DNA of 60,288 nucleotides from an uncultured Gammaproteobacteria bacterium (GCA_963924875.1 CAWUSX010000003.1:1-60288), one strand, 5' to 3'. Counted from the stretch's first letter, positions 1-60,288 are shown. The notes: generated by a model from the letters alone, not told the origin. A program made the numbers and translations.

Positions 1-2
1 AG

Positions 3-1550
3 CAAGCACTGGAGGTGGAGGAGCTGTGGGAAAATTCAGTTAAGGATATGGGCGTAGTTGGTGGCTTGCATCCAGCGCTTGTGCTGGAAGTTGCAGAACA
101 ATCCGCAAGAGTGTACTTAAAAGGCGGCCGACTAATTAACTTAGATTGGCAGGCATTAAAGTGGGCAAAGCCTTTTATTGACAGAAATATTCAAGGTAAA
201 GACCCAAAGCTGGCGACAGAGGTTTTGCAGCGTGGTGACATAGTACGCATTTATCAACATAAAGGGACCTGGTTGCTGGGGCAAATACCTGAAATACAAG
301 GCGCGCTGACTAGCATTCGTTCAAATGATGGTGCATTGCAAGCGCTGGTTGGTGGTTTTGATTATTATCAAAGTAAGTTTAATCGTGCTGTGCAGGCGAG
401 GAGGCAGGCTGGGTCTAGCTTTAAACCCTTTATATATAGCGCGGCTTTAAATAAAGGCTATACAGTTGCAACGTTAATAAATGATGCGCCGGTGGTGTTT
501 CATGATCCCGCGCTTGAGGGTATGTGGAGACCAGAAAATTATAGTGGTAAATTTTTTGGGCCGACTCGATTACGTGTTGCCCTGGTTAAGTCGAGAAACC
601 TGGTTTCAATTCGTATATTGCGCTCGATTGGTGTGGGTTATGCGACACGCTTTGCAGAACGCTTTGGTTTTAAGGCGAATGAATTACCGCACGATTTATC
701 TTTAGCCCTGGGTACGGTTGAATTGAGCCCGCTGCAATTATCGACTGGATTTGCAACATTCTCGAATGGCGGCTTCAGAATTGAGCCTTATTTTATAGCT
801 CGAATAGAGGATTTGGATGGTAATGTGCTGTTTGAGGCTGATCCAGAAGTTGCTTGTGTCGCCTGTGAATTGAAGAAAAGAGGCATTGTGATGCCAGCAC
901 AGAAACAGGTGGGTATGGTCGATGAAAAGGCCAACATTATGAGAGAAGAGGCATTGCTGAGTCAGTCTTTACAAGCTCAGCAGAATGCAATTGAGGCAGA
1001 ACCAGTAGATGTGCATGATTCAGGTTTAGGTTTGAGTTACAGGTTGCCTAAACAGGCAGAGAAAGTACTCGATGAGCGTATTGTTTATATTATGAACTCC
1101 ATTCTGCAGGATGTCATAACCCAGGGAACAGGACGCCGAGCAAGGGTATTGAGACGTAATGATTTGCACGGTAAAACCGGTACTACCAATGACCAAAGAG
1201 ATGCCTGGTTTACCGGTTTTAACCAAAATATAGTCACAACGGCGTGGGTTGGTTTTGATCAGCAGCAGTTATCATTGGGCAATTATGAAACGGGTTCGAA
1301 AGCCGCGTTGCCAATGTGGATTGATTATATGCGGAGTGCACTAAAAGATATGCCAGAATCAGAAATGCAGCGTCCTGAAGGAATAGTCAATGTGAAAATA
1401 AATGCCGCAACGGGTGAGCTGGCAAATGCGACGGATACCAATGTTGTGTTTGAGATGTTCCGTGCAGAGTTGGCGCCGCAGTCAGTTGCCGCTGAAACAT
1501 TGCCTGAAAATTCAAGCAATCGAAATTCGATACCAGAGCAGTTGTTTTAA
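3..1550 (+). CDS. mrcA: Penicillin-binding protein 1A, C-terminal part (5' end outside window)
   Basis: Frame is open from the window edge. Transpeptidase motifs SSFK (SxxK), SRN (SxN) and KTG; typical PBP1a segments 'ALVGGFDY..SKFNRAVQARRQAGSSFKPF' and 'GKTGTTNDQRDAWF'. Confidence 0.93.
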   Translation, partial: QALEVEELWENSVKDMGVVGGLHPALVLEVAEQSARVYLKGGRLINLDWQALKWAKPFIDRNIQGKDPKLATEVLQRGDIVRIYQHKGTWLLGQIPEIQGALTSIRSNDGALQALVGGFDYYQSKFNRAVQARRQAGSSFKPFIYSAALNKGYTVATLINDAPVVFHDPALEGMWRPENYSGKFFGPTRLRVALVKSRNLVSIRILRSIGVGYATRFAERFGFKANELPHDLSLALGTVELSPLQLSTGFATFSNGGFRIEPYFIARIEDLDGNVLFEADPEVACVACELKKRGIVMPAQKQVGMVDEKANIMREEALLSQSLQAQQNAIEAEPVDVHDSGLGLSYRLPKQAEKVLDERIVYIMNSILQDVITQGTGRRARVLRRNDLHGKTGTTNDQRDAWFTGFNQNIVTTAWVGFDQQQLSLGNYETGSKAALPMWIDYMRSALKDMPESEMQRPEGIVNVKINAATGELANATDTNVVFEMFRAELAPQSVAAETLPENSSNRNSIPEQLF

Positions 1551-1596
1551 AAAACAACGCGTTTAAGCGTATTTAAATAAATAAGTTGGGTTAGTT

Positions 1597-3381
1597 ATGT
1601 GTGGTATTTGCGGTGAGTTTCGATTTGATGGGCAGTCTCCAGACCTTGCGCTGACGCATAAAATGATGACGCGGCTGGAGCGTCGCGGGCCTGATCACGG
1701 TGGCTCATATTCCGATGGGCCAATCGCATTAGGTCATCGACGTTTGGCGATTATTGATTTGTCGGAACATGCGAATCAACCACTAATCGATCAGCAGTTA
1801 GGTCTGGCATTGGTGTTTAATGGCACTATTTATAATTTCCCCCAGTTACGTTCTGAGTTACAGGACAAGGGCTATCATTTTTTCTCCACCGGTGATTCCG
1901 AGGTTATTCTTAAAGCCTATGCTGAATGGGGTGAAGCCTGTGTCGAGCGATTGCATGGCATGTTTGCTTTTGCAATTTGGGATATGCGCAAGCAGCGATT
2001 GTTTCTGGGGCGCGATCGTTTAGGTATTAAACCCTTATATTATAGTTTTAATGGCAAGCGACTCATCTTTGCATCTAATGCTCAGGCGCTGTTGGCAACC
2101 GGTGATATTGATACATCAATCGATCCAGTAGGCCTGCATCATCAACTTACACTGCACGCGGTTATTCCTGCGCCACATACCATTCTTAATGGTGTTCATA
2201 AAATGCGCCCAGCTCATTGCATGTGTTTTAAAACAGATGGAAGCTGTAGTGAACGTGAATATTGGACCCTGGATGCGGTGCGCCCAGAAGAAAAAATGGA
2301 TGAAGAGGATTGGGTAGAGGCGATTCATGAGTCACTTAAATCCGCAGTTGAAAAGCGCAAAACCATTGCCGATGTACCGGTTGGTGTGTTGCTTTCCGGT
2401 GGTCTGGATTCCTGCCTGTTAGTTGGCTTATTGGCGGAATCAGGTGTTGGTAACCTGAAAACATTTACCGTGGGTTTTGAAGATCAGCCAGAAGAAAAAG
2501 GTAATGAATTTGAATTTTCAGATCTGGTAGTGGATAAATTTGGAACAGAGCATCACAAGTTTTTTATTCGCAATGACAAGGTTTTAGATTATTTACCAAA
2601 TGCCGTTGATGTGATGGCGGAGCCGATGGTTGGCCAGGATGCGGTGGCCTTTTATATGCTGTCTGAGCAGGTATCCAAAGAAGTAAAAGTGGTGCAAAGC
2701 GGACAGGGTGCCGATGAGGTGTTTGGAGGATACTTTTGGTATCCGCAAATGCATGAGGCGCAAGGAGAGGATGATTTAGAACGCTTTTCTTCTCGATACT
2801 TCGACAGGGATCACGATGAGTACCTGCAAACAGTTAGTGCGCAATATCGAGGTGAAGACCATACCAGTAAATTGATAGGCCAGTTATTGGCTAAAGGCAA
2901 AACGGATGAGTATCTGGATAAAGTACTTAAGTTAGATGTAACCACGCTGATCGTGGATGACCCCGTTAAGCGAGTCGACAATATGACGATGGCCTGGGGG
3001 CTGGAGGCAAGGGTGCCGTTTCTTGATCATCAGTTAGTGGAATTAGCGGCGAGTATGCCACCTGAAATGAAGCTGCAATCTGGCGGTAAGCATGTGTTGA
3101 AAAAAATTGCACGAGGCTTAATACCCGATCCCATTATTGATCGACCTAAGGCATATTTTCCAGTGCCGGCATTGAAGTATGTGCGTGGTGATTTTTTAGG
3201 TTTTATGCGTGAAATATTGCATAGCGATGCCGCTCAACAGCGTGGATTGTTTGATGCAGCCTATGTTGAGAAGCTTCTGGCTAAGCCAGAGGATTACCAT
3301 ACCCGCTTGCAAGGCAGCAAACTTTGGCATTTGGCCTTACTGGAAATGTGGTTGCAGCGTAATGTGGATGGTGCGTGTTAA
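1597..3381 (+). CDS. AsnB-family glutamine amidotransferase, N-acetylglutaminylglutamine amidotransferase-like (TIGR03104 type)
   Basis: Ntn N-terminus MCGICG, GHRRLAIID, FNGTIYN, LSGGLDS ATP motif, SGQGADEVFGGY and 'LEARVPFLD'. The pattern resembles the NAGGN subfamily more than E. coli AsnB. Confidence 0.8.
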   Translation: MCGICGEFRFDGQSPDLALTHKMMTRLERRGPDHGGSYSDGPIALGHRRLAIIDLSEHANQPLIDQQLGLALVFNGTIYNFPQLRSELQDKGYHFFSTGDSEVILKAYAEWGEACVERLHGMFAFAIWDMRKQRLFLGRDRLGIKPLYYSFNGKRLIFASNAQALLATGDIDTSIDPVGLHHQLTLHAVIPAPHTILNGVHKMRPAHCMCFKTDGSCSEREYWTLDAVRPEEKMDEEDWVEAIHESLKSAVEKRKTIADVPVGVLLSGGLDSCLLVGLLAESGVGNLKTFTVGFEDQPEEKGNEFEFSDLVVDKFGTEHHKFFIRNDKVLDYLPNAVDVMAEPMVGQDAVAFYMLSEQVSKEVKVVQSGQGADEVFGGYFWYPQMHEAQGEDDLERFSSRYFDRDHDEYLQTVSAQYRGEDHTSKLIGQLLAKGKTDEYLDKVLKLDVTTLIVDDPVKRVDNMTMAWGLEARVPFLDHQLVELAASMPPEMKLQSGGKHVLKKIARGLIPDPIIDRPKAYFPVPALKYVRGDFLGFMREILHSDAAQQRGLFDAAYVEKLLAKPEDYHTRLQGSKLWHLALLEMWLQRNVDGAC

Positions 3382-3410
3382 ACCCTTGAGGTGAAGGGTG
3401 TTATAGAGGG

Positions 3411-3438
3411 CTTGAAAGCACTACAATCAACCCAATAT
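3411..3438 (+). promoter_or_regulatory. Putative sigma32 (RpoH)-type promoter for grxD
   Basis: CTTGAAA-N13-CCCAATAT versus consensus CTTGAAA-N13/15-CCCCATNT, 40 nt upstream of the grxD ATG. Confidence 0.5.
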
Positions 3439-3478
3439 AGCGTTATTATATTTTGATTATTTAATTTTGAGGTGAACT

Positions 3479-3793
3479 ATGGACGTATTAGAGCGCATTG
3501 ATGAAGCCGTTAAAAAGCATTCCGTGTTTCTTTTTATGAAGGGTACACCACAGTTTCCTTCGTGTGGTTTTTCGAGTCGTACAGCAGAAGCACTAAAACA
3601 GTGCGGTAAAGAATTTGGTTACTGCAATGTGTTGGCTGATGCAGAGATTTTTCAAAATCTACCTCGATATGCTGACTGGCCAACATTTCCACAGGTTTAC
3701 ATTAATGGTGAACTGATTGGTGGTTGTGACATCACGATGGAAATGTCTGAAAATGGCGAGCTGAAAAAGATGATTGACGAAGCGACCAGCTAA
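3479..3793 (+). CDS. grxD: Monothiol glutaredoxin Grx4
   Basis: 'LFMKGTPQFPSCGFS', 'WPTFPQVYINGELIGGCD'. Confidence 0.96.
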   Translation: MDVLERIDEAVKKHSVFLFMKGTPQFPSCGFSSRTAEALKQCGKEFGYCNVLADAEIFQNLPRYADWPTFPQVYINGELIGGCDITMEMSENGELKKMIDEATS

Positions 3794-3814
3794 TTCTATT
3801 TAGCTATTTGCTTA

Positions 3815-3850
3815 AATAAAAAGGCACACCATTGGGTGTGCCTTTTTATT
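3815..3850. terminator. Bidirectional intrinsic terminator
   Basis: Perfect 16-bp inverted repeat AATAAAAAGGCACACC-attg-GGTGTGCCTTTTTATT between convergent genes. Confidence 0.9.
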
Positions 3851-3868
3851 GTCTGTAGATTAAGTTGT

Positions 3869-4819
3869 TTAAAAAACTATCTGGTCTCGACCATTGGCCT
3901 TGGCTTCATATAGCTTTTCATCTGCGCACTTAATTAGATTTTGTACCGAGGGTTGTTCGTCTACACCCCGATAGCAGCAAACGCCAATTGAAGCAGTAAT
4001 TGGGATATCGCCCACCGTTGTTTTAAACGGGCGTTTGTTTATGCTACTGAGCAGGCGCTGTAATGTGGAATGACGAAAATTCTCCGCACGCGTGTAATGC
4101 ATAATAATGCCAAACTCTTCACCGCCCATGCGGCAGACTAGATCAGTTGGGCGTACCGTACGGCGAATACGCCGGGTAAAACCAACTAAAACTTCGTCAC
4201 CAATATCATGACCATAGGTGTCATTAATACGCTTGAAATGATCGATATCCAGCATCACAAAGCACACGCCACCTTGCCGTGCGGAGGCATCTAACAAGTG
4301 GCGTTCCAACTGTCGAGACAATAAACGGCGGTTGCCAACACCCGTCAGGGGGTCCGTTAATGCCATTTCTTCCAGGTGTTTTATGGTGTCTTCAAGTTGC
4401 TGAGATGTTTCCAGTAAATCGTTTTGCAGTGCCGCAATACGTGCAGCAGCATTAACACGTGCAGCAAGCTCCTGTGGATTGGGTGGCTTTTTAATGTAGT
4501 CATCAATGCCACGGTCGAAGGCCTCAACTAATGGCTCAATGCCTTCCTGTGCCGTAAAAAGTATAACCGCGGTATACAGGCACAGCTCTTCATCCCGTTG
4601 GCGTATGTAGTCGGTGAGCTCCAGCCCATCCATTTCGGGCATAACCCAATCGGCTAGTACAACATCGGCATGTTGTTCTTCCATCATACTGAGGGCAAGC
4701 CGTGCACTATCTGCGACACGAATATTGCTAAAGCCCGCTTTTTTCAGTGATGCTTGAATAACAACGCGGCTGAATTGCATGTCATCGACGATGATTATGG
4801 AGACATCTTTATTGGACAT
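3869..4819 (-). CDS. Response regulator / diguanylate cyclase (REC-GGDEF, WspR/PleD-like)
   Basis: REC 'IIIVDD...ADWVMPEMDG'; GGEEF active site preceded by the RxxD I-site (RPTD). Start could be 4819 or the upstream ATG at 4891. Confidence 0.9.
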   Translation of the reverse strand: MSNKDVSIIIVDDMQFSRVVIQASLKKAGFSNIRVADSARLALSMMEEQHADVVLADWVMPEMDGLELTDYIRQRDEELCLYTAVILFTAQEGIEPLVEAFDRGIDDYIKKPPNPQELAARVNAAARIAALQNDLLETSQQLEDTIKHLEEMALTDPLTGVGNRRLLSRQLERHLLDASARQGGVCFVMLDIDHFKRINDTYGHDIGDEVLVGFTRRIRRTVRPTDLVCRMGGEEFGIIMHYTRAENFRHSTLQRLLSSINKRPFKTTVGDIPITASIGVCCYRGVDEQPSVQNLIKCADEKLYEAKANGRDQIVF

Positions 4820-5079
4820 AAGTGGTTTCTGTCGAACCTTATTTTTATTCTGTTGGCTTAGCAGGGCTAAGCGTGCATAAGCTAATCCCATGAATTACCC
4901 CGATAAATTATAGCTGTTATTTTTAACTGTGGGTTATCCATTATGCTTTTTATGCATATAGCTACCCGCAGTGTCCCTGTTTGTCGATATTTATTCGACC
5001 TGCTTCCCAATAAAAAATTAGCGAGTTATTTAAATTTTCCGAGTAAATTTCATTGCTCTATGGTGTTTGTATCTTATCA

Positions 5080-5730
5080 TTAACCATCTATTTGCGCAGT
5101 CCACACCATGCCATTAGATTTGCGCCAGCGGTTTACAACTTTACAGAATAGTTCGGCCGTTTTAAGTGTGTCATAACTGGCTGAATGAGCCTGATCATTG
5201 TCCCATTCAATTTCCGCGGCCTGTACTGCCCTGGATAGTACAGTTTGACCGTAAGCCAGGCCTGCGAAGGACACTGTATCAAAGGTGCTAAAGGGGTGAA
5301 AAGGGTTGCGGCCTATCTTGCAGCGTTCAGCTGCGGCATTAACAAAGGTTAAATCCAATACGGTGTTGTGACCTACCATAATGGCTTTCTTGCACTGGTT
5401 TTTTTTCAGGCTTTCGCGAATAAATTTAAAAATTTCGTTGAGGGCCTGAGGTTCGGCAACGGCCATACGGAAAGGGTTATATGGGTCAATACCATTTACT
5501 TCCATCGATTTTGGATCCATATTTGAACCTTCATAAGGCACGATATGGCGGCATATCTGCTCGTCAATTTCTATAATGCCATTGTCATCCATTTTTAAAG
5601 TAGCCGCAGCAACTTCTAGTAGCGCGTCTTTTTGGGCATTAAAACCACCTGTTTCAACATCAACGACTACAGGCATAAAGCCTCTGAAACGACGTGACAT
5701 AGGTGTTCGTTTATCTGTGTTTGTGCTCAT
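5080..5730 (-). CDS. rnt: Ribonuclease T
   Basis: 'RFRGFMPVVVDVETGGFN', 'RNPFHPFSTFDT', 'AHSASYDTLKTAELFC'; adjacent to pyrC. Confidence 0.95.
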   Translation of the reverse strand: MSTNTDKRTPMSRRFRGFMPVVVDVETGGFNAQKDALLEVAAATLKMDDNGIIEIDEQICRHIVPYEGSNMDPKSMEVNGIDPYNPFRMAVAEPQALNEIFKFIRESLKKNQCKKAIMVGHNTVLDLTFVNAAAERCKIGRNPFHPFSTFDTVSFAGLAYGQTVLSRAVQAAEIEWDNDQAHSASYDTLKTAELFCKVVNRWRKSNGMVWTAQIDG

Positions 5731-5939
5731 ACGATAAGGGTTCTTTTGCTTATATTTGTAATAAATATGGATGTGATAAAAATATTAAGATGTTTTTTAT
5801 ATTTTTAATGGCTACTGGTGGTCAGCTTAATGGGTAAATAAGCCAGACATTCTACACTTCACAGGCTTTTTACGGAACCAGCTTAGTTAATGGCATTGAA
5901 TTGCCTGCTTGTAGTATTGGGCAAATTGTCTTGTTTTTA

Positions 5940-6968
5940 TTAAACCATTAGCCAGGTTTCATTCTCACCAGCGTGCAAGGGCACTATTTTTCCTTTGCCT
6001 AGCGGGTAGTCATTAGGCACCGTCCAGTTCTTTTTTTCTAATGTAATGCTGTCCGTGTTTCTGGGTAAGGCATAAAAATCGGCACCAAAAAAACTCGCAA
6101 AACCTTCTAGTTTATCCAATGCGTTATTTTCTTCAAAAGCACGAGCATATAACTCGATAGCAAGTGGTGCAGAAAAAATACCTGCGCAGCCACAGCTGTT
6201 TTCTTTTTTGTCTTGTGCATGTGGAGCGCTGTCTGTGCCCAGGAAAAACTTTTCGCTGCCAGAGATGGCCGCTGCTGCCAATGCTTGTCGGTGCTCTTCT
6301 CTCTTTAATACCGGCAGGCAGTAATAGTGCGGACGAATACCGCCACTAAAAATTGCATTCCGATTATAAAGTAAGTGTTGAGGGGTAATAGTGGCCGCCG
6401 TGTGTTCGTCTTCACTGAGCACAAACTCTGTCGCCTGCCGGGTAGTGATATGCTCAAAAACTATTTTTAGTTGAGGGAATGCCTGCCGAGTTGGGATTAA
6501 TACTTTATCAATAAAGGCCTTTTCTCTATCAAAGATATCAATATCTGAATCCGTAACCTCGCCGTGTACTAATAGCGGCATATTGTTTTTCTGTAGTGCT
6601 TCAAGTACTTTGTAGCATTTTTTAATGTCGGTAACGCCTGCGTCGGAATTGGTGGTCGCACCAGCAGGATAGAGTTTCACTGCATGTACATGGCCACTTT
6701 GTTTGGCCAGGGTAATTTCCTGCGGATCGGTGTTATCCGTTAAGTATAATGTCATTAACGGGTTGAATTTAGTATTTGCCGGTAAGGCCGCTAAAATGCG
6801 TTCACGGTAGGACAGTGCCTGCGTGGTAGTGATATTAGGTGGTGCCAGGTTAGGCATAATAATAGCGCGTGAAAATTGTTGCGCAGTGAAGGGGACAATG
6901 TCTTTTAGCAGGTCGCCATCGCGAACGTGTAAATGCCAATCATCAGGGCGTGTTATGGTGAGTTTCAT
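5940..6968 (-). CDS. pyrC: Dihydroorotase (type II)
   Basis: '[11 protein letters not shown]', '[12 protein letters not shown]', '[10 protein letters not shown]'. Confidence 0.97.
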
Positions 6969-7064
6969 AATTATCAGAATGTCTAAGCGGCTTGAGGTTA
7001 TAATTATCGTCGATTCACGTTTAACATGCCATTAACATAATTTAAAGAATAATTAGACCTTACT

Positions 7065-7580
7065 ATGAATACGTTTATCAAGCTGCTGTTCGGTAATCTC
7101 GTTTTAAAAAAAGGCCCGCAGGATCTACCGGCCTCTACAACGCTTATGAAGTTAAGTCTGCTCGCGTATTTAGTGAGCGGCTTGCCCGGTTTGTTGGTAA
7201 GTGTTGATTCTGTACAAGCGGTGTTGGCACAAGCGTTAGATGTGCTGGTGCTGCTGTTGTTTGTATACCTGTGTTTGCAGCTGTTTGTGAAGCTTGAGCG
7301 ATACACTCAAACCATCATTGCATTGGCAAGTATTGGAAGCCTTTTTCAGTTGGCCGTGCTGCCCATCTTGTTTCAATTTAAAGGGGTAGAAGAGGCATCG
7401 CAGGTAATGCTGGGAATGTCCTTGCTGTTGCTCGCCCTTGTTAGTTGGAATTTAACCGTAATAGCGCATATTTTTAGAGAGTCTTTTAGTGTGCGTTTGC
7501 CAGCGGCAATCGCGCTCACCATTTGTTATATGTTTATTACCTTATCAGCGAGAAAATTCTTTTTTCCTGAGCTGGCCTAA
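7065..7580 (+). CDS. Hypothetical integral membrane protein (about 5 TM, Yip1-like)
   Basis: Clean ORF with several hydrophobic segments, 19 nt upstream of mpl on the same strand. Confidence 0.7.
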   Translation: MNTFIKLLFGNLVLKKGPQDLPASTTLMKLSLLAYLVSGLPGLLVSVDSVQAVLAQALDVLVLLLFVYLCLQLFVKLERYTQTIIALASIGSLFQLAVLPILFQFKGVEEASQVMLGMSLLLLALVSWNLTVIAHIFRESFSVRLPAAIALTICYMFITLSARKFFFPELA

Positions 7581-7599
7581 TTAAAACCGGAGTATAGAT

Positions 7600-8967
7600 T
7601 TGCATATTCATATATTGGGTATTTGTGGCACTTTTATGGGTGGTGTTGCCGTGTTGGCGCGACAGGCCGGGCATAAAGTGACTGGTTCAGATGCCAATGT
7701 GTATCCACCAATGAGTACACAGCTAGAGGAGCAGGGCATTGAGTTAATGCAGGGCTTCGAGGCAAGTCATTTAGGTGAGCAGGATCAGGTTGTGGTGGGT
7801 AATGTAATGTCTCGCGGCAACCCTGCGGTTGAACATGTACTGAATAAAAATATACCGTATAACTCTGGCCCGCAGTGGTTGGCTGAGAATGTATTAAAAG
7901 ATAAGTGGGTGCTAGCGGTAGCCGGCACACACGGTAAAACTACAACCAGCTCCATCCTTGCATGGATACTTGAATATGCGGGTTTGCAACCAGGCTTTTT
8001 AATTGGTGGAGTACCGGCAAATTTTGGTATTTCTGCGCGTCTTGGTGAGGGTAGTTTTTTTGTTGTTGAGGCAGATGAATACGATACGGCCTTTTTTGAT
8101 AAGCGTTCTAAATTCATTCACTACCACCCACGTACCTTAGTTTTAAATAACCTTGAATTTGATCATGCGGATATTTTTGAAAATTTAGATGCGATTAAAA
8201 AACAATTCCATCATTTGGTGAGAACAGTGCCCGGTGAGGGCCTGATTATACAAAATGCAGATGAAGAAAATTTAGATGATGTGATTGAAAAAGGTTGCTG
8301 GAGTAAGCGGTCTGGGTTTTCTGCAGACCCGGGAAAAGGATCAAATGATTTATGGATTATAGATAACGTATCGAATGATGGTCGCCAGTTTGATGTGCTG
8401 TACCAGGGGAAAAATCAGGGTACAGTAAAAGGTCACTTATTAGGCCCGCACAATCGCATGAATGCATTGTCGGCCATTATTGCTGCTCAGCATGTAGGTG
8501 TTCCCGTCGAGCAATCAATAGAGGCGTTAAAACATTTTAAAGGCGTGAAACGCCGCATGGAAATTAGCGGGGAAGTGAATGACATTACGGTTTACGATGA
8601 CTTTGCTCACCACCCTACGGCTATTATCGATACGCTTAAAGGATTAAGAGATGCGATAGGTGATTTGCCACGCATATGGGCAGTGCTTGAACCGCGTTCT
8701 AACACCATGCGTATGGGTGTGCATAGGCAACAATTAGCGGCGTCGCTGCAGCAGGCGGATAAAATATTAATGTTTCAGCCAGCAGAAGTGGATTGGGATA
8801 TGCAATCTGTCGTGAATGAAATGGGTGAATCTGCAGAGTTGCATAGATCAGTGAGTGATATTGTTAATCTATTGGCAGAGCAGGCACGGCCAGGCGACCA
8901 TATACTCGTAATGAGTAATGGCGCTTTTGGCGGTATTCATCAAAAAATACTCGATGCATTGGTTTAG
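7600..8967 (+). CDS. mpl: Murein peptide ligase Mpl
   Basis: 'HIHILGICGTFMGG', 'GTHGKTTT', 'EADEYDTAFFDKRSKF', 'DDFAHHPTAI'; TTG start with GGAG SD. Confidence 0.96.
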   Translation: MHIHILGICGTFMGGVAVLARQAGHKVTGSDANVYPPMSTQLEEQGIELMQGFEASHLGEQDQVVVGNVMSRGNPAVEHVLNKNIPYNSGPQWLAENVLKDKWVLAVAGTHGKTTTSSILAWILEYAGLQPGFLIGGVPANFGISARLGEGSFFVVEADEYDTAFFDKRSKFIHYHPRTLVLNNLEFDHADIFENLDAIKKQFHHLVRTVPGEGLIIQNADEENLDDVIEKGCWSKRSGFSADPGKGSNDLWIIDNVSNDGRQFDVLYQGKNQGTVKGHLLGPHNRMNALSAIIAAQHVGVPVEQSIEALKHFKGVKRRMEISGEVNDITVYDDFAHHPTAIIDTLKGLRDAIGDLPRIWAVLEPRSNTMRMGVHRQQLAASLQQADKILMFQPAEVDWDMQSVVNEMGESAELHRSVSDIVNLLAEQARPGDHILVMSNGAFGGIHQKILDALV

Positions 8968-9003
8968 CACTGGTTGAGTATTAAGGTGTAAATAAGGCGG
9001 TTC

Positions 9004-9627
9004 GTGATGACATTAGATACAGAGAAAAAAACAATCATCGTTGCTATTAGCGGCGCGTCTGGCGTGCAGTATGGAGTGCGTCTGCTTGAGCAGTTGTTAA
9101 CGCATGGACATAAAGTCTATTTGCTAGTAACGCGAGCGGCACATGTGGTGATTAGTATGGAAACGGAATTGTCGTGGCCTGCAAACACGCACGAATTGGC
9201 GAAGCAGTTGCGTCTGCGTTATGGGGTTGATGAACAGCAATTAAGTGTGTGTGGGGAGTCTGAATGGGCCTCACCCATTGCTAGTGGATCGTCATCGGTC
9301 GATGCAATGGTGGTATGTCCGTGTTCGATGGGAAGTTTGTCTTCAATCGCGGTGGGTGCGAGTGGTAATTTGTTAGAACGCGCCGCAGATGTAATATTGA
9401 AAGAGCGGAAGTTGCTGATTTTAGTGCCAAGAGAGGCGCCGTTTTCAGATATACATCTGGAAAATATGCTTAAACTTTCGCGCATGAATGCGGTGATTTT
9501 ACCGGCCAATCCAGGTTTTTATAATAAACCTCAGTCGGTAGAAGATATTATAGATTTTATGGTGGCGCGCGTACTCGACCATTTGGGCATAAAGCAGGAG
9601 TTGCAGCCTAAATGGGGTGCGGAATAA
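9004..9627 (+). CDS. ubiX: Flavin prenyltransferase
   Basis: 'ISGASG', 'ASGS', 'PCSMG', 'RAADVILKERK', 'REAP', 'PGFY'. Confidence 0.94.
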   Translation: MMTLDTEKKTIIVAISGASGVQYGVRLLEQLLTHGHKVYLLVTRAAHVVISMETELSWPANTHELAKQLRLRYGVDEQQLSVCGESEWASPIASGSSSVDAMVVCPCSMGSLSSIAVGASGNLLERAADVILKERKLLILVPREAPFSDIHLENMLKLSRMNAVILPANPGFYNKPQSVEDIIDFMVARVLDHLGIKQELQPKWGAE

Positions 9628-9642
9628 ATTGCTAATGAGGTA

Positions 9643-9667
9643 AAAAAGCTGCGTCGTTGCAGTTTTT
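9643..9667 (+). terminator. Intrinsic terminator after ubiX
   Basis: AAAAAGCTGC-gtcgtt-GCAGTTTTT. Confidence 0.6.
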
Positions 9668-9679
9668 AATCCAATAAAG

Positions 9680-9718
9680 AATAAAAAAGGCCGGTTAATA
9701 ATAACCGGCCTTTTTTAT
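9680..9718. terminator. Bidirectional intrinsic terminator (csp / ubiX)
   Basis: AATAAAAAAGGCCGGTTA-ataa-TAACCGGCCTTTTTTATT perfect inverted repeat. Confidence 0.9.
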
Positions 9719-9934
9719 TTATATCTCTGTATTGGAAACGTCTTCAGCCTGTAAACCCTTCTGGCTATCAATCAGTTTGAAATCAACCTTCTGGCCATCT
9801 TTCAGTGTTTTAAATCCATCGCCTCTGATTGCTCTAAAATGAACGAATACATCGTCACCCGTGTCGCGCTCAATGAAGCCATATCCTTTTGAATTGTTAA
9901 ACCACTTAACGGTTCCTGTTTCACGATCAGACAT
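9719..9934 (-). CDS. Cold-shock protein (CspA family)
   Basis: '[15 protein letters not shown]', 'DVFVHFRAI' (RNP1/RNP2). Confidence 0.95.
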
Positions 9935-9998
9935 TTACATATACCTTTATTCATTTTTTATTTAACGGCTCATCCTTAAGCTCGCTAAAGTCACAACG

Positions 9999-10421
9999 TT
10001 ATGAGGCGATAGCAACATCCTCTGCCTGTAGCCCCTTATCACCTTCGGTGATACTGAATTCAACGCGCTGCCCTTCAAACAGGGTTCTATGGCCCTGGCC
10101 GCGAATTGAGCGGAAGTGGACAAAGACGTCATCGCCATTATCTCGCGTAATGAAGCCAAATCCCTTGCTCGTATTAAACCACTTAACGGTTCCTGATTCA
10201 CGAGAATTGTCAGAATTTTCGTTTATTTCTTGATTATTTGTTGTTTTTACGGTAGCGGCATTAGGCTTTGCTAATGCAGATGCGATGGTAGAGATAAAAA
10301 TGAGGGCTGCTAAAGTGATTAAACCATTTGTTGTGGCAATATTTTCAGCGTTTAAAAGTTGTGTTGCAATGGCTGTAGATATAGCAGAAATAACTATGCT
10401 TATAGCAATAAGACGAATCAT
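9999..10421 (-). CDS. Cold-shock-domain protein with two N-terminal hydrophobic helices
   Basis: Start moved to the ATG at 10421 (AGGA SD). Two hydrophobic stretches, a polar linker, then a CSD '[15 protein letters not shown]...DVFVHFRSI'. Confidence 0.85.
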
Positions 10422-10578
10422 AAATGTTCCTAAAAAGAAAAGTAAATTTAAAGTAAATATAGACACAGCTAATAGTTTGCTGCGAGTTAATAATTGACCG
10501 AAAGTTAAGCTTAGTCAATTATTAACGGTTTTATTATAATCATGTTTTTAGCGTGGCGACCAGAAGTAACTCTATAGC

Positions 10579-10869
10579 TTATTTTCGCCCTGAGATTGAT
10601 TGATTGATTCGGGCCATTAATTCTTCAATGGGTGTTTCTGAGGGCAGTTGTAAGTGAAACCCCTGTGCTTTTAGGTTGTCGATGATTTTTTGTGGGTCTT
10701 CTTTGGCCAGTTTGGTATCTTCCCTGATTTCCAGAGTCATCGCAAAATCCAATGTGCCGAGCTTCTTTTTAATGCTGCTATCGATGCAGTCAAAGTTATT
10801 TTCTTCGGCCAGATAAATATACATATCAAGCTTTGCAGAGCATCGATATATATAGCAAGTTGTAGACAT
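10579..10869 (-). CDS. YcgL-domain protein
   Basis: 'CYIYRCSAKLDMYIYL', 'LKAQGFHLQLP'; ATG overlaps the hemL stop (TAATG). Confidence 0.85.
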   Translation of the reverse strand: MSTTCYIYRCSAKLDMYIYLAEENNFDCIDSSIKKKLGTLDFAMTLEIREDTKLAKEDPQKIIDNLKAQGFHLQLPSETPIEELMARINQSISGRK

Positions 10870-12158
10870 TACAGTGTCTCCAAAACTTTGCCTGCAGCAT
10901 CAATAGTGGCCTGTATGTCTTCATCGCTGTGCATTGAGCTTACAAAGCCAGCCTCATAAGCCGATGGTGCCAGGTAGATGCCATGCTCGAGCATGCCGTG
11001 ATAAAACTTTTTAAAGCGCTCTAAATTACATTGTGTAGCTTGTTCAAAATTGCTTACTTTATCGGCATCAGAGAAAAACAGGCCAAACATGCCACCAACA
11101 ATATTTTGTGTCATTGGAATATTGTTCTCAACGGCCTTTTGCATAATGCCATCAACCAATGTGGTCACTTTTTTGTTGAGGTCTGCAAAAAAATCATCTG
11201 CTGAAATCAGTTCGAGCGTTTAAAGGCCCGCCGCCATGGCAACAGGATTGCCTGATAATGTGCCTGCCTGATATACCGGACCAGTGGGTGCGATGAACTC
11301 CATTATATCTTTGCGGCCGCCAAAGGCACCTACTGGCATGCCGCCGCCAATAACCTTTCCCAGCGTTGTAAGGTCAGGTTTAATGTTATAAATCGATTGC
11401 ACGCCACCGAGGGCAGTGCGGAAGCCGGTCATTACCTCATCAAATATAAGTACGGCACCATGTTCGGTGCATATTTCACGTAGCCCTTCAAGGAATCCTT
11501 CAAGCGGTGGAATGCAGTTCATATTTCCGGCAACGGGCTCAACGATAATGCAGGCTATTTTATCGCCCGATGCTGCAAAGGTTTCGCGTACTTGATCCAG
11601 GTCGTTATAGGCTAGCGTTAATGTGTGTTCAGCCAGGCATGCAGGAACGCCTGGAGAGCTGGGCACGCCCAGTGTAAGTGCACCGGAGCCGGCTTTTACT
11701 AGTAAAGAATCGGAGTGGCCGTGATAGCAGCCCTCAAACTTAACAATGCTGTCTCGGCCAGTAAATCCACGCGCTAAACGAATGGCGCTCATAGTGGCTT
11801 CTGTGCCTGAGCTAACCATGCGCACAGATTCAATTGAAGGCATGAGTTGGCAAATGCGCTCCGCCATTTCTGTTTCTATAGCAGTAGGTGCGCCAAAGCT
11901 TAGACCTTTTTCAGCGGCATCTTTTACGGCTTTAATAACCTCAGGGTGTGCATGACCAAGAATCATTGGGCCCCACGAGCCGACATAATCTATATAGCGT
12001 TTATTGTCGGTATCCCAGATATAAGCCCCACTTGCGTGGTCTATGAAAACCGGATCACCACCCACACCTTTAAAGGCTCTGACCGGAGAATTGACTCCAC
12101 CGGGGATAACCGATTGTGCTTGACTGAAAAGTTCGGCCTGAGATCTTTTTTGGGACAT
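10869..12158 (-). pseudogene. hemL: Glutamate-1-semialdehyde 2,1-aminomutase interrupted by one in-frame TAA (11222-11220)
   Basis: The two track ORFs 11220..12158 and 10869..11168 are in the same frame: ...AMAAGL*TLELISADDFFADLNKKVTTLVDG... Motifs '[12 protein letters not shown]', '[12 protein letters not shown]' and 'YLAPSAYEAGF' are all present. A sequencing error is possible. Confidence 0.85.
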
Positions 12159-12323
12159 AGAAGGTTCCTGATAAACGCAGATTTATACGCAAATTTATAA
12201 ATGGCCGGCTATTTTACATCAAAAATTGGCTGTATATTAGCCTCACAATGAAAAACATCGGCCCATTCATTAATTAGGTTTGGCGGGCATGAAGCTAGAA
12301 ATTTGGGGTGTAGAGGCGTTGTG

Positions 12324-12902
12324 ATGACAAAACAGATAATTCGTTGTGCCTGGGTGGGTGATAATGTCCTGTATCAGCAATACCATGATACAGAATGGGG
12401 CGTGCCCAGTTTTGATGACAGGCATTTATTTGAAATGTTAATCCTGGAAGGTGCGCAGGCGGGATTAAGCTGGCTGACAATTTTAAAAAAACGAGAAGGA
12501 TACCGCAAGGCATTCGACAATTTTTCAGCAGCGAAAATAGTAAATTATTCACCTAAAAAAATTGAAACATTATTACTGAATCCTCAGATTGTACGGAATC
12601 GACTAAAGGTAAATGCTGCGGTTGTTAATGCGCGGGCGTACTTAAATGTATTGCAGGAATATAAAACGTTTTCTGACTACATTTGGCAGTTTGTAAATCA
12701 CCAGCCGATGGTGAATAAATGGGAATCGCTGTCTGAAGTTCCGGTCACAACAAATGAATCCGATGCAATGAGCAAAGATTTAAAAAAACGAGGGTTTAAA
12801 TTTATCGGCTCAACTATTTGTTATGCCTATATGCAGGCAGTTGGCATGGTGAATGATCATACCCTGGATTGTTGCTGTTATAAAACACCCAGAAAGCATT
12901 AG
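12324..12902 (+). CDS. tag: DNA-3-methyladenine glycosylase I
   Basis: 'RCAWV...YHDTEWGVP', 'EGAQAGLSWLTILKKR', 'QAVGMVNDH'; GAGG SD before 12321/12324. Confidence 0.94.
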   Translation: MTKQIIRCAWVGDNVLYQQYHDTEWGVPSFDDRHLFEMLILEGAQAGLSWLTILKKREGYRKAFDNFSAAKIVNYSPKKIETLLLNPQIVRNRLKVNAAVVNARAYLNVLQEYKTFSDYIWQFVNHQPMVNKWESLSEVPVTTNESDAMSKDLKKRGFKFIGSTICYAYMQAVGMVNDHTLDCCCYKTPRKH

Positions 12903-13531
12903 TCCTTAGTGTTAAATTCGTTTAAAAATTGTGCGCATTTGTTTTTAATGTCGGGGATGTTCTGTGATGAAAATAGCTCGCTGATAACCGCTAACATATC
13001 TGCTTTTTCACGCAGTAGTTCTCGGCAGTTTTGTGTGGTAATGCCGCCAATACAACAAACTGGGATATCATAATTGTTTTTTATGGAACTGATTAATTCC
13101 ACTTCTGCTTTTGCTGCCTCCGGTTTTATCGTTGAACCAAAAAAACTTCCAAATGCAATATAATCTGCGCCATCCTCAATCGCCTGTTTCGCAAGATCGA
13201 TACTGTTATAGCAGCTTACGCCAATGATTTTATTGTGACCCAGGTGTTTTCGGGTTTCTCTAATTGAAGTATCGTCTTTTCCAATGTGAATGCCATCGGC
13301 ATTCGATAGTATGGTGAGGTCTATATCGTCATTGATGATTAGAAGTGCATTGTACCGATCGCACAAAATCCTTAGTTCATGAGCCTGTTTAATCCTTTTT
13401 TCAGTGTCATGGCTTTTGTCGCGATATTGAATAATGCGTACACCAGAGGAAAGAGCGGCTTCAGCCATAGAACTAAAGTCATTAATGGGCATTAATGACT
13501 CGTCGGTGATGGCATATAGACCAGACAGTAT
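12899..13531 (-). CDS. thiE: Thiamine-phosphate synthase, probable non-canonical start (ATA at 13531)
   Basis: 'QYRDK', 'LIINDD', 'GIHIG', 'IGVSCY', 'IGGIT'. The conserved 'LSGLYAITD' lies in frame upstream of the track ATG (13492). Confidence 0.88.
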   Translation of the reverse strand: MLSGLYAITDESLMPINDFSSMAEAALSSGVRIIQYRDKSHDTEKRIKQAHELRILCDRYNALLIINDDIDLTILSNADGIHIGKDDTSIRETRKHLGHNKIIGVSCYNSIDLAKQAIEDGADYIAFGSFFGSTIKPEAAKAEVELISSIKNNYDIPVCCIGGITTQNCRELLREKADMLAVISELFSSQNIPDIKNKCAQFLNEFNTKD

Positions 13532-13568
13532 TGTTTTCCTTTGCGATTTAAAATTTTAAGTGAAATGG

Positions 13569-14345
13569 TTAGTGACGATTTGGAATGAGTTGTCCGTTAC
13601 CAAGTGCCTGTGCTTTTAGTAATGATTTGTAAGTGAAGTCAAGGGCGTTTTGGCAGGCATTAATGGGCTCTATTTCCTGTGCAACTAATGCGGAAAGGCT
13701 GGCCGCTAATGTACAGCCTGATCCGTGATATTCATTGTTTAGACGTTTGTATTTATATGAATTAATGCATTTCATTTTGTGATAGAGCTTGTGAACCACA
13801 TTAATTGATTTTGCATGTGTTCCGGTAATTAAAACGTGTTGTGCACCCATGTTGTTTAAATGCTGCGCGGCATTTTCTGGTGATAATTTTGGGCTCGTCA
13901 AATGCAGGGCTTCAAAAATATTTGGCGTGAGTATATATGTGTTAGGAATAATCAGCGTGTTGACGGCATCAATAAGATTCTTTTTTGCCAGGCTGGAACC
14001 ACCGCCGGCAAATAGTACAGGATCATAAATAACGGGGATATCCGGATATTGTCTAATTAATGTATAAATAGCTTCTGCGACGGCTCCTGAGCCTATCATA
14101 CCAATTTTAATTACTTTCACCGGCATGTCTTTTAAAATGCTTCGTGCCTGCTTTAGTATCAGCTCTGCATTTACTGGCTCAAAACTTTTAACGTTTTTGG
14201 TGTCCTGAATAGTATTTGCTGTGATGATGGGTGCGGCGTGACAGCCGTGCTGGCCAATGGATTCAATATCAGCCTGAATGCCGGCACCACCTGTGGGATC
14301 AAGCCCGGAAAAGCAGAGAACGCTGGGAGAGTTTATTCCTTTCAT
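13569..14345 (-). CDS. thiD: Hydroxymethylpyrimidine/phosphomethylpyrimidine kinase
   Basis: 'SGLDPTGGAGIQAD', 'KIGM', 'LTPN', 'HGSGCTLAA'; directly upstream of thiE. Confidence 0.9.
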   Translation of the reverse strand: MKGINSPSVLCFSGLDPTGGAGIQADIESIGQHGCHAAPIITANTIQDTKNVKSFEPVNAELILKQARSILKDMPVKVIKIGMIGSGAVAEAIYTLIRQYPDIPVIYDPVLFAGGGSSLAKKNLIDAVNTLIIPNTYILTPNIFEALHLTSPKLSPENAAQHLNNMGAQHVLITGTHAKSINVVHKLYHKMKCINSYKYKRLNNEYHGSGCTLAASLSALVAQEIEPINACQNALDFTYKSLLKAQALGNGQLIPNRH

Positions 14346-14398
14346 TTTGGATCAAGCCCAGAAAAGCAGAGAACTATAGGAGAGTTTGCTCTTTTCAT
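14342..14398 (-). CDS. Putative 18-aa minigene MKRANSPIVLCFSGLDPK, coupled to thiD
   Basis: Its TGA overlaps the thiD ATG (ATGA). Translation not demonstrated. Confidence 0.45.
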   Translation of the reverse strand: MKRANSPIVLCFSGLDPK

Positions 14399-14451
14399 TT
14401 TGGATCAAGTCCAGAAAAACTGAGAACGCTGGGTGGGGTCTTCTTTCTCAT
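14395..14451 (-). CDS. Putative 18-aa minigene MRKKTPPSVLSFSGLDPK
   Basis: GAGG lies 11 nt upstream; its TGA overlaps the next ATG (ATGA). Translation not demonstrated. Confidence 0.45.
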   Translation of the reverse strand: MRKKTPPSVLSFSGLDPK

Positions 14452-14603
14452 TGTGGGCTAAGCCTCAATGCGCTAAATAAAATATGTGATTGTAGTAATC
14501 TCACGTAGGGCCTGGGTAAGTTTTTGTAAAATAAAAACATTTGTTTCGGTGCGTATTCTAGTTTTTTTTGCAATGAGCTGTCAAAGGTATGGGGTGAATT
14601 TTA

Positions 14604-15446
14604 TTAGCATACCTGGCGAACAGTTTGCGCCAAATCTATCACGCGTGCGCGGATATATTTATTTCCCTGAGTTTCAGGTGATATTTTTAGGTAAGCGCTG
14701 TAGTCGGAGAGGGCGGGGGTATGGCATTCCAGTTGGTCATAGGTTGCTGCGCGTGCTTTTAACGCATCGGCCTGATCATTATCTGAATTGACTAAAATGT
14801 CGGCAATAGGCAGTGCTTTTTCATAGCTTTCTTCCTGCATGTAAAGATTGCGAAGATTGCGTAACATGCGTAGAACAATTTCTTTGTTGCTGCAGTTTGC
14901 CAGCACCCCATATAAGTGTGATTTTTTTAATTGAGGGCCATAAAATTCGTGCAAGCGTTCTTCTATATCATCTTCATTTAAGGATATGCCACCAAAATAT
15001 GGATCAAGCACAATAGCGCCATCACTAATTTCGAGCTTTACTAAAAAATGTCCGGGAAACGAAACGCCTGTAAGCGGTAAACCAAGAGCCTGGCCTACCT
15101 CTATATAAAGTATAGACAGGCTAATGGGAATCCCTAGCTTGCGGTCAATGACATCGTTTAAAAAACTATTACGAGGATCGTAATATGAAATAGTGTTTCC
15201 CTCGTAGCCCTTCTCAACAAAAAGCACATGATTTAGTTGTTTAAGAATTTCTGCTGCATTGGCATCTTCAGGTAAGCGGTTGCTTATTTCTTTTGCTATA
15301 AGCTGAATTTTTGATAAGTAGTCGTCTATGTTTAGCGCAGGGTATTCCATTCGCGCAATCATTAATGCCGCCCGGGCTAAATTAATCTCCTGATCAGGGC
15401 GATTAAGTAACTTCTCAATGTTCACTCTGTCTGGGTTATTGAGCAT
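14604..15446 (-). CDS. SirB1/YchA-family transglutaminase-like TPR protein
   Basis: 'YYDPRNSFLNDVIDRKLGIPISLSILY', 'GVSFPGHFLVK', 'DPY'. Confidence 0.88.
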   Translation of the reverse strand: MLNNPDRVNIEKLLNRPDQEINLARAALMIARMEYPALNIDDYLSKIQLIAKEISNRLPEDANAAEILKQLNHVLFVEKGYEGNTISYYDPRNSFLNDVIDRKLGIPISLSILYIEVGQALGLPLTGVSFPGHFLVKLEISDGAIVLDPYFGGISLNEDDIEERLHEFYGPQLKKSHLYGVLANCSNKEIVLRMLRNLRNLYMQEESYEKALPIADILVNSDNDQADALKARAATYDQLECHTPALSDYSAYLKISPETQGNKYIRARVIDLAQTVRQVC

Positions 15447-15450
15447 TGAA

Positions 15451-15801
15451 CTATTGGCCTTTGTATCTCATTCGAGTGCCATGTTCCAGCGATAGCAGTA
15501 TTTCATTGGCACCTAGCTCAATGGGGAAAAGCACGCCTGAAATTTGCGCGCCATGAATGCTAGCCCCTTCAAGGCACGTGTTGGTGAAGTCGATGCCACG
15601 AAGATTGCTCATTCTGAAGTAGCAGTCACTCAGGTTAAGCCCGTCGGCATTAAGATCTGTAAGGTCGACGTTGCGAAAATCTGCGCCCTGTAAGTCACAG
15701 TCTTCACCATTGGCGTGCCGGGTATTGAATTCCTCTATCTTACCGTCTCTTAAAAGGCGATAAAGTTCATCATCTTTAATTTTTGGTGCTGAACTTGGCA
15801 T
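15451..15801 (-). CDS. Pentapeptide-repeat protein
   Basis: A(D/N)LxX-type repeats 'DLQGADFRNVDLTDLNADGLNLSDCYFRMSNLRGIDF'; start moved to MPSSAPKIKDD (15801). Confidence 0.85.
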   Translation of the reverse strand: MPSSAPKIKDDELYRLLRDGKIEEFNTRHANGEDCDLQGADFRNVDLTDLNADGLNLSDCYFRMSNLRGIDFTNTCLEGASIHGAQISGVLFPIELGANEILLSLEHGTRMRYKGQ

Positions 15802-15845
15802 CGTTATTTTCCTTATGGCTATATTTGTTAAGTATAGCAGTAGTC

Positions 15846-16262
15846 CTATTCGCCGTAGAGGCTGATAATGATTTGGCGGTTTTGGGCCTGAGTTCGATGC
15901 TCCCATAGGAATATGCCTTGCCACGTACCTAATAGAAATTGGCCGTTTGTGAAAGGAATACTTAGGCTGCTATCGGTGAGCACCGTTCTCACATGTGCAG
16001 ACATGTCATCGGGGCCTTCATCGGTATGTTGATATAAAGGGTCTCCATCAGGCGTTACTTTAGACATGAAAGCCTCTAAATCACGTCTTACGGTCGGGTC
16101 TGCATTTTCACACAAAATTAATGAGGCGCTGGTATGCCGAACAAAAATATTTGCGATGCCCGTGCTAATGCCAGAAGTAGAGACGATCGCATTTAATTGG
16201 CTGCTTATATTTACGCTGCCTCGACCCTCGGTATGAAAATTTAGAGTTTGTTGAAATATCAT
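15846..16262 (-). CDS. yjbQ: YjbQ/UPF0047 family protein (secondary thiamine-phosphate synthase family)
   Basis: 'HTSASL...ENADPTVRRDL', 'HTDEGPDDMSAHVR', 'LGTWQGIFLWEHR'. Confidence 0.9.
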   Translation of the reverse strand: MIFQQTLNFHTEGRGSVNISSQLNAIVSTSGISTGIANIFVRHTSASLILCENADPTVRRDLEAFMSKVTPDGDPLYQHTDEGPDDMSAHVRTVLTDSSLSIPFTNGQFLLGTWQGIFLWEHRTQAQNRQIIISLYGE

Positions 16263-16352
16263 AGAAAAGACCGAATGAAATCAGGGGAAAACATGCATGG
16301 GATGCTGAAGAATGCAGTCTTTAGCAACAGACCGGGCTCTTCAGCGGAACCA

Positions 16353-17114
16353 TTATGCCGCGTGAATTTTTTGTAATAATTTTAAATTGAGATATGTTTC
16401 GCCAAAATTATTGCCTGAGAGTGTATTGAAAGCACAACCGGGTTCACCCATATTATCAAGGACTAACGATGCGCCACTAAAGTCGTGGTCTTTGGTGTAG
16501 TCGTTAATTGTGATGATTGTCTTTAATTTTGCGCCTAATGATGATTTTATGCCATTTTCGGAGTCTTCAAATGCCAGGCAGTCTTCAGGCTTGAGCTTAA
16601 GCTGTTGTAGAGCCCAGACATAAATGTCTGCAGCTGGCTTTTTCGCAGGCACAATGTCACCTGCGGCAATCACCTCAAACCAGTCGCTGGAACCAGCCTC
16701 CAGGGCATGCTCCAGCAGTGCGGTAACATTTTCTGGTGTTGTCGTGGTTGAAATGGCAATACGTAAATTATTGGCTCTGGCTTCTTCAATGAGGCGTTTA
16801 ACCCCGGGACGAAGAGGAATAGCGCCGGTCGCGAGTAGTTCGGTATAAAACACCGTTTTAGATTTATGCAGTTCTTTTATAAGATCCGCTGTTTGGCTGT
16901 CTACAGGGAAGCTCGTATTGAAATTTTCGAGGTAAAAGGCCATGCGCTCTTTACCTCCGGTAACCGCCAGAAGCTCACCATATAGCTCTACCGACCAGTC
17001 CCAGTCCAGTCCGGCCTGTTTAAAGGCCTTATTAAAGGCCACGCGATGGCCGTCGCGTTCAGTATCTGCAAGTGTACCGTCAACGTCAAAAATAAGGGCT
17101 TGAAGGTCGGCCAT
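16353..17114 (-). CDS. HAD-superfamily phosphatase, CbbY-like
   Basis: 'ALIFDVDGTLADTERDGHRVAFNKAF', 'LLAVTGGKER', 'LRPGV', 'KKPAADIY', 'FEDSENG'. Confidence 0.85.
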   Translation of the reverse strand: MADLQALIFDVDGTLADTERDGHRVAFNKAFKQAGLDWDWSVELYGELLAVTGGKERMAFYLENFNTSFPVDSQTADLIKELHKSKTVFYTELLATGAIPLRPGVKRLIEEARANNLRIAISTTTTPENVTALLEHALEAGSSDWFEVIAAGDIVPAKKPAADIYVWALQQLKLKPEDCLAFEDSENGIKSSLGAKLKTIITINDYTKDHDFSGASLVLDNMGEPGCAFNTLSGNNFGETYLNLKLLQKIHAA

Positions 17115-17274
17115 AGTGTGAATCTCATATAGAAAAGAGTGCAATTTTAGAATAAGTAGGTAAATAAAAATAGCCTATACTTTAATGCCGAGTAAAAAAG
17201 CAGGCTGCTTATATTCTCTAAGGCTGAGATATTCGCAGATCAACATGATCTTCATATTTTAAAAAAAGCAATTT

Positions 17275-19917
17275 ATGACTAAGTTTTACAGATACATTCG
17301 CTCACTTTTATTAAAAACGTCTATAAAGAAAAAGCTCATGGTTATTACCATGTCAGTTAGCTTTGCAGGGCTCGTTGTTGTGGGAAGTAGTATCTTAATC
17401 AGAGAGGTTATAAGTCTTAATAAAATCCAGCAGATCGATTTGCAGGTATTGGCTGAAATTATGGCCAACAATACATCTGTATATTTAATGTTTGAGGATG
17501 AGGTAGGAGCAAAAAAATCACTGTCATCTCTGAAAGCAAAAAAACAGGTAACGAAGGCTATTTTATTTGATAGAAATAAAAAGTTGTTTGCTTCGCATAT
17601 TACGGACAATGACATTGATGTGACATATGATTCCATTAAAAATAAAATAGACAATGGCAATGTATTTTATGTGTGGAAAGATGCGATTGTTGACCATGAA
17701 CTGGTTGGTTACATATATATAGAATCAGATGACTCGTTAGTTAAAGAGTTTGTATATGGTGCGGTTATAGCGTTGATAACAGCGTTAACGATAGGTTTTT
17801 TTGTGACCTATCTTTTGGCGTCACGACTGCAAAAAATAATATCTGAGCCTGTAGAACATTTGACAAAGACAGCGTCTGCAATTACTGCTCAGCAAGATTA
17901 TAGTTTGCGAGCAGAGAAGGAAAGTGAAGATGAAATTGGCGTGTTGACTGATGAGTTTAATAAAATGCTCGGCCAGTTGCAGATACAGAATATGGAGCTC
18001 AAAGAATCTGAAGCCAGATTTAGAGAAGTGGTGGAGCAGTCTGTTGATGCATTATTTATTATGGAGATGGATGGGCGTATTGTAGATGTCAATTATGCAG
18101 CATGTGAAACACTGGGTTATAAGCGGCAGGAGCTCCTAGATCTCAATATTATGGATATTAATACGGCAATTAATAATGTTTCCAGTTTTTACGAAGCCAT
18201 GAATAAGTTGAAGCAGGATAAAAATCTGGTTATAGAAGGTGAACAAAAAACAAAAAATGGTGGACGTATCCCAGTAGAAAACAGGCTGGGTTTCGTTAAT
18301 ATAAAAGGTCATAAACTAGTTTTAGCCTCAGCCCGAGACATTACAGAAAGAATTCAATCACGAAAAGAGCTGTTGCAGGCAAATGATTTGCTAGAAATAA
18401 AAGTCAGTGAAAGAACGAGTACATTGAAGAGTGTAAATGCCGCATTGTCAGTAGAGAAAGAACGGGCGGAATTGGCGAATAAGGCTAAAAGTTTATTTTT
18501 GGCTAATATGAGTCATGAGATTAGAACGCCAATGAATGCGGTGATAGGCTTTACAGATGTGCTGGCAACAAGCGGTTTGACAGAGCGGCAAAAAAGTTAC
18601 GTTAAGTCAATACAGTCAGGCAGTAGGAATTTGTTGATTTTAATTAATGATATTTTAGATCTGTCAAAAATTGAAGCTGGAAAAATTAAAATTCAGTCTG
18701 ATAAGGTTTATGTCAGACAAATAATTGACGATATTAAAAAAGTTTTTTTCATGACAGCAAAAGACAAAGGCTTATCTTTTGAATTGGATATTGATGAAGC
18801 AGTTCCTAATGTAATAATGTCAGATGAAGTTAGGTTGAGACAGATATTGTTTAATTTAACGAATAATGCATTGAAATTTACACGTGAAGGTGGAGTGAAG
18901 ATAAAGGCAGAATATAAAATTGCAACGGAAGGTGATATTTTTTATAGCTTAATCATTAAAGTGAATGACACAGGAATAGGTATAGCCAAAGAGTATCAGG
19001 AAAGTATATTCAATATATTTGAGCAACAGGACAATCAGGATACGCGTGAATTTGGAGGTGCAGGTTTAGGTTTGGCGATTAGTGGGCGTTTGGCGGAGAA
19101 ACTTAATTCTACAATCACAGTGGAAAGCAGAAAAGGCGTAGGTAGTTGTTTCACATTGCTGGTGCGCTCGCCGGAAGTCGTAGTAGAAAATGATGAAATC
19201 GTCGTAGGGGACAGTGTTGACGAAGTTAATTTTGAAGCCGCGACAATAGTTATTGTAGATGACATTGATGTGAATCGTAGTCTTATTGGTGAGTATTTAG
19301 CTGATCAGCCGTTTGAAATTTTGCAGGCATCAGATGGCGCGGAAGGATTGGCATTAATTAAGTCAAAAAAACCAGATTTGGTGCTGATGGATATTCGGAT
19401 GCCAAAAATGAATGGTATCGAAGCAACTAAATTGATAAAACAAGATTCTATGATCTCCGATATTCCAGTTATTGCAGTAACTGCATCAGTGGTGGAGGAT
19501 AATAGATCGGACAGGAAAAAAGGCGTTTTTGACTATGTGCTATATAAGCCGTTAAGTAAGAAAAAGTTAAACGAATGTCTGCAAAAATTTCTTAAAGTTC
19601 AGGGCTCAAGCAGAGGAATCTCTGGCGTTGAAAGCTTTAGTGATCGATTGGAACGCGAGATGCTGGATGCGACAGAAGAGTTTGTAGCTGAAATGTCTGA
19701 GTACGAGGATGAGATTTCACGATCTATTAATAAAGGAAGTTTTACAGGGCTTGATGCGCTGCTAGAAGATTTGTGTGGTTTAGCAACATCTCAAAACATG
19801 ATTGAGTTTAAAAAATTGGTTTCTCAATTAAGGGAAGCAAATAACCAGTTTGATATAGAGTCGACGCAGAGATTGTTAACAATATTGCTTGCAAAGATAC
19901 ATGGCTTGAAGGGATAG
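17275..19917 (+). CDS. Hybrid sensor histidine kinase (2 TM with periplasmic CHASE-like region, HAMP, PAS, HisKA, HATPase, REC)
   Basis: H-box 'FLANMSHEIRTPMNA', 'RQILFNLTNNALKFT', 'DTGIGI', 'GGAGLGLAIS'; REC 'DLVLMDIRMP'. Confidence 0.93.
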   Translation: MTKFYRYIRSLLLKTSIKKKLMVITMSVSFAGLVVVGSSILIREVISLNKIQQIDLQVLAEIMANNTSVYLMFEDEVGAKKSLSSLKAKKQVTKAILFDRNKKLFASHITDNDIDVTYDSIKNKIDNGNVFYVWKDAIVDHELVGYIYIESDDSLVKEFVYGAVIALITALTIGFFVTYLLASRLQKIISEPVEHLTKTASAITAQQDYSLRAEKESEDEIGVLTDEFNKMLGQLQIQNMELKESEARFREVVEQSVDALFIMEMDGRIVDVNYAACETLGYKRQELLDLNIMDINTAINNVSSFYEAMNKLKQDKNLVIEGEQKTKNGGRIPVENRLGFVNIKGHKLVLASARDITERIQSRKELLQANDLLEIKVSERTSTLKSVNAALSVEKERAELANKAKSLFLANMSHEIRTPMNAVIGFTDVLATSGLTERQKSYVKSIQSGSRNLLILINDILDLSKIEAGKIKIQSDKVYVRQIIDDIKKVFFMTAKDKGLSFELDIDEAVPNVIMSDEVRLRQILFNLTNNALKFTREGGVKIKAEYKIATEGDIFYSLIIKVNDTGIGIAKEYQESIFNIFEQQDNQDTREFGGAGLGLAISGRLAEKLNSTITVESRKGVGSCFTLLVRSPEVVVENDEIVVGDSVDEVNFEAATIVIVDDIDVNRSLIGEYLADQPFEILQASDGAEGLALIKSKKPDLVLMDIRMPKMNGIEATKLIKQDSMISDIPVIAVTASVVEDNRSDRKKGVFDYVLYKPLSKKKLNECLQKFLKVQGSSRGISGVESFSDRLEREMLDATEEFVAEMSEYEDEISRSINKGSFTGLDALLEDLCGLATSQNMIEFKKLVSQLREANNQFDIESTQRLLTILLAKIHGLKG

Positions 19918-19925
19918 GTGAAGAT

Positions 19926-20981
19926 ATGGCTCGACGATTTAAAATACTTGTTGTGGATGACGCGCCAAAAAATATTCAGGTTGTGGCTAACTTGTTGGGC
20001 GATACTGATTATGATATTTCATATGCAACGAATGGCCGTCGGGCACTTGAATTAGTTGAAGAAGATAGATTTGATTTGGTCCTGCTCGATGTGATGATGC
20101 CAGAAATGAGCGGCTATGAAGTGTGCAGGACCATCAAAAAAGATAGTTTTTGCGATGATCTTCCTGTTATCTTTATTACGGCAAAAACAGATGAAGAAAG
20201 TTTAATTGAAGCCTTTGATGCAGGCGCACAGGATTATGTAACCAAGCCTTTTAATGCGGCAGAATTAATGGCAAGAATTAGAACGCATCTTAAATTAAAA
20301 GCATTTGAAGACTCGCAACAAGTGGTGATTGATAATGCATTAGCTGAGTTGAAAGTTTTAAATCAAGAGATTATTGAAACACAAAAAGAAGTTATATTCA
20401 CTATGGGGTCTATTGGAGAAACGCGTTCAAGAGAAACCGGGCTGCATGTAAAACGCGTGGCAGAATATTCCAGGCTGCTAGCAAAGTTATCGGGATTGGA
20501 CGACTATGAGGCCGATCTTATTGCTATGGCTTCGCCGATGCATGATATCGGAAAAGTAGGTATTCCGGATTCCATTTTAAATAAAAAAGGAAGGCTGGAC
20601 GAAGCAGAGTTTGAAATTATGAAAACCCACGTAATTATTGGTTATGACATGCTAAAACATAGTGAGCGGCCTATATTACGCACAGCGGCCACAATTGCGC
20701 TTGAGCATCACGAAAAATGGGATGGGAGTGGTTATCCAAAAGGATTAAAAGAAAATAAAATACATATTTATGGGCGCATTACGGCATTGGCTGATGTGTT
20801 CGATGCGCTTGGTTCCGACAGATGTTATAAAAAGGCATGGGCTGATGAGGATATTTTTGCACTATTAAAAGAACAAAGCGGAAAACATTTTGATCCGACT
20901 TTGATTGATATGTTTTTCTCCAATATAGAAGACTTTTTCTCTATTAGAACACAATATCGAGATGCCTCATCAGGTCCTTAG
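19926..20981 (+). CDS. Response regulator with HD-GYP c-di-GMP phosphodiesterase domain (RpfG-like)
   Basis: REC 'LLDVMMPEMSGY'; 'PMHDIGKVGIPD', 'HHEKWDGSGYPKGL', 'ADVFDAL'. Confidence 0.92.
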   Translation: MARRFKILVVDDAPKNIQVVANLLGDTDYDISYATNGRRALELVEEDRFDLVLLDVMMPEMSGYEVCRTIKKDSFCDDLPVIFITAKTDEESLIEAFDAGAQDYVTKPFNAAELMARIRTHLKLKAFEDSQQVVIDNALAELKVLNQEIIETQKEVIFTMGSIGETRSRETGLHVKRVAEYSRLLAKLSGLDDYEADLIAMASPMHDIGKVGIPDSILNKKGRLDEAEFEIMKTHVIIGYDMLKHSERPILRTAATIALEHHEKWDGSGYPKGLKENKIHIYGRITALADVFDALGSDRCYKKAWADEDIFALLKEQSGKHFDPTLIDMFFSNIEDFFSIRTQYRDASSGP

Positions 20982-22127
20982 CTTCACTTCTCGGGTATTG
21001 TTTTTAGGATATTTGTTTTTAATATTTATTTTTGAGATTACAAGTTCCGAACTGGCACGATATGCAGTTAACTTTCCGCCTATTAATGTTATCAATCCAG
21101 GGTGGTTTCTATCTTCTATAATGAGGCTTTCTCTTGATTTTCTGGATATAGAGGTCTTGTCTTTTGGTAATACTCTCAAGCCACAAAAGCTACTAATAAT
21201 GTCTTCAGTGCATATTTTGGAGCTGAAATTTTGATTGTACACATTAATTAAATAGTCGATGTCTTGCTTTGTTGGTACTACGTTGTCAGCTGCGCCGGTG
21301 TATGGCGTTTCGGTTGTGCCAATTAAGGTGTGCTTTTCTTTCCATGGTATAACGAATACGGCTCTATTGTCATTGGTTTCAAGATAGTAGGCGCCTTGTG
21401 TTGTCTTTATGTTAACGACAATATGAGATCCTGAAATCAGGTCAATGGCTGGCAGGTTTAATTTGGGGTGGATTTTTTCCTGTGTTTCTTTCACCCATGG
21501 CCCGCTGCAATTGATAATATATTTCGATTTTATAGCGTGTGCTTTTTTTTCCGTCTCATAATTTATTAGATGAAGTTTATGTTGATAATTTGAGCTAATA
21601 AAATTTGCGTTATAGATGAACTCTGCGCCATAGCTTTGTGCTGATTTTGCAACCGACTGGGTAAGCAGTTGATCGTCTGTTTGAGCATCAAAGTATTTGA
21701 ATACGCTATTTAGGTTTTCTGTTTTTAGGTGATCTAGTAATGGCCATTGTTCTTTCTTTATAATTTCAAAGGGTTTTAAACTCAATAATGTGTAAATACT
21801 GAGCCCTAGCCATATCATCCAGCTGGGACGAGAGTTATTGCGATAAACAGGAATATAAAAGGGTATTAGTTTTACTAGCTCAGGTGCATTTTTTAGTAAG
21901 CGCTTTCTTTCCTGTAGGCATTCCTTAACCAGACCAAACTGCCCGCTTTCCAAATACCTTAGGCCGCCATGGATTAGTTTGCTTGATTTACAGGAAGTAC
22001 CCATGCCTGCATGTGGCTTTTTTTCTATAAGCAGCGTTTTGTATCCGCTTACTGCGGCAGCCTGAGCAACACCTGCGCCCTGTATACCGGCACCAATAAC
22101 CACGATGTCATAACAGTCCTTTTGCAT
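20970..22127 (-). CDS. glpD: FAD-dependent glycerol-3-phosphate dehydrogenase (short form)
   Basis: 'GAGIQGAG', 'TSCKSSKLIHGGLRYLE', 'LIGTTET', 'GLRVLP', 'GGKLTAYR'. Start taken at MQKDCYD. Confidence 0.8.
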   Translation of the reverse strand: MQKDCYDIVVIGAGIQGAGVAQAAAVSGYKTLLIEKKPHAGMGTSCKSSKLIHGGLRYLESGQFGLVKECLQERKRLLKNAPELVKLIPFYIPVYRNNSRPSWMIWLGLSIYTLLSLKPFEIIKKEQWPLLDHLKTENLNSVFKYFDAQTDDQLLTQSVAKSAQSYGAEFIYNANFISSNYQHKLHLINYETEKKAHAIKSKYIINCSGPWVKETQEKIHPKLNLPAIDLISGSHIVVNIKTTQGAYYLETNDNRAVFVIPWKEKHTLIGTTETPYTGAADNVVPTKQDIDYLINVYNQNFSSKICTEDIISSFCGLRVLPKDKTSISRKSRESLIIEDRNHPGLITLIGGKLTAYRASSELVISKINIKNKYPKNNTREVKLRT

Positions 22128-22140
22128 AGAAAAAGTCGAT

Positions 22141-22905
22141 TTATCTATGAGCTTGATCCGATAACAAATTAAGTGCGAGTATTGGGTGTTCAAACATATT
22201 CCGCACATCGCGGGTTTCTATTAATGGGATATTATGGCTCGCATAATGCAATGCTAATTCGGGGTCGGTAATGTCGTACACCATCCAGTGCCAGTCGCCG
22301 GGCCAGGGGTCTGTGTTATGAGGAATTTTTCTATGGTTAATAATGAGATATTCAGGTGCAATCTTTTTTGCAATTTTATGGCTGAAATCATCGTAGCTAT
22401 GCAACACCCAACCGGTTAAAAAATCACTATTCTTTTTTGTATATTCTATGGCGGATATATCGTATGAAATAATCACGCATTGCGAATGAATAATATCTAG
22501 AGTCTTGAGTAAATCCCGCATGATAATAGCCGTACCATATTGCTCTAGTGTCTCGCTCTTTATTTCTACAAATGCTGTGGCACGAGGATATTTTTGCAGT
22601 AACTGAACAACATCCGTTAGGCGTGGAATGTGTTGATTAAAAAAAGCCAGTGAGAAACGTTCTGGCTCATGAGCGCGAATATTCTTAATTTCATCGTAGC
22701 TCATTTCAAACAGGTTGCCCTGTATACCTGTCGTCCTCAGTAGGTCTGTATCGTGAAACACAACAAGCTCACCATCGGCGGTGCATTGCACATCAAACTC
22801 AATATAGCTTGCACCACATAATAAAGCAGATTCTAAAGAAATTAGCGTGTTTTCAGGGTAGCTCTCCATTAAACCGCGATGCGCTACAAGATGAGGAATG
22901 GCCAT
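22141..22905 (-). CDS. Glycerophosphodiester phosphodiesterase
   Basis: 'VAHRG...PENTL', 'IEFDVQCTADGELVVFHD', 'VEIK'. Confidence 0.88.
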   Translation of the reverse strand: MAIPHLVAHRGLMESYPENTLISLESALLCGASYIEFDVQCTADGELVVFHDTDLLRTTGIQGNLFEMSYDEIKNIRAHEPERFSLAFFNQHIPRLTDVVQLLQKYPRATAFVEIKSETLEQYGTAIIMRDLLKTLDIIHSQCVIISYDISAIEYTKKNSDFLTGWVLHSYDDFSHKIAKKIAPEYLIINHRKIPHNTDPWPGDWHWMVYDITDPELALHYASHNIPLIETRDVRNMFEHPILALNLLSDQAHR

Positions 22906-22942
22906 GTTGTTAACTCAAATAATTATATTGTGTACATTAAGT

Positions 22943-24373
22943 CTAGTTGCTGTTGCAGTACTTTTCTATCTCTCCGACAAACTGTTGATAACGGTCGAAT
23001 AATCGAATGTTTTTAACAGGTGAAAATATTTTTTCTACTGGCAGGTGATGCCAGATTTGATTGTTCTTTGGTATTTTTTTACTTAACCAGGCACAGCCGC
23101 GGGCACTAGATTCGCATTCTTTGTAGCGTAAAACTTTCGCATTGCAAAGGTCGGCCAGTTTTTGGCATAAGCCATCAAGCTGAGATAATCCTCCGCTTAC
23201 CAGAATCGCCTCAGCTGGTTGTTCAAATTGTTGTAGGTTATTAAAAATTAAAAACGCGATACTTTCAATAATGGCGACATATTGCTGGGCATCTGTATAC
23301 ATTTTTTTATTCGGGATGAATTTTGGCTCGCCTGCTGAACACCACCAGGGTGAGCCAATGCCAGCGACAGTATTTATAAACAGAGGCGGGGATTTAACTT
23401 CATTTAACCATTGAGGCAGGTGGCTAAATAGATTTTTCTCAGGCATGTTTTTCTGTGCCCAGCTAAGTGCCGCGCCTGCGCCATTAACGGTGCCTTCGGT
23501 TATATAATCAGCGGTATTGTGTTGGCTTCTGGCAATACTGCGGAGTAATTGATTAGAACCCTGTTTTTCACGTGCTGTCGAGAGTATAAATGCGCCGGTA
23601 CCGATGTTTACGAGGGCTTCGTTGTTGTTAAGCGGTGGGTATGCATGCAAGGCCGCATTCTGGTCTCCACAGACGCAGGTAACGGGTATGTTTAGCGCTG
23701 TTAAAAGGCCATATTGATGAATCACAGGTTTTAACTGAGGTAAGCAATTAACGTTTATCTGGAATAAGCTTAATAATTCATCTGACCATTTAAGTCTTTC
23801 TATATCAAATAGCTGGGTGCGTTGGGCGTTGCTGTGATCGATAACAAAGGGTTGATCCTGCAGCAGGTGAAATAATAAGAAGCTGGCTAATGGCGCCAGG
23901 CATAATTGCCTGTTTTGCATGGCTTGAGCAACCGCGTCGTCATGGGTTAATAACCAGTGCATTTTTCCCGCGGAGTAATGGGCTGAAAGTGGTAAACCGG
24001 TGATTTTTCTTATGCGGTTGTTGTCAAAATCTAGTGATTCAATAAAGCCTTGAGAGCGCAAGTCTCGCCAGCTAATAACCGGTGAAAGGGGTTGTCCACT
24101 GGTTTTATGCCAGGCAACTATGCTTGAACGCTGAGTGCATATTCCGCAATTTATAATGAAAGGGATATATTCGGGCTTTATCTGCCGAAATAGCGAATGA
24201 AACGAGGCGAGTATTGCATTGGCGCTTTGTTCATATTGAACGCCATCATTTTGCGTAATAATGTTTTGTGAGGCCGACTGTAAAAGGCTACCGTCGTCAG
24301 CAAACACGGCAATTCTACTGGCATGAGAGCCCTGGTCTAGTATCAGAGTAAGTTGTCTGGTTTGAGTTTTCAT
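22943..24373 (-). CDS. FGGY-family kinase, glycerol-kinase-like
   Basis: 'LDQGSHASR', 'TQRSSIVAW', 'ISWRDLRS', 'GDQNAA', 'NIGTGAF', 'SGGLS'; in an operon with GDPD and glpD. Confidence 0.8.
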   Translation of the reverse strand: MKTQTRQLTLILDQGSHASRIAVFADDGSLLQSASQNIITQNDGVQYEQSANAILASFHSLFRQIKPEYIPFIINCGICTQRSSIVAWHKTSGQPLSPVISWRDLRSQGFIESLDFDNNRIRKITGLPLSAHYSAGKMHWLLTHDDAVAQAMQNRQLCLAPLASFLLFHLLQDQPFVIDHSNAQRTQLFDIERLKWSDELLSLFQINVNCLPQLKPVIHQYGLLTALNIPVTCVCGDQNAALHAYPPLNNNEALVNIGTGAFILSTAREKQGSNQLLRSIARSQHNTADYITEGTVNGAGAALSWAQKNMPEKNLFSHLPQWLNEVKSPPLFINTVAGIGSPWWCSAGEPKFIPNKKMYTDAQQYVAIIESIAFLIFNNLQQFEQPAEAILVSGGLSQLDGLCQKLADLCNAKVLRYKECESSARGCAWLSKKIPKNNQIWHHLPVEKIFSPVKNIRLFDRYQQFVGEIEKYCNSN

Positions 24374-24590
24374 CTACCGCTCGGTGTTTATCTATACCAA
24401 TTAAAGACCAGATTTGAGTAAATGTCTGGGGATGGGCTTGATTATCGGTAATCGACCGCAACATAAGAAAATGTTAATATTTATAAGCTTTATTTAATGG
24501 GGCTGCGGCATGGAGCAAAACGACAACTCGTTTTCGGCTACAGATTTGTTAAATTTTAAATAGAATTGAAATAGATTGGGAGACTGGCTA

Positions 24591-24965
24591 GTGGCTACTG
24601 TTGAATTAAATGAACAAACGCTTGAAAAAACGGTTGTAGAAAACGACATTGTTATTATTGATTTTTGGGCGCCCTGGTGCGGACCATGTAAGTCATTTGG
24701 GCCTATTTACGAGGAAGTCTCTGAAAAACATCCGGGCATTGTGTTTGCCAAGGTAAATACCGAAGAAGAGCAGGCCATTGGTGCACATTTTCAAATTCGT
24801 TCTATTCCAACATTAATGATTTTTCGCGAACAGGTTGTGTTGTTTTCTGAGGCGGGTATGTTGCCAGCAAAGGCGCTTGAGGAACTCATCGAACAGGTGA
24901 AAGCCCTGGATATGGTGCAGGTTAAAGCGGAAATAGATGCCGCGGAAACAGAGTCTAAGGCTTAG
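24591..24965 (+). CDS. Thioredoxin
   Basis: 'IDFWAPWCGPCK', 'IRSIPTLMIF'; GTG at 24591 with GGAG SD preferred over the TTG at 24576. Confidence 0.93.
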   Translation: MATVELNEQTLEKTVVENDIVIIDFWAPWCGPCKSFGPIYEEVSEKHPGIVFAKVNTEEEQAIGAHFQIRSIPTLMIFREQVVLFSEAGMLPAKALEELIEQVKALDMVQVKAEIDAAETESKA

Positions 24966-25294
24966 CGCTTACCTGTAGGTAGCCCTGGTGCCGGATGGTT
25001 TCCATTCGGTAATCCATGTTTGCAGTTTATAAAACGACTGCCCGGTAAGGCTTTTCTTAAGCTTATAATGTAAAAGATGCTGTGTTTTGAGTATTGGCTA
25101 TAACGGGTGTCGGTTGAAAAATCAACCCGATAGTGGTGGCCAAATGAAGTGCCATCTTCCATTTTTAGTTTCTATGCGTCGTTTGTTATGCTGTCGACGA
25201 CTATCGCTGTTATTACCGCATCGAATATTCCATTTCTTTGAAAAAACAATAAGATACGTTGTTTTTGTGCATTCTAAAAATTACTCGAGAATTA

Positions 25295-25323
25295 AAAAAG
25301 GCCGCTACTTTAGCGGCCTTTTT
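25295..25323. terminator. Intrinsic terminator downstream of adk (bidirectional)
   Basis: AAAAAGGCCGCTA-ctt-TAGCGGCCTTTTT. Confidence 0.88.
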
Positions 25324-25353
25324 AGTGTGTTGCTCAATGCTTATTTACAGCGA

Positions 25354-26565
25354 TTACTTGATTTTTTTTAGCATTTTTAGCAGGTCTTTATGGTATTGAA
25401 CAGCGAATTGAGTTCGCAGCTTATCTTTATTGAGCTCAATGTTTATCAACGCCTCATTACGTTTTTCCGTCTCTGCTACTTCACTGTTAACCTGCTTAAG
25501 TTCAGCCTGTAACTGTTTCAGGTTGTCACGCATGGTTTGCATTATATCTGCAGGTTTTTTTGTTACAGATTTCTTTTTGCTCGCAATCACCTTTTTCTTT
25601 GCGGTAGGTACTTTTATGGGTTCGGCTTTAGGCTTAAGCGGTTTCTTTACGGTGGTTTTTTTCGCCGGTGCTTTTTTGCGAGCAGGGGCTTTTTTAGCCG
25701 TTACTGCTGGGGCAGGGCTCGGCACGGGCGGATTAATTTGAGGCTTAGGGGGTTCAGGGATTGCTGCAGGTGTAGGGCTTTTCTCCGGCACTGCAGGGCT
25801 AGTGTTTATTTTATTTAATGTGGTAACTGCAGGCGTTGCAACTTTAGCCGCTGGCGGAGTGCTAGTGACTGTTACGGTTGGTTTTGGCGCAGCAGGCTTG
25901 GGCGTACTATTAATGAATTTAACGGATTTTAGTGCGTTCTGTAGTCTAGTGAATATGCTCTTGATATCACCCTTGCCATCTATAATAGAAAGCTTTCCCT
26001 GTTCTGCATAGTAGCTGGCAACGGGTTTAGTCTGTGTTTCGTATACACGCAGGCGCCTACTAATTGTTTCTTCGTTGTCATCAGAGCGGTGGTGGAGTCT
26101 GCCACCACATTTATCACACTCTTCACCCAGTGAAGGGGGGTTGGTGAATATATTAAATACCGCGTTGCACTCTTCACATGTTAGGCGCCCGGTTAGGCGT
26201 TGCATCAAATCATCAAAGTCGACATCAATCAGAATGGATTTCTGGATCGGCATAAGCAGGCTATTTAGCAGGGTATCGAGCTCTGCAGCTTGTACAACAT
26301 TGCGTGGGAAGCCATCGAGAACAAATCCATTGATGATGTCGGGGTTGCTTAAGCGTTCACGAATTAAGCCGAAAACAAGGTCATTAGGCACTAACTGACC
26401 TGCATCCATAATGGTTTTTGCCTGTCTGCCAAGAGGTGTTTGTGCCTCTACTGCGGCGCGTAACAGATCGCCGGTTGAAATTTGCGGGATATTTAATTTT
26501 TCAATAAGCAGCTTGGCTTGTGTGCCTTTACCGGAGCCAGGTGCTCCCAATAGTACAAGTTTCAT
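25354..26565 (-). CDS. adk: Adenylate kinase with 4-Cys LID and long C-terminal extension
   Basis: P-loop 'GAPGSGKGTQA', 'ISTGDLLR', 'LDGFPRN', CxxC...CxxC LID, 'RSDDNEETI'; residues about 216-403 are extra. Confidence 0.93.
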   Translation of the reverse strand: MKLVLLGAPGSGKGTQAKLLIEKLNIPQISTGDLLRAAVEAQTPLGRQAKTIMDAGQLVPNDLVFGLIRERLSNPDIINGFVLDGFPRNVVQAAELDTLLNSLLMPIQKSILIDVDFDDLMQRLTGRLTCEECNAVFNIFTNPPSLGEECDKCGGRLHHRSDDNEETISRRLRVYETQTKPVASYYAEQGKLSIIDGKGDIKSIFTRLQNALKSVKFINSTPKPAAPKPTVTVTSTPPAAKVATPAVTTLNKINTSPAVPEKSPTPAAIPEPPKPQINPPVPSPAPAVTAKKAPARKKAPAKKTTVKKPLKPKAEPIKVPTAKKKVIASKKKSVTKKPADIMQTMRDNLKQLQAELKQVNSEVAETEKRNEALINIELNKDKLRTQFAVQYHKDLLKMLKKIK

Positions 26566-26656
26566 ATTATCTGTCCCCTAACAGCCCTTTTTAGGTGTAA
26601 TACTACTGGATTTTAATCAATGCGTAGAATATGTCGAGTATTCTAATGCGGCTTTT

Positions 26657-26670
26657 TGATATAATGCGCC
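26657..26670 (+). promoter_or_regulatory. Putative extended -10 promoter with GC-rich discriminator, upstream of ppa
   Basis: TGATATAAT followed by GCGCC. Confidence 0.4.
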
Positions 26671-26789
26671 AACTCTGAATAATCCGTTCAGCTGATTTGT
26701 AGCTAAATACTGATGCGGTTCGTACATTAGCGTAGCAGTAAACGGAATTGATTTTTAAATACGCCGTATATTTTTAAGGTAATAGTTGT

Positions 26790-27326
26790 ATGAATCTTTC
26801 TAATCTCCCGTTAGGTGAAGATGTCCCTCGTGATATTAATGTTGTTATTGAAATTCCTTCACATGGGCCGCCGGTTAAATACGAAGTAGATAAAGACAGT
26901 GGTACGTTATCAGTAGATCGTTTTATGGGCACGGCGATGTTCTATCCCTGTAATTATGGCTTTTTGCCCCACACACTATCAATGGACGGCGATCCTGTTG
27001 ATGTGTTGGTGGTCACGCCTGTGCCATTGATTTCTGGCTCGGTTATTCGTTGTCGTCCAGTGGGTATGTTAGAAATGACCGATGAAGCCGGTGAAGATCA
27101 CAAAATATTAGCTGTACCAGTGAGTAAGTTAACCAAACTTTATGATGAGGTGCGTAAGCCTCAAGATTTACATGACGATACGCTGAATCAAATTACTCAC
27201 TTCTTTGAACAGTACAAAGCGCTGGAAACCGGCAAGTGGGTTAAGGTTGAAAATTGGGTAGGTGTTGAGCGGGCGCATGAAGAAATTCTTAGCAGCATTG
27301 AGCGATACAATAAGACAGCCGATTAA
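26790..27326 (+). CDS. ppa: Inorganic pyrophosphatase
   Basis: 'KYEVDKDSG', 'YPCNYGF', 'DGDPVDVLV', '[10 protein letters not shown]'. Confidence 0.96.
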
Positions 27327-27352
27327 TTCACAGGAGATTTAGAATCACCTAA

Positions 27353-29248
27353 ATGTCACGTCGTGCCGTTATAAAAAATCACACACTGGAGGCGCTGCTG
27401 TTTAAGCGGCGTGCTCTGGTGGCTGGGTTATTCAGTATTTTCTTAATACTAGTGCTGTTGTCACGGCTTGTGTATTTACAGTTTTTCGAATTCAATCACT
27501 TTTCGACACTTTCAGATAACAACCGAGTTCGTCTTTCGCCCATCGTACCTAATCGAGGGCTGATTTATGATCGTAATGGCGTTGTGCTGGCAGAAAATCG
27601 TCCCCTGTATCAATTAGAAATAATTCCTGAACAAGTTAAAAATATGCAGGAAACGCTGTTTGAGCTTGGTCGTATAGTGGATTTGGATGAGTCAACGTTA
27701 AAGCGTTTTGCAAAGCAGTTAAAGCACTCTCATAAATTTGAAGCGGTGCCATTACGCACTAAGCTCTCAGATGAAGAGGTTGCCAAGCTGGCTGTTAATC
27801 GGCATCGATTCCCTGGTGTTGAGGTGAATGCTCGTCTCGGGCGTTATTACCCAATGGGTGAAAGCATGGCCCATGTAGTGGGGTATGTTGGCAGGATAGA
27901 TGAGGCAGAATTAAAACGCGTTGACCAAACCAACTATAAGGGATCAACACATATAGGGAAGACGGGATTAGAGCGTTACTATGAAAGCCAGCTCCATGGT
28001 CTGGTTGGTTATAAAAATATTGAAGTGAATGTGCAGGGTCGAGAGCTTCGTGTGCTGGATAAAATACCGCCGGTGCCAGGGAATAATATCTGGTTAACAC
28101 TGGATGCGCGACTTCAGGTGGTGGCAGAAAAAGGCCTGGAGGACTATAACGGCTCCGTGGTGGTAATGCAGCCGCATACCGGAGAAATATTGGCTATGGC
28201 AAGTATGCCAAGCTTTGACCCTAATTTGTTTGTTCACGGTATCAGTTATAAAAATTACAAAAAACTTCGTGATTCACCCGATAGGCCTTTATTTAACCGC
28301 TCTATTATGGGGCAGTATCCGCCTGGGTCTATAGTGAAACCATTGATGGGATTAGGTGGGCTGGAGTCTAAATCGATTGGCTACAAGGAAGAAATTGACT
28401 GTAAAGGTAGCTATATGTTGCCCACAGATGACCGTAAGTACCGTGACTGGAAAAAACAAGGTCATGGACATGTTGATATGAATAAGTCCATTGAACAATC
28501 TTGTGATGTTTATTATTACGAGTTGGCTTACCGGATGGGCATAGATCGAATCTACGCCTTTTTACATAAATTTGGTCTAGGTGAAAAAACAGGTGTTGAT
28601 TTGCTCGGTGAGCGCTCGGGGCTATTGCCATCACGAGACTGGAAAAAACGAGCTAGAGGTAAAATATGGTTTCCTGGTGAAACGGTAATTACAGGTATCG
28701 GTCAGGGTTACATGCTGACCACTCCTTTGCAGATGGCGTCGTCTACCTCTATTTTGGCGATGCGCGGTAAACGACTGCAGCCGCATTTATTAGCGCAAAT
28801 AGATGAATCCAGTAGTAGTGCTAAATTGCTGCCTACGTGGCCAGAACATGAGGCGGTGGTGTTAAAAAGAAAGGCAAACTGGCAGCATTCAATAGATGGA
28901 ATGATCAATGTGATGCACGGCTCTCGCGGTACTGCGAGAAGCTCAGGTTATCGATTGCCATTTCAAATGGCCGGTAAGACGGGCACGGCACAAGTATTCG
29001 GGATTGCCCAGGATGCAGAATATGATGAGGAGACAATCGCTAAAAGATTACAGGATCACGCCTTATTTGTAGTATTTGCACCACAGGATGATCCGAAAAT
29101 AGTCGTCGCGGTTATTGCAGAAAATGGTGGTCACGGTAGTAGTGTCGCGGCACCCATAGCACGCAGAGTAATAGATGAATGGATTCGTATAGGTAAACTT
29201 GAGGACAGTAATTTTGACACTATACAAAGTAAAGTAAACCATGATTGA
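27353..29248 (+). CDS. mrdA: Penicillin-binding protein 2
   Basis: TM anchor, 'PNRGLIYDRNG', 'YPPGSIVK' (SxxK), 'SCD', 'GKTGTAQV'. Confidence 0.95.
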   Translation: MSRRAVIKNHTLEALLFKRRALVAGLFSIFLILVLLSRLVYLQFFEFNHFSTLSDNNRVRLSPIVPNRGLIYDRNGVVLAENRPLYQLEIIPEQVKNMQETLFELGRIVDLDESTLKRFAKQLKHSHKFEAVPLRTKLSDEEVAKLAVNRHRFPGVEVNARLGRYYPMGESMAHVVGYVGRIDEAELKRVDQTNYKGSTHIGKTGLERYYESQLHGLVGYKNIEVNVQGRELRVLDKIPPVPGNNIWLTLDARLQVVAEKGLEDYNGSVVVMQPHTGEILAMASMPSFDPNLFVHGISYKNYKKLRDSPDRPLFNRSIMGQYPPGSIVKPLMGLGGLESKSIGYKEEIDCKGSYMLPTDDRKYRDWKKQGHGHVDMNKSIEQSCDVYYYELAYRMGIDRIYAFLHKFGLGEKTGVDLLGERSGLLPSRDWKKRARGKIWFPGETVITGIGQGYMLTTPLQMASSTSILAMRGKRLQPHLLAQIDESSSSAKLLPTWPEHEAVVLKRKANWQHSIDGMINVMHGSRGTARSSGYRLPFQMAGKTGTAQVFGIAQDAEYDEETIAKRLQDHALFVVFAPQDDPKIVVAVIAENGGHGSSVAAPIARRVIDEWIRIGKLEDSNFDTIQSKVNHD

Positions 29249-30371
29249 TAGTAATGTCCGTGATAAGCATTATCGTCCTAGCTTTAGTGTCAGGCTGATG
29301 CAATTGCTTCATTTAGACCCCATCCTTTTATTAGGTATAGGCTTATTAATGTTTGCGGGGCTAGGCGTGTTATACAGTGCGGGCGATCAATCAATGGCGC
29401 TCATTAATCGCCAGCTTACACGGATATCCCTGGCCTTGATTGTCATGTTAATAGTGACACAAATACCCTCTTCAACCTTGCGGTTCTGGTCGCCCTGGAT
29501 GTATGCGATAGGTGTTATTCTGTTAATACTGGTATTGCTAATGGGCGACATCGGTAAAGGTGCGCAACGTTGGCTGGACTTAGGCATTATCCGTTTTCAG
29601 CCATCGGAAATGATGAAGCTGGTGACGCCGATGATGGTGGCATGGTACTTTTCCGAGAAACCATTGCCGCCTTCATTTAAAACTCTGGGTATGGCAGCTG
29701 TACTGATATTAGTGCCTACCTTCCTAATCGCCAAACAACCAGATTTGGGTACCGCATTGCTCATTTTTACGGCCGGTTTTTTTGTTATATTTCTGGGCGG
29801 CATGAGTTGGCGGTTGATGATGGGTCTGGGTTTGTTTGTGGCTGCGATGTTGCCAGTGCTATGGCATTTCATGCATGATTATCAGCGCGGTAGAGTAATG
29901 ACCCTGCTTGATCCACAGCGTGACCCATTAGGTGCCGGGTATCATATTATTCAATCTCAGATAGCCATTGGTTCAGGAGGCTTATATGGACGTGGCTGGT
30001 TAAATGGCAGTCAGTCACATCTAAATTTTTTGCCCGAGACATCGACCGATTTTATATTTGCCGTATTTGCTGAAGAGTTTGGTTTAATGGGAGGCATTGT
30101 TTTGTTGGTGTTATATGCCTTTATTATTATTCGAGGCCTAACGATTGCAGTACATGGACAAGACACTTATGCAAGACTGTTGGGTGGTAGCCTTAGCCTG
30201 ACTTTTTTTGTTTATTTGTTTGTAAATGTGGGCATGGTATCAGGCATTTTACCAGTGGTTGGGGTACCATTACCGCTAATTAGTTATGGGGGGACATCTA
30301 TGGTGACCCTGATGGCTGGATTTGGTATGTTGATGTCGGTGAATTCTCATCGCCGGTTATGGTCGAAGTAA
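29241..30371 (+). CDS. rodA: Rod shape-determining protein RodA
   Basis: 'GAQRWL', 'QPSEMMK', 'QPDLGT', 'AIGSGG', 'PETSTDFIF', 'PLISYGGTS'. Confidence 0.96.
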   Translation: MIDSNVRDKHYRPSFSVRLMQLLHLDPILLLGIGLLMFAGLGVLYSAGDQSMALINRQLTRISLALIVMLIVTQIPSSTLRFWSPWMYAIGVILLILVLLMGDIGKGAQRWLDLGIIRFQPSEMMKLVTPMMVAWYFSEKPLPPSFKTLGMAAVLILVPTFLIAKQPDLGTALLIFTAGFFVIFLGGMSWRLMMGLGLFVAAMLPVLWHFMHDYQRGRVMTLLDPQRDPLGAGYHIIQSQIAIGSGGLYGRGWLNGSQSHLNFLPETSTDFIFAVFAEEFGLMGGIVLLVLYAFIIIRGLTIAVHGQDTYARLLGGSLSLTFFVYLFVNVGMVSGILPVVGVPLPLISYGGTSMVTLMAGFGMLMSVNSHRRLWSK

Positions 30372-30408
30372 ATTGAAAACGTAAATTACTAGAAGCTTGT
30401 AATAAAAT

Positions 30409-31404
30409 ATGAAAACACAGCTAATCATTAAAAGTTTAATAAGTTCAGTTTTACTGTTGTGCTGGATGCCAGTTAGTGCGGATACTAATTATAGTCAGCG
30501 CGAAGACGTGAAGCAATTCATAAAAGAAATGAAAAAAGAACATGGATTTGAAGACAAACTATTAAATACATGGATGGCAGGCATAAAACAGCAAAAAACA
30601 GCACTGGAAGCAATTGCAAGGCCTGCAGAAGGCGTGCTTAGCTGGGGTGATTACCGCAAAATTTTCATTACCGATAGCCGTATAAATAAAGGCGTTAAAT
30701 TTTGGCAGGATAACGCAGAACTGTTAGCCAGGGCTGAAAAGGAGTATGGGGTTTCTGCTGAATTTATTGTTGCCATTATTGGCGTAGAAACTTACTACGG
30801 TAAACGCGCGGGTAATTATCCGGTATTGGATGCCCTGGCAACATTGGGTTTTGATTACCCACCTCGGGGTGAGTTTTTCCGCAAGCAATTAAAACAGTTT
30901 ATGTTGATGGTGCGGGAAGAAAAGCTGGATATAAATAAATTAACCGGCTCGTATGCGGGTGCCATGGGTATGCCACAGTTTATACCTAGCAGCTTCAGGC
31001 ATTATGCCGTAGATTTTGATGGCAATGGTGTAAGAGATTTTTGGACGGGGTCTGCGGATTCTATTGGCAGTGTGGCTAATTATTTTAAAAAACATGGATG
31101 GAAATATGGCGAGCCAGTAGCAGGGCGAGTAGTTGCTAGAGGGCAAGCAAAAACTTTAGGTGGACGTGAAATGAAGCCGTCAAAGCCCGTGGCTGATTAT
31201 AAAAAATCCGGGGTTGTTTTAACGCAAAAGTTTCCAGATAAAGCGCTGGCTACATTATTAAAATTAGATGGCCAGGAAGGTGATGAATATTGGTTAGGCA
31301 TGCATAACTTTTATGTCATTACCCGGTATAACCACAGCCCGATGTATGCCATGGCGGTGTATCAATTAAGTCAGGCTGTTTCTAAAAAATATCACAGCAA
31401 TTAG
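30409..31404 (+). CDS. mltB: Lytic murein transglycosylase B
   Basis: 'AIIGVETYYG', 'GSYAGAMGMPQFIPSS', 'ITRYNHSPMY'. Confidence 0.94.
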   Translation: MKTQLIIKSLISSVLLLCWMPVSADTNYSQREDVKQFIKEMKKEHGFEDKLLNTWMAGIKQQKTALEAIARPAEGVLSWGDYRKIFITDSRINKGVKFWQDNAELLARAEKEYGVSAEFIVAIIGVETYYGKRAGNYPVLDALATLGFDYPPRGEFFRKQLKQFMLMVREEKLDINKLTGSYAGAMGMPQFIPSSFRHYAVDFDGNGVRDFWTGSADSIGSVANYFKKHGWKYGEPVAGRVVARGQAKTLGGREMKPSKPVADYKKSGVVLTQKFPDKALATLLKLDGQEGDEYWLGMHNFYVITRYNHSPMYAMAVYQLSQAVSKKYHSN

Positions 31405-31465
31405 GCTTTTAATTATCAACACTATCAGCTTTAAAAAATATGCCTATTATCCAGCCAGCATTTCA

Positions 31466-32230
31466 ATGCTGCTGGTGTTTTGTTTTAGCCTGTTAAGTTG
31501 CGCAACAACTGATAGTGCTCCAGATGATTTTCATAAAAATGATACACCAAATGCAGTGCCTGCTAATGAGCCATTGAGTCGTTACGGTAATCCGCCAGCA
31601 TATACAGTGAGAGGTAAAACTTACACCGTTATGAAAAATGCCAATGGATTTACCCAGGAAGGTATTGCCTCCTGGTACGGTACTAAATTTCATGGCAGAA
31701 AAACATCCAGTGGTGAACCGTACAATATGTACGCGATGACGGCGGCGCATAAAACATTACCCCTGCCTAGCTATGTAGAGGTTACGCATAAAGGTAATGG
31801 ACGAAAAATTATTGTTAAGGTAAATGATCGCGGGCCATTTCATAAAGGACGTATTATTGATCTGTCATATGCAGCAGCACGCAAACTAGGTGTCTCAGGA
31901 AAGGGTACTGGTCCGGTGAGTATTCGGGTTATTAATACCGCTGCACTCGACCTTAAAACAGATAGCGTTGTTCTTCCGGATTCACATGATGGAAAGGGTA
32001 AAATCCTTGTGCAAGTAGCCGCAATGGGGACTGAGTTGGCAGCAGAAAAAATGGCAGACAATTTGCGCAGTAAAAAGATTCCAAGCGTACGTGTGCATGT
32101 TGTAGAAAATGATGGCATGAAGCTATACAGAGTTCGAGTTGGGCCATTGCCCGATGTTGATCTCGCTTATAAAGTAATTAATGATTTAAATGGTATGGGT
32201 TTAAATAAGGCACGTGTCATTGTCGATTGA
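31466..32230 (+). CDS. rlpA: RlpA lipoprotein (DPBB + SPOR)
   Basis: Lipobox LLSC, 'GIASWYG', 'AAHKTLP', 'NDRGPF', 'RIIDLS', C-terminal SPOR domain. Confidence 0.92.
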   Translation: MLLVFCFSLLSCATTDSAPDDFHKNDTPNAVPANEPLSRYGNPPAYTVRGKTYTVMKNANGFTQEGIASWYGTKFHGRKTSSGEPYNMYAMTAAHKTLPLPSYVEVTHKGNGRKIIVKVNDRGPFHKGRIIDLSYAAARKLGVSGKGTGPVSIRVINTAALDLKTDSVVLPDSHDGKGKILVQVAAMGTELAAEKMADNLRSKKIPSVRVHVVENDGMKLYRVRVGPLPDVDLAYKVINDLNGMGLNKARVIVD

Positions 32231-32262
32231 ACCTGTACGTATATTAAGAGTGTATATAAAAA

Positions 32263-33411
32263 ATGATAAATAAAAAAACAATGATTAAAAGCATCTTGTC
32301 GATGCTTGTGTTTTCTTTTTCAATTGCGGCCAGTGCAATATCGCCTGTGCCATCGCCACCAGCGCTCGCCGCTAAAAGTTTTTTACTCGTAGACTTTAAT
32401 AGTGGTTTGGTTTTAGCTTCAAAAGATATTGATAAAAAAGTTGAGCCCGCCAGTATCACCAAAATGATGACGGCATATGTGGCTTATAAAGAAATTGAAA
32501 GTGGTCGTCTGTCTATGGACGAAGAGGTGACGATCAGCAAAAAAGCCTGGCAGATGAAAGGCTCAAAAATGTTTATTGAAGTTGGAAAAGAAATTAGTGT
32601 AGAAAAGCTGCTGAATGGAATTATTATTCAGTCAGGCAATGATGCAACTGTTGCATTGGCAGAGCATATCGCAGGCAGTGAATCGACATTTGCGGATTAT
32701 ATGAATCAGTATGCGCAAGGCTTAGGTATGCTGGATACCAATTTTGTAAATGCCACGGGCTGGCCAAATAAAAACCATGTTACTACTGCAGCTGATTTAG
32801 CAAAGCTTGCGACAGCACTTATTCGAGAGTTTCCAGAGCACTACGAACTATATAGTGAAAAAGAATATACCTTTAACGGCATCAGACAATATAACCGTAA
32901 TAAATTATTATGGAGAGATAAAAGTGTCGATGGAATTAAGACAGGTCATACCGAATCGGCTGGTTATTGTCTGGTGTCATCGGCGGAACGTGAAGGTATG
33001 CGTTTAGTCGCAGTTGTTTTAGGGACCAAGAGTGAAAAGGCAAGAAGTGATGTTAGTCAGTCATTGTTGAACTATGGTTTTCGCTTTTATGAAAGCAGTA
33101 AGTTATATAGCGCCGGTGAATCTTTAAATACAGCACGTATCTGGGAAGGCGCATCAGAAAATTTAAATCTGGGTCTGGAACACGACTTATTCATTACTAT
33201 TCCGCGTGGACAATATAAATATTTAGATGCGGTGATGGATGTAAATACAAATATTGAAGCGCCTGTTAAGAAGGGTCAGCAGCTAGGTCTGGTGACGGTT
33301 AAGCTGGATGGTAAGGTTTTGTCAAGCCAACCGCTAATAGCCTTGCATTCAATTGATGAAGGTAGTTTTATACAGCGAAGTAAAGATCAAATTATTCGCT
33401 TATTTCAATAA
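32263..33411 (+). CDS. dacA: D-alanyl-D-alanine carboxypeptidase (PBP5/6)
   Basis: 'PASITKMMT', 'SGNDA', 'GIKTGHT'. Confidence 0.93.
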   Translation: MINKKTMIKSILSMLVFSFSIAASAISPVPSPPALAAKSFLLVDFNSGLVLASKDIDKKVEPASITKMMTAYVAYKEIESGRLSMDEEVTISKKAWQMKGSKMFIEVGKEISVEKLLNGIIIQSGNDATVALAEHIAGSESTFADYMNQYAQGLGMLDTNFVNATGWPNKNHVTTAADLAKLATALIREFPEHYELYSEKEYTFNGIRQYNRNKLLWRDKSVDGIKTGHTESAGYCLVSSAEREGMRLVAVVLGTKSEKARSDVSQSLLNYGFRFYESSKLYSAGESLNTARIWEGASENLNLGLEHDLFITIPRGQYKYLDAVMDVNTNIEAPVKKGQQLGLVTVKLDGKVLSSQPLIALHSIDEGSFIQRSKDQIIRLFQ

Positions 33412-33434
33412 GTTTTTTTAACGGAATTTAACTT

Positions 33435-34298
33435 ATGTCAGTCGTGTATTTAAATGGCGAATACTTACCGCTCGAAGAAGCCAAGGTGTCGGTGCTTGAT
33501 AGAGGTTTTTTATTTGCGGATGGCGTATATGAAGTAATACCAGCCTATGGCAGTCGTTTGTTGCGTCTGCAAGAACATATGGATCGTTTACAAACAAATT
33601 TAAATGCAATACGTCTGGATAATCCACTGTCTATTGAAGAGTGGAATGAAATTTTTGCAAAGTTATTAACAGACAATCCGAGTGAGGATCAGTCCATTTA
33701 TTTACAAGTGACGCGTGGCGTAGCAGCAAAGCGTGATCATGGCTTTCCAGAAGTTGTGACACAAACCGTTTTTATTATGGTGAATAAAATAAAAGCGGTT
33801 AATAAGGAAGAGTTGCGCCCGGGTATTTCTGCCGTTACTTTAGATGATATTCGTTGGAAAGCCTGCAATATTAAATCAATTTCTTTATTAGGTAATATCC
33901 TTTTACGTCAGCAGGCGCACGATCAGAATGCAGCAGAGGCTATTTTAATTAATGATGGAAAGGCCGTTGAAGGTGCTGCCAGTAATGTCTTTATTGTGAA
34001 AGACGGTGTCATAATTACGCCACCAACGAGTTCTTGTTTACTACCAGGTATTACCCGAGACCTAATTCTTGAACTCGCTGAAAAATACCAATTTAAATAC
34101 AAAGTACGAGATATTGCCGAAAATGAGCTTTTTTCAGCCGATGAGATATGGCTTACAAGCTCAACAAAAGAGATAATGCCGGTACTCAAGCTAAACGCCA
34201 AAGCCGTTGCAAATGGTCAATCTGGCCCCATATGGGAGCGTATGATAGATGTTTATCAGGCTTATAAGGCAGACTTTCGCCACGGGCATGCTCAATAA
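33435..34298 (+). CDS. dat: D-amino acid aminotransferase (PLP fold IV)
   Basis: 'DRGFLFADGVYE', 'YLQVTRGVA.KRDH', 'IKSISLL', 'EGAASN', 'LPGITR'. Confidence 0.85.
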   Translation: MSVVYLNGEYLPLEEAKVSVLDRGFLFADGVYEVIPAYGSRLLRLQEHMDRLQTNLNAIRLDNPLSIEEWNEIFAKLLTDNPSEDQSIYLQVTRGVAAKRDHGFPEVVTQTVFIMVNKIKAVNKEELRPGISAVTLDDIRWKACNIKSISLLGNILLRQQAHDQNAAEAILINDGKAVEGAASNVFIVKDGVIITPPTSSCLLPGITRDLILELAEKYQFKYKVRDIAENELFSADEIWLTSSTKEIMPVLKLNAKAVANGQSGPIWERMIDVYQAYKADFRHGHAQ

Positions 34299-34332
34299 GT
34301 TATTGATGAACAAATAATTTTTGGAGCATCAG

Positions 34333-34632
34333 ATGGCCGATAAGCCAGTTAAAGATATTTATTACGATGAAGAGCAGCAAACCTTGTTTGAGTTTCCCTG
34401 TGAATTTCCTATTAAAGCCATGGGAAAAACGGGTGACGAGCTTGAAATGGCCGTACTGGGAATAATAAATCGTCATGTAGAGGATTTAATTGAAGGTGCG
34501 GTTAAATTTAACCAAAGCAGTAATGGTAAATATACCAGTATCACTATTACCTTTACGGCGCAGAGTAAAGGTCAGCTGGATACAATATATTTAGAGCTGA
34601 CAAGCTGCGAGCATGTTTTATACTGCCTTTAA
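34333..34632 (+). CDS. ybeD: YbeD/DUF493 family protein
   Basis: 'LFEFPCEFPIKAMG', 'SSNGKYTSIT'; lies between dacA/dat and lipB; GGAG SD before 34333. Confidence 0.9.
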   Translation: MADKPVKDIYYDEEQQTLFEFPCEFPIKAMGKTGDELEMAVLGIINRHVEDLIEGAVKFNQSSNGKYTSITITFTAQSKGQLDTIYLELTSCEHVLYCL

Positions 34633-34683
34633 CTTTATACATCATTTTCATTCTAGTGAAGATGCTATAGACCGACTTACATC

Positions 34684-35340
34684 ATGTCACAAGCCTTAGA
34701 ACACTTCGCTATCATCCGACATTTAGGTATTCAAGATTACCAAAGCATCTTTGAAAAGATGCAGCAGTTTAACGCTACGCGCGATGAAAATACCCCGGAT
34801 GAAATTTGGTTGTTACAGCATAATCCTGTATTTACTCTGGGCACGAATGGTAAAGAAGAGCATTTGCTCAATCCTGAGAATATCCCCGTGATTCAATCTG
34901 ATCGAGGTGGTCAGGTTACCTATCATGCGCCGGGGCAGTTAATTGCCTATGTGTTGTTAGATGTAAAACGCAAAAATATGGGTGTGAGAAACTTGGTCAC
35001 AGCGTTGGAAAGAGCAGTGATTAAGTTTTTAGCCAAGCAAGGTATAGAAGCAAATGCAGATCCTAAAGCGCCTGGCGTTTACGTCGATGGTGAAAAAATA
35101 GCTGCATTAGGTTTAAGGGTAAAGCAGCGCGGTTGTTATCATGGGCTTAGTCTAAATGTGGACATGGATTTAGCGGACTTTGATAGAATAAACCCCTGCG
35201 GTTATCCTGGGTTACAGGTGACCAGTTTAAAAAAACTGGGTCGAAGTTTGGGTATGCAGCAAGCGACATGGTTGCTTATGAAAGAATTGTGTATGCAGTT
35301 AAATATTGTGAATATTAGTGAGCATCAATTAGATGAGTAA
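34684..35340 (+). CDS. lipB: Octanoyltransferase
   Basis: '[12 protein letters not shown]', '[13 protein letters not shown]', 'KIAALG', 'INPCGY'. Confidence 0.96.
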
Positions 35341-35401
35341 TATTCGCTATGCTTATACTGAGCTAACAACACTTCAGTTAATAAAAATAGTGATTTAAAA
35401 C

Positions 35402-36349
35402 ATGAGTAAACAAAAGGTTGTTGCCGGCGTTAAACAAACCGGAGCTGAAAAAGTAGCACGCATACCGGTCAAAATTGTCAAAACCGAAGTAATGCAGCGT
35501 AAGCCTGAATGGATACGTGCTAAGGCACCCACGCACCCGAATGTGAAACGCCTTAAAAAAATTCTTCGTGAGCAAAAGTTGTTTACTGTCTGTGAAGAAG
35601 CGTCTTGTCCAAACCTGGGTGAATGTTTTGGGCACGGCACGGCAACCTTTATGATCATGGGTGAAATCTGTACGCGCCGCTGCCCATTCTGTGATGTAGG
35701 CCATGGCCGCCCTTTGCCATTAGATGTCGATGAAGCGCAAAATATGGCAGATACAATTCATGCTATGCAGCTTAAGTACGTAGTTATTACGTCGGTTGAT
35801 AGAGATGACTTACGGGATGGTGGCGCTCAGCATTTTGTAGATTGTATAGAAAAAATCCGCCAGCTTACACCGGGTATAAAAATTGAAACACTGGTGCCGG
35901 ATTTTCGTGGCAGAGTAGAGGTGGCTTTAGAAATCTTAAAGATTTCACCACCGGATGTATTTAATCATAATTTGGAAACCATACCTCGGCTTTATAAAGA
36001 AGCACGCCCCGGAGCTACCTACCAGGGATCGCTGGATTTGTTAAAAAATTTTGGTGATGCCTGTAAAGATGTACCAACCAAATCTGGTTTAATGTTGGGT
36101 TTAGGTGAAGAAAAAGATGAAGTAATTGAGGTGTTAAAAGATTTGCGCGCACACAATGTAAACATGTTAACACTGGGGCAGTATTTGCAACCGAGTGTGC
36201 ACCATTTGCCGGTTAAGCGTTTTGTGACACCGGCAGAGTTTGATGAGTATAAAGAAATAGCCGAGGAAATGGGCTTTGCTCAAGTCGCCAGTGGACCGAT
36301 GGTACGTTCTTCCTACCATGCCGATTTACAGGCATCAGGTGAGTTTTAA
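35402..36349 (+). CDS. lipA: Lipoyl synthase
   Basis: [20 protein letters not shown], 'RSSYHA'. Confidence 0.97.
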
Positions 36350-36371
36350 TTGAATTGCTAATTTCTGAGTT

Positions 36372-36407
36372 AAATAAAAAAACCCGCTGCTGCGGGTTTT
36401 TTTATTT
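36372..36407. terminator. Bidirectional intrinsic terminator
   Basis: AAATAAAAAAACCCGC-tgct-GCGGGTTTTTTTATTT. Confidence 0.9.
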
Positions 36408-36432
36408 CAAGTGAGCCTACAGTGAGGAACGT

Positions 36433-37002
36433 TTAAAACTCGAACTTAAGACCAATGTGAACATTGTCATCTAATTCAAACTTACCGCCTGACTCAAATT
36501 CATATTCTTCATTGCGGTAACCTAAGTAGGCGCGCGCGCTAGGGGTTACTTCTATTTCAACGGCAACACGGTATTCAGTATACTTGTCGGCACCACTAAA
36601 TGAGGTGATGCTGGGCGCGAAATAAGCGGCGGCTACAAATGCAACAGGTGTTGCAGCAGGAATTACATAGCGGAATTGCCCGCCGATCGCGAGAGCACCA
36701 AACTCCTCATCGCTGGCATCAACCGCGGTGAAAGTTAATTTTCCGCCAACACCAAACTGGAAGGCCTGGTTGTTACCGGCGGGGTTACCGCTAATCATCA
36801 TTTGGCCATTAAACTGTACGTCATCATTTTCTGTAAACAGGAAGCCTATGCCGATATCTGCACCGCCGTAACCGAAGGTAGAAGATTCAGTAAGGTAGAC
36901 AATCTCAGCCATTTCATTAGCCAGCTTCAGGTCAATGCCGCGTGCTTCAGCCTGAAAAGAAAGAGGAATTACGGTGATCAGTAGAGCGAGTTTTTTAAGC
37001 AT
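36433..37002 (-). CDS. YfaZ-family outer-membrane beta-barrel protein
   Basis: Signal peptide, alternating beta strands, 'ALAIGG', 'YFAPSITSF', 'AYLGYR', C-terminal F. Confidence 0.8.
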   Translation of the reverse strand: MLKKLALLITVIPLSFQAEARGIDLKLANEMAEIVYLTESSTFGYGGADIGIGFLFTENDDVQFNGQMMISGNPAGNNQAFQFGVGGKLTFTAVDASDEEFGALAIGGQFRYVIPAATPVAFVAAAYFAPSITSFSGADKYTEYRVAVEIEVTPSARAYLGYRNEEYEFESGGKFELDDNVHIGLKFEF

Positions 37003-37088
37003 ATTTGTTCCTGAGCAATAGGTGTATTTGGTGTAAATAGTTTGTGTACATTGTAAGCGTGGATTGAATCATACACAAACAGCAAGCG

Positions 37089-37136
37089 AAAAAAAACACG
37101 GCCACATCTCATTTAAAAGACGGGCCGTGTTTTTTT
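37089..37136 (-). terminator. Terminator of the soeABC operon
   Basis: Stem AAAAAAACACGGCC / GGCCGTGTTTTTTT starting 8 nt after the soeC stop; T8 tail on the minus strand. Confidence 0.7.
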
Positions 37137-37144
37137 AAAAATAT

Positions 37145-38122
37145 TTATACCGTTTGGTAGTAAATATTTTGTGGATGATTTGCCTGCGCAAAGAAGTACC
37201 AGCGTTCTGCAATCAAACCGATGTATTGAATTGCAAATGCAGCAAACAAAACGCCCGTGTTGGATGACTCTACAGCAGAGAAAAGTAGAATTAATGGAAC
37301 CGGGAATACCAGCAGCATAAAAATATACTTAACTGATTTCAGGAACATGGCTGTTTTACCGTGGAAGTACTCACGGGTATTAAATGAGCCGCCCATTGCA
37401 CCTTGTGATTTTTGTACAATTTTATTATGGCGAATACCAATAGCAGACTGAACAGATGACTTGAACTTGATACGGCTGTTTCTATATAAAGAAGCCGAAC
37501 GAGTCAGGAACACAAGAACAGTCAGTATGATCGCCCAGTTACCGAGGAACAAGGTGTGCTCAGTTAAGCCAAAGTAGCTCGCTAATGCCGTTGCCAGGGC
37601 AAAACCAGACGCTGTGCCAAACAGTATGTAATTAATAACGGTTAACGGGCTAGACCATTCCTGTAAAAACTTAATGCAGGCATAAATCATAGCGGTGCAA
37701 ATAAACAGTGTAAACGTAGCGAATACACCAAAAATACCGGCGAATAAGCTGGCGCTCAGGTTTATATCACCATGAGTGTAAGCAATGTTGTCGTAACCAC
37801 CTAAATGAATTGCAGCGTATAAAAATATCGCCGCCATCATAAGAGGTAGCGCCAGTACTTCACGTGAAAGCCATGAGGTGCGCCACATTGCCGCGGCGCG
37901 CCATGCGCGTTCAGGGTGGCCTAGATGGAAGAATGATGAAATCAGTCCACCACCTAATAGCAATAATGAAATTACTGCGCCAATACCGTAAAAGTTAGAA
38001 TCAGCTACATTCGGTAAAATATTTAATTCTGAATATAACTGAGTTGAAAACAGACCAAGGAATAAGCCCTGTGCTGTGCCAATCAGTGTTGTTAAAAATA
38101 TGACAGAAAATGCGGGATGCAT
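37145..38122 (-). CDS. soeC: DmsC/NrfD-like membrane anchor, SoeC
   Basis: 'MHPAFSVIFLTT', 'HLGHPERAWRA', 'SWLSRE', 'ERWYFF'; multi-TM. Confidence 0.8.
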   Translation of the reverse strand: MHPAFSVIFLTTLIGTAQGLFLGLFSTQLYSELNILPNVADSNFYGIGAVISLLLLGGGLISSFFHLGHPERAWRAAAMWRTSWLSREVLALPLMMAAIFLYAAIHLGGYDNIAYTHGDINLSASLFAGIFGVFATFTLFICTAMIYACIKFLQEWSSPLTVINYILFGTASGFALATALASYFGLTEHTLFLGNWAIILTVLVFLTRSASLYRNSRIKFKSSVQSAIGIRHNKIVQKSQGAMGGSFNTREYFHGKTAMFLKSVKYIFMLLVFPVPLILLFSAVESSNTGVLFAAFAIQYIGLIAERWYFFAQANHPQNIYYQTV

Positions 38123-38177
38123 CGTTCTCTCCTAATTAAATTAATGTAAATCACATAAACATATAAAAAGCATTAGG

Positions 38178-38209
38178 CTGCACTCAATACCAGTTGGTGT
38201 TGAGTGCAG
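38178..38209. other. Intercistronic stem-loop between soeB and soeC
   Basis: CTGCACTCAATACC-agtt-GGTGTTGAGTGCAG, 13/14 Watson-Crick pairs, no U tract. Confidence 0.7.
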
Positions 38210-38218
38210 GCGCAAAAC

Positions 38219-38950
38219 TTAGTTATATGAGTTATCTTCCAGTGTGGGTGCATTAACTGGTTCGTGGTGTTGTTTCTGCTCTTTATTGAGCGGATTATCA
38301 ACACGGATCAGTTCATCCTTATGGATAGTGATCTTGTTCTTACGGCGTGGTAAGTAATGGTTAGATGGCTGTGTGCCCCACTCAGGCATTAGCTGGTAAC
38401 CACCTTCTTCACGAATCATTTCAGAAACCTCTGAATCAGGATCATGTACGTCACCAAATAAACGCGCATTGGTAGGACAGGCTAATACACAAGCTGGCTT
38501 ACGCTCAGACTCTGGTAGTGCTTCGTCATAAATACGATCCACACACAGCGTGCATTTCTTCATTACTTTCTGGTGTTCATCGATTTCACGCGCACCGTAT
38601 GGGCAGGCCCATGAACAGTACTTACAACCGATACACTTATCGTAATCAACCAGAACAATACCGTCTAGTTCACGCTTGTAACTTGCGCCCGTTGGGCAAA
38701 CAGGTACACAAGGTGGTTCTTCACAATGCAGGCAAGACTTAGGAAAGTGAACGGTTTCCGTTTTAGGGAACTCGCCAATTTCATAGGTTTGTACACGGTT
38801 AAAAAACGTACCGTTCGGATCTTTCTGGTATGGGTTGTCGTCAGACATGAAGCCCGCAGGACCAGATGTGTTCCATTCTTTACAGGATGTTACGCAAGCA
38901 CTACAGCCTACACATACATTCAGGTCAATTATCAGAGCTAGCTGAGTCAT
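38219..38950 (-). CDS. soeB: 4Fe-4S dicluster subunit, SoeB
   Basis: CVGCSACVTSC, CLHCEEPPCVPVCP, CIGCKYCSWACP, CTLC...CVLACP. Confidence 0.85.
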   Translation of the reverse strand: MTQLALIIDLNVCVGCSACVTSCKEWNTSGPAGFMSDDNPYQKDPNGTFFNRVQTYEIGEFPKTETVHFPKSCLHCEEPPCVPVCPTGASYKRELDGIVLVDYDKCIGCKYCSWACPYGAREIDEHQKVMKKCTLCVDRIYDEALPESERKPACVLACPTNARLFGDVHDPDSEVSEMIREEGGYQLMPEWGTQPSNHYLPRRKNKITIHKDELIRVDNPLNKEQKQHHEPVNAPTLEDNSYN

Positions 38951-41859
38951 TATTTAGCCCCCTTCTTGTCAAACTTACCGGCAAAGAAGCCCAGCCATTT
39001 ACGGCGTATGCTCATACCTGGTAAAATTTTCATTGATTCATACTGCGGTAATGTATGGTCGGCATCGTCTTCTGCTTTGTAAACACGTACACGTACGTCA
39101 TACCATGCAGCCTGACCGGTTACCGGATCAGAGTTAGAGATGTGATCACCGCATGCGTTCTTCGGAAGCTCTTCAGCAATCAGGTGATTCAGCAAGAAAC
39201 CTTGTTGTGATTCATTTGCGTCATCACTTAGGTTCCATGCGCCTTTTGCCTTACCAATCGCATTCCATGTCCATACCGTGCCTGGTTCTAATGCTTCAGA
39301 GAAGCGAGCCATGCAGCGGACTTTGCCGTGCATCGATTCAACGTAAATCCAGTCGCCATCTTTAAAGCCATGCTTGTCGCCCAGTGATGGGTGAACATGC
39401 ATGTAGTTGTGCGCATGAATTTGACGTAACCAGGCATTCTGCGAATCCCATGAGTGATACATCGCCATTGGGCGCTGTGTGAGTGCATTCAGCGGGTACT
39501 TTTGAGTATCCGTTAACTGGCCTTCAAGGGTTTCTGAGTAGAACGGCAACGGATTGAAGTGTTCTTCAACACGCTTACGCAAATGGTCAGGTGGCTGACG
39601 ACCAAGGCGCTTGCCCTGTGCTGCTAAACGGAACTTTTGCAGAATTTCAGAGTAGATATGGATGTTAATTGGCTCATTGTAGCGCGTTAAGCGATGATCC
39701 TGTGCCCACGTTAAGTAACCCTGATTCCAGTTACGCATGTACTGGTAAGAAACCGGTAAGTGATACTGGTAAACGCAGTTGTTCTTTTCGTACATTTCCC
39801 ACTGGTTAGGATTCGGCTCGCCCTTCATGAACTTCTCGCCACCTTTGCCACGCCATCCAGCAAGGAAACCGATACCAGAACCTGGCTCAGTTTCAAAGTT
39901 GGTGATGAACTCCGGGTAATCGCGGTACTTACGCGAACCATCCTTATTAACAAAGACAGGCAGCTTTAAACGCGTACCTAATTCAATTAATACTTCCTGG
40001 AAAGGCTTACATTCACCTTTTGGTGGAACAACCGGAATACGTACCGAGTCAACCGGGCCGTCATATTCTGAGATAGGACGATCCAGCATCGACATTACAT
40101 CGTGACGCTCAAGATAGGTTGTATCGGGTAGAACCAGGTCGGCAAATGCAACCGTTTCTGAATGGAAGGCATCCGCCACAATCAGGAATGGAATCTTGTA
40201 TTCGCCGTCTTCGTCTTTGTCGTTCAGCATATCGCGAATGGCATTGGTGTTCATCGACGAGTTCCACGCCATATTTGCCATAAAGATCATCATGGTGTCT
40301 ATTTTGTACGGGTCGCCGCGCCATGCATTGGTTATTGCGTTATGCATCATACCGTGTGCCGACAATGGGAATTCCCAGGAGAAGCCCTTATCTAAACGAA
40401 CCGGCTCACCTTTGTCATCAATAAATAAATCTTCAGGTGAAGCAGGAAAACCAAGTGGCATACCACCCAATGGCGTATTTGGCTTAACGCCTTCTGGGCC
40501 TTTAGGTGTTTTTGCACAAGGTGGAATCGGACGTGGGAACGGTGCCTTATGACGGAAACCACCTGGACGATCAATTGTACCTAAGATAGACATCAATATA
40601 GACAGGCCACGAATCGTCTGGAAGCCATTAGAGTGTGCAGCCAGGCCACGCATTGCGTGGAAAGAAACCGGGTTACCGGTTACCGATGCATGCTCACGAC
40701 CCCATGTGTCCGTCCAGGCGATTGGCAGCTCGATCTTTTCATCACGTGCCACAATACCCATTTCATGTGCAAGGCGAACAATGGTTTCTGCAGGAATCCC
40801 TGTAACAGCAGAGGCCCACTCAGGGGTGTACTCTTCAACCGACTCTTTTAATAACTGGAATGAAGGCTTAACCGGTGTGCCGTCATCAAGCGTGAATTCA
40901 CCGAGTAAGAATGGATCAGTACCTTCAGAATGCGTACGCACTGCCTTGTTGGTGTGACGATCCCACCACATCTGATTCTGGTGATCGAAACAGCCTTCTT
41001 CGCTTTCATGGTCTTTCATACGAATGAACATGCCGTGGTCTGCAGACGATTCGTCACAGTTAACCAGCTGGCCAGCGTTTGAGTAGTCTTGAACAAATTC
41101 ACGGTCGTATAAACCGGTATCAATTAACTCACGCACAATAGCAAGAATAAGCGCGTTATCAGTGCCGGGTTTAATTGGCACCCATTCATCTGCAATCGCA
41201 GAGTAACCCGTGCGCACAGGGTTAATGGAAATGAAGCGGCCGCCGTTACGCTTGAACTTGGAGAGCATCATTTTCATTGGGTTAGAGTGGTGATCTTCTG
41301 CGGTGCCGATCATAATGAAAAGCTTGGAGCGTTCCAGATCAGGGCCACCGAATTCCCAGAAGGAGCCACCGATAGAGTAGATCATGCCAGCCGCCATATT
41401 GACTGAGCAGAATCCGCCGTGTGCAGAGTAGTTAGGCGTGCCGTAGTTCTTCGCGAACATACCGGTTAACGCCTGCATCTGGTCACGGCCAGTAATCAGG
41501 GTGAATTTTTTAGGGTCGGTCGCGCGAATATTCGCCAGACGCTCTTCCATCATGTCGAATGCCTTATCCCACGAAATTTCTTCGAAGTCAGCATCACCAC
41601 GGTTTGCACCTGGCTTGCGCATTAATGGCTTTGTTAGGCGCGCGGGTGAGTACTGCTTCATGATACCTGAAGCGCCCTTCGCACAAATAACACCCTTATT
41701 TAATGGGTGATCTGGATTGCCCTGAATGTAACGTACTTCGTTATCGCGCAATGTAACGCGGATACCGCAGCGACACGCGCACATGTAACAAGTAGTATTT
41801 TTAGTTTCGACATGACCTGCAGGTTGCTTGGTCGCGTCGTGTATCACGCTTGTTGTCAT
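38950..41859 (-). CDS. soeA: Molybdopterin sulfite:quinone dehydrogenase catalytic subunit, SoeA
   Basis: 'TTCYMCACRCGI...GVICAKGASGIMKQYSPARL', 'HAMRGLAAHSNGFQT', 'MAMYHSWDSQNAWLRQI'; no Tat signal; followed by FeS and DmsC-type subunits. Confidence 0.85.
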   Translation of the reverse strand: MTTSVIHDATKQPAGHVETKNTTCYMCACRCGIRVTLRDNEVRYIQGNPDHPLNKGVICAKGASGIMKQYSPARLTKPLMRKPGANRGDADFEEISWDKAFDMMEERLANIRATDPKKFTLITGRDQMQALTGMFAKNYGTPNYSAHGGFCSVNMAAGMIYSIGGSFWEFGGPDLERSKLFIMIGTAEDHHSNPMKMMLSKFKRNGGRFISINPVRTGYSAIADEWVPIKPGTDNALILAIVRELIDTGLYDREFVQDYSNAGQLVNCDESSADHGMFIRMKDHESEEGCFDHQNQMWWDRHTNKAVRTHSEGTDPFLLGEFTLDDGTPVKPSFQLLKESVEEYTPEWASAVTGIPAETIVRLAHEMGIVARDEKIELPIAWTDTWGREHASVTGNPVSFHAMRGLAAHSNGFQTIRGLSILMSILGTIDRPGGFRHKAPFPRPIPPCAKTPKGPEGVKPNTPLGGMPLGFPASPEDLFIDDKGEPVRLDKGFSWEFPLSAHGMMHNAITNAWRGDPYKIDTMMIFMANMAWNSSMNTNAIRDMLNDKDEDGEYKIPFLIVADAFHSETVAFADLVLPDTTYLERHDVMSMLDRPISEYDGPVDSVRIPVVPPKGECKPFQEVLIELGTRLKLPVFVNKDGSRKYRDYPEFITNFETEPGSGIGFLAGWRGKGGEKFMKGEPNPNQWEMYEKNNCVYQYHLPVSYQYMRNWNQGYLTWAQDHRLTRYNEPINIHIYSEILQKFRLAAQGKRLGRQPPDHLRKRVEEHFNPLPFYSETLEGQLTDTQKYPLNALTQRPMAMYHSWDSQNAWLRQIHAHNYMHVHPSLGDKHGFKDGDWIYVESMHGKVRCMARFSEALEPGTVWTWNAIGKAKGAWNLSDDANESQQGFLLNHLIAEELPKNACGDHISNSDPVTGQAAWYDVRVRVYKAEDDADHTLPQYESMKILPGMSIRRKWLGFFAGKFDKKGAK

Positions 41860-41890
41860 ACTTCGGTCCTGCCCTTACAAGTGACAGAGC

Positions 41891-41919
41891 ATTATATTGA
41901 CTGAGATCAATAATGCTAA
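41891..41919 (-). promoter_or_regulatory. Putative sigma70 promoter of soeABC with FNR-like box in the spacer
   Basis: Minus strand TTAGCA-N17-TATAAT; the spacer holds TTGAT-ctca-GTCAA (41910-41897); AGGA SD 7 nt before the soeA ATG. Confidence 0.55.
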
Positions 41920-42452
41920 TCATCTTTGTTAAGCGAATCATAAAATTCTTATATGCTGGATTATTAAAATTAATACCTACCCTAATAGGGATTATTGGCA
42001 AAAGGAGTAGTGATATAGCATATAAAGGCAGAGTTCACATGGCGTCAAAGCTCGATGTGGCGGGGTTTATAGCTGGGAAGTTACACGTCGGCATATAGCG
42101 CCTGTTGCTAAGTATCTGTTTTTGTGGCGATTAATGTTTCAATTAAAGGAGTGATAATAAAGAGTGTTGGGGTGACTTTATAAAGACATGAGGCGACAAA
42201 CGGGGTCTGGAATTACAATTATATTTGCCAGATAGTTGACCTCAAATAATAACCCTACAAGGTATGGTGTAGCGAATATTCAATTAATCTTATATGATTC
42301 ATGCCACGTTACTCAGGTATTGTTGATTAAATGATACTGAGCTGAACAACCCCGTCAATATTGTCGAGCAAATAAAATTCAGGGCTCAGATGATCGCTTC
42401 ATTCGTAACGGGTCAAATTCAAGCGTAAGAACTTACGCGAGGAAGTCAGGTC

Positions 42453-43439
42453 ATGTCAGAAACATCGTTAGTTGATCAATTTGGACGAAGTATCGATTAC
42501 GTGCGCGTGTCAGTTACTGATCGATGCGATCTGCGTTGCAGTTATTGCATGCCAAAACACTTCCGTGATTTTCATGAGCCAGAAGAGTGGCTAACTTTTG
42601 ATGAAATAGAAAGAGTTATTGCTGCGTTTACACGCATGGGTACAAAACGAATCCGCTTGACCGGTGGTGAGCCATTGGTTAGAAAAAATGTCCCTGAGTT
42701 AGCAAAGCGACTATCGGCATTGCCCGGCCTGGAAGATCTATCAATCAGCACCAACTGTACGCGCATGAACAAATACGCGGAAGAATTAAAAACAGCGGGT
42801 ATTAGTCGTATCAATGTGAGCCTTGATAGTTTGAATGCCGAAACATTCAAAAAACTCACCGGCGGAAAGTTAGAAAAAGTAATTGATGGATTAATGGCTG
42901 CAAAAGCAGCTGGCTTGAGTCCCATAAAAATTAACATGGTATTAATGAAAGATGTGAATGACCATGAAGTGGAAAGCATGGTTGAGTTTTGTGCGACCCA
43001 TGGATTTACGCTACGTTTTATAGAAACCATGCCAGTGGGCGATATGGGACGTAAGGCAACTGAAAAGTTTGTGAACCTGCAAGATATTAAAGCGCGTCTT
43101 GCCAAAAGTTTTGATCTAGTGCCCGGCGTTATGCCAGGTGGTGGCCCGGCGCGATATATGAATGTTGTGGGCACCGATATTAATATAGGCTTTATTACGC
43201 CGTTATCGCAGCACTTCTGTGAAACCTGTAATCGAGTTCGTTTATCCGTTGATGGCACTATATATACCTGCTTAGGGCAGGAAGATAACTTTGAGCTGCG
43301 TCCATTATTGCGTGCAGGTATTTCAGATGAAGAATTAGAGCAGGCTATTTTAACGGCGATTAATCTAAAACCTGAAAAACATGAGTTTAATGAAAACCCA
43401 GAAAAAGTATTACGCTTTATGTCATATACGGGTGGCTAG
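42453..43439 (+). CDS. moaA: GTP 3',8-cyclase
   Basis: CDLRCSYC, 'RLTGGEP', 'CETCNRVRL...C', terminal 'MSYTGG'. Confidence 0.96.
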   Translation: MSETSLVDQFGRSIDYVRVSVTDRCDLRCSYCMPKHFRDFHEPEEWLTFDEIERVIAAFTRMGTKRIRLTGGEPLVRKNVPELAKRLSALPGLEDLSISTNCTRMNKYAEELKTAGISRINVSLDSLNAETFKKLTGGKLEKVIDGLMAAKAAGLSPIKINMVLMKDVNDHEVESMVEFCATHGFTLRFIETMPVGDMGRKATEKFVNLQDIKARLAKSFDLVPGVMPGGGPARYMNVVGTDINIGFITPLSQHFCETCNRVRLSVDGTIYTCLGQEDNFELRPLLRAGISDEELEQAILTAINLKPEKHEFNENPEKVLRFMSYTGG

Positions 43440-43451
43440 TTTAATACTCGC

Positions 43452-44090
43452 TCATTCTTGCGAAGTTTCACGATAAAATAATCCCCAGTTCCAGGTTTTT
43501 ATAATTTCTTTGTCACACAATGCAAATGTCTCAACCTGCATATCAGGCAGGCTTAAAACCATACAGCTGTGATTGAACTGAGAACTTCCAGGGTTAATAA
43601 CCTGAACGCCTCCAATAAGCGTATTAAATACCTGATGCGTATGACCGATAATTAACACATCATAATTAAAGTCTTTAAGTGTTTCATTCCATGCATCTAA
43701 TCGGTGAGGGAAGATATTGCCCAGTGGATCAAGTAGCTTGATGCCGCCGTGTTGAAAATCAGGCGGATGAGCGTGTACAACATAAATACTTTTTCCCTCT
43801 ACCGTCAGGCATATGTAGAGAGGCAGTTTATTAAAAAACTGATTAATAAAATCGGCATCGTGAGAGTGTTTTAGCTGATCGGGTAAATAATCATGGTTGC
43901 CTGAGACTGTAAGGCAGTTATGAGATTGCAGAGTATGAATAACCTCAATTAATTCGTCCTCGCCATAACCTGCGACATCACCCGCACAGATGATCAAATC
44001 AACATTGTGCCGCGCAAAAATATTCATCGCCTGTTGAAGAGGCGCAAGCGTCGAATGAATATCACTGATTATGCCGATGCGTGTGGTCAT
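43452..44090 (-). CDS. Calcineurin-like metallophosphoesterase (YfcE/MJ0936 type)
   Basis: SDIH, AGD, GNHD, VHA, GHTH and NPGS motifs. Confidence 0.85.
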   Translation of the reverse strand: MTTRIGIISDIHSTLAPLQQAMNIFARHNVDLIICAGDVAGYGEDELIEVIHTLQSHNCLTVSGNHDYLPDQLKHSHDADFINQFFNKLPLYICLTVEGKSIYVVHAHPPDFQHGGIKLLDPLGNIFPHRLDAWNETLKDFNYDVLIIGHTHQVFNTLIGGVQVINPGSSQFNHSCMVLSLPDMQVETFALCDKEIIKTWNWGLFYRETSQE

Positions 44091-44195
44091 CTTAGTGTGT
44101 TATATATGTTAGAGAAATACTATACAGTATAGGATACACCCTAATAAGTGGTATAGTTGCGCGGTTTTTTTAACAGATATTTTTAAGTGAGTATT

Positions 44196-44489
44196 ATGAG
44201 TAAAGAAGAGAGAGATCAGGAATTTTGGGATATGACAGATGAATTTATTAATCTGGCAAATGCGCAGTGCGATAAACACAATAATGGCAAGGTTAGTACG
44301 TCAATTTTATTTTCCGCTGCACGTTTTAATGCCTTTATGTTTGCATCAAAAACAAAAGATGTTGCTGACTTAGTGAAAGACAAAGAATTAGCTATAGAGT
44401 ATTTCACCAGCCAGTATAAAAAAGTACTGGAAGAAAACTTAAATGATTATGAAAAAAATTATAATGATTACGTCGCCAAGAAAAGCTAA
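44196..44489 (+). CDS. DUF3144-like protein
   Basis: 'FWDMTDEFINLAN', 'AARFNAF', 'YFTSQYKKVLEENL'. Confidence 0.7.
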   Translation: MSKEERDQEFWDMTDEFINLANAQCDKHNNGKVSTSILFSAARFNAFMFASKTKDVADLVKDKELAIEYFTSQYKKVLEENLNDYEKNYNDYVAKKS

Positions 44490-44550
44490 AAATCTGTAGT
44501 CATTTATTGGCTGATATTATTAGGGTTTAAAGTAATATAAGTTCTTATTA

Positions 44551-45243
44551 TTACCAGGGAATAATAGAGCCATCAATTTCAAAGAAGCTACCACTGGTTT
44601 CCAGTGTTAGTTCATTAAGTATCTTTTTGAGCTGAGCTACACAGGCATGCGTACTGATCTCAGCATTAGGCCCGCCCATGTCCGTTTTTACCCAGCCTGG
44701 ATGCATGATTGCAACTTTAATTCCCCGTGGCTTAAGGTCAATGGCAACGCTGGTCATCACCGCATTTAATGCAGCCTTTGACGATCGATATAAATAACTG
44801 CCGCCGGAACCATTGTCTGCCATGCTGGCCATTTTACTGCTCATGCTTGCAACGGTTTTAAGCTGACTATTGGCTACGTGGCTAACAAAGGCCTCTGTTA
44901 CTTTCATTGGCGATATCGTATTAATACTGAAACACTCTAGCCACTGTTGCTCATCTGTGTTGCCAAAGTTTGCATCGTACGGGCCATAAATTCCCGCATT
45001 ATTAAATAAAATATCAATGGTAGTCTCTTTAAGTTCACTGGCTAAAGCGGCAATTTGCTGTGAGTCGCTTACATCAAGTGCATGTACTGAAATATTATCT
45101 TTTGAACCGGCAAGTTCCTGTAAAACACTTGCATCTCTAGGTGAGCGGCAGCAGGCGAATACATGCCAGTTTTCATCTGCATACTGTCTAACAAGCTCTA
45201 AACCAATGCCACGGTTACTACCGGTTATTAAAATAGTATTCAT
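44551..45243 (-). CDS. Short-chain dehydrogenase/reductase (CsgA/C-factor-like)
   Basis: 'TGSNRGIG', 'NNAG', 'YRSSK' (YxxxK), 'HPGWVKTDMGG'. Confidence 0.9.
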   Translation of the reverse strand: MNTILITGSNRGIGLELVRQYADENWHVFACCRSPRDASVLQELAGSKDNISVHALDVSDSQQIAALASELKETTIDILFNNAGIYGPYDANFGNTDEQQWLECFSINTISPMKVTEAFVSHVANSQLKTVASMSSKMASMADNGSGGSYLYRSSKAALNAVMTSVAIDLKPRGIKVAIMHPGWVKTDMGGPNAEISTHACVAQLKKILNELTLETSGSFFEIDGSIIPW

Positions 45244-45315
45244 AAATAGTCCCTGTATATTTTTTAATTGTTATATGGTCGCGGCTGAAGTGAAGGCGAC
45301 ATATTTATTGTGATA

Positions 45316-45750
45316 TTAACACGGCCACACGGGCATGTTATCTGCCCCGTATTGAGGGAATAATGTCACATGTTCTATCACATTATTTACAACCCAGAAT
45401 GATATCTCAGTGTCCTGACAAACGTAATCTTTTGTAGTTTCACTCAAGTCCTCATCGAGCACAATTGACGGCAGCTTTTCGATCAATATATTTATATTTA
45501 AACCGATGGGTTTAATATCATCCAGCTCTGCATCCTTCGCAGTAATGGTGATGGTAGATAAACGGTAATCTGTATCGGAATCAAAATTAAGCACAATGCC
45601 CAGCTCTGGATACATCCATGCCTCTGAAATAGTTCCGTCAGGCCATTCATCACTGCTCGAAGACTCGGGCTCACCAAGTAAATCAAACAGTGTCTGTTTC
45701 GTGCTACCAAGCACAATATGGCCGATGCCAACTAAGGGTTTTATTTTCAT
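45316..45750 (-). CDS. Hypothetical acidic protein
   Basis: 144-aa ORF of protein-like composition filling the gap between neighbours. Confidence 0.7.
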   Translation of the reverse strand: MKIKPLVGIGHIVLGSTKQTLFDLLGEPESSSSDEWPDGTISEAWMYPELGIVLNFDSDTDYRLSTITITAKDAELDDIKPIGLNINILIEKLPSIVLDEDLSETTKDYVCQDTEISFWVVNNVIEHVTLFPQYGADNMPVWPC

Positions 45751-45757
45751 AGGTGTC

Positions 45758-46132
45758 TTATGTGTTCTTAAATTTATTTAGTAGTGTTAAAGGCAGGGTA
45801 AGTATAAGGAGTATTGACCATTGCCATAAAGGTGAGTTTACATGAATGGTTGTAACATCGGTAATGGGGTGAACAAACACTGCATCAATTAATGTGAATA
45901 AGCCATAAAAACAGGTAACTATACTTATCGGCATAGCCGCAAGCGTGGTGTGTTTAGTCGCCAGCAGATTAATTAAAAACGCCAAATAGGCATAAGGCGA
46001 AACAAACCACACAATGGTGGCTATGGCAGCGGCGGTGTAATTCGCGCTAAAGGCATATATACAGATAGCCAGTGTGGCAAGTGCTGAAAATAGCGTGAGG
46101 GTCTTTGCGTAGATTTTGAGTTTTTTATGCAT
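45758..46132 (-). CDS. Hypothetical membrane protein (about 4 TM)
   Basis: Hydrophobic 124-aa ORF ending 7 nt upstream of the 45750 start on the same strand. Confidence 0.7.
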   Translation of the reverse strand: MHKKLKIYAKTLTLFSALATLAICIYAFSANYTAAAIATIVWFVSPYAYLAFLINLLATKHTTLAAMPISIVTCFYGLFTLIDAVFVHPITDVTTIHVNSPLWQWSILLILTLPLTLLNKFKNT

Positions 46133-46401
46133 GCGCTTGAGTTAAAAATATGATGAGTAATTATAGTTGTTTTTTATGTTGCAGGGAACTACGGTTTTAT
46201 TGTGGTTAATTGCCATGCCAGTGCATTTATTGATAGCTGTAATTAGTGTAAATAGCTAGTTTAAATATTTTTATATTTTTTCTTTTATATACCCCGTTCG
46301 AGTGATTTCATCTATCAAAAAATGTTCTATTGTTTCATCCAATGTTTCATTAAATGACAATCGTATATACTCATCCGAGATGAAACATTGTGAGTGTTTT
46401 A

Positions 46402-46704
46402 ATGATATCCCAGACAATTTTGATAAAGTTAATCGTAGTTGGTGCGGTGTGTAGTATAGGTGTGAGCTATGTGTTTTATGACGCTCGTACGGACAATGCC
46501 GGGAGTGATAGTACTCAGGACAACGCATTGATTATGAAAGCCGGTATGTTTTCCGCTTCCAGTGTATCCAGTCATTCCAATATAGAGAATGACTTTGGTT
46601 CTGGTGGTGAAGTTAATGATGATGGCAGCGAAAAAGATTCTGTGTCTTTGATGGGGTCTGCTGGTAGTTATCGTTATTCTAGGGTGGGTAAGGCTTATGA
46701 ATAG
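46402..46704 (+). CDS. Hypothetical protein or N-terminal gene remnant
   Basis: Signal/TM-like N-terminus followed by an S/G/D-rich linker; ends just before the repeat cluster. Confidence 0.35.
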   Translation: MISQTILIKLIVVGAVCSIGVSYVFYDARTDNAGSDSTQDNALIMKAGMFSASSVSSHSNIENDFGSGGEVNDDGSEKDSVSLMGSAGSYRYSRVGKAYE

Positions 46705-46780
46705 AGTTTATGTGTTTTTGATTTGTAGGTCTGAGTGGGTGTTTCGGGCGCACAACGTAGTCACTGGCTGAGCGTCTAAG

Positions 46781-46912
46781 TTTCGCCTGATGGCGACATA
46801 CTTTTTTATGAAAGCCATGGATGGCTTTCACCCTTCGGGCCATGCAGAGCATGTTCTAAAATGCTCCCCGCATTTTAGTGCTGCAGCCAAAAAAGTAAGC
46901 AAAAAGCCCGCT
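46781..46912. repeat. Palindromic extragenic element with a 71-bp multi-hairpin insert (46808-46878)
   Basis: Removing the insert restores TACTTTTTTTGCTGCAGCCAAAAAAGTA, a 28-bp palindrome with one mismatch. Confidence 0.75.
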
Positions 46913-46926
46913 CGTCTTTGTCGCTA

Positions 46927-47479
46927 GCCCTCATCAAAAAACAGATGAGGGTTCCTGAAAACTGTTTGTTACGCCTTTCGTGAATTTATTAATCTGTTAG
47001 TTCATTGCTTTTTTTCCGGGTCGTTTCGATGCGCCGTCCGGGCTTATTCGAAACTCACGCACATTCATTTTATTTGCCCCTTTAGCTATACAGTTTTCAG
47101 CTAGCAACAGGGCGGGTTGTCGCCAGACTGAAATTAATCTCTTCTGCTCTCGAAAAGCAAAGTCCTAAAGCGATTTCAATAGATGGGTGGATCAAACGAA
47201 GTGGATCCACCATTGTTATGAAGCATGGTGGAACCGCGTTGCTTGTTCCACCCTACAAAATCCTATGGGATTTATGAGCTTGCGAAAAACTTCCCTGTAC
47301 CTTGCCAAAAATTGTTTCTACCCAGGGGCAAAATCACACGGACGTGATTTTGAGGGTTGATAAGCCAGGACGGCGCATCAACCCGACCCGGAAACGAAGC
47401 TTTAAACTAACAGAATAATAAACACTTATATATTATCTTAAAGAATTTTTGGGAACCCTCATACGCTTTTCATGAGGGC
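46927..47479. repeat. About 550-bp element bounded by ~120-bp imperfect inverted arms (46927-47054 / 47354-47479)
   Basis: Matching blocks CCCTCAT..ATGAGGGTTCC, TTTATTA.TCTGTTAGTT and TTTCCGGGTC..TGCGCCGTCC.GGCTTA on opposite strands. Confidence 0.8.
47180..47256. repeat. Pair of inverted GTAG-type REP-like palindromes (REPIN/BIME-like)
   Basis: GGTGGATC-N-GATCCACC (47187-47211) and, on the minus strand, GTAG-GGTGGAAC-N-GTTCCACC (47256-47227), with a 15-nt spacer. Confidence 0.75.
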
Positions 47480-47717
47480 AAGGCGCCAGCAGGCGAACCT
47501 TGAAGTTGCAGTATGTTAGTGAAATTGATATATGTAAAATGTAAGATAACAATGGCATAGAAGTTAAGTGGTATTTGTCAGGTTTAATTGTCTTAATACG
47601 CAATTAAAAAGATATAGGTATTCTAATTACTTCTCTCCATAAATATCCGCATATAGGAATTAATCATAGGCACAACTTTGTAGTGTATTTAATATAAATG
47701 CTACACATCAAAATAGT

Positions 47718-49457
47718 CTAAGGATTCAATTTCTCAAGCCCATTATTATCATTCTGGCCATTTTTCTGAAAAATCCCGCTCTCCAACGCCTTACACAAAT
47801 CAATCAAACCATCACACTGCCAGCTATCAATCTGATTTTTATATAACGCCGTATTCAGCTCATTAATTTTATCAGCTAATGATTGATCCACTCGCTCGGC
47901 CAAATCACCCAATGAAAAAACCGGCGGCTCTATAAATACGGCTTGACCCCAGTTTAATAAAGCATCTTTACATAGTTTGGCATCGTTTTCTAAACAGGCC
48001 TTGCCCAGTTGCTTATAGCTTTTCTTAAGTGAAGGCTTAATCACGGGTGGTATTTCTGCGGGTGCCTGCATACTGCGCCTGGCACGCCACAGCATAAACA
48101 GGCTGACTAATAAGGCGACGAATAATAACAGAGAAATAATCTGCCACAATAATGCGCTGCTTGATGATGTTTTTTCAGGCGTTGTTATAACCGGTGCCGG
48201 TACAGTTTCTGTGGGGCTTGCAATAAGTGCCGGCTCGGGTTGTTTGATTGTTGGTGTGGCAGTGGAGCTGTTTACTTTTGCTGCGGCTATGTTAAAGGTC
48301 CGTGCGGCTATTTTTGCGACTTCCAGTTTTCCCGTGTTTACATTCCACCAGGGCACGCTCATTGCAGGTAGGGTAAAGCTGCCTGCACGTGAGGGAATAA
48401 TCGCGACTTTAATTTGTTGTGCGCCGACTATGCCTGCATTGGTATCGGCGGTGGAGGGCGTGTCATTCAGTACGGGTTTATCCGGGTATTGTTTTAAACC
48501 AGCAATTTCCGGGATAACAAATTCGGGTAATTGTGAGGCGCTTTGGCCGTCTACCAATAAAGAAAGTGTACGGGTAATGGGTTCACCCACTTTAAATGTC
48601 TTACCTTCTGGAAAGGCCTCAACCAGTTGCACCTCGTTGGCGGGTAACCAGTGCTTACCATTAAAGTTATCGGGTACGGGGTTTACCGTTATGCTTCTTT
48701 TTTCTGAGGCGCGGCGTACGGTTTTTGTATTGCTGCGAAACGGGTCGCGGTTGTAGCTATTGTTCAGCGCAATACGTGCGCTGGCAATGCTGGGTTCAAT
48801 GGTCAGCTTACCCGCTGCCTGAGGGTAGAGTACATAGCGATGTTCTAGTACTAAGTAGGGCGTATCGCCGCGTTGCGTCTGGTATTGCTTGGGTTCACCT
48901 AATGGCTGTATTGATACATCTACGCCAGAGGTTTTTAATTTTGAAAGTTCATAGCCACTGATATTGCTTGAGCTAAGTAGGCGTTGCGTAACAATAACCT
49001 GTGCCTGTGGATAGGTATTTTGTGTGCTGATACTTAGCTCGGAAATAAATTCTGCATTTGAATTGGAGGATGATGTTTGTACGGGGCGAATTTTAATTTG
49101 GTATTGCGGGCTTATATCGCTGCCGAATTTAATCGGCGGAATAATAATGGTGCCTTCGTGCAATGGCATAAGAGTGACATTCCAGCGCATGCTCTTTTGA
49201 TAACTGCCATTGATGATGCTGATATTGCTGCTGGTGCTTTTATTGAGTACCTGAAAATCTTTTTCTAATGGGCCGAAATCCGGATCGTCATCTACATCTG
49301 CGCTGGCTTCAAATGTAAGGGTGAAGCTTTCATTAAGTTCGACACTGTTTCTATCTATTTTTACCTGAATATCGGCGGCATAAAGATTACTACTCAACAG
49401 ACTAAGTACAGTCAGTAATAAATAGAAAATCCAGGGGTGCTGTGATGATGTTTTCAT
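47718..49457 (-). CDS. BatD-family protein
   Basis: Signal peptide, Ig-like repeats, 'GEPITRTL', 'IKVAIIP', 'PWWNV', C-terminal TM; last gene of the MoxR operon. Confidence 0.85.
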   Translation of the reverse strand: MKTSSQHPWIFYLLLTVLSLLSSNLYAADIQVKIDRNSVELNESFTLTFEASADVDDDPDFGPLEKDFQVLNKSTSSNISIINGSYQKSMRWNVTLMPLHEGTIIIPPIKFGSDISPQYQIKIRPVQTSSSNSNAEFISELSISTQNTYPQAQVIVTQRLLSSSNISGYELSKLKTSGVDVSIQPLGEPKQYQTQRGDTPYLVLEHRYVLYPQAAGKLTIEPSIASARIALNNSYNRDPFRSNTKTVRRASEKRSITVNPVPDNFNGKHWLPANEVQLVEAFPEGKTFKVGEPITRTLSLLVDGQSASQLPEFVIPEIAGLKQYPDKPVLNDTPSTADTNAGIVGAQQIKVAIIPSRAGSFTLPAMSVPWWNVNTGKLEVAKIAARTFNIAAAKVNSSTATPTIKQPEPALIASPTETVPAPVITTPEKTSSSSALLWQIISLLLFVALLVSLFMLWRARRSMQAPAEIPPVIKPSLKKSYKQLGKACLENDAKLCKDALLNWGQAVFIEPPVFSLGDLAERVDQSLADKINELNTALYKNQIDSWQCDGLIDLCKALESGIFQKNGQNDNNGLEKLNP

Positions 49458-49504
49458 ATTATATATTCACACTATATTAATGTTTAGCAAGTGAGTCTTC
49501 GCTT

Positions 49505-51388
49505 TTACCAGGGCTGTTTTTCATTCTGGTGATTTTCACGGCCATACTGATACTGAAATTTTCTGCGTAACAATCCACCCGGGTCATCGGGTATTTTTTT
49601 CAACCACTGCTGGGTTTGTTGTTGGTCTAAATCCAGTTCATCCGACTTATCTTCTGGCTTTTGCATGCTGGCGGATTTGGTTTTTTCTTTTTCATCGGCG
49701 GCTTGCTGCTCGGCGGCCTGTTTTTTGGCCTGTTGCTTTTCGGCATCAGACTCTTTTTTATCGCTATTCTGCTTGGAATTTTTTTCGTCATCTGGTTTTT
49801 TGTTTTCAGTGTCGCCCTGATTTTGATTCTGGCTCTGCTGAGAATCGTCTTTATTATTCGGTGAATCACCCTGCTGTGACTGCTGGTCTTTTTTATCGCC
49901 GTTTTGATTGTCCTGCTTTTGTTGTTTGTCATCTTTCTGCTCAGATGATTTCTGTTCGTTCTGTTGTTTTGCCTTTTCGATCAGTTCTTTATTGTGTTTT
50001 GCATCTTCATGATCGGCCTGTAATTCAATGGCGCGATTGTAGGCCTTTAGGGCCTCATCAAGTTGCCCGGCTTTAGCCAGCGCATTGCCACGATTATAGT
50101 GGGCATCCGCGGTATCGATATTGCTCAGCTGATCTATCGCCTGCTCGTAGTTGCCCGCCTTGTATTCGGCGGCGGCCTTCCACTCGGGATTGTTGAATAA
50201 CTCGGAGGCTTTTACTGCATCACCTTGTTGTAGTGCCGCTTGTCCAAGTTGATCGTTATTTTTCCACAGTGCATGCCATTGTTGATTAAAATCCACTGCA
50301 TGGGCGGGTTGTGGCAGCGGTAAAATAAAAATAAGCAAGGCAAACACCAGTCCACGGCGGAATGCATAGGCAGCGAAAGGAATGACTAATAATAACAACC
50401 ACGGCCCTTCTTCGTGCCATAAATCGGTTTTAAATTTATTGCCGCTGGCATCCTGTTGTGCGTTTTTATCTTTAGCCGATTGTTTAATATCAATTTTACT
50501 TAGTAAGCGATTAATGTCTTTGTCGTCTGCACTTAACAGGCTGAATTTTCCGCCACCGGAAAGAGCAAGTTTACGCATTACTGCATCATCGAGCTTGGGA
50601 ACGACAATAGAGCCGGCATTATCTTTTATAAAGCCACCGCCGCCTGCATTGATAGGCGCGCCTTGTCGCGTGCCAATGGCCAGTACCGAGCTGGAAAAAC
50701 CTTTGGCGTTTAATTCGCTGGCCTTTTTAATGTCCATTGGGCTGGCGCTATCGCTCAATATAAAAATATCGCCTTTAGAATGACCTGCATTGGTAAATAA
50801 CTCCACGGCTTTATCCAGTGCGATATCTAAACGGCTGCCCTGTGCTGGCATAATAGCTGTTTCAAGTGCGGGAATTTGTGCAGCAATAGTCGCGGCATCA
50901 TCGGTGAGTGGGCTTACCGCGTAGGCGTCTGCTGCATATACAATTAAAGCGGTTTGGCCTTCTTTACGGCGTTTTAATATATCATCAATTTTGAAATGCG
51001 CACGGCTTAAGCGACTGGGTTTTATATCGCCTGCATCCATTGAGCGGGATAAATCTAAAATAATGACCAGTGCCGATTTTGTTTTGAAAACCGGCTGTGG
51101 GCGTTTTTCAAATGCCGGACCGGCCAGTGAAACGATCAGGCTGCTGGCGATTGCGAACAATAATACGCTGGAGGTGGTTTTATTTTTTATATTATGCGTA
51201 GCGCTGGCTGTGCCTTTTAATAAATGCGGTAACAGGCGTGGATCTATTACCGATGCCCAGCTTCTGCTTTTTAGTTGCGTGGTGGAATATAACCAGATAA
51301 GCAGCGCTGCGGGAATTAATGCCAGCAACCAGTAGGGGCGTATAAAGTGGAGTTGTTGTAAGAGGTTTAATAGCTCCATTTTATTCAC
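49505..51388 (-). CDS. VWA + TPR protein (BatB/BatC-like)
   Basis: 'DLSRSMDAGD..PSRL', 'PLTDD', TPR 'YNRGNALAKAG', Q/K/D-rich linker, 'DDPGGLLRRKF'. Confidence 0.88.
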   Translation of the reverse strand: MNKMELLNLLQQLHFIRPYWLLALIPAALLIWLYSTTQLKSRSWASVIDPRLLPHLLKGTASATHNIKNKTTSSVLLFAIASSLIVSLAGPAFEKRPQPVFKTKSALVIILDLSRSMDAGDIKPSRLSRAHFKIDDILKRRKEGQTALIVYAADAYAVSPLTDDAATIAAQIPALETAIMPAQGSRLDIALDKAVELFTNAGHSKGDIFILSDSASPMDIKKASELNAKGFSSSVLAIGTRQGAPINAGGGGFIKDNAGSIVVPKLDDAVMRKLALSGGGKFSLLSADDKDINRLLSKIDIKQSAKDKNAQQDASGNKFKTDLWHEEGPWLLLLVIPFAAYAFRRGLVFALLIFILPLPQPAHAVDFNQQWHALWKNNDQLGQAALQQGDAVKASELFNNPEWKAAAEYKAGNYEQAIDQLSNIDTADAHYNRGNALAKAGQLDEALKAYNRAIELQADHEDAKHNKELIEKAKQQNEQKSSEQKDDKQQKQDNQNGDKKDQQSQQGDSPNNKDDSQQSQNQNQGDTENKKPDDEKNSKQNSDKKESDAEKQQAKKQAAEQQAADEKEKTKSASMQKPEDKSDELDLDQQQTQQWLKKIPDDPGGLLRRKFQYQYGRENHQNEKQPW

Positions 51389-52430
51389 TGCCTCGCTTAT
51401 GACTATTGCTGGGCAGCATGCCTTTTATTTGTAATAGCATTTTAGCTAAAGAGGGCAGTAACATAATTAACGCGGCGATGATAAAGGCGAGGCTTAGTGG
51501 CCTAAAGTATAATGCCTGTATTGGGCGGAAGCTCTGGCTTTCCTGCTCGACGGGTTCTAGTTGATCGATTAATGCGTAAATTTTATTTAACTCGCTAATA
51601 TCACGTGCGCGGAAATATTTTCCCCCGGTGGTATCGGCGATTGATTGCAAGGTCTTTTCATCTATCTCGGTATTTTTTATTGTGCGCTTAAAAAACAGCC
51701 CGCCAACTTCACGGCTTTCTGCACCTACCCCAATGGTATAAATTTTTAGTTTCTGTTTTGCCGCAAGTTCAGCGGCTTTTAAGGGCTCAACTTCACCGGC
51801 GGTGTTGGCGCCATCGGTAAGTAAAATTAAAACGTGGCTCTGTGCATCACGGGTTTGTAAGCGCTTAATCGCCAAACCAATGGCGTCACCAATCGCGGTG
51901 GCCTTACCGGCAATCCCAATCAGTGCCTCCTGCAGCATGGTGTTAATGGTTTTGGTGTCAAAGGTCAGTGGGGTTTGTAGGTAGGCCTGTTGACCAAATA
52001 AAATTAAACCAATGCGATCACCTTCGCGTTGTTTTATAAATTCACCCGCAACAATCTTTACCGCCTGCAGGCGATTCATTACCTGGCCATTTAATTCAAA
52101 ATCTTCGGCCTGCATACTGCCGGATAAATCCACCGCCATCATCAGGTCACGGCCACTAATCGGGATGTCTACTCGCTCGCCCAGCCATTGTGGGCGGGCG
52201 GTGGCAATAATTAACAAGCACCAGGCGATGCCTGCGAGGATAGTGAGCCATTTGTTTTTATGCACAAAACTCTGGCTGTGCTGTATAGAGTTGAAGTCAT
52301 TTATAAAGGGAACGTGTAGTGGAATGTCCTGATTTTTATTGCTTGCAGGCACTAAATAACGCACCAGCAGAGGCAACGGCAAAAGTAAAAAGGCCAGTGG
52401 CCAGACGAATTCTAAATTTTCAATGAACAT
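51381..52430 (-). CDS. VWA-domain protein (BatA-like)
   Basis: MIDAS 'DLSGSM', 'GDRIGLILFG', 'TAIGDAI', 'LTDGANT'. Confidence 0.9.
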   Translation of the reverse strand: MFIENLEFVWPLAFLLLPLPLLVRYLVPASNKNQDIPLHVPFINDFNSIQHSQSFVHKNKWLTILAGIAWCLLIIATARPQWLGERVDIPISGRDLMMAVDLSGSMQAEDFELNGQVMNRLQAVKIVAGEFIKQREGDRIGLILFGQQAYLQTPLTFDTKTINTMLQEALIGIAGKATAIGDAIGLAIKRLQTRDAQSHVLILLTDGANTAGEVEPLKAAELAAKQKLKIYTIGVGAESREVGGLFFKRTIKNTEIDEKTLQSIADTTGGKYFRARDISELNKIYALIDQLEPVEQESQSFRPIQALYFRPLSLAFIIAALIMLLPSLAKMLLQIKGMLPSNSHKRGSE

Positions 52431-52939
52431 CAGTGCTCACCTAAACTTATAGGTTGCGCGGGCAATTGTTTGATCCAGTTTTCACAGCTTGTAAATAATT
52501 CGTTTTGGTCAAAATCAAATTCTTGTTGGTATGGGCCATGCACCAGAAGTTCGGTATGCGTGCTAGTAAACGTTGTCTGTTGAGCAAGGTGATTGAGTTG
52601 TGACACCCATTGTGTGCCGGTCAGGCTGGCAACCTTTTCTCTGGGCAAATAACTTAAGGCTATGCGGCGAAGTAAGCGAGATATATCACGCAGGCATTCA
52701 ACGCTCGCTGGTTGCTGAGAAAATTTGATCTTGATACGCTTTAATTCGTTTAGCGCCATTTTTCTATAGGCGGTTTTTTGTTTGTGTTTTTGTATTTTAA
52801 TTATTTTATAAATGCCATAGGCCAGTGCCGCAATAATAATGGGCAATAACCACCAGCCAATTGCGGGTGGCCACCAGCTGACGGCATCGGGTAAATGTAT
52901 ATCGCGTAATGGCAGTTCGTTCATCGCTGGAGCATTCAT
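52430..52939 (-). CDS. DUF4381-family protein
   Basis: 'LRDIHLPDAVSWWPPAIGWW', 'LRRIAL', 'LTGTQW'. Confidence 0.85.
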   Translation of the reverse strand: MNAPAMNELPLRDIHLPDAVSWWPPAIGWWLLPIIIAALAYGIYKIIKIQKHKQKTAYRKMALNELKRIKIKFSQQPASVECLRDISRLLRRIALSYLPREKVASLTGTQWVSQLNHLAQQTTFTSTHTELLVHGPYQQEFDFDQNELFTSCENWIKQLPAQPISLGEH

Positions 52940-53886
52940 TTTGCGCGCCTGGCCTTCGCTGGAAACAGGCCCAGGCCTTTTTGTAATGTCGCTAAATAAT
53001 CGTCCTGTGTAGAAATGCTAATAAAATGCATGCTCAGTTTTCGACATTGATTTTTTAATGTTTCCTGTTGCGCCAGATAACGCTGTCGATATTCTGTGCG
53101 CTGCTGTTTGTTATAGGTGTTCAGATTTAGCTCGGCATCGCCGTTGGTTATTTTATAAATTCCGGCAGGGGGAAGCTGTTCTTCTAGTGGGTCATGTAAT
53201 GCAATGAGGACCACATCTGCATTTCTACCTAGCTGTGACAAACGTGACCAGGCGAGTTTATCCATATTACGAAAATCACTGATTAAAAATATCAGCGACC
53301 CCGGTTTGCTCACCTGTTGTAAGCGCCCAAGTGAATCCGCTGCACCGTGTGTTTCAGTAGAGGCATTATCCTGTTGCCAGGCGGAGTGTTGTGCGAGTTG
53401 TTTTATAAAATGTAAGCTGGCTGATTTTCCACGGCTGGGTCTGAGTTCTATGTGTGCGCTTTCGGAAAAAATTAAGCCACCCAAGCGATCGCCATGATGA
53501 GCTGCACTCCATGCTAGCAGGGCCGCAACCTTGGCGGCCAATACGGATTTAAAATGCTGTTGTGTGCCAAAATGCATCGGCTGGCGATAATCTACCCACA
53601 GCAAAACAGGGCGCTCGCGCTCTTCACGGAATACCTTACTATGTGCCTTGCCGGTACGCGCCGTAACTTTCCAGTCCATAGCGCGAATATCATCACCCGG
53701 TTGATAGGGGCGCGATTCATCAAACTCCATACCGCGACCTTTAAAGGTGGACAGGTACTGGCCGTTTGATTGTGCGCGGATGGTATTGGAACGCAGGGGT
53801 AGCTGGCGAGCGTCACGGTTTAGGCCAATCAGGCTTGATTGGCTAATGCGAGTGACGTCATCTGCGGGTAAATCTTGTTTGGGCAT
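52936..53886 (-). CDS. DUF58-family protein
   Basis: 'GRGMEFDESRPYQPGDDIRAMDWKVTAR', 'ISDF'. Confidence 0.9.
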   Translation of the reverse strand: MPKQDLPADDVTRISQSSLIGLNRDARQLPLRSNTIRAQSNGQYLSTFKGRGMEFDESRPYQPGDDIRAMDWKVTARTGKAHSKVFREERERPVLLWVDYRQPMHFGTQQHFKSVLAAKVAALLAWSAAHHGDRLGGLIFSESAHIELRPSRGKSASLHFIKQLAQHSAWQQDNASTETHGAADSLGRLQQVSKPGSLIFLISDFRNMDKLAWSRLSQLGRNADVVLIALHDPLEEQLPPAGIYKITNGDAELNLNTYNKQQRTEYRQRYLAQQETLKNQCRKLSMHFISISTQDDYLATLQKGLGLFPAKARRAK

Positions 53887-54866
53887 TAAGGGACTGCAAT
53901 GCGAGCAATCAGCTCATTAATGAACTGATCTTTGCCAATGCCCTCCGCTTCTGCCTCAAAGCTGAGGATAATGCGATGACGCAGCACATCATGAGCCATC
54001 GCCTGAATATCTTCCGGGCCAACAAAGTCTCGGCCAGCCAGCCAGGCATGTGCTCTGGCACAGCGATCCAGTGCCATAGATGCACGGGGTGAGGCGCCGT
54101 ATTCCAGCCAGCCAGCGAGTTTATCGTCATAGCGTCCGGGGTTGCGCGTCGCCAGTACCAGCTCTAATAGATAGCTTTCCAGTTCATCAGACATGTAAAC
54201 GTCGAGGGCTTCATTTCGTGCGGCAAATAAGGACTCTTGCGAAAGCGTTACAGAAGGTTTGGCTGGCTCAGTCAGCCCGAGCCTTGCTTCATTGCGCGTA
54301 AGGCGGAGTATTTCGCGCTCCGTTTCTGCACTGGGGTAATCTACGAATACGTGCATCAAAAAGCGGTCTAGCTGCGCCTCGGGTAGTGGATAGGTGCCTT
54401 CCTGTTCCAGTGGGTTCTGCGTTGCCATAACCAGAAACAGCTCGGGTAGTGGATAAGTCACAGAGCCGACGGTGATCTGCCGTTCGGCCATGGCCTCTAA
54501 TAAAGCCGACTGAACCTTGGCTGGGGCGCGATTGATTTCATCCGCGAGAATCAGGTTGTGGAATAGCGGGCCCTTTTGAAACTGAAATGAGCCATCCTGT
54601 GGACGATAGATTTCTGTACCCGTTAGATCGGCGGGCAATAAATCCGGGGTAAATTGCACGCGGTGGAAGTCGCCATCAATCGCTTCACTTAAGACTTTAA
54701 TGGCACGGGTTTTTGCCAGGCCCGGCGCGCCTTCAACCAATAAGTGTCCATCGGCTAATAGCGCTATAATTAGGCGGTCTACTAAGGTGGATTGGCCGAG
54801 TATATGCTGGCCAATGTATTCTTTAAGTTGTGAAATAGCCGTATGTTGCGACAAAGGTTTCTCCAT
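53886..54866 (-). CDS. MoxR-family AAA+ ATPase
   Basis: 'GAPGLAKT', 'QFTPDLLPAD', 'LADEINRA', 'ATQNP.EQEGTYPLPEAQLDRF'. Confidence 0.95.
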   Translation of the reverse strand: MEKPLSQHTAISQLKEYIGQHILGQSTLVDRLIIALLADGHLLVEGAPGLAKTRAIKVLSEAIDGDFHRVQFTPDLLPADLTGTEIYRPQDGSFQFQKGPLFHNLILADEINRAPAKVQSALLEAMAERQITVGSVTYPLPELFLVMATQNPLEQEGTYPLPEAQLDRFLMHVFVDYPSAETEREILRLTRNEARLGLTEPAKPSVTLSQESLFAARNEALDVYMSDELESYLLELVLATRNPGRYDDKLAGWLEYGASPRASMALDRCARAHAWLAGRDFVGPEDIQAMAHDVLRHRIILSFEAEAEGIGKDQFINELIARIAVP

Positions 54867-54992
54867 TGAAGATGTTTAAGGCGTGTAATATGTGCGAGCC
54901 GCTCTTACTAGCGTGCAAATATTATCATTTTTTCATTGAGAATAAAGACCATTAGTAATGCCAAAAGTTTTTAAAAGAGCGCAATTTTTTAT

Positions 54993-55586
54993 ATGAAATT
55001 AGTAAGTCGACTGATATTAAAGCTCATAGGCTGGAAACTGGATGAAAGAGTACCAGAATCTCAACGCTATGTGATGATTGCTTATCCGCATACCAGTAAC
55101 AGGGATTTTATTTTGGGCATGCTGGCAAAATGGGCCCTGGGGTTGCCAATAAACTGGGTAGCCAAGCACAGTATGTTTTGGGGGCCATTTAAACCGATGT
55201 TTATTGCGATGGGGGGCGTGCCGCTGAATCGTGAAAAAACCACGGGCTTTATTCAGAAAAGTATTAAGTTATTTGCGGAAAAAGAGCATTTTATTTTGGG
55301 CCTGATGCCGGAAGGTACGCGTTCTAAAACGGGTCACTGGAAAACCGGCTTTTATCATATAGCACATGGCGCCAATGTACCCATTGTAATGGCGTATCTG
55401 GATTATAAAAATAAGGTAATTGGTATAGGCGATATACTGGAAACCAGTGGTGATATTCATGCGGATTTTGAAATTATTAAAACCTTTTATGAAGATAAAA
55501 CAGGTTACAGGCCGGAGCATCAAAGTGATATGAGAATTGTTGCTGGCGACAAAATTGTCGATAAAACCACCGGAAATAAACAGTGA
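54993..55586 (+). CDS. PlsC-family (lysophospholipid) acyltransferase
   Basis: 'PHTSNRD' (HxxxxD), 'PEGTRS', 'WKTGFY'. Confidence 0.88.
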   Translation: MKLVSRLILKLIGWKLDERVPESQRYVMIAYPHTSNRDFILGMLAKWALGLPINWVAKHSMFWGPFKPMFIAMGGVPLNREKTTGFIQKSIKLFAEKEHFILGLMPEGTRSKTGHWKTGFYHIAHGANVPIVMAYLDYKNKVIGIGDILETSGDIHADFEIIKTFYEDKTGYRPEHQSDMRIVAGDKIVDKTTGNKQ

Positions 55587-56491
55587 AACATTATTTTATT
55601 AAAAGACAATTATTCAAAATAAATATTTTATGGATGCTGTGGCTGTTTGTAATGCCTGCAAGTGCCGAGTCAAGTAAAACAGATTTTATTACAGTAGTGG
55701 ATGATGCGGGAAGGTCGATTGAATTGGCGCAACCGGCACGGCGAGTAATTAGTTTGTCGCCTCATATAACTGAATTGATCTATGCCGCCGGTGGCGATGA
55801 AAAAATTATTGCCGCGGTCGATTTTAGTAATTATCCACAACAGGCTAAGGTCCTGCCCAGAGTCGGCTCGGGTTATCAGTTAGATGTGGAGGCCATTGTT
55901 GCTTTGAAGCCAGATCTGATTATTGCCTGGCGTAGCGGCAATAGTCGTGGGCAGTTGGAACAGTTAGAAAATCTGGGGTTTAAGGTTTATTACAGTGAGC
56001 CGGAAAAACTTGTGGATATTGCTGAAAATTTACGTGATTTTGGCAAGCTGCTTGCATCGTCACCAAGAGCGAATAAAAAAGCAGATAAATTTTTATTGGG
56101 CATTGAACAGCTCAAGGGCAAGTATAAAAATGCCAAAAAGGTGAGCGTATTTTATCAGGTTTGGAATCGGCCTATATTTACAATAAATAGACAGCACATC
56201 ATTTCACATATTATTGAATTATGTGGTGGTGAAAATATATTCAAAGAGTTAAATGTTATTTCTCCACAGGTGGACATAGAATCGGTAATAAGGCGAAACC
56301 CAGACGTGATAATCGCCGGTGTAGGTGAGGGAAGAACCGACTGGATATCTGAATGGCTGCGTTGGCCAAATATTAAAGCAGTGAGAAAACATCAGGTATA
56401 TGGCATTAATGCAGATTTAATTGTGCGTCATACACCGCGGATTTTGCAGGGTGCGACCCAAATGTGTGCTTATTTAGATCAAGCCCGCTAA
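55583..56491 (+). CDS. btuF: Cobalamin-binding periplasmic protein
   Basis: 'RRVISLSPHITEL', 'LKPDLIIAW', 'ESVIRRNPDVII'; adjacent to the B12 riboswitch and btuB. Confidence 0.82.
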   Translation: MKHYFIKRQLFKINILWMLWLFVMPASAESSKTDFITVVDDAGRSIELAQPARRVISLSPHITELIYAAGGDEKIIAAVDFSNYPQQAKVLPRVGSGYQLDVEAIVALKPDLIIAWRSGNSRGQLEQLENLGFKVYYSEPEKLVDIAENLRDFGKLLASSPRANKKADKFLLGIEQLKGKYKNAKKVSVFYQVWNRPIFTINRQHIISHIIELCGGENIFKELNVISPQVDIESVIRRNPDVIIAGVGEGRTDWISEWLRWPNIKAVRKHQVYGINADLIVRHTPRILQGATQMCAYLDQAR

Positions 56492-56600
56492 AAATATGCT
56501 CACCTAAGCAATTGAATATAAATGAATAAACGTTATCGGTGAATAGAAGTTATATTTTTAAATTGTGGAGTCATTGTTAATCCTGTATATTTCGCGCACT

Positions 56601-56801
56601 TATTACAGGTCCTGAATTGTCAGGATAATAGGGAAGTTAGTGAATCGGGCAATATATTATTGCTTGGATAATTCTAACACTGCCCCCGCAACGGTAATTG
56701 AGTTAAATGTATCAGTTTGGTTATTCTAGCTAAACAGTCACTGCGAAAGTGGGAAGGCGATACATTTAATGCCTCATGAGTCCGGAGACCTGCCCGTAAT
56801 A
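56601..56801 (+). ncRNA. Cobalamin riboswitch
   Basis: AATAGGGAA..GTGAA, ACTGCCCCCGCAACGGTAA, GTCACTG..GTGGGAAGGC and GAGTCCGGAGACCTGCC; closing P1 TATTAC/GTAATA; upstream of a TonB receptor. Confidence 0.95.
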
Positions 56802-56916
56802 GCTAACCATAAAGTTGCGGAGGGCGACTCGGTGCAGACTCATATACCTGTTTTCAGTTTTATAGTCTCTCCATTCCTTTGCAACATTATCTTTCTCTAA
56901 AATTTTAGGTGAGCTA

Positions 56917-58881
56917 ATGTTACGTAAAAAACAAAATATCTTATTATTGACCGTACTGAGTGCTGGTCTGTTTTCAAATGCTTCTGTAACTGCAGAAGAA
57001 CTTCCCACGATTGTGATTAGTGCAACTCGCTCAGAGCAAGCTAGCTTGACGACTGCGTCGAATATTGTTGTTATTGGTCAGGAGCAGATTGAACAAAGTG
57101 GTGCTTCCTCAGTGGCAGAAATTTTACGCCGTCACAGTGGTTTAGTTGTATCGGATCAGTTTGGTGACGGTAGCCAGGTAAGTATTGGGGTGCGTGGGTT
57201 CGGTGAATCTGCGAATGCAAATACGCTTATTATGGTAGATGGACGACGATTAAATAATCCCGATATTGCCTCCCCAGATCTGCACAGCATTTCACTTATT
57301 GATATTGAACGCATTGAAATTGTATACGGTAGTGCCGGTGTGCTATTTGGTGATCAGGCTGTTGGTGGTGTGGTAAATATTATTACCAAGTCTATTAAGG
57401 AAGATAGTGCTCAAATTGAATTGCTTGCTGGTAGTTATGCCAAGCAAGAAGCTCGATTACGTATGACGGGTGAATTAAAAGAAAATCTATCTTATAAATT
57501 GATACTGGATCATCGTACGGCTGATAACTATAGAGATCATAATGAAAAAGAGTATCAGCAAGCCACCGGCTTACTATCTTATCGTTATAAGCAAGGTGAT
57601 GTATTTACAGAGTGGCAGTATTCTGACAGTAATTTAAATACACCAGGTCAAATTTTTGCAGATGATTTGGCTGAAGATAGACGTCAGGTGTTAGCACAAA
57701 ATGCAGAAGATTTTTCAGATACCAAGACTAATTTTGGTCGCATCGGAATTAGACATCACATAAATAAAAACTGGTCAGTACAAAGCGAATTAACAGGACG
57801 CCATAATGATGTAGTGTTCAAGTTAAAAGGCAGTGATGGAATTCAAAATAGAGAAGTATATGAGTTCACGCCAAGGGCAATTGGTGAATTTAATATTAAT
57901 GGTAAAGAAACCATTGCCACTGTCGGTATGGATTTTCTGGCAAGTGATTATTTGTTGTCCTCAATATTTGGTGATCAGTTGAATGATCAACTTATCAGTT
58001 CGCTATATACGCAGTTGATTGTATCAATGGATAATAAAACCGATGTAACGGTAGGTGCACGATATGCCAAAGTTGAAAATGATTTAGTTGATTCTGCGGG
58101 TTACACGTTTCCTCAGGATATAACGATTAAAGACAGTGCCACTGTACTGGAATTGGGTGTACGTCATAAGCTAAATTCCGAGATGAATGTTTTTGCCAGA
58201 GTTGAGGAAAACTATCGTTTTGCCAAAGTTGATGAATTTATGCAACCGGCATTTTCTGGATTTAATCCTGTTATTCTTCAAACTCAAACGGGTTTGTCGT
58301 CCGAGTTAGGGATTGAGTGGAACTTGTCGGCATGGTTGTTAGGTGTTTCGATATTCCAGCTGAATATTGATGATGAAATAATTTTTGATTCTGATAATTA
58401 TGCAAATATAAATATAGACTCAACCAGACGACGCGGCATTAATGTAAATAGTCGATTTATTGCAAGTAAAGATTTGAACATTGGTTTTAATGCATCTTAT
58501 ATCGACGCTGAAGTAACGGCAGGATCTTTTGCAGGCAAAGAGGTACCCTATGTGCCTGTTGTACAGGCTAACGTATATACTAGTTATTATGTGAATGACT
58601 CTTTAGATTTTTTAGCTGAGGCTGAATACACAGATGAACGCGTGATGTCGGGGGATTTTTCAAATAACCTGGAACATCTGCCCTCATATAGCGTTTTTAA
58701 TGTTGTAGCTAATTATAAAATTGACAATGTTGTTGTAAAGCTTCGCGTTAATAATCTCTTTGATAAAGAGTATAGCGAGTTCGGATTATCTGGCTATAAC
58801 CCGCTTACTTTTCAAAATGAAGAGGCTTATTATCCCTCACCTGAAAGAAATATTAGTTTAAGTGCAAACATTAAGTTTTAG
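56917..58881 (+). CDS. btuB: TonB-dependent receptor, probable B12 transporter
   Basis: TonB box 'TIVISATR', plug 'VRGFG..NTLIMVDG', 'IERIEIVYG', C-terminal F; downstream of the cobalamin riboswitch. Confidence 0.85.
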   Translation: MLRKKQNILLLTVLSAGLFSNASVTAEELPTIVISATRSEQASLTTASNIVVIGQEQIEQSGASSVAEILRRHSGLVVSDQFGDGSQVSIGVRGFGESANANTLIMVDGRRLNNPDIASPDLHSISLIDIERIEIVYGSAGVLFGDQAVGGVVNIITKSIKEDSAQIELLAGSYAKQEARLRMTGELKENLSYKLILDHRTADNYRDHNEKEYQQATGLLSYRYKQGDVFTEWQYSDSNLNTPGQIFADDLAEDRRQVLAQNAEDFSDTKTNFGRIGIRHHINKNWSVQSELTGRHNDVVFKLKGSDGIQNREVYEFTPRAIGEFNINGKETIATVGMDFLASDYLLSSIFGDQLNDQLISSLYTQLIVSMDNKTDVTVGARYAKVENDLVDSAGYTFPQDITIKDSATVLELGVRHKLNSEMNVFARVEENYRFAKVDEFMQPAFSGFNPVILQTQTGLSSELGIEWNLSAWLLGVSIFQLNIDDEIIFDSDNYANINIDSTRRRGINVNSRFIASKDLNIGFNASYIDAEVTAGSFAGKEVPYVPVVQANVYTSYYVNDSLDFLAEAEYTDERVMSGDFSNNLEHLPSYSVFNVVANYKIDNVVVKLRVNNLFDKEYSEFGLSGYNPLTFQNEEAYYPSPERNISLSANIKF

Positions 58882-58910
58882 TGATTATTGCTGATATGTA
58901 AAAATATAAC

Positions 58911-58937
58911 TAGCACCAGTCTTTAGGACTGGTGTTA
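58911..58937. terminator. Hairpin/terminator between convergent btuB and btuD
   Basis: TAGCACCAGTC-tttag-GACTGGTGTTA. Confidence 0.65.
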
Positions 58938-58938
58938 T

Positions 58939-59706
58939 TTATTTGGAGATAAATAAAGCGCCAAACTCTGTATTTATTTTATGCAGTGGATATTGATATA
59001 GCTCACTGAGTGTTTTTTCATTTAATAGCTCTTCTATAGTTCCATTAAGAACTTTTCCATTACCAAACAGTAAGATTAAATGCGTACAATATTGTTGTGC
59101 TAAATTTATGTCGTGTAGTGTCATGATGGTGCTGCTAGGGGTGTTTTTTGTAAGCTCAGAAAAGTACCCCAGCAGTTGCATTTGATGTTTTAAATCCAGG
59201 TGGCTATTGGGTTCATCTAATAAGTACAGTTGAGGTGATTGCGCAATTAAGCAGGCAATGGCAACGCGTTGTCTTTCACCGCCGGATAGTTGATCAATCG
59301 ATCGATCGGACATGTCAGTCATCTGTACGACGTCAAGTGCGTGCTGTGCAATCGCCAAATCGTCTTTACTTTCCCATGACCAGTTATCAATGTGTGGATG
59401 TCGTCCAGTAAGTACGGTATCAATTACGCTGCAAGGAAATGACTCTTCACTTTGTTGTAATAAGAGCCCTACTTTTTGTGCAATCGTTTTTCTGCTCAGG
59501 TCATTAATATTTTTCTGCTCAATAAAAATTGCACCACTGTCGGGTTTGCGTAAACCAGCAAGTGTATGTAGTAGCGTTGTTTTACCAACACCATTACGAC
59601 CCAGTATGCCCCAGACTTGCCCGGGCTCTATGCTTAGCTTGAGTTGTTCGCATACGCGCTTATTCGAGATGCTGATGTTTAAATCTGTGCTTTGCAAGAT
59701 GCTCAT
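58939..59706 (-). CDS. ABC transporter ATP-binding protein (BtuD/FecE-like)
   Basis: 'GRNGVGKTT', 'LSGGERQR', 'LLDEP', 'LHD'. Confidence 0.9.
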   Translation of the reverse strand: MSILQSTDLNISISNKRVCEQLKLSIEPGQVWGILGRNGVGKTTLLHTLAGLRKPDSGAIFIEQKNINDLSRKTIAQKVGLLLQQSEESFPCSVIDTVLTGRHPHIDNWSWESKDDLAIAQHALDVVQMTDMSDRSIDQLSGGERQRVAIACLIAQSPQLYLLDEPNSHLDLKHQMQLLGYFSELTKNTPSSTIMTLHDINLAQQYCTHLILLFGNGKVLNGTIEELLNEKTLSELYQYPLHKINTEFGALFISK

Positions 59707-60288
59707 GCCGCTGCATCCTTGCTGAAGTTTTTATTCAGTAGATAGAGGAAAAACGGTACGCCGATAAATGCGGTAATTACGCCAACGGGTAATTGTTGCG
59801 GGGCAATTATGCTGCGTGCAAGAGTGTCAGAAATTAATAATAAACTGCCACCTAATAACACGCTGGCAGGTAATAATAAACGATGATCGCTGCCAGCTAT
59901 TAAGCGCACTATGTGTGGAACGATAAGTCCGATAAATCCCACGCTACCCGCCTGGGTAACGGCAAATGCGGTGAGCAGTGAGGCGAGCAAAAATAAGGTA
60001 ATGCGCAGAGGTTTTATAGAAACGCCAAGTACGCTTGCCTGTAATTCACCGCGAGAAAGAATATTCAGCTGTCGCGCAATAAAAAATGTAATGACGAGCG
60101 CGACGACGAGTACGATAAGCAAAAGTATTGTCGGTTCTGCATGACTAAGGTCGCCCATTAACCAGAACAACATGCCTCTAAGTGGCTTTTCCGGACTGCT
60201 CGATAGAATAAAGTTAATTAGTGCGCCCCAGCCGGCAGCAATTACAACACCGGTTAACAACAGGCGTGTAGGGTTCCAGCTGCCCTTG
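59703..60288 (-). CDS. FecCD/BtuC-family permease, 3' part (5' end outside window)
   Basis: 'FWLMGDLS', 'GSVGFIGLIVPHIVR', 'LPVGVITAFIGVPFF'; frame open to the window edge. Confidence 0.9.
   Translation of the reverse strand, partial: KGSWNPTRLLLTGVVIAAGWGALINFILSSSPEKPLRGMLFWLMGDLSHAEPTILLLIVLVVALVITFFIARQLNILSRGELQASVLGVSIKPLRITLFLLASLLTAFAVTQAGSVGFIGLIVPHIVRLIAGSDHRLLLPASVLLGGSLLLISDTLARSIIAPQQLPVGVITAFIGVPFFLYLLNKNFSKDAAA

Follow-up and report, generated by a model that had tools for sequence, protein, structure and literature searches.

A copy-number-variable tandem duplication of the thiD start and a probable ribosome hand-over along it in a clade of uncultured Gammaproteobacteria

How does a gene stay expressed when its own start has been duplicated in front of it? 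The question is raised by thiD in a 60,288-nt stretch of DNA (the window; GCA_963924875.1, CAWUSX010000003.1:1-60288) from a metagenome-assembled genome, 69% complete, of a free-living gammaproteobacterial lineage. On the minus strand of the window, thiD (13569..14345) encodes a hydroxymethylpyrimidine/phosphomethylpyrimidine kinase of 258 amino acids (Pfam PF08543 Phos_pyr_kin, E 1.3e-64), and thiE (12899..13540), encoding thiamine-phosphate synthase (Pfam PF02581, E 4e-55), is the second gene of the operon. Two further copies of the first 53 nt of thiD precede the gene. A first-pass annotation of the sequence had proposed that translation of thiD and thiE may depend on a re-initiation relay or on leader-peptide control, or that the encoded peptides may interact with ThiD. 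These proposals are considered here in the light of the relatives that carry one, two or three copies, a set of alleles from which it can be seen, across one natural clade, how a gene can survive the duplication of its own start.

Anatomy of the array

The array consists of three tandem 53-nt units, arranged head to tail on the minus strand and starting at 14451, 14398 and 14345. The last unit, c3 (14345..14293), is the first 53 nt of thiD and carries the true thiD start. Because 53 equals 3 x 17 + 2 and thiD begins with ATGA, each of the two upstream units can be read as an ORF of 18 codons whose stop falls on the start that follows. Unit c1 (14451..14399) is uORF1, MRKKTPPSVLSFSGLDPK, with an ORF span of 14395..14451 and a TGA at 14397..14395 that overlaps the following ATG; unit c2 (14398..14346) is uORF2, MKRANSPIVLCFSGLDPK, with an ORF span of 14342..14398 and a TGA at 14344..14342 that overlaps the ATG of thiD. 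The co-directional 4-nt ATGA overlap that is expected of translationally coupled pairs is thus present both between uORF1 and uORF2 and between uORF2 and thiD, and the same stop/start overlap is found in all 13 distinct leader units of relatives. The units are identical at 38/53 positions (72%) for c1 and c2, 44/53 (83%) for c2 and c3, and 38/53 (72%) for c1 and c3, without indels, and Tandem Repeats Finder describes the array with a period of 53, 2.5-3.0 copies and a score of 196. The threefold tandem repeat, the two 18-residue upstream ORFs with their TGA inside the next ATGA, and the 72-83% identity without indels had all been recorded in the first-pass annotation and are confirmed.

A direct repeat flanks the array: the hexamer CCCACA lies at thiD codons 17-18 (14292..14297, minus strand) and again at 14457..14452, where it abuts the c1 ATG. 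A genome-wide search for the same unit found it at the thiD locus and nowhere else. The array is a local duplication of the thiD 5' end and not a mobile element.

Distribution and history of the array

Relatives were collected by scanning metagenome contigs and by looking up the contigs that encode the closest ThiD proteins. Arrays of leader copies upstream of thiD, for which the first-pass annotation had suggested searching relatives, were found, as nine distinct array alleles confined to one shallow clade of uncultured relatives in which ThiD is 86-98% identical (support 82/93 on the thiD-body tree). These make up 9 of the 14 distinct alleles in the clade. Three units are present in the window, L034, L036 (= L074) and L060 (= L069-L072), and two units in L032, L033, L061, L063 and L073. 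A single unit is found within the clade in L035, L038, L039, L043 and L062, as well as in every lineage outside it, including all relatives with 72-78% identical ThiD, more distant genomes, and all 11 other species of the genus, whose representatives (best ThiD identity 77%) are too distant to inform on the array. Copy number differs between strains that are about 2.5% apart on the thiD-body tree, both for the window versus L032 and for L036 versus L063. In L032, with ThiD 98% identical to that of the window, the window's c2 is missing, and the 5' half of this c2 is the same as the true ThiD start of L061 (MKRANSP).

The junction between units, CCAAA/ATGA, is invariant in the 13 distinct leader units, which come from at least nine independent metagenome assemblies (JGI, ENA assemblies made with SPAdes and MEGAHIT, and Logan), and in all 13 the ATG and the stop are retained, with 18 codons and a length of 53 nt. 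The recurrence of the same junction across independent assemblies shows that the array is neither an assembly artefact nor a 54-nt repeat miscalled as 53. An artefact, be it a collapsed or expanded repeat or a miscalled length, could be suspected in a 69%-complete metagenome-assembled genome with a nearby oddity, a thiE without its ATG; however, the units differ at 9-15 of 53 positions and so are neither collapsed nor mis-joined, different assemblers return the same 53-nt junction, and five independent assemblies (JGI, ENA, Logan) gave an identical three-unit array for L060. The probability that remains for such an error is close to negligible. The more specific idea of a miscalled homopolymer (AAAA after GATC) that hides a 54-nt in-frame repeat was rejected for the same reason, as the junction is the same in every independent assembly.

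The c1-type units of relatives encode MKKKNSPIVLCFSGLDPK, which is the true ThiD N-terminus of one-unit relatives, and they keep the ancestral N-terminus MKKKNSPIVL. Codon 4 is AAG (Lys) in c1 units and in one-unit genes, and the derived GCN (Ala) in all downstream units. The c1 of the window holds the ancestral thiD start together with its initiation region. A common junction and a common derived codon 4 indicate a single origin of the arrays.

The array is most likely the product of one microhomology duplication that was later resized by unequal crossing-over, as judged from the sequences of the alleles. The duplication would have occurred by slippage between the flanking CCNACA hexamers; the one-unit allele L039 has CCAACA at both flanking places, 54 nt apart, an arrangement typical of the sites at which microhomology duplications arise. 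The event may have been an in-frame duplication of 54 nt from which one nucleotide was then deleted (CCAACA to CCAAA), or a direct duplication of 53 nt. Later changes from two units to three and from two to one would be accounted for by unequal crossing-over between c1 and c3 within the conserved 3' half, and the reciprocal product of such a crossover would be a one-unit allele with a c1-type start, as is seen in the clade's one-unit alleles. In each lineage, c2 is similar to the c3 type found there, indicating that the third unit arose at least three times (in the window group, in L034 and in L036). In L034, c2 is identical to c3 and is a very recent duplication.

Monophyly of the array alleles on the thiD-body tree is rejected (AU test, p = 0.019), and at least four state changes are needed. 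Divergence profiles along the locus are mosaic, indicating frequent homologous recombination. Together, the lack of monophyly and the mosaic divergence indicate that losses, or the exchange of alleles by homologous recombination, are part of the history of the array. The AU result is read in these terms, and not as multiple origins, because the junction and codon 4 are shared. There is no sign of a mutation hot spot at the array, since the window and L032 differ no more densely within it than in the rest of the locus.

Constraint on the leader units

The differences between the units of the window had been described as mostly synonymous. Synonymous differences are present, but they lie mostly on the thiD copy, which is under selection as ThiD, or they are shared states that gene conversion could spread, and the window alone consequently says nothing about selection on the peptides. 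The comparison between lineages is more informative. Between array lineages, p-distances are 0.36-0.50 for the 5'UTR and 0.39-0.46 for third-codon positions of thiD, versus 0.14-0.26 for c1 (pairs without L061), with 7-17% in the 3' half of c1. The rate of divergence of c1 is thus roughly half that of the 5'UTR or of third-codon positions in thiD.

The dN/dS comparison of leaders that had been suggested was made with a self-written GY94-type codon maximum-likelihood fit. In the ThiD frame, c1 has an omega of 0.25 (likelihood-ratio statistic 14.2 versus omega = 1), which falls to 0.17 when L061 is left out; the two alternative frames of c1 give 2.4 and 4.4, and the true ThiD N-terminus gives 0.12. 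Between the c1 units of L034 and L036 there are 8 synonymous and 0 non-synonymous changes. In neutral simulations, run along the tree scaled to neutral divergence, all nine c1 copies kept their start and open frame in only 0.4% of runs. Gene conversion among the units is visible, however, and can explain part of the signal. At codon 16, the three units of the window all have GAT and the two of L032 both have GAC; L036 (GAT in its three units) and L073 (GAC in its two) differ in the same way. Such joint switching within arrays indicates that the signal of purifying selection may be partly imported. When only those changes in c1 are counted that the thiD copy of the same genome cannot have supplied, there are approximately 11 synonymous versus 17 non-synonymous changes, which is not significant.

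Constraint on the peptide is not uniform. The c1 peptide of L061 has decayed (MKKTTPPLVVSLSELNPK, 7 non-synonymous changes) next to an intact thiD, and L033 carries P7L and S13P. Random decay in relatives had been named as the mark of a neutral remnant; the c1 peptide of L061 is decayed, and ATG, length and stop are kept in every leader unit. On the sequences available, there is firmer support for maintenance of the ORF, with its start, its length and a stop that falls on the next ATG, than for maintenance of its peptide.

A further pattern concerns the codons that follow the start. Codons 2-5 read KKKN, with 9-10 A in 12 nt, in one-unit genes and in most c1 units. In the true thiD copy behind arrays, the same codons read KRAT, KRVA, KKAT, KRAN or KGIN. 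This looks like a transfer of the constraint on the initiation region from thiD to c1, as would be expected if de novo initiation had moved to c1. Nine array alleles with intact and constrained mini-ORFs would fit a relay that is translated.

Codon 8 of thiD in the window (14322-14324, minus strand) is AGC (Ser), as in the window's own c1, and ATC (Ile) in the closest relatives, L032, L060 and L061. The AGC may represent a short gene-conversion tract running from the leader copy into the enzyme gene.

Initiation signals and the probable relay

A sigma-70-type promoter of thiDE precedes the array (14555..14584, minus strand), with TTGACA (14584..14579) and TAGAAT (14560..14555) separated by an 18-nt spacer and matching 11/12 consensus positions. 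In the alignment, TTGACAG and AAAAAAACTA(A/G)AAT are unchanged across 17 relatives, and the spacer contains an invariant A7-A8 tract, AAAAAAACTARAAT. The promoter is followed by an AU-rich 5'UTR of about 95 nt (14452..14548, minus strand), in which an alignment of relatives shows CACGTGA and ATTGAG(G/A) motifs to be conserved. Its length (approximately 95-105 nt) and the motifs CAGGCnnnACGTGA and ATTGAG(G/A) are kept in about 17 lineages, though 36-50% of sites differ. A novel RNA element in the 5'UTR was considered and rejected: the motifs are conserved, but RNAalifold finds 0 consensus pairs among 11 leaders, and the single-sequence fold is no better than that of shuffled sequences (z = +1.05). 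The conserved motifs of the spacer and 5'UTR, where RNA structure is not conserved, may instead be candidate protein-binding sites.

No TPP riboswitch had been visible in the first-pass annotation, and this is upheld by the Rfam searches: nothing in the window matches RF00059, whether at the gathering score or at E<=10, no other Rfam family matches the thiDE leader, and the whole genome of the window, 69% complete, holds no RF00059 match. Among the other genus genomes, 10/11 have one RF00059 match each (four above the family cut-off), and wherever positions were compared it lies at a locus other than thiDE. The absence of a TPP riboswitch from thiDE and its presence elsewhere in the genus indicate that thiDE is not riboswitch-controlled in this group. 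Just two Rfam matches in the window exceed the gathering score, both on the plus strand: a cobalamin riboswitch (56590-56811, 94.9 bits) and a TwoAYGGAY RNA (47303-47427, 54.7 bits).

A GAGG at 14466..14463, previously read as a recognisable Shine-Dalgarno (SD) sequence of the first unit only, is present, and no AGGA, GGAG or GAGG occurs in the 20 nt that precede either the second or the third ATG; however, the GAGG sits 11 nt ahead of the c1 ATG and is GAGA in most relatives, so that the SD of c1 is at best weak. A canonical SD is thus absent from all units. One-unit relatives likewise have no well-placed SD and rely on an A-rich start context, which is common to all units.

Taken together, the array is most probably (we put this at about 0.58, from comparative sequence data) a lineage-specific, copy-number-variable duplication of the thiD start in which ribosomes would pass from uORF1 to uORF2 to thiD by termination-reinitiation. 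The ancestral initiation region, that is the promoter, the 95-nt unstructured AU-rich leader, the ATG and the A-rich codons 2-5, would now serve uORF1, so that ribosomes would load at uORF1, the ancestral start. They would terminate at the UGA within AUGA and re-initiate immediately, twice, to enter thiD; translation of the mini-ORFs and re-initiation are the putative steps of this scheme. With such a hand-over the duplication would cost little expression of thiD and thiE, and ThiD/ThiE output could go up or down with the number of relay steps. The array is thus most likely tolerated, and perhaps used, by way of ribosome hand-over to thiD. Two features temper this reading. The thiD ATG has the A-rich surroundings without an SD that it also has in one-unit relatives, and may therefore initiate independently, which would make the relay unnecessary; and the one-unit alleles inside the clade show that the leaders are dispensable. 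The array is real, evolving and evolutionarily maintained, a variant of ordinary translational coupling.

The independent use of the thiD ATG is central to the notion that the extra units are a neutral scar, without effect on a gene that starts on its own ATG, their frames being kept intact and their divergence low by concerted evolution, through conversion or unequal crossing-over with the selected thiD copy and through recombination with one-unit alleles, and not by selection on the leaders. This is possible, if on balance unlikely. The joint switches of codon 16 across the units of an array and the mosaic divergence profiles are what such exchange would produce, and the turnover of copy number between strains about 2.5% apart, the presence of one-unit alleles in the clade, the decay of the L061 c1 peptide, the lack of a significant synonymous bias in c1-specific changes, and the very recent origin of the L034 c2 as a copy of c3 are all consistent with it. 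It accounts less well for the c1 units of L036/L063, in which TCG, GTA, TGT and TCA represent 4-5 synonymous and 0 non-synonymous changes that their own c3 cannot supply. Moreover, the 5' half of c1 is its own in all lineages and is never covered by conversion tracts, yet ATG and frame survive in all nine c1 alleles, and the KKKN start in four, where neutral survival of the frames is expected in just 0.4% of cases. Finally, KKKN was lost from the true thiD copy only where an array is present.

At the other extreme, the array might be more than a relay. A selected device, in which c1 serves as the ribosome entry, selection also acts on the self-copy peptide (strand beta1 and SGLDP loop of ThiD), for instance as a nascent-chain signal, and the unit number (1, 2 or 3, changed by unequal crossing-over) acts as a heritable rheostat of ThiD/ThiE in a riboswitch-less thiDE, is conceivable but improbable. 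Somewhat more doubtful still is a regulatory leader, in which thiamine, HMP or translation status is sensed by the mini-ORFs or their peptides, or these act on ThiD, so as to set the expression of thiDE, or in which copy number is a selected rheostat. The in-frame omega of c1 (0.25, or 0.17 without L061), the invariant junction, the status of arrays as the majority state of the clade (9/14 distinct alleles), the repeated origin of the third unit (at least three times) and a thiDE operon that has no TPP riboswitch while the genus keeps its single one at another locus would all agree with regulation. Against it, alternative hairpins, a terminator on the coding strand and conserved structure are all absent from the leader, as is an informative codon run; the peptide is decayed in L061 and carries S13P and P7L in L033; the same habitats are occupied by one-unit relatives; and neither folding nor binding is likely for an 18-residue piece of a strand that, given the ribokinase-like fold of ThiD, would be buried. 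The earlier proposals of leader-peptide control, in a thiamine- or HMP-responsive form, and of an interaction of the peptides with ThiD find no support: there is neither riboswitch nor terminator nor conserved fold, a single unit suffices in close relatives, and the first peptide of L061 has decayed. The invariant junction would also permit a -1 frameshift, with tRNA-Lys slipping on A_AAA before the UGA (CCA AAA UGA to CC AAA AUG), to yield ThiD with an 18- or 36-residue N-terminal repeat. The shift at the A AAA TGA would bring the next ATG in frame, the junction never varies, the units look protein-constrained in that frame, and the putative ancestral 54-nt duplication would have been in frame. 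Nevertheless, an X XXY YYZ heptamer is absent, leaving only the tetramer A AAA, no stable downstream stimulatory structure is predicted, an extra core beta strand has no evident use, and the ATG of every unit is kept, needlessly for a fusion. Such a fusion is very unlikely.

The relay that we favour has close parallels among known systems. Coupling at -4 overlaps and uORFs that deliver ribosomes to a downstream gene have been reviewed (PMC12548453, citing Huber et al. 2019, 2023; Shell et al. 2015). The thiD array resembles ATGA termination-reinitiation pairs in having co-directional ORFs, an ATGA overlap and a downstream start without its own SD, and also in a short upstream ORF whose presence seems to be more important than its product. 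It differs in that the upstream ORF is a copy of the first 17 codons of the gene itself, chained twice and variable in copy number, and in that coupling is inferred. The mycobacterial MIRU and MIRU-VNTR repeats, whose units exploit coupling at -4 overlaps, offer a second parallel (PMC12548453): they are 40-100-bp tandem units of variable copy number at start codons, with a small ORF per unit and a -4 overlap with the gene, an arrangement thought to render insertion harmless to expression. The thiD array is MIRU-like in that close relatives have 1, 2 or 3 units, each an 18-codon ORF ending in ATGA; but MIRUs are interspersed at many loci and are unrelated to the flanking gene, whereas the thiD unit is found at a single locus and is derived from thiD itself. 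Leader-peptide attenuators of the trpL, hisL, pheL and pyrL type share with thiD a short ORF in the leader of a biosynthetic operon. The thiD leader lacks their hallmark pair of terminator and antiterminator hairpins, a regulatory codon run and conserved structure, and its ORF stop overlaps the gene start rather than preceding a hairpin. Literature searches returned no match for a thiD leader peptide or uORF, and nothing specific on coupled uORFs derived from tandem duplication. The array is therefore best described as a self-derived, copy-number-variable form of uORF-to-gene termination-reinitiation coupling, a variant of a known process and not the undescribed mechanism that the first-pass annotation had thought it might be.

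The arrangement has some general consequences. When a duplication of 3n+2 length spans an ATGA start, the old start automatically becomes that of a coupled uORF. With its alleles of 1, 2 and 3 copies, its shift in constraint and its gene conversion, this locus offers a natural system for the efficiency of stop-start re-initiation and for the birth of uORFs, and copy number would be a simple, evolvable expression dial if the number of relays changes ThiD output. Such arrays can also mislead the calling of start codons in annotation.

Two further observations concern starts in the same genome. At thiE, where every close relative, the 98%-identical L032 among them, has an ATG (caaATGAAAAAAATACTG), the window reads AGG at 13540..13538 (caaAGGAAAACAATACTG), through two substitutions that are unique to the window genome. 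The window thiE would need an ATA or CTG start, or the Met 16 codons downstream (13492), and either a genuine loss of the start or an error in the consensus could account for the change. One other start-spanning duplication, with a unit unrelated to that of thiD, was found when the whole genome was scanned with Tandem Repeats Finder. It is 32 nt long (3n+2) and lies on the minus strand, across the TAATG at which the stop of one gene overlaps the start of the other in a pair formed by a MoxR-like ATPase gene and a DUF58-like gene (G000:C78:14589-14649 = L079:1190-1250). The result is a relay mini-ORF of 10 codons, MAENPQQVSI, bounded by TAATG on either side; in four genus relatives the junction has a single TAATG.
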